A DNA stretch of 32,000 nt, from the NCBI GenBank assembly GCA_003144275.1, contig NJBF01000001.1:150001-182000 (forward strand), given 5' to 3'. The notes under the pieces are model-generated. The model did no database searches, was not told where the DNA came from, and saw only the letters and a program-made list of their open reading frames with translations. Positions 1 through 32,000 of this stretch are shown one piece after another (positions within the stretch are counted from its first letter, which is position 1; each line of letters starts with the position of its first letter). Source of the DNA: Candidatus Heimdallarchaeota archaeon B3_Heim. Lineage in GTDB: Archaea; Asgardarchaeota; Heimdallarchaeia; Hodarchaeales; Hodarchaeaceae. The translations under genes and the position numbers were made by a program.

Positions 1-1086
1 TTTACGGGTCCATTATCAAAGGGATGTCGACAGTGCATTTCGGGAGAAAAATTAGTAGTCCTAGTCAGTACAGAATGTTCTAGTAACTGTTTTTATTGCC
101 CCTTAAGCAATGAAAGAAAAGAAGCAAATACCTCGTTTGCCAATGAACGCCCCTTTACCAATGTTGCAGATCTCCTTGTTGAAGCACTAAATATGAAAGC
201 TAAAGGAGCAAGTATGACGGGAGGTGACCCTCTTGAAGTGCATTCTTTTAATAAAACACTTTCTTACTGCAAGGCTTTAAAAGAGCAATTTTCGAGTGAT
301 TTTCATATTCATGCATACACAAGAGGGAAGGATTTGAATAAGGAGTTATTAACAAGAATAACACCATTTCTTGATGAGATCCGTTTTCATGCTATTAATT
401 TCAAAAAAGATTTTCCCATTATTCAATTAACGACTGAATTTGATATTGATGTCGGGATTGAGATTCCTGTGATTCCAACGAAAGGAATCAACCATTATAA
501 GAAATTAATTCAGGAATTCGAGTCATTTATCCCTCAAAAAGATCATTTTTACTTTATTAATCTGAATGAACTGGAAATAAGTGAAACAAATTACCGTAAT
601 ATTCTTTCTCATAAATTAGAAATTGATAATATCAATTTATCAGCTGTTAAAGATAGTTCTAATCTTGCAATTAAGATAGTGGAATGGGCTACCCAAAATA
701 CAGGTATACCAGTCCATTATTGTGCTCTTGCAACGAAAGATAATGTGCAACTTCCAAACAGATTATTTCGAATAGCTATGAATACCAAACTTCCCTCAGA
801 CGTTGTTGTGGAGGAAGGTACAGATAGAGGTCTGCTCATAAGAGGAGTTATAAAAGGGTCAGGCTATGATCTGGAAGAAGTAAAACAGTTTCTCGTATTT
901 GAAGCTGATGTACCTGCATATTTAGTCCATATTGATTATCAAAACAATAGACTCCTTACCAATGCAGCATTATTAGAAGAAATCAGTGAAGATGTTATCG
1001 CAAAATTCCCAAAAATGCAATTAGGTATGGCAGAAGAATACCCTTCCTATGACAATTTACAAACAACTTTTATTCCTTTTATTTGA
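1..1086 (+). CDS. Radical SAM protein (COG2108-like), 5'-truncated by the window edge
   Basis: Frame 1 is open from base 1: FTGPLSKGCRQCISGEKLVVLVSTECSSNCFYCPLS, joining the tracked ORF at 193. The CxxxCxxC motif (CSSNCFYC) lies upstream of the tracked start, followed by TGGDP. The real start is before the window. Confidence 0.88.
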   Translation, partial: FTGPLSKGCRQCISGEKLVVLVSTECSSNCFYCPLSNERKEANTSFANERPFTNVADLLVEALNMKAKGASMTGGDPLEVHSFNKTLSYCKALKEQFSSDFHIHAYTRGKDLNKELLTRITPFLDEIRFHAINFKKDFPIIQLTTEFDIDVGIEIPVIPTKGINHYKKLIQEFESFIPQKDHFYFINLNELEISETNYRNILSHKLEIDNINLSAVKDSSNLAIKIVEWATQNTGIPVHYCALATKDNVQLPNRLFRIAMNTKLPSDVVVEEGTDRGLLIRGVIKGSGYDLEEVKQFLVFEADVPAYLVHIDYQNNRLLTNAALLEEISEDVIAKFPKMQLGMAEEYPSYDNLQTTFIPFI

Positions 1087-1114
1087 TCCAAAGTATAGAG
1101 AATTGGAGACAATA

Positions 1115-1792
1115 ATGATGGATTTTCCGGAACCTAGAGTTTTACAAACCCCTCCATACGTCCAACTCGCCATTGATATCCCCTTGATTTCGAGCGTAAG
1201 AAATCTATTCGATCAAATTGCTGAAATAGCGACTTCTCGTCTCTTAATAGAAATTGGTACTCCATTTTTGAAAAATGAAGGCCTACGTTCTGTGGTACCA
1301 TTTTGCAGGGAATATTTTCCTTCTAATTATCTCATTGCAGATCTAAAAACATTGGATGTAGGAAAATTAGAGGTAAATTTAGGTTCTAAGATGGGTGTGA
1401 ATGCGTGCGTAGTCTCGGGCCTTGCTCCGATTGCTACGATAAACAATTTTATAGACGAATGTAGAAATTCAAAAGTTGATAGCTGGGTAGATACATTAGG
1501 TATATCATTTAATGATTTTAGAACAAAAGTAAAGTCATTAAAATCTTTTCCTGATGTATTGGTTATCCACAGGGGAATCGATGAAGAGAATTCTGGAAAA
1601 AAATATTCTTGGGAAATAATTAAGCTGTATAAGTCTTTAGTACCGAGTTTGATAGCTGTAGCTGGAGGGATAACTTTAAAAAATCTTCAAGAACCCCTGA
1701 AAAATGGTTCTGATATAATAATTGTTGGTAGAGCCATTTATCAAGCAAAAGATCCAACGGTTCAGCTAAAAAAGTTCCTCTCTGCACTTTGA
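1115..1792 (+). CDS. hps: 3-hexulose-6-phosphate synthase (HPS/OMPDC-family TIM barrel)
   Basis: Motifs LAIDIP, IEIGTP, IADLKTLD, HRGIDEE, VAGGI, IVGRAI. ATG at 1115 with GGAG at 1105-1108 is preferred over the tracked start at 1049. Convergent with a PHI gene. Confidence 0.82.
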   Translation: MMDFPEPRVLQTPPYVQLAIDIPLISSVRNLFDQIAEIATSRLLIEIGTPFLKNEGLRSVVPFCREYFPSNYLIADLKTLDVGKLEVNLGSKMGVNACVVSGLAPIATINNFIDECRNSKVDSWVDTLGISFNDFRTKVKSLKSFPDVLVIHRGIDEENSGKKYSWEIIKLYKSLVPSLIAVAGGITLKNLQEPLKNGSDIIIVGRAIYQAKDPTVQLKKFLSAL

Positions 1793-1822
1793 GACGGAAA
1801 AAAGGAACACTATTGTTATTGG

Positions 1823-2980
1823 TCATTCTATATTTGCGTGTTCAGCTCTCATGGATTCTTCTGTAATACCTAAATTGTAAGCTATTTGAGCTACACATGA
1901 ATCTAAAGTAATCGCTGCTGCATATTCGAACGCGGGGATAAAAAAGTTCAAATCTGAAATTTGACGTAATTCCACACTTACTTCCTCATGCCTTCCCTCA
2001 ATTTCCAGTAATATATCGCTTTTTTTTGCTAAGGTTGACTCTGGAAAAGACGTTAATCCGAGAATTTTCATTTTAGACAGTTTAGCACTTTTGACTCGCT
2101 CTAATGTTCTACTAGAAACGCCTGAACCTGAGATACTTATTAATAAATCACCTTTGTTTCTAAATCGCCAATCATATGCCGATTTGACGTGTATTCCCAG
2201 GTGACTCAGCCGTATAGAAGAAATACTGGCAATAACAGAATCTAAGCCACTACCAAATATGAAGAGATTATTTTCAGGACGGAGCGAGTAAGGCTCGATC
2301 GTATTAATAAAATGTTGAAGAGGGGTTTCATTCTTCCTTATATTATGTAAAGTTGAATCTACGGCTGTTAAAACTTTATTTATGCCTTCATTAAATCCCT
2401 TTACAGTAGAATCTTCTATTAGTCCAGATATTACTCCAAAACCAATCATCATTGTTGTCATTTCGAATAAAGTACCTAAAGGTGTCAAAGGTGCACCAGA
2501 AGTAATTTTTCCAGTCGATTCAGCTCTCAAAGAACCTGTTTTTACATAACCACGAGGAATTATCATTATTGAATCTGCCAATCGCGCAGCCAGAGATTTG
2601 CCATCACCTGTAAACGCTAAAATCTTTGCTTTCCTAAGGATTGCATTCTGTATTGCCTTTGTAGTGAAATTGGTCCATCCTGAGCCAGTAACACCAATTA
2701 CTACATCATTTGCTCTAACTGGTTTAGCTAAACTCTTTCCTAGATATGAAACCTCATAACCGATATTCTTTAACATCTCTCCAAAGAGCATTCCAACTTT
2801 TCCTGACCTCCCCATTCCGACAAGATGAATTCTATTTTCCCTTGCGCTCTGAATTATATTACAAAATTTGACTAAATGTGAGGGATCTTCATTTATTGAG
2901 TTTACTGCTTTTTTTCCAGTTTTCACTAGGAGTTCAAAAGCTGAATAAAAAGAATCAAGATTTTTTGTTTGAGCACTCAT
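1823..2980 (-). CDS. phi: 6-phospho-3-hexuloisomerase, two tandem SIS domains
   Basis: N-domain has IHLVGMGRSG, TGSG, LFE; C-domain has LFIFGSG, ISGSG, AFE and the PHI-type terminus HANIE. At 385 aa it is about twice a typical PHI. Confidence 0.82.
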   Translation of the reverse strand: MSAQTKNLDSFYSAFELLVKTGKKAVNSINEDPSHLVKFCNIIQSARENRIHLVGMGRSGKVGMLFGEMLKNIGYEVSYLGKSLAKPVRANDVVIGVTGSGWTNFTTKAIQNAILRKAKILAFTGDGKSLAARLADSIMIIPRGYVKTGSLRAESTGKITSGAPLTPLGTLFEMTTMMIGFGVISGLIEDSTVKGFNEGINKVLTAVDSTLHNIRKNETPLQHFINTIEPYSLRPENNLFIFGSGLDSVIASISSIRLSHLGIHVKSAYDWRFRNKGDLLISISGSGVSSRTLERVKSAKLSKMKILGLTSFPESTLAKKSDILLEIEGRHEEVSVELRQISDLNFFIPAFEYAAAITLDSCVAQIAYNLGITEESMRAEHANIE

Positions 2981-3218
2981 CTAGGGGAGCTCCAAAGAGA
3001 CGAGAAAGTATAAGGGAAGGAGATTCCTTCTGGGACAATAAGTCCTAAAAAAAATGTATCCTAATAGATTTTTGCACACTTGATCTAGAAATCAACCAAA
3101 GGAAATAAATTGATTAAAAACTTAAATAAATTCCGTAAAAACTCCATCCAAGCCATCCCTTAATATCAAGTTCAAGAATATTACAATTCCAAAAGAAGGT
3201 GGATTTATGGACTTAGCA

Positions 3219-4343
3219 TTATACTTGTCTCCAAGCAATCCCGTTCTTATCTGCATGATGTCTTGCTAATTGCATTTCAGTTGTAGTAACACGTCGATTA
3301 ATGTCTTTATACTCATTTCTATGTACACGGTATTCTGGACGATATTGGTCCATGATATTAACAAAGGCTAATGGTACTTCATCTTTCACCCAATCTAGAA
3401 TGGGGTAGGTATCTTTTTCAATTCGATTGGGCATACAAAGATGACGAATAATGATTTCACCTGATCCTTCAGTATAAGCAAATTTTATATTACGTATAAC
3501 TGTCTCCCAGTAGTTATTAACTCCCGACATTCGTTTTGCGAATGCATTGTCACGAAATTTCAAATCGGGGAGCCAAAAATCCATAATATCGACAAGTAGA
3601 TTCATTGATTCTTGAGTTAGATACATATTTGAGTTCCAAAGCTGAACAATATTATTATCTAGCGTTTGGAGAGACTGTATGATATTGTGCACATTTGGGA
3701 TAGGATCACCTCCAACCCAATTGATGTTTATTGCGCCCTCGGAAATCAACTTTTGCTGAATGGCAACAAGACGGGAGGAATCCACTTCATTTCCCTTAAT
3801 ATTTATATTATCCTTATTCCAATCCTGTGAGATATCATGATTTTGACAAAAAACACATTTAAAGACACATGAGGCAAAAAATATCGTGCCAGAGGGAACT
3901 AATGGTGGTTCCTCACCAACATGCAAAAATGCAGATGATACTACAGATTTTACTCCAAGTTTACATATTCCAGTTTCTCCCGCTTTTCGATTGACGTAAC
4001 ACCTCCGTTCGCAAAAATGACAATTTTCAATAATTTTATCTGCAATTTTTGCTTTTAAGTCCAAAAAACTAATTTCAGGAGATTCTATATCGTTTAATAT
4101 TACATTCCCTTTATCACAATCTTTTACTAACGAATTAAAATCATGACGCACTTCTTTATGTTTTAACCAGATTTTTTCAAAGTTATTTTCTGAATCATCA
4201 AGACCAATAACAGGTGTTTTTTTTGCAATCAAAAATCTGGCTATTTTTTTTCCTTTACAGATAGCCCGGTACCGAGTTAATCTTTCAGAAAGCACAGGAT
4301 CCTGCCATATTGATTCGGATGGCATTCGTAGAATACGAAACAT
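3219..4343 (-). CDS. Radical SAM protein, PflX-like (pyruvate-formate-lyase activating enzyme related)
   Basis: CHFCERRC, GEEPPL, CVFKCVFCQN (CxxxCxxC), VGGDP, WNSNMY, RHLCMP, NIMDQYRP. Confidence 0.85.
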   Translation of the reverse strand: MFRILRMPSESIWQDPVLSERLTRYRAICKGKKIARFLIAKKTPVIGLDDSENNFEKIWLKHKEVRHDFNSLVKDCDKGNVILNDIESPEISFLDLKAKIADKIIENCHFCERRCYVNRKAGETGICKLGVKSVVSSAFLHVGEEPPLVPSGTIFFASCVFKCVFCQNHDISQDWNKDNINIKGNEVDSSRLVAIQQKLISEGAININWVGGDPIPNVHNIIQSLQTLDNNIVQLWNSNMYLTQESMNLLVDIMDFWLPDLKFRDNAFAKRMSGVNNYWETVIRNIKFAYTEGSGEIIIRHLCMPNRIEKDTYPILDWVKDEVPLAFVNIMDQYRPEYRVHRNEYKDINRRVTTTEMQLARHHADKNGIAWRQV

Positions 4344-4616
4344 TTTCTCACCCTTTTCTATATCTTCCTACTCCAATTCGATTTAAGCATCCTCAATCCA
4401 GGAAATAAGATTATATCCACCTAATATATTGACATCCTAGTAATTTGCTAATACTTCACGGATCTTTGAATCACTTATCTTTCAGTGGAGATATTAGTTC
4501 TTCTTTTATGTTTCATTTAGTATTAACCATTTCGTAAAAAACCTTCTAGAGAAAAGGACTTCAAGAGAACATAAAAAAAGCCTTAATAGTCAAGAATTGT
4601 TATCATATTAATTGAG

Positions 4617-4847
4617 GTGCAAATAATCGCAAAATGTCCTGAATGTGGAGGATTAGCAAAATGGAATTCTCCCTTCTATGTTTGTACAGTATGTGGGTTA
4701 GCATTACGTCGTCGTGAATATGAAAGAATGCATGATAAGCAGAAAGAAGTCGTATATGATGCTCAAATCACCGAAAATGAGCAGGATAACAAAAAACGAC
4801 GTAAAGAACGAGATTACTTAGATTGGTTCCTCGGCTCTAAAAAATAA
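4617..4847 (+). CDS. Small zinc-ribbon protein of unknown function
   Basis: CPECG...CTVCG knuckles, a charged helical tail ending DYLDWFLGSKK, GTG start. Confidence 0.72.
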   Translation: MQIIAKCPECGGLAKWNSPFYVCTVCGLALRRREYERMHDKQKEVVYDAQITENEQDNKKRRKERDYLDWFLGSKK

Positions 4848-5027
4848 TTGTTCTTATTTACTCTTTATGAGAATGCTCCCAAATATTATAACACGACTCC
4901 ATATCTAGCAGCTATTTTTGTACAAAAACATAACCAAGCACTGAGGGATTAAAAGGGAGCTAAGGATGTCATCTCACGAGCGTTGATTTTTTATTCTTAA
5001 TTATCTAGACTCTTTCTCTAAGAATAA

Positions 5028-5130
5028 CGGGCCCTGTGAGATTTGAACTCACGACCTCTATTGAGGGATCATATAAGGAAGGATCCTTGCTCCGGAGGCA
5101 AGCGCTCTGTCCATGCTAAGCGAAGGGCCC
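5028..5130 (-). tRNA. tRNA-Arg: tRNA-Arg(CCG) with a 28-nt non-canonical intron (5060-5087; position 41/42, ambiguous up to 43/44)
   Basis: Acceptor GGGCCCT/AGGGCCC, anticodon arm CTTGC-CT CCG GA-GCAAG, T arm GTGAG-TTCAAAT-CTCAC. Removing 28 nt restores GCAAG-AGGTC and a 75-nt tRNA. Confidence 0.93.
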
Positions 5131-5182
5131 TGGTTGCTAATAAAACCTATCCCTTAATCCATTATTCCTTGGATTAAGATAA

Positions 5183-5316
5183 CGGACTCGAGGGGATTTG
5201 AACCCCCGGCCCTCTGCTTTCTCTCTGAGTCGCTATAGCATAATCAATAGGAGGCAGACGCTCTCTACAGAAGATCTGTATATACAGAAACCCTATCCAT
5301 GCTGAGCTACGAGTCC
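5183..5316 (-). tRNA. tRNA-Arg: tRNA-Arg(CCT) with two introns: D-loop 30 nt (5265-5294, ~20/21) and canonical 37/38 29 nt (5219-5247)
   Basis: Acceptor GGACTCG/CGAGTCC, D stem GCTC/GAGC, anticodon stem TCTGC/GCAGA, T arm GGGGG-TTCAAAT-CCCCT. 134 - 59 = 75 nt. Confidence 0.93.
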
Positions 5317-5334
5317 AGATATGGTGATATTAGA

Positions 5335-5442
5335 TGGCGGATCCGAGGGGATTTGAACCCCCGACCTGCGACTTAGAAGGCCGCCGCTCTTTCTAGAAGC
5401 TCTAACCATGCAAAAGCTTTATCCTGGCTAAGCCACGGATCC
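5335..5442 (-). tRNA. tRNA-Arg: tRNA-Arg(TCT) with a 30-nt D-loop intron (5391-5420, ~20/21) and encoded CCA
   Basis: Acceptor GGATCCG/CGGATCC, G73, CCA; anticodon arm GCGGC-CT TCT AA-GTCGC; intron hairpin AAGCTTT/AGAGCTT. Confidence 0.93.
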
Positions 5443-5553
5443 TAATTTATTATAAGAAGTCACGTGTTAGAGGTTTTGAAAAACTTCTCTCTTAATTTCT
5501 AAAATATGAGGTAGGATTTTGTATTCAATTGAATAAAAATATTCAAGAAAACT

Positions 5554-7479
5554 TTAACTTGGATAACCAACGGATTTGATGTATGATCTCATGCCCTGCA
5601 GCTTAGTTGATGGATCAAGTTTCACATCTCGACTCCTAGAGTCCCATCCTACTAGAGCAATAGCTAAGACTTCCTCTAATGTCTCTACAGGATGAATTTT
5701 TATAGCATCCTTAATCTTGTCTTCTAGAACTACATCTTCAAGATTTGATTTCGGTATAATGACTTCCTTGACACCCGCTTCATACGCGCCTTCAATCTTT
5801 GCAGTAGCTCCTCCGATTGGTAATACAGTACCTCTTACAGAGAATGAGCCAGTCATAGCAAGATCTTGTCGAACAGGTAGACCCTCTAAGTCGCTCATAA
5901 TCGCAGTAGCAATTGTTATACTGGCACTATCTCCATCTATCCCATGAACTCCTAAAAATTGTATATGAAAATCTAGATCTCTAATATCCGTACCAGCATA
6001 TTTTTTGAACCATGCAGATACATTTTGCACTGATTCACGAGCAATCACACGTAAACTCCCCGTTGCTATTACTCTCCCACCTGTTCCCTGAGCAGGAGTC
6101 ACAGTTGCCTCAATAGGGGTAATATGTCCACCACGGGCAGCACCAGAGTCACCAGCCATAACAGCAAGACCGTTAACACGACCAATGATGGTTCCAACCG
6201 TTTCAAATATTTTATATTCTTTCTTAATCTCTATTTGCTTGTCTGCAATTTGATTTTCAAGTGATCGTGCGAGAGGTCGTGATGCAAACACATGTCGGGC
6301 TTCTACAAACGGAACTCCTTCTTCTCTTGCTAAGTCTCCTGCGGCTCTTATCATACCACCCAAATCACGAAGTCGTAAAGTTAAGTGGTGTTTTCTGTCA
6401 GCTCGTTTCTTAGCTTCCAATATAATTGCAAGAACTGCAGCTCGTGAGAAGTGAGGGATCTTACCATCATTAGTTATTTCTTGGGCAACAAATCGAACAA
6501 GTTTCCGTCGATTTTCCATGGTATCTTTCATAACATGATTTACAGCGATTTCATATCCATATCCACGAATTCTAGATCGCAAGGCAGGATGCATCCGTCT
6601 AACTGTATCAATATTGCCTGAAGCGACTAAAACAAAATCACAGGGAACAGCTTCTGTTCTTACCATTGCACCACTGGATAGCTCTGATCGGCCTGTAATG
6701 GAAAGTTGCCTGTCTTGCATTGCAGTTAATAATTGTTGCTGTGTTTTTTGGTTCAATGTTGCTACTTCATCAATATACAGGACACCTTTGTGAGATTTAT
6801 GAATTAGGCCACCCTCAACACGGTCATGCGCAGGAGTTCCTAATCCGCCAGATTGGAAAGGGTCATGTCGAACGTCTCCTAAGAGAGCTCCTGCATGTGC
6901 TCCTGTGGCATCATTAAACGGTGCACTGTTACTTTCGGAATTATCTACAAGTAGTTTTGGTACAAGACTTTCTTTTCTTGATCTGAACTGGCCAATAACG
7001 AAAAAGGCAACGAGAGCAACAAGAATAGCAAAGAGTAGAGGATTACCTTCTGGATTAGTTACCTGTAGAGCTAAGCCGATAAGAATAACAAGCGCAGGAA
7101 TACCTAACAATAACATACTTCTTTGTTGATCGGTCTTTCTGGCTAATTGCTTATAGTGATCGACAATTTTTCTTCCTTCCACTGCAGGAACTGTCATGAT
7201 TCTCGGTGTGTGGGAGTCATTTTGGTTGGGTAAGCACAATATATCTTCTAATTCTTCACGTGGAAGTAACTCAGCCAGAGCTTGCCCTAACATGGATTTT
7301 CCTGTACCAGGATCACCAATTAATAAGACGTTTCTTCTCTGAATCGCGGCTTTTTTAATAATTGCAACTGATGGTTCTTGACCGATAACCCGGTCGACTA
7401 ATCTAGAGGGAATAGGAATATCTTGTGTAGTTTCAAATTCCATGTCAACATCAATCGATTCACTCTTGACCTGTGCCAT
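5554..7479 (-). CDS. lonB: Archaeal membrane-anchored ATP-dependent protease LonB
   Basis: Walker A GDPGTGKS, two hydrophobic TM segments inserted in the AAA domain, Walker B YIDE, protease motifs DGDSAS and GGATAK (Ser-Lys dyad). ATG at 7479 is preferred over TTG at 7491. Confidence 0.95.
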   Translation of the reverse strand: MAQVKSESIDVDMEFETTQDIPIPSRLVDRVIGQEPSVAIIKKAAIQRRNVLLIGDPGTGKSMLGQALAELLPREELEDILCLPNQNDSHTPRIMTVPAVEGRKIVDHYKQLARKTDQQRSMLLLGIPALVILIGLALQVTNPEGNPLLFAILVALVAFFVIGQFRSRKESLVPKLLVDNSESNSAPFNDATGAHAGALLGDVRHDPFQSGGLGTPAHDRVEGGLIHKSHKGVLYIDEVATLNQKTQQQLLTAMQDRQLSITGRSELSSGAMVRTEAVPCDFVLVASGNIDTVRRMHPALRSRIRGYGYEIAVNHVMKDTMENRRKLVRFVAQEITNDGKIPHFSRAAVLAIILEAKKRADRKHHLTLRLRDLGGMIRAAGDLAREEGVPFVEARHVFASRPLARSLENQIADKQIEIKKEYKIFETVGTIIGRVNGLAVMAGDSGAARGGHITPIEATVTPAQGTGGRVIATGSLRVIARESVQNVSAWFKKYAGTDIRDLDFHIQFLGVHGIDGDSASITIATAIMSDLEGLPVRQDLAMTGSFSVRGTVLPIGGATAKIEGAYEAGVKEVIIPKSNLEDVVLEDKIKDAIKIHPVETLEEVLAIALVGWDSRSRDVKLDPSTKLQGMRSYIKSVGYPS

Positions 7480-7908
7480 AATTTCATTCAACTTCTTAGG
7501 AAGCTGGACTTGACAGATGCATTTGCTAGCTCGTTCATAAAGTGATTAGAATAAGCTAAATGCTATTAATGGATTGAGAAAACATCTGTTCTTTCATGTC
7601 TCCTTATGTCACACTTCCATCGAATTCTTTTAAATGACTAGGTTTCATGAAGTCGAACTAAGTGGGGAAAAATCAAACGCAGGAATATTAACATTATTCA
7701 CGTTTATTGCCGAATCATTCGAGTTTCTAATGTTTAACTTAATCCGATTGTTATTAATCTTTAAGATTTCCCCTTCAATATGAAAACTCCCGTGGAAACG
7801 CTAAATCAATACGCTTTGTGAGATCATATTAAGTTATCTGTCACAATCAAGTCTTAATATCTGGATAAACAAAAAAATTATTATGGTGGAGATATTCATC
7901 ACAATTTA

Positions 7909-9027
7909 TTACCGTAAAGAGAATACTAAAATTTTTCTGGTTAATGACCGGTGAACATATTGGTAAAATTTTCTATATGACGCATTGAGAATGGTAGCAG
8001 CCTCTTCTTCAAGATTAACTGTAGAAGGAATAGAAATGACCAGACGACTATTGGGGGAGAGAATTGACTTTATTTCTATGAAAAATTGTATAAGAAGATC
8101 ATTCAGGTCGTAACCTTGAGTGGATGCAGCCGTTCCATAAGGTGGATCCGTAATAACGGCTGATATTGCACCAAAACGAAAGCCTAAATGTTTAGCATCC
8201 CCAAAAATTAAATTTGTTAGAGGAAAGGTGATTTTATCCGATGTTAAGTTTCTAAATGCTCCCCATACAATTTTACGGTCAATTTCAATTCCCACACTTC
8301 TAAAACCCATTCTAGAGGCTTCCAGCAAAGCTCCCCCTGTTCCACAAAATGGATCCAATAGCCATTGACCCTCTTTAATTGCTGTAAGATTGACTAAAGT
8401 CCTTTGTAAAATTGGATTCATTGAACTTGGGTGAAAAAAGGGACGATCCCTTACAGTACGTTTTCTGACTGCTTGTCGCAAAGATTCACAAATGTGTAAA
8501 CCAAACCATAACCCGTGCTTACTTACAATAACTCGATAAATTTCTTTAGGTTGTTCTAAATCAACTTTTTTGTTAGGAAATCGCTTTAGAATTGCCGCTC
8601 CAAAATAATTTGTTATTTCTTGGGTAATCTGGGGTTTTGTTAATATTCCAACTGGATTTCTTATTCGCCGTGTTCTTACACAGAAAGTGGTTGTTGGTTC
8701 CAAGTCTAATAAATTATTAGTGTCAAAGGATTGTACTAATTCATTAAATTCATTAGTAGAACTACTCTTGTATTCAACCTGAAAAAGCAATTTACAGCAA
8801 CAGTGAACCATTGTGGCTCTTTGTATCAACTTTTGAAGGATAGATCGTTCATCATTTTGTAATAATGTCTCTTTTAACTTAATATTAACAATTCGTGAGT
8901 CAAATATGCGTACTAATTGGACCAGATCATCCATGGATGAGATAATGCTTTCCAGCTCATAAAGAGCGAGTTCGGGATTCTCTCCTGATAAAAGACAGAA
9001 ATACTCAGAAATGTCGCTTGAATTCAT
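7909..9027 (-). CDS. trm11: tRNA (guanine-10-N2) methyltransferase, THUMP plus MTase (Trm11/TrmG10)
   Basis: LSGENPELA N-terminus, THUMP-like VDLEQP, RPFFHPSS, LDPFCGTGG, ITDPPYG. Confidence 0.9.
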   Translation of the reverse strand: MNSSDISEYFCLLSGENPELALYELESIISSMDDLVQLVRIFDSRIVNIKLKETLLQNDERSILQKLIQRATMVHCCCKLLFQVEYKSSSTNEFNELVQSFDTNNLLDLEPTTTFCVRTRRIRNPVGILTKPQITQEITNYFGAAILKRFPNKKVDLEQPKEIYRVIVSKHGLWFGLHICESLRQAVRKRTVRDRPFFHPSSMNPILQRTLVNLTAIKEGQWLLDPFCGTGGALLEASRMGFRSVGIEIDRKIVWGAFRNLTSDKITFPLTNLIFGDAKHLGFRFGAISAVITDPPYGTAASTQGYDLNDLLIQFFIEIKSILSPNSRLVISIPSTVNLEEEAATILNASYRKFYQYVHRSLTRKILVFSLR

Positions 9028-9089
9028 AACCAGCTATCCATCATAGTTATAATAACTTATGCAAAGATAAAGTTGTCATGTATGATATT

Positions 9090-10196
9090 CTAAGAGTAGT
9101 AAGTCAGATTTTCATTGAAAATATTTGCTTTTAGCAATGAATCATTTAATTCTTTCATTGTAATTTTTGTTCGATCGTATAATACAGCATAATGAATAGC
9201 GCTCTTAATGATTTTTTCTTTCAAGTCTCTTCCAGACCAATGAGCTGTCTGTTGCACAATTAAATCCCAAGATATTTCAACAAAAGGAATTGGAGATAAA
9301 TTAGCGTATAAATTCAGTATTTCTCGTCTCTCAAAATGGTTAGGATCTTTGAATTCAATCAAATCTTCGAATCTACTTAAAATCGCCGAATCGAGAAGTT
9401 TAGGTTGGTTTGTTGAACCTACAGTAATGATTCCCTGATTAGTATCAATTCCATCCATTTCTCCTAACAAGGTACTTACTAACTCAACCACATCTCCCCT
9501 TATACTTTGATAATTTCTCTTCAATGCGATTGAGTCAAGTTCATCAATAAATTTAACAGCTGGAGCAGATCTTCTCGCTTCAGCATATAGGTTTTTAATT
9601 TTTCTTGCCCCATCACCCACATAAACACCTAGTAAATCGCTTGCTTTAATCAAGAATATTGTGCTTTTAATATTATGAGAAAGAGCTTTAGCCATCATCG
9701 TTTTTCCATTTCCTGGAGGCCCCCAAAAGAGGATGTTCTTAGGTGCCCAATGAGATTTCATTAATTCTTTATTACTTAGAAACTTACTAATAATCTGACA
9801 TTTTTCTTTGGCATTCTGTTGACCCACAATTTCTGAGAGAGTTGTATGTTGCTGACTTACCTTATTCGCTGGATCAATTTTTTGTTCAGAATACAAGAAA
9901 ATTTGGGTATTCTTAGTAATTTGAGAGTTCTTTGGTTCGACAGTTATTGCGCGAAAAGCATAATCTGGAAATAAGAGAGAATCAAATAAAAAGTTCCCAT
10001 TTTTTACTACGAGCCCAATCCATTGGCTTCGCGCATAATGCTGAAAAAGGGAAGGATCATCAGTTGACAAGTAAGGGGAAGAATCGTCTCCTACTTTTAA
10101 TGGATAACCTACTGGTGTTAATACCAATTTATTCATCTTTAATGAAGTTTTAGCAAAAGCTTCTTGCTTGGGTTTAATTTTTGATTGATGTTCCAC
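9090..10196 (-). CDS. Archaeal single-domain AAA+ ATPase (COG1223-like)
   Basis: N-terminal LTPVGYP, WAPKNILFWGPPGNGKT (Walker A), FIDELD (Walker B), TNQP...LDSAILSRF (SRH). Confidence 0.88.
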   Translation of the reverse strand: MEHQSKIKPKQEAFAKTSLKMNKLVLTPVGYPLKVGDDSSPYLSTDDPSLFQHYARSQWIGLVVKNGNFLFDSLLFPDYAFRAITVEPKNSQITKNTQIFLYSEQKIDPANKVSQQHTTLSEIVGQQNAKEKCQIISKFLSNKELMKSHWAPKNILFWGPPGNGKTMMAKALSHNIKSTIFLIKASDLLGVYVGDGARKIKNLYAEARRSAPAVKFIDELDSIALKRNYQSIRGDVVELVSTLLGEMDGIDTNQGIITVGSTNQPKLLDSAILSRFEDLIEFKDPNHFERREILNLYANLSPIPFVEISWDLIVQQTAHWSGRDLKEKIIKSAIHYAVLYDRTKITMKELNDSLLKANIFNENLTYYS

Positions 10197-10434
10197 TCTT
10201 ATGTTCCATCTCCATACATTAATCTAATATTTAAAGAATCTTAGGCGTCTTTCAAATCTTTTTTTGCGATCTGAATGATTCTTTTCGATAATAGAACAAC
10301 TTTTAATTTCTTCAGTATTGAGATGTTAATGCCCATTAGTAGTGTTTAACTGGAGATCAATACACTATTAGCATTCGTATGAGTATTCAGAATTGTCGAA
10401 GAAAGAAATTCTTCTTATTCGAATAATACTACAA

Positions 10435-10537
10435 GGGTTCGTGGTCTAGCTTGGCTAGGATCCGTGCCTGGGGTGCACGAGTTCAGGGGTTCGAACTTAT
10501 GCTTGTGATGAGCATAACGAAATTCCCCTCGAACCCA
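10435..10537 (+). tRNA. tRNA-Pro: tRNA-Pro(GGG) with a 28-nt T-loop intron (10496-10523, position 59/60)
   Basis: Acceptor GGGTTCG/CGAACCC, anticodon arm CGTGC-CT GGG GT-GCACG. Strict BHB: GGGG/CCCC, TTCG/CGAA, bulges AAC and ATT, intron stem TTATGCT/AGCATAA. Confidence 0.95.
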
Positions 10538-10672
10538 TTCTAATTCTCTTCTTTTTCCTCCCTGATCTATGGGTGTTTTCTTTACTTAATTCAAACATAA
10601 TATGACGATATTACCCTATCCTATAATATTTTTGTCGGTTAATGGTACATAACAAAAAGGAAGGCTAATCCA

Positions 10673-11944
10673 ATGGAATCAATTTTAAAAGATGCTTTAA
10701 GTGGAACAGGATCGTTCAAAAATCTAGGAGAGGTAAAACGGGAGCGAACTACACAATTTATACCATCACCTCCAAAAATTGATGATGAAATAGCAGACAT
10801 TTTGACAGAAAGACTGCCCAAAGTCCAAGTTATAGGAGTTGGAGGTGCAGGAAATAATGCAATTTTTCGATTAATGAACACAGAAGCAGATGCTGAATGT
10901 GTAGCGGTCAACACCGATGCTCAACATTTATTGTCAACACGTGCACACAAGAAGCTACTCATTGGAAAAGATACTTCCAGAGGATTTGGAGCAGGAAACA
11001 ACCCGGAAATTGGGGAAGCCGCTGCTCGAGAATCTATAGAAGATATCAAAAGTACTCTGAGTGCAAATATGGTATTTATTACATGTGGACTTGGTGGAGG
11101 AACAGGTACAGGTGCAGCTCACGTGATTGCGAGGCAAGCCAAAGAAAAAGGAGCCTTAACCGTATCAATCTGTACTTTACCCTTCCAAATGGAAGGTGTA
11201 AAGAGATATGAAAATGCACGTCAGGGATTAAAAAAATTGTATGATGCCTCTGACACTGTGATAGTCGTACCTAATGAAAAGCTTCTCGAGCTATCTGATG
11301 ATATTACAATGATGGCAGCATTCAGAATAGCTGATGCTGTCTTATTAAGAGCCGTAATGGCCATTACAGAGCTTATTACGAAACCACAACTTATTAACCT
11401 TGATTTTGCAGATGTAAAAAAGATACTAACTGAAGGTGGTATGGCAATGATTGGATTAGGGGAATCTGATCACCAGACTATGAAAGTTGATGAAGCTGTC
11501 TACGACGCATTAAGAAATCCATTACTTGATGATTTGGATATTAGTCGAGCAAAAAAAGGACTCATTTGTGTATCTGGTGGGGAAGGATTGGCCTTAAAGG
11601 ATGCAGAAGAAGCAGTGATGAAAATTGCTACAGAAATCGATAACTCTGCTGAAATCATTTGGGGAGCAACAATCGATCCAGACCTTGGAAATAAAATCCG
11701 AGTAATTGTTGTATTAAGTGATGTGCATTCACCTTTAACCGAAAATGAGGGATTATATTATTCAAAGAGTGATTTAGAGTCATTGCTTGCTGATCTAGAC
11801 TCACCTTTCTCGGTTATTTCGTCAAAAAATCGGGATTCAGGTGAGTTGAGAAACAATTTACCCTCCGCACGCTTCTCCTTGGAGGGTGATCATGACACAA
11901 GTGAAGGTAAAACTCGCAAAAAGAAATTCTTAGGGCTTTTTTGA
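10673..11944 (+). CDS. ftsZ: Cell division GTPase FtsZ (archaeal)
   Basis: GVGGAGNNA, NTDAQHL, GLGGGTGTG tubulin signature, T7 loop NLDFADV, IIWGA. Confidence 0.96.
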   Translation: MESILKDALSGTGSFKNLGEVKRERTTQFIPSPPKIDDEIADILTERLPKVQVIGVGGAGNNAIFRLMNTEADAECVAVNTDAQHLLSTRAHKKLLIGKDTSRGFGAGNNPEIGEAAARESIEDIKSTLSANMVFITCGLGGGTGTGAAHVIARQAKEKGALTVSICTLPFQMEGVKRYENARQGLKKLYDASDTVIVVPNEKLLELSDDITMMAAFRIADAVLLRAVMAITELITKPQLINLDFADVKKILTEGGMAMIGLGESDHQTMKVDEAVYDALRNPLLDDLDISRAKKGLICVSGGEGLALKDAEEAVMKIATEIDNSAEIIWGATIDPDLGNKIRVIVVLSDVHSPLTENEGLYYSKSDLESLLADLDSPFSVISSKNRDSGELRNNLPSARFSLEGDHDTSEGKTRKKKFLGLF

Positions 11945-11975
11945 CTGATAGACAAATTTCGATTAAATCCCTAAC

Positions 11976-11984
11976 TTTTTTTTT
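11976..11984 (+). terminator. Possible oligo(T) archaeal terminator downstream of ftsZ
   Basis: A T9 run about 30 nt after the ftsZ stop, between convergent ftsZ and hypB. Confidence 0.4.
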
Positions 11985-12023
11985 ATTCTGTTCATGATAT
12001 TATTTTAACAATTTTTAGGGGAT

Positions 12024-12680
12024 TTAGTTAATACTTAGCCCAATTTTTTCAGCGAAAACTTCCATTCCTTCTCCGGTCTTTGTACTAGTGGGAACTACTT
12101 CTAGTTGAGGATATAATTCTCTAGATCCTTGCATAACTTCATGAATATCGATATCCATTGCTAGGGCAAGATCAATCTTGTTAAGGACAGCTAAATCGCT
12201 CATTCTGAAAGTAACAGGATGTTTTCGGAACACATACGGGCCTTCTGTTACACTTGTAATTGTTATCTTCTTATCAGCGCCAACATCAGTTGATGATGGG
12301 CAAATTAGATTTCCAACATTTTCAACAAAAATGAAGTCATATTTTTGAAGGTCAATGGTGTCCAGTGCTTTCTCAATCTGAAATGCCATGAGATGACACC
12401 CTCGTCCTGTATTAATCTGAATACATTTACTTCCAAATCTGCTAATTCTTTGAGCATCAATATCAGTTGCCAGATCTCCATTAATCACGAGTAACTTTTG
12501 ATTTTTGGCGAATTCTCTCGAAAAATATTCCAGGATGGAAGTTTTTCCAGATCCAACGCTTCCCATTATATCAATCATCGGAATATCAAAATTTTGTCTT
12601 TTTTGACGAATTCTTCCTGCAATTTGATCATTTTTCTCCTGAATCTTTTGATCTATCTGCACATTTATTACTTGGGGCAC
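12024..12680 (-). CDS. hypB: Hydrogenase nickel incorporation GTPase HypB
   Basis: GSVGSGKT, GDLATDIDA, TGRGCHL, ENVGNLICP, NKID. Confidence 0.93.
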   Translation of the reverse strand: MPQVINVQIDQKIQEKNDQIAGRIRQKRQNFDIPMIDIMGSVGSGKTSILEYFSREFAKNQKLLVINGDLATDIDAQRISRFGSKCIQINTGRGCHLMAFQIEKALDTIDLQKYDFIFVENVGNLICPSSTDVGADKKITITSVTEGPYVFRKHPVTFRMSDLAVLNKIDLALAMDIDIHEVMQGSRELYPQLEVVPTSTKTGEGMEVFAEKIGLSIN

Positions 12681-12750
12681 CTGTGGTTCCTCGTGTGAAT
12701 GAAGGAAAGAGTTTTTTTTATCTCTTCTGTGGGTGATAAACTGAACCTAA

Positions 12751-13122
12751 ATGCACGAATTTTCTCTAGCTCAATCAGTACAAGAAACAGTAGTGACTAT
12801 TGCGAAAGAACGTGCAGCAAAAGAAATAAAGAAGGTTATTCTCAAGTTTGGTGCATTTGCTCTAATTGAGGAAGATCAATTCAGATTCTGCTTTGATATC
12901 CTGAAAAAAGAATCAAAATTGCTCGAAAACGCAGAATTGGAGATAATTTGGATTTCAGGGGAACTAAGATGCCAAGAATGTAATTTTGAAGGGAAGATTG
13001 AAGATATCCCGCAGAAACATACCGAGCTTGCTCCCATATTTCAATGTCCGACATGTGAAAGTTTTGCAACAGATATAATATCAGGAACCGAAGCTAATAT
13101 TGACTCTATTGTAATCAATTAA
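12751..13122 (+). CDS. hypA: Hydrogenase maturation factor HypA
   Basis: N-terminal MHEFSLA, CQEC and CPTC zinc pairs, IISG.E tail. Divergent from hypB. Confidence 0.94.
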   Translation: MHEFSLAQSVQETVVTIAKERAAKEIKKVILKFGAFALIEEDQFRFCFDILKKESKLLENAELEIIWISGELRCQECNFEGKIEDIPQKHTELAPIFQCPTCESFATDIISGTEANIDSIVIN

Positions 13123-13177
13123 GATCGGCTCAAAGCTTACAACGATTTTCTCAAAAATCCAGCCCTCTAATATCATC

Positions 13178-13660
13178 CTACTTTACTATGCAATTAATAC
13201 GACTATTACGGGAGTCTAATACGCAATGAAAGATTGTTTTATTGTGGGGGAAAATAGTAATTTCGGTCTCTTTCCAATTTACGTTAATAATTTGACCTAC
13301 AAAAGCGTGATCCTTGAGTACAGGTTCACCTTGCATAACAACCATTGAATTATCTTCTTTGCTTACAAATAGGATATTATTTTTTCTTTGTGGATCGGCC
13401 ACTACCTCTGAGATTGGATGTATTTCTTCCCTGATTTCAAAACCTTTCGAGATCCATTTCATTCGAGTTCTAATTCCGAGGTTTTTTGTTTGTTGGAATA
13501 TTAAGATTCTAATTCCCGATACGATGAATCCTATTTTCTCTGCATTATCTTCAGTTTTTAATTCTTTATAGCCAGTAACTTGGAAACCGGGTGATTTTTC
13601 TTGGTTGGAAGGACTTAATGAACAATGAATACTCTTGATAATTATCTTTTTTCCAGCCAC
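13178..13660 (-). CDS. Hypothetical protein
   Basis: A 160-aa ORF filling the gap between hypA and the deacetylase; no motif recognised. Confidence 0.6.
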   Translation of the reverse strand: MAGKKIIIKSIHCSLSPSNQEKSPGFQVTGYKELKTEDNAEKIGFIVSGIRILIFQQTKNLGIRTRMKWISKGFEIREEIHPISEVVADPQRKNNILFVSKEDNSMVVMQGEPVLKDHAFVGQIINVNWKETEITIFPHNKTIFHCVLDSRNSRINCIVK

Positions 13661-13997
13661 ATTGTGAACCCCTAATGGAATTTTGAATTATTAGAAGTTA
13701 TTATTAATGTAACAACTAATTTTACACTCTAAACTGGCTCATCGAATTGAAATTTCAACCTGAAATTAGGAAAAAAGTCATAATTTATCCTAGTTAGGGT
13801 TTTTTGACGATTTCCTCTAATATTTAATATCCTCAGTCAGTAAATAGTGTGATATGATATATACTACTAACAACCTTTGATAAGATAATTAAATCTTTAC
13901 TTATTAAATGCTAATATCAGCAAATTGAAAATTTTATTTTCTTACTCCAAGGAGATTCGTATTTGTACAGAGATTCAAAAAGAAAGAGGAATAGATA

Positions 13998-15041
13998 TTG
14001 AATTCAATTCGGTTTATTAGTAATTCTCTAGCAAAGAAGCATTCTAATGGAAAATTTCACCCCGAATCGCCTCAAAGAATTGAAATAATGGAAAAATGGG
14101 TTACTTCCCATTTGGATGATTCCATATCTTTTGAAATCTCCCATGAAATGGCAAATAAAGAGGAAATTTTATCTGTACATACTGAAGATCACTACAATTT
14201 AATTGAAAAGACAAAAAATTACGAGGGCCACTTTTATTTCGATGCAGACACAGCTGCTAATAGCTATTCCTATGAGGCGGCTATGCAAGCTGTCCAGATA
14301 GGAATACAAGCCGTTTTTGAAAGTACAAGGGATAATTCAGTATTCTGTCTTGTCCGTCCTCCTGGTCATCATGCAACTCAGCATTCCCCACAAGGTTTCT
14401 GCATCTTCAATAATATCGCTGTAGGGAGCCAAATCGCACTCAATAAGAAAAAATATCACCGTATTGCGATATTAGATATTGATCATCATTTTGGAAATGG
14501 AACTGCGTATATTACCGAATCTAACCCCGATATCTTATACATGAGTACCCATGCAGATCCGAGAATTTCCTATCCAGGATGTGGGTTCTCAGACGAAATT
14601 GGATTTGGAGAGGGACGAGGATTCAATGTGCCACTACCTCTTGGATACAGAGCCTCTGAAGCAGATCTAAAACTTTGCTTTGAATCGATTATCAATCCAA
14701 TAATATATCAATTCAAACCTGACTTTCTAGCTATAAGTGTAGGTTTTGATGCCTATGAAAGAGACCCCATCGGAGTACTAGGTGTAACTGTGAATGGATT
14801 CGGTTACATTGGAAAAATAATTAAAGAAATCACTGATAATCTTAAAATTCCTTATGCACATTTTTTGGAAGGAGGATACAATATTAATCTCTTACCAGAA
14901 TTATTATCAGCTTATGTTTCTCCATTTATTGGAAAAAGTGAAGTGAATTTGAAAATTGATCCTTCTCTTCAGGTAAAAGAGGAGACCAAATCAATAGTTC
15001 AAAGCTCTAAGAACGTGTTAAAAGATTACTGGTCTCTGTGA
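13998..15041 (+). CDS. Histone deacetylase / AcuC-AphA superfamily deacetylase
   Basis: HPESPQR, RPPGHH, GFCIFNN, DIDHHFGNG, YPGCG, GFDA, EGGY. TTG start preceded by GAGG. Confidence 0.93.
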   Translation: MNSIRFISNSLAKKHSNGKFHPESPQRIEIMEKWVTSHLDDSISFEISHEMANKEEILSVHTEDHYNLIEKTKNYEGHFYFDADTAANSYSYEAAMQAVQIGIQAVFESTRDNSVFCLVRPPGHHATQHSPQGFCIFNNIAVGSQIALNKKKYHRIAILDIDHHFGNGTAYITESNPDILYMSTHADPRISYPGCGFSDEIGFGEGRGFNVPLPLGYRASEADLKLCFESIINPIIYQFKPDFLAISVGFDAYERDPIGVLGVTVNGFGYIGKIIKEITDNLKIPYAHFLEGGYNINLLPELLSAYVSPFIGKSEVNLKIDPSLQVKEETKSIVQSSKNVLKDYWSL

Positions 15042-15136
15042 TAAAGTTTGTTCTTATTGTAAAACATCTGTAATTATAAAAACAAATCTATTTGTATTTA
15101 CCAAAGATTTAAAATTCCTAGTCCTTATTTTTCATT

Positions 15137-15230
15137 GGAAGGATCCAATGATGTCTCTAGCCCTACCGATAAGGAAAACTGTGTAAAGTATCCCTAAGTG
15201 ATGAAGATCTTGAGTATAGAGGATCCTTTC
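15137..15230 (+). ncRNA. Putative box C/D guide RNA; D guide matches the tRNA-Leu(CAA) anticodon arm (predicted Cm34)
   Basis: 10-bp terminal stem 15137-15146/15221-15230; C ATGATGT 15148-54; D' CCGA 15166-69; C' GTGATGA 15198-204; D variant TAGA 15217-20. Guide AGATCTTGAGT is complementary to ACUCAAGAUCU. Confidence 0.68.
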
Positions 15231-15245
15231 ATTTTGACCATTACT

Positions 15246-15710
15246 TCATGATTCCTTTTCAAAAAGTTCTTTTCTAATTTTGGAACTACTCAATTTTGTA
15301 CCCTTATTTGTAGTTACAATTGCAGAAAGAATGAGAATTAACGGAGATTTTTTTAACATGTTTCTCTCGCGGTTGATGGCTAGTGCTCCCGAATATGTTT
15401 CTTGTGAAACTAGTAGTGCTAGTAAATCGGATTTGCTTGCAATTTGTCCATCTTGACCTAAAGAATCAATTTTGACAATGGAACATCTATTATTACGGGA
15501 TTTGAAATAGTTCTCGAGTGCTAAATGACGTTCGCTGAACGGAAGAATGCGATCTCCAAGCACTTTAGGGTGATTATGTAAATATTTTTCACTAATCAAC
15601 CCAATTTGGATATATTCTGAATAATGTGACGCAAGATCCAAAATTAGTTTATGACCAGAATGGAGACGATCAAAAGTTCCACCTAAACCTAATTTTTCAA
15701 ATTTGGCCAT
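15246..15710 (-). CDS. coaD: Archaeal phosphopantetheine adenylyltransferase
   Basis: GGTFDRLHSGH (HxGH), VSQET, INRER, LSSSKIR. Confidence 0.9.
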   Translation of the reverse strand: MAKFEKLGLGGTFDRLHSGHKLILDLASHYSEYIQIGLISEKYLHNHPKVLGDRILPFSERHLALENYFKSRNNRCSIVKIDSLGQDGQIASKSDLLALLVSQETYSGALAINRERNMLKKSPLILILSAIVTTNKGTKLSSSKIRKELFEKES

Positions 15711-15781
15711 AGATTGTTCTCATCATACCTATTTACTTAAGTATGATTGAATGAAATATGATTAAGAAAAGCTTTTTTATC

Positions 15782-16078
15782 GTGGGACGGGAAGTCTTCA
15801 ACGCAAGGAAGGAATATATTCTACTCTCGAGGACACGATGAGCCAAGATGATTCGGAGTGCAAATGAGTAGAGAAATCCTGAGCGGTTACTACCATATGA
15901 ATTAGGAGACGGGCTCTCGCATGAGGATGGGTGTGTCACCCAACAATGAGCGATAGGGTTAACCCTCCTAAGCGACAGGAGTAAGGGTCATAAAGCCCTT
16001 CATAAGAGAACTAGGCTGAATTTGGGATCCTCCCGTATATGTGGTCGCAGTGTTAGTGTTAAGGGCGACAGATCCAAT
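15782..16078 (+). ncRNA. Unidentified structured RNA with a K-turn and a K-loop (boundaries approximate)
   Basis: About 48% GC and 60% purine over 15781-16030 (hand count) in AT-rich intergenic DNA. K-turn CGC-AAG-GA-AGGA/UCCU-GA-GCG, K-loop CGAU-GA...GA-UUCG, several additional helices. Confidence 0.7.
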
Positions 16079-16154
16079 ATAACTTGTCAATATCTGAGTA
16101 TTTATTTTCAAAAATAAAAAGACAGGGGAGTAGGAAAATTGTTAATCCTACCTA

Positions 16155-17405
16155 CTAATCTGAATACGTATAGATTTTGATATTTAGTGGAATCTTTGTT
16201 ATATCGTGCTGTCGGGCACCAACAATGTTTTGTACACCCCGACTTGAGGCAATGTCCAACAACCTTTGGGTGATAATCCCATCAAAAATCACAGTTTCAA
16301 TATTTTCTGTGTTGAGGATTTTGTCTCGAAGATCACTGATGGGAATATTTTCCTCAATTATCTTAGAATTTTTGTCGAATAATGTTGCTTGTTGCTCAGG
16401 AAGATTTTCCACAACTTGAAGAAACTCGGGTGGTATTTTAGCTTGACTTGCTGGCTCTGATTTTCGTCTAATGACTATAGGAATTTCTTTTGTCACAAAA
16501 TCATTGTCTTCAGATTCGTCTGCAGTACTTTCTGAAAAATCATCATCCTCTGGGGTAATATTGAGCTCTTTCATAATCTGTTCAATAGGTATTTTTGTAC
16601 GAAGCGCTTTCAGTATTTCCTTACTTGATAATTCTTCAACTTCGTGGTTTGTTGGTGCTCTAGCGACGTAATCAAGATCTGCAAGGTGAATAAGTTCACG
16701 TAAAATGAGATCCCCACCATGATCCCCATCTAAAAATGCAGTTGTTACTTTTTTTCGTGTTAAATCAACAACCTCAGGTGGAACATCAGTTCCTTGCACA
16801 GAAATGACATTTCTAAATCCGTGTTTCAATAAATTAATTACATCAGCACGTCCTTCCACAATGATGAGATTATCGCTATCTAAAACCCCAGGACCTGCAG
16901 GTAATGCCGCTTTTCCAAATTTTTGGATAATACTTACTCTTGCTTCCTTCAGGACTTCATCTAAGACTGAAACTGAGTCAGGTGCAACCTCATGATCCCA
17001 TGTTTTCAAAATTCTAGAAGCACGCTGAACGATTTGTCGTCGTTTGCTCTCGCGTACGTCTTCAATCTTGAGTAGATTGATTTTTCCAACACAAGGACCA
17101 ACCCTATCGACCGTCTCTAAAGCAGCAGCAAGTAATGCTGTTTCGACACGATCCAATGATGATGGAATTATAAGTGTCCCAGTTGTTTTTCTTTGTCTCT
17201 TTTGATATTGCAGCTTTACAGCTATTCTACCTATTCTTGAAGTTTTTTGTAATTCACGTAAATCAAGCCCTTCGCCAATTAAACCTTCGGTTTGGCCAAA
17301 TAACGCGCCAATTATATCAGAGCGTTCAGCTACTCCGTTTATTGAGAATTTTTCGTGAATTAAGTATTTTACAGTACTAGTATCGATATCTTCTTCATTA
17401 GCCAT
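16155..17405 (-). CDS. dnaG: Archaeal DnaG (TOPRIM; exosome-associated)
   Basis: GALFGQTEGL, LRELQKTSRIGRI, IPSSLD, IIVEGRADV, FLDGDHGG. ATG at 17405 is preferred over GTG at 17447. Confidence 0.95.
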   Translation of the reverse strand: MANEEDIDTSTVKYLIHEKFSINGVAERSDIIGALFGQTEGLIGEGLDLRELQKTSRIGRIAVKLQYQKRQRKTTGTLIIPSSLDRVETALLAAALETVDRVGPCVGKINLLKIEDVRESKRRQIVQRASRILKTWDHEVAPDSVSVLDEVLKEARVSIIQKFGKAALPAGPGVLDSDNLIIVEGRADVINLLKHGFRNVISVQGTDVPPEVVDLTRKKVTTAFLDGDHGGDLILRELIHLADLDYVARAPTNHEVEELSSKEILKALRTKIPIEQIMKELNITPEDDDFSESTADESEDNDFVTKEIPIVIRRKSEPASQAKIPPEFLQVVENLPEQQATLFDKNSKIIEENIPISDLRDKILNTENIETVIFDGIITQRLLDIASSRGVQNIVGARQHDITKIPLNIKIYTYSD

Positions 17406-17805
17406 TGAAGTTTCATCTCCAAATTTATGCGATGAAACAACACTCACTCCTATTACGACTGCTCCACCAAATATTTGATTGAATACTCCACAGATATGTG
17501 ACTGAGTAATGATGAATGAATAATGTAATAATCATGAAATGCGGTTTCACACGCGTTTTAATGATGTTCTAGTGAACATCAGCTTATTTTTCCCCAGTTT
17601 GACTTGTTCTGTTAATTTTCGGGGAATCATTGTTTTTTGAACTGTTCTCGGAATATTTACAATTTCGAGATTTGTCCTTTGTAATGATCATTATTTCGTA
17701 AACTAAATCAAAGGACTTAATTTAATTCTTAATGCTTACGATATATTCCTAGACCAACCAATTTTTTTAATTTATGGGTACAAATTAGAGCATTGTCTGG
17801 AAATT

Positions 17806-18024
17806 CTAAAGTAAAAATTTTACTTTATGTATGGCAAGAGTGATGTCCTCACCCTCGACTGTTTTCTTACCCGCGTGAGAGGCAATCTCTGTGCCGAGGC
17901 TTGCTATTTTTTCCCCATAATCCTCTAATTCTTTTTGTAGTACATGAATCGCCGATTTGGAAACACGATTGGCCCCGCTTTTTCTAATTATCCTATCTAT
18001 AGCTGAATTAGGAATTTCTACCAC
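17806..18024 (-). CDS. Archaeal histone (HMf-type singlet, tail-less)
   Basis: EIP.SAIDRIIRK.GA.RVS..A...L...HAGKKTV..EDI.LA histone fold. GTG at 18024 follows an AGGTG RBS; 72 aa. Confidence 0.9.
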   Translation of the reverse strand: MVEIPNSAIDRIIRKSGANRVSKSAIHVLQKELEDYGEKIASLGTEIASHAGKKTVEGEDITLAIHKVKFLL

Positions 18025-18253
18025 GTAAAACACCTTAAAACAAACCGGTATCACCAGATAAAGGTGTATACCATATTTTTGAAGCAGTACAGATTAATTA
18101 AAAAGGTATTTTTCCTCTATTCAATATGTGTTTTGAAGTATATTTAAAATTCGTCTCTAAATACTGCTCATATAAGTATCTGACGACGTTCTTCATTATC
18201 TACTCCAAACTGAAGAAAGTAAAACGTCATTAAATTATTTGTGTTGAATACAA

Positions 18254-26960: not shown

Positions 26961-28220
26961 GCATTGTAATCTGCATTCAGGAAAAACCCACACGCTCGAC
27001 ATACGAAGCACCCGCGAGATTTACGATTGCGTTTATCTACACACCCACATTGACTACATTGTTGGGAGGTATAAGCTTCGTCCACACGGACTACAGTCAT
27101 CCCAACAAGTTTAGCTTTATATTCGAGCATTTTAACGAATTGAAGAAACGGAAGGTGAACAAAAGACTGGTTAGTTCGCTTTCCTAAGTTACAGTGTTGT
27201 TTCCACAGAGGATTATAGCCAATGATTAGTGTATCAATATTTTGCTGCACACAGTAGGAGATAATCTGCCGAGAGGTTTGATGAAAGACATCACGGAGCC
27301 TATTCGTCCGAACACGCGAGAGGCGTTGAATCCGACGGGTAGTAACCTGTTGCTTGTGAATGGTAGCTAACGACCGATAATGGGCAAGTTGTTTATTATA
27401 CCACTGATTAATTGCCTTAACTACCCCGCCTTTGACGAGTAACCCGTCTGACGAAGTTACGAGGTTGTTAAGGCTGAGATCTAGCCCCATCGCACGAGGA
27501 GGGGAATCAGAGGTGGGAAAGTGTTGTACTTGCACTTCATACAGAATTTCTACCACAAATCGATCATAAAACGGAACTAAACGGGCACCGACACAGGTCT
27601 CGGCAGTAAGAGGCAGTGTTCCCAGCAGGAAGGTGGGAAACCCGCGAAGCATGAGATTTCGAGCAAACAGAATCTGGTTCTCACGGATTCGGACCCGAGG
27701 GCGGGGAAAGTTCAACATATGGAGCCCATTTTTGGGTTTATACCCTGGGATTCGGGGGCGACTCTGAAACTTGGTTGGATCTTTCTTCCACGCTTTTAAC
27801 CCATTAAAAAAGCTCCGCCAGGTTTGTTCTACCTGCCGTAGAACTTGTTGGGGAAGGTAACTATCGGAGAGGGTTTTTAAGGCTAAATACACGGGTTCGG
27901 CCTTAAGCTGATGATACAGGGTGGTATATTGCACCCATTTACCTGTCTGAAAGAATGTTTGTCGGACCACATATGTTGCCCGATTGTACAGATTCTTTGC
28001 ACACGCACACAAATCGGTGAAAATTGGCCGTGGTTTCATTTGAATTCGGATGGCCAACTGTGGATGAGGGTGTTTTTTGGTACGCATTCCCACCTCATTG
28101 TGAGTCCTCGTGTTTATAACTTTACAAGAGAGAGAGAGAGATTCATGAAAGTGGCGAATGTAGTGAAAATGAGGCTGATTTTGGTCTGAAGAGAACTTTT
28201 ATATTTCGTTGTCAGACAAA
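26812..28220 (-). mobile_element. Non-autonomous TnpB-only insertion element (~1.41 kb)
   Basis: Visibly higher GC than the flanks. TTGTCAGACAA at both ends (26819-29, 28209-19). TTCAACATG duplicated immediately outside (26803-11, 28221-29). No tnpA. Confidence 0.78.
26822..28087 (-). CDS. tnpB: TnpB RNA-guided nuclease (IS200/IS605/IS607 type), rearranged RuvC-II
   Basis: AKNLYNRA N-terminus, RuvC-I MGLDL, LIIGYNPLWKQ (E replaced by G), VDEAYTS, zinc finger CSQC...CRAC, RuvC-III NADYNAARNI. ATG at 28087 follows GAGGTG. Confidence 0.92.
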   Translation of the reverse strand: MRTKKHPHPQLAIRIQMKPRPIFTDLCACAKNLYNRATYVVRQTFFQTGKWVQYTTLYHQLKAEPVYLALKTLSDSYLPQQVLRQVEQTWRSFFNGLKAWKKDPTKFQSRPRIPGYKPKNGLHMLNFPRPRVRIRENQILFARNLMLRGFPTFLLGTLPLTAETCVGARLVPFYDRFVVEILYEVQVQHFPTSDSPPRAMGLDLSLNNLVTSSDGLLVKGGVVKAINQWYNKQLAHYRSLATIHKQQVTTRRIQRLSRVRTNRLRDVFHQTSRQIISYCVQQNIDTLIIGYNPLWKQHCNLGKRTNQSFVHLPFLQFVKMLEYKAKLVGMTVVRVDEAYTSQQCSQCGCVDKRNRKSRGCFVCRACGFFLNADYNAARNILQRYICKFKVVPMVPTPFMVSGLPDSGYVTHPVQNFISKVV

Positions 28221-28508
28221 TTCAACATGTAATCCCGAGGAAAAGTATCTCTGAAAGGAAAAAATACATACATTTTCACCTTTAAGCGATTTAAAGGCAA
28301 GAATAGATGTATAAAGCTGGTAACCTACATTCTATTATTAATAAATTGATATAAAAACTCCTTAATAGAATAAGGCAACATTAATTAATACAGGATTATA
28401 TAAAACGACTATAAGGAGTGTATCTTCACTAATGACTCAAATCTTAGGATAGCAGGCACTCCGACTTTTATCTGGGTTTTAATCAACACTCTGGTTGGTG
28501 AATTGAAA

Positions 28509-31500
28509 TTGTCAATACAAAATAAACGCTTATCACCGTTTTATTCAGTTTTACTTATAGTTCCTCTCTTAATCATGTCCTCCCTTTTATTACCCTTCGT
28601 TGGTATTATTCTTCCTCAGGAGAAGCAATCAGCAGGACATTACATTACTTCTTTACGTGATCCCGACCTTGACACAAATCCACTTCCCCAATCAGGAATT
28701 TATCGTAATAAAGATTCACAAAACTCTCCTTATTACTCAATTGCTGAAATTGAACCAAATAAAGCAATTTATTTCCCTGAAGAAACAATAAGTGTTGCTA
28801 ATCGCTTCAATAGCGCTCAAACTGGGAGTTATGCGATTGTTTCTCAAGTTATCTATCTATATCTAAATAGTAGTACAATTACAAACCTTTCCGACACCAC
28901 ACATCTTATTGCAACAACGGTGACTAACGGCACACATGCAAAGGATTATCCGGCCATCTCAGACGATCAAACTTATGGAATGATAGATGTAACATTTACA
29001 ATCCCAGAAATGACAAATTTAACCAACAGATATGGTATTTCACCCGGAGATAATGTATCAATTTTTCAATACTATCCTGGAGGTAGTACAAATACAACAG
29101 CGAAAATAGAAAATGTTGTAGCTTTCGCGAAAATTGATTATTTTACTGTTAGTGGATTTTCAACACTAACCGAAGTAAATCCAGGATTCATAAATACTGC
29201 CAGTGGTGATGAGACTTTTCGTCAGGGAGAGGAGGCAAGTGTTGTTCTTAAGGCTCAATCGGGTACCACACCATTATCAGGACTTATTGTAGATGTTAAA
29301 CTCCATGATGGGACCACACATACCCTAATATCAAACGGGGGCCCTCAGGGAATTAGCTATAATCTTCTCGATATGACCACAGGATTACCCAGTACGACAA
29401 CAAATGGAAATGGTGAGCTACGTCTGAATGTTACAACTACTTATCCAACAACTCCTGAAAACAACTATTATTTTGTTCTTAACACAACAATTGATCCGCT
29501 CTCTGGATACTTCACAGAGAATTATGACGGAAGTAATGCTGTAACAAATTATGCAGACAGTCATGCTAATTTCACTATTGAGAATGAAATGGATATTGCA
29601 GTTGTTGAGCTTGTTTCTGTGAATCCTTCATCTCCGATAGCTCCGCCTAATGAAAACTATACTCTTGTTACATTTAGAGTAGATTTATTTTATGCATATT
29701 CTAGTGATATTTACCAAGTTGCAGGGATCTTTGTTAATGCAACTTTGGATTCATACCCAACAGGCGTAAATCTAAAATTTGCAGATGATTTCAATGACAA
29801 TAGCTCTGGGTGGGCGGCGACGAATGCAAGTGGAATGATTCAATTCAATATTACGGCAGGGTTTCCTATTCCCTATCAATTAAAAACTCCTACAATCACT
29901 GTAGTTGCTGATTTACAACATAATAATGCGCCAGCAGGTTCTTACCCGAGTAGTTATCCAAATAATCCCCACCGATTTATCAGAAGCACAGGAGGCATGT
30001 TAACAGTTTCTTCAGCGGGTGATACAATTAGTATCGATCCCGATTTTTGGGTTGGTTTAATCAGCTTAAATTCAATTACTTCAACAAACATTCGGCCAGG
30101 AGAGTCCACAACTCTTGTATTTGAAGTAAATACAACCTCTGCACCACTAGTTGATTTTTCAGGTGTGCCAGTAAAGATTGAATTAAACCCATCAATAGCG
30201 GGAGTGTCGTTAACATTTACTAATCCTCAAAATACTCCATACAGTATTTATGGGTATCGGTATACCAATTCAAGTGGAATGATTGAAGTAACAGTCGATA
30301 CTACCTATTTAACTACGCCAGAATTTATTCCCCCTCAATCCGTAAATCTTGACTTAACGGTCGATTTTGAGAATGATTCACAGGCTCGATGGATTGGTAC
30401 ACAACATTTGGGTACAACCACTTTAGCAGAATTCAATACCACCTGGTTAACTTCACAGGATGCTAGTTTATCTATTGATCCGAACTTTACATTCTATGAA
30501 ATTATACTCGCCTCGACCAATGAATCTGGAGATACTGTGATACGTTCTGGAGATATTCTGGAAATTAATTTCCGAGTTCAATCAAAAGTAGGAGGAATTG
30601 GTCTAGCAGGAGTTGATGTGAATGTTCTTCTAGGAGGAGCATACGCAGGTGTGACTTTGCTAGGAGGATTATCTACTACCAATGGATCTGGATATGTTAC
30701 TGTTAATTTATCTACAACTTATCTGATAACCCCAAAAGATCTTGACATTGTACTCAATGCCACAGCTGACTTAACTTCTGATCCTGGAGTCTGGTTAGTA
30801 GGCCAAAAGTCAACCAATCCAAGTTTTTATTCAAATAGCTCGTATTCAGACGTTGAGGAAATAATTCAAGTTGATCCACAGTACTTCTTTGGAGAAATTA
30901 CTGCTCCTCCCGCAAACAACCCCATCTCAAGGATTGGCCAAACTGATGAAATTAATATCACCTTTAGACTACATTTAAGCGGAGAAGGAACTGTATTTCC
31001 AGATATTAACGATGTAAATATCTCCATTACTGTAGATGGCAATCTCCCTGGAGATTCCAACATGACTGTTCTTCCAGGAGCAAGTTTTCAAGATTCGGTT
31101 AGTAGTTGGGTCACATTTTCCCTTCGACCAACAGAAAACACTACTGAAAAATGGTATACTGTCAACGCTACAGCGCACTTCGGAGATGCTCAGGGATTAG
31201 TGTATAATATCACCACCCATTCCTCTGTGCCATCAAGACAGTTATCAGGTGTGTGGGTTAATGGTTCTCATACAAATGATATTTCCTTCACCACATTCGC
31301 TTTTGAAGTTAAAAATGTAGATCGAATCCAAATTTCAAGTCAAGATATCTCAGACGTAACACATACAGGTGTAGATGCACCAGGTTTGAATGTCTCAACT
31401 GGATATTATGAAATATATAGAGGAACGACTTATATCAATATTTCTGGCAGTTATTACGATCCAGTTGCAACTTTAGGCCTTCCTTCTACCCCTGTAAGAA

Positions 31501-32000
31501 TTTCCTTCAATTGGACCAATCTTGCTATGCAACCACAAACTTCTACTTTAGCAAATGTCACTACAGATGGCAATGGTGAATTTTGGGCTAATATTAGTAT
31601 ACCTACATCTATTCCTTTGCAAGATATTCAAATTTACGGTTGGGATCCCGCCTTTCCTACCCCTCAAGAAAATCGCAATCCAATCACAAATATTCGACTG
31701 ATGTCTCGGGTCTTTATTCCTAATCATGCGCTCATTGGATACAATGGTAATGCAATTTTTGTTGGAGAAAACGTAACTTCAGCTGGAACTGTTCGAGACG
31801 ATCAAGGGGTAATTGTTAAATCTACTCAATTTATCGGTCTAATCGAGAATATTGGTTGGGATAGTACTCAAGAAGTAGGAACTGCTATTTCTGGAAGCCT
31901 ATCTTCGGGAAGTTTTTCATTAGATTATCAAATTCCGAATGATTACGCATTAGACGTAATTGCCATTAGAGCTAATGTTATTTGGGGAGCAGGACTAGTT
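28509..32000 (+). CDS. Large secreted/cell-surface glycoprotein with tandem beta-sandwich repeats, 3'-truncated (>=1164 codons); absent from the ORF track
   Basis: TTG at 28509 after GGTGA; N-terminal MSIQNKR plus a long hydrophobic segment. I found no stop in my translation to base 32000 (...IRANVIWGAGLV). Recurrent T(N/D)xxG motifs about every 140-150 aa; many N-x-S/T sequons. Confidence 0.85.
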   Translation, partial: MSIQNKRLSPFYSVLLIVPLLIMSSLLLPFVGIILPQEKQSAGHYITSLRDPDLDTNPLPQSGIYRNKDSQNSPYYSIAEIEPNKAIYFPEETISVANRFNSAQTGSYAIVSQVIYLYLNSSTITNLSDTTHLIATTVTNGTHAKDYPAISDDQTYGMIDVTFTIPEMTNLTNRYGISPGDNVSIFQYYPGGSTNTTAKIENVVAFAKIDYFTVSGFSTLTEVNPGFINTASGDETFRQGEEASVVLKAQSGTTPLSGLIVDVKLHDGTTHTLISNGGPQGISYNLLDMTTGLPSTTTNGNGELRLNVTTTYPTTPENNYYFVLNTTIDPLSGYFTENYDGSNAVTNYADSHANFTIENEMDIAVVELVSVNPSSPIAPPNENYTLVTFRVDLFYAYSSDIYQVAGIFVNATLDSYPTGVNLKFADDFNDNSSGWAATNASGMIQFNITAGFPIPYQLKTPTITVVADLQHNNAPAGSYPSSYPNNPHRFIRSTGGMLTVSSAGDTISIDPDFWVGLISLNSITSTNIRPGESTTLVFEVNTTSAPLVDFSGVPVKIELNPSIAGVSLTFTNPQNTPYSIYGYRYTNSSGMIEVTVDTTYLTTPEFIPPQSVNLDLTVDFENDSQARWIGTQHLGTTTLAEFNTTWLTSQDASLSIDPNFTFYEIILASTNESGDTVIRSGDILEINFRVQSKVGGIGLAGVDVNVLLGGAYAGVTLLGGLSTTNGSGYVTVNLSTTYLITPKDLDIVLNATADLTSDPGVWLVGQKSTNPSFYSNSSYSDVEEIIQVDPQYFFGEITAPPANNPISRIGQTDEINITFRLHLSGEGTVFPDINDVNISITVDGNLPGDSNMTVLPGASFQDSVSSWVTFSLRPTENTTEKWYTVNATAHFGDAQGLVYNITTHSSVPSRQLSGVWVNGSHTNDISFTTFAFEVKNVDRIQISSQDISDVTHTGVDAPGLNVSTGYYEIYRGTTYINISGSYYDPVATLGLPSTPVRISFNWTNLAMQPQTSTLANVTTDGNGEFWANISIPTSIPLQDIQIYGWDPAFPTPQENRNPITNIRLMSRVFIPNHALIGYNGNAIFVGENVTSAGTVRDDQGVIVKSTQFIGLIENIGWDSTQEVGTAISGSLSSGSFSLDYQIPNDYALDVIAIRANVIWGAGLV

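Follow-up and report, generated by a model that had tools for sequence, protein, structure and literature searches.

In this DNA, a GC-rich island is flanked by two minus-strand genes, one cytidylyltransferase-like (15246-15710) and the other of the Toprim/DnaG type (16155-17447). What is made from the island, and what does the product do? A first interpretation made from the letters alone (the sequence-only reading) had placed a structured RNA of ~250-290 nt in the island and had described it as a novel L7Ae-bound scaffold with a topological analogy to U3. All positions refer to the window, the whole 32,000-nt stretch of DNA that was analysed. Intron-containing tRNAs were observed in the window, which indicates archaeal DNA.

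Conservation and transcription of the RNA gene

GC content was 0.46-0.49 across 15775-16074 versus 0.31-0.37 in the flanks, and GC skew and AT skew were both positive, as the sequence-only reading had described for a GC-elevated, purine-skewed island. The island is a genuine non-coding RNA gene of ~270 nt on the plus strand, at 15803-16075. The conserved block runs from 15803 (GCAAGGAAGG) to 16075 (CAGAUCC). A T-rich, TATA-like box, TTTTTTAT, is located at 15773-15780 on the plus strand, ~27 nt 5' of the conserved block, and the same offset was found in nearly all same-genus homologues; the upstream TATA-like element noticed earlier is thus conserved in position within the genus. At the 3' side (16071-16078, plus strand), conservation ends after the tail GAUCC, and T-rich runs come next in many relatives.

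Homologues were identified by blastn in 21/21 genomes of the genus with 73-99% identity. The protein encoded by the neighbouring cytidylyltransferase gene is 39-48% identical in most same-genus genomes. A covariance model, R1, was built from the genus alignment and gave full-length matches in 15/31 genomes from another family within the class. Phylum-wide, R1 matched 69 of 151 sampled Asgard genomes, representing 26 of 53 genera, and its scores outside the genus were often above those in the sister family. Synteny with both flanking genes, the setting in which a search for homologues had been proposed, was restricted to the genus. The locus is an old, independent RNA gene.

Transcription was observed in metatranscriptomes. 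Four runs from three studies yielded one contig each (211-264 nt, depth 35-219), all 100% identical to the window; jointly they span 15803-16066, the flanking genes are uncovered, and the contigs carry no information on strand or exact RNA ends. The contig ends at 15803 and 16065/16066 fall on variable alignment columns and are possibly assembly break points, and for this reason they were not taken as transcript ends. The RNA was assigned to the plus strand because its G.U pairs would read A.C on the opposite strand; pair 130-176 of the genus alignment, for example, is U.G in 16/19 sequences. Minus-strand ORFs that overlap the RNA were considered and are unsupported, the alignment being full of 1-2-nt indels. 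Conservation, covariation and independent transcription together bear out the structured RNA of ~250-290 nt that had been proposed.

Secondary structure and covariation

Single-sequence thermodynamic folding was no better than that of shuffles (z = -0.63), and this was true of either strand, so the structural support comes from comparative data and not from folding of one sequence. When the homologues were collected and covariation was checked, as had been suggested for this locus, the outcome was positive. In the genus alignment, 96.3% of cells were paired versus 30-50% with slid partners, and compensatory change was found at 8 pairs, a number matched by 0/500 shuffles.

The overall layout could be read because of the distant homologues. 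The RNA is a row of three hairpins, and no helix closes the whole. For ACGGGA/UCCCGU, which had been thought able to do this, the 5' arm falls outside the conserved block, on its 5' side, and lacks conservation. All three hairpins repeat one plan: the lower stem opens into a large internal loop, and above it an upper stem leads through a GA-rich motif of K-turn or K-loop type to an apical stem-loop. Both strands of the internal loop are near-invariant and are the best-conserved parts of the RNA. The lower stems are wholly different in sequence between lineages and their pairing is always kept, as in hairpin 2, where the lineages have UUAGGAG/CUCCUAA, CUACCA/UGGUAG, AGCCUAUCA/UGAUAGGCU, GCCCAC/GUGGGC and UUCCGCUA/UAGCGGGA. 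The cross-family MAFFT alignments of single hairpins (A4 and A5) displaced the strands of the lower stems by one or more columns. Because of these shifts, the helices were tabulated per sequence in place of a formal cross-family pair count.

Hairpin 1 (15819-15876, plus strand) has its lower stem at 15819-26 / 15866-73 and its upper stem and K-loop at 15833-59. The 5' guide UCGAGG (15827-32) and the 3' guide GCAA.. (15860-65) form the pocket, and an ANA box, AAA, follows at 15874-76. The helix UCUACUC/GAGUAGA, previously assigned to this domain, covaries, with one pair changed on both sides in 9/19 sequences.

Hairpin 2 (15902-15977, plus strand) is closed by UUAGGAG (15902-08) and CUCCUAA (15965-71). 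This pairing, which covaries (GC:11, AU:4, GU:4), replaces the local hairpin CUCCU/AGGAG that had been drawn earlier. The upper part, at 15915-60, contains a GA/GA motif and the apical stem UGGGUG/CACCCA, a hairpin of the sequence-only reading that proved to be real and covarying. The 5' pocket strand is ACGGGC (15909-14), the 3' guide is AACC (15961-64), and ACA is at 15975-77. As a separate observation, the segment GGNCUCU of hairpin 2 is conserved beyond what weak target pairing explains, and AGRGUC within the hairpin is an alternative partner for it.

Hairpin 3 (15995-16070, plus strand) has the lower stem GCCCUU (15995-16000) / AAGGGC (16061-66). Here too an earlier local hairpin, AAGGG/CCCUU, gives way, as GCCCU pairs with the downstream AGGGC. 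An upper stem, a GA-type internal loop and a variable apical hairpin occupy 16012-51. The pocket is made up of the 5' strand ..AAGAGAAC (16001-11) and the 3' guide GUUAG.. (16052-60), with ACA at 16068-70. On the 5' side of this hairpin, GGGUC (15985-15989, plus strand) is the partner of the 3' tail GAUCC (16071-75), with 100% pairing and one compensatory change. The hairpin GUCGC/GCGAC, which had been placed after the RNA, is not conserved.

Box H/ACA features

The RNAMOT descriptor of Muller et al. 2008 (PMC2377435) uses a lower stem of at least 7 bp, a loop of 5-11 nt per strand and an upper stem of at least 5 bp, and the stem and loop sizes of the three hairpins agree with it. Hairpin 1 has a lower stem of 6-10 bp and pocket strands of 5-9 and 6-8 nt; in family f3 these are 6-8 bp, 7 nt and 6-8 nt, respectively. 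Its upper stem is 7 bp in family f3 and just 4-5 bp in this genus. The lower stem of hairpin 2 (6-9 bp) covaries fully across lineages, and hairpin 3 has a lower stem of 6-14 bp and an upper stem of 4-8 bp.

Published spacing of the box in archaeal H/ACA RNAs is 14/15 nt (PMC4652768) or n+15 (PMC7075261). In hairpin 1, the distance from GCAA to AAA, AUA or ACA is exactly 14 nt in all 25 sequences of the alignment, over a gapless span, and also in 5/5 further Asgard families. In hairpin 2, ACA (27 sequences) or AUA (1 sequence) occurs exactly 14 nt after AACC, in 28/28. Hairpin 3 has ACA 14-16 nt after GUUA in this genus and four other families; in the hairpin 3 of family f3, no clear ACA box was found.

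The K-turns are clear in family f3 (hairpin 1, ..CU-AGA-G.. / ..UAG-GA-A-AG..; hairpin 3, CUGA / AUGAUG). In this genus, the place of the K-turn or K-loop is taken by GA-rich motifs of the UGAUGA type, which are nearly invariant and ambiguous in register, the K-loop of hairpin 1 included; the apical motif of this kind had already been pointed out in the first domain. Bipartite complementarity between the pocket and rRNA around an unpaired U-N was also found. The genome encodes Cbf5 (426 bits) and Nop10 (43 bits). For Gar1, the Pfam model gave no match in this genome, which is 94% complete, and the same model missed the Sulfolobus control too. We conclude that the locus very probably specifies three tandem box H/ACA guide hairpins in a stable RNA of ~270 nt.

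Predicted targets in rRNA

The rRNA sequences used were the complete LSU of G028, a genome that bears a homologue, the SSU of G000 (this genome), and LSU fragments of the same-genus genomes G004 and G007 and of three other Asgard genomes (G083, G114 and G100). Positions were converted to E. coli numbering on the real E. coli 23S rRNA. With a fixed geometry, the best-scoring sites of hairpins 1, 2 and 3 in G028 were LSU 2985, 3075 and 2021, corresponding to 2496, 2586 and 1915 in E. coli; the shuffled-guide target statistics are modest for single hairpins.

Hairpin 1 is predicted with high confidence to target the LSU 2496-equivalent. Its guides (UA)UCGAGG and GCAA pair with 5'-UUGC-U-N-CCUCGAU over 4 + 6-8 bp, and the bracketed U is E. 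coli 2496, the last position of helix 89. The pairing was found by homologous guide columns in 28/28 RNAs. The unpaired N of the target varies (A in G028, U in G007) and the arms are constant. The site ranks top, and the real score was reached by 6/300 shuffled guides.

For hairpin 2, U2586 is the predicted target with moderate confidence. AACC(C) pairs with the GGGUU directly 5' of U2586 (target 5'-GGGUU-U-A-GACCGU), and in three other Asgard families the 3' guide is AACCCAG, which gives 7 bp with CUGGGUU. The 5' arm is weak on this target, with a G-C pair, an A.G mismatch and then 2-4 bp. The site ranks top with a score that 224/300 shuffled guides match, which is not significant by itself. 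The experimentally proven Haloferax guide for the same uridine likewise has only 3+5 bp (PMC7075261). A site in LSU domain II (G028 1121/1122, 14 bp) gave better pairing than U2586 in that genome and was rejected as the main target, because the guide stays the same although G000 and family f8 have a different rRNA sequence at this site, and because the register and the distance to the box shift.

Hairpin 3 is predicted, again with high confidence, to target U1915 in the loop of helix 69 (H69), and possibly U1917 as a further site. GUUA pairs with the UAAC directly 5' of U1915, and the 5' pocket strand pairs and covaries with the 3' strand of H69. In family f3, where H69 reads GCUAAC-UA-UGAGCUU, the guide is GUUAGC / AGCUCA and forms 4-6 + 6-10 bp; for hairpin 3 of this type, H69 is the top site, with 15/300 shuffled guides reaching the score. 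In this genus and in families f8 and f20, H69 reads AGUAAC-UA-UAACUCUCUU and the guide is GUUAG / (U)GAGAGA. Both flanks of the H69 loop are paired non-canonically by the hairpin 3 of this genus, which leaves 5-6 target bases unpaired and forms no canonical 'UN' pocket. Another candidate for the hairpin 3 of this genus, GCUGGUUC (E. coli ~810), was rejected with just 4+4 bp on the rRNA of G000 itself. Mismatch-tolerant scans of the same-genus LSU fragments and the SSU with this hairpin gave no convincing alternative site; their best matches were AU-rich non-rRNA or intron sequence.

The outer box C/D-like K-turn

A further K-turn lies outside hairpin 1. The conserved block begins with the box C-like strand, GC-AAG-GA-AGG (15803-15812, plus strand); in five other Asgard families this strand is RUGAUGR-like. 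The box D-like strand, CC-U-GA-GC (15878-15884, plus strand), comes directly after the ANA box of hairpin 1. The K-turn formed by these strands had been recognised in the sequence-only reading, and it holds up in the comparison, with the form GC-NNK-GA-AGG / CC-N-GA-GC conserved in the genus. It clamps hairpin 1 in this genus and the five other families and is lost in family f3. The outer K-turn is an unusual feature of this RNA within its known family.

A box C/D methylation guide, in which C/D and C'/D' boxes would border two free antisense stretches of ~12 nt, was considered and rejected. The interval between the C-like and D-like boxes is the 58-nt hairpin 1, whose strands are paired with each other, just as the earlier argument against an ordinary methylation guide had it. 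The Rfam C/D models gave matches on this RNA that were far below threshold.

Relation to the Pf7/Pab40/Afu4 family

Pab40 (HgcG, RF00064), Pf7, Pho40 and Afu4 have three H/ACA motifs each (PMC2377435, PMC2584109). Motif 1 guides Pab psi2588 in helix 89 (PMC2377435), motif 2 of Afu4 and Pf7 is directed to a uridine that is pseudouridine in Haloarcula (Hm 2621), and motif 3 is directed to a conserved pseudouridine of the H69 loop, Pab psi2016 (PMC2377435, PMC2584109). In Halobacteria, stems II and III are kept as sR-h45 (PMC7075261, PMC2584109). We infer that Pab2588 is E. coli 2496 from the offset of 92 in these papers (Pab2678 = E. coli 2586), not from an alignment. Separately, it was noted that this equivalence agrees with the published placement of psi2588 in helix 89.

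The number of hairpins is the same and the three predicted targets are the same in the same order, which makes the RNA described here an Asgard member of the Pf7/Pab40/Afu4 family. It is probably an orthologue of these RNAs and not a product of convergence. A cmscan of 15650-16200 against all 4227 Rfam families at E<=10 gave no match to RF00064; the Asgard RNA is too diverged for that model. In the sequence-only reading, a match to a known family had been named as grounds for giving up the proposal of a novel scaffold. Such a match was obtained in anatomy and targets and not in Rfam score.

Alternative explanations

Rfam at its gathering thresholds gave nothing relevant on this stretch, and at E<=10 chance snoRNA-like matches alone. 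The model of the signal recognition particle (SRP) RNA (RF01857), an RNA expected once per genome, gave no match on this stretch. In three same-genus genomes, the SRP RNA is at another locus than this RNA (for example, 678584 versus 2318437 in G009). The SRP RNAs of same-genus relatives score 70-79 bits, below the Rfam cut-off, and an SRP RNA was not found in this assembly (G000). A length of ~280 nt, K-turns like those of archaeal RNase P RNA, and a purine-rich AGAGAAC followed by a GGCU-like segment, a faint echo of CR-V, might suggest a divergent RNase P-like or MRP-like RNA. We regard this as exceedingly improbable, given that a bona fide RNase P RNA (RF00373) is present elsewhere in the genome (C91:21523-21882, 128 bits, cut-off 84), that no RNase P or MRP match was obtained on this stretch even at E<=10, and that the RNA has three independent hairpins, with an unconserved closing helix and without P1/P2 closure or a long-range P4. 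The earlier statement that the RNA is neither SRP nor RNase P RNA is therefore in accord with the present results. A new L7Ae-bound scaffold or processing RNA, with K-turns that nucleate an RNP for a purpose other than pseudouridylation, such as a pre-rRNA chaperone like U3 or snR30, is very unlikely. It would fit the several K-turn-like motifs, including the outer box C/D-like K-turn found across Asgard families, the non-canonical way in which hairpin 3 of this genus pairs with H69, the weak 5' arm of hairpin 2, and the conservation of GGNCUCU past the needs of target pairing. However, each of the three hairpins has its ANA/ACA box at precisely the H/ACA distance, their best target sites are those of a characterised H/ACA family, and no long antisense element to the pre-rRNA spacers was seen. 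Of the scaffold proposed in the sequence-only reading, then, the K-turn-type (L7Ae-type) motifs stand; the scaffold role does not, given the H/ACA anatomy, the box spacing and the Pf7-type targets, and the analogy to U3 is likewise replaced, each domain having the anatomy of an archaeal box H/ACA hairpin.

The alternative with the most weight accepts the H/ACA hairpins and disputes their descent: an H/ACA RNA of independent Asgard origin, or one whose hairpins were re-targeted, could match the targets of Pf7 by convergence on important uridines. No sequence or covariance-model similarity to RF00064 was detected, the uridines of H69 and the peptidyl-transferase centre are recurrent targets in all domains, and the hairpin 3 guide of family f3 is strongly unlike that of other Asgard lineages. 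We nevertheless consider convergence rather unlikely, since the number of hairpins and the 5'-to-3' order of the targets are the same as in Thermococcales and Archaeoglobus and Halobacteria keep II and III in order. The missing covariance-model match is to be expected, because guide RNAs evolve fast outside the guide elements. A bolder proposal would go beyond orthology. With the outer K-turn, which is kept in most of the Asgard lineages sampled, the RNP would be a genuine C/D-H/ACA composite and would foreshadow, in a prokaryote, the mixed-domain scaRNAs (so far known from eukaryotes only), and hairpin 3, with its 5-6-nt pocket over U1915/U1917 in lineages with a eukaryote-like H69, would be the direct ancestor of the snR191/U19 dual guide. 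We think it unlikely that this holds. The RNA itself is best read as a divergent member of the known three-hairpin H/ACA family.

Proposed mechanism and implications

As an H/ACA guide, the RNA would act through an RNP in which each hairpin assembles with Cbf5, Nop10, Gar1 and L7Ae, the last sitting on the apical K-turn or K-loop. The two internal-loop strands would pair with 23S rRNA on both sides of a uridine, and Cbf5 would isomerise this bracketed uridine to pseudouridine. In the peptidyl-transferase ring, hairpin 1 would serve the 2496-equivalent U with which helix 89 ends; the sites of hairpins 2 and 3 would be U2586, at the base of helix 93, and U1915 in the helix 69 loop, perhaps with U1917 as well.

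A previously unexplained structured RNA now has a concrete, testable function, with three pseudouridines predicted in the 23S rRNA of Asgard archaea, each at a site that eukaryotes modify too. A three-guide H/ACA RNA for the peptidyl-transferase centre and helix 69 would have been kept across Euryarchaeota and the Asgard archaea, relatives of the eukaryotes. The Asgard RNA escapes current Rfam models completely, and the covariance model can annotate this gene phylum-wide. Two small variations, the outer C/D-like K-turn and the enlarged H69 pocket, merit closer study by specialists and do not make a new class.

Comparison with known guide RNAs

In the literature on H/ACA RNA or snoRNA in Asgard archaea, no description of this RNA was found. 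The closest likeness is to Pf7, Pab40, Pho40 and Afu4 of Thermococcales and Archaeoglobus, and it is drawn from published descriptions. These RNAs share with the Asgard RNA three tandem H/ACA hairpins in one transcript of ~230-280 nt, the target order of the helix 89 end, the E. coli 2586-equivalent and the H69 loop, ANA boxes at 14-15 nt, and apical motifs of K-turn or K-loop type, which on the Asgard side are clearest in family f3. The Asgard RNA differs in being ~40 nt longer, in the box C/D-like K-turn around hairpin 1, in a 3' tail that pairs back 5' of hairpin 3, and, in this genus, in a hairpin 3 pocket with 5-6 unpaired bases of the H69 loop.

The sR-h45 RNA of Haloferax volcanii (PMC7075261) resembles the second and third hairpins. 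Like hairpin 2, its SL1 is directed to the E. coli 2586 context GGGUU-U-A, where it guides psi2605 by only 3+5 bp and has AUA as its box. Its SL2 resembles hairpin 3 in that one enlarged pocket, an unpaired 'UNUN', serves both H69 pseudouridines. It differs in having two hairpins separated by a 56-nt linker and none for the 2496-equivalent site.

Pab21 (snoR9) of Pyrococcus likewise joins H/ACA and C/D-type K-turn elements in one RNA (PMC2377435, PMC4652768). In Pab21, however, the C/D part forms a guide unit of its own downstream of the H/ACA hairpin, whereas in the Asgard RNA the C-like and D-like boxes hold hairpin 1 at its base, with no methylation guide left free.

The eukaryotic snR191 and U19 (SNORA74), H/ACA snoRNAs for both pseudouridines of the H69 loop and compared by description, are directed to the same universally conserved uridines (PMC2584109), and in this genus the 3' strand of H69, ACUCUCUUAAGG, is eukaryote-like. 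The eukaryotic RNAs differ in their hairpin-hinge-hairpin-tail form with H and ACA boxes, and in having Nhp2 in place of a K-turn-bound L7Ae.

Variant copies of the three-hairpin RNA

Two other genomes of the genus carried unusual forms of the three-hairpin box H/ACA guide candidate. G008 contained a second, partial copy of ~184 nt (L032:614-797, corresponding to G008:C251:1334-1517) that scored 95.6 bits, consisted mainly of hairpin 3 and lay ~0.9 kb away from the full copy. The copy in G010 (L051, G010:C13:185822-186142) had a ~40-nt insertion separating hairpins 2 and 3.

Other RNA genes in the window and in the genus

Rfam placed tRNA genes on the minus strand of the window at 5028-5130 and 5346-5401. 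One of the tRNAs contained an insertion of ~29 nt in the variable/T-arm region, and is intron-bearing. SRP RNA was not found in the source genome by the Rfam RF01857 search. The SRP RNAs of its relatives G009 (G009:C1:678584-678890), G015 (G015:C1:153203-153509) and G007 (G007:C52:297893-298199) scored just 70-79 bits against RF01857, below the cut-off of 96.5, and standard annotation would therefore overlook them.

The 23S rRNA gene of the source genome was split across contigs, with no single assembled piece. C88 (region C88:1-1144) contained the 16S gene and, after it, just the first ~1150 nt of 23S. A ~300-nt 3' fragment of 23S with the sarcin-ricin loop was present in three copies on the minus strand of C65, a 15-kb contig of low GC (at about 87, 3796 and 12705), and in one further copy on C9 (at about 43). 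This repetition of 3' rRNA fragments is odd.

LSU rRNA near the predicted target sites

The 23S rRNA of G007, a member of the same genus, was interrupted by a ~330-nt insertion between GGGAACGUGA and CUGGGUUUAG (locus L066, G007:C8), which is probably an intron. The insertion site corresponds to E. coli position ~2578, on the 5' side of the putative hairpin 2 target and a few bases away from it. The LSU sequences of family f8 diverged immediately 3' of helix 69 (H69), at the junction of CUCUUAA and CGGGAAAUC, and this divergence directly past H69 suggests another insertion.

The H69 sequence itself varied among lineages. The two LSU H69 regions recovered from G001 differed, L068 (G001:C57) having GGGGGUAACUAUGACCCUCUUAAGG whereas L070 (G001:C38) had the genus-typical sequence; the two versions suggest either contamination of this bin or a second rRNA type. 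H69 in the sister family f3 was GGAGCUAACUAUGAGCUUCUUAAGG. The sequence GGGAGUAACUAUAACUCUCUUAAGG was common to this genus (L067:~1000-1040, in G004) and to families f8 and f20 (L081/L083), and its 3' strand resembles the eukaryotic counterpart.
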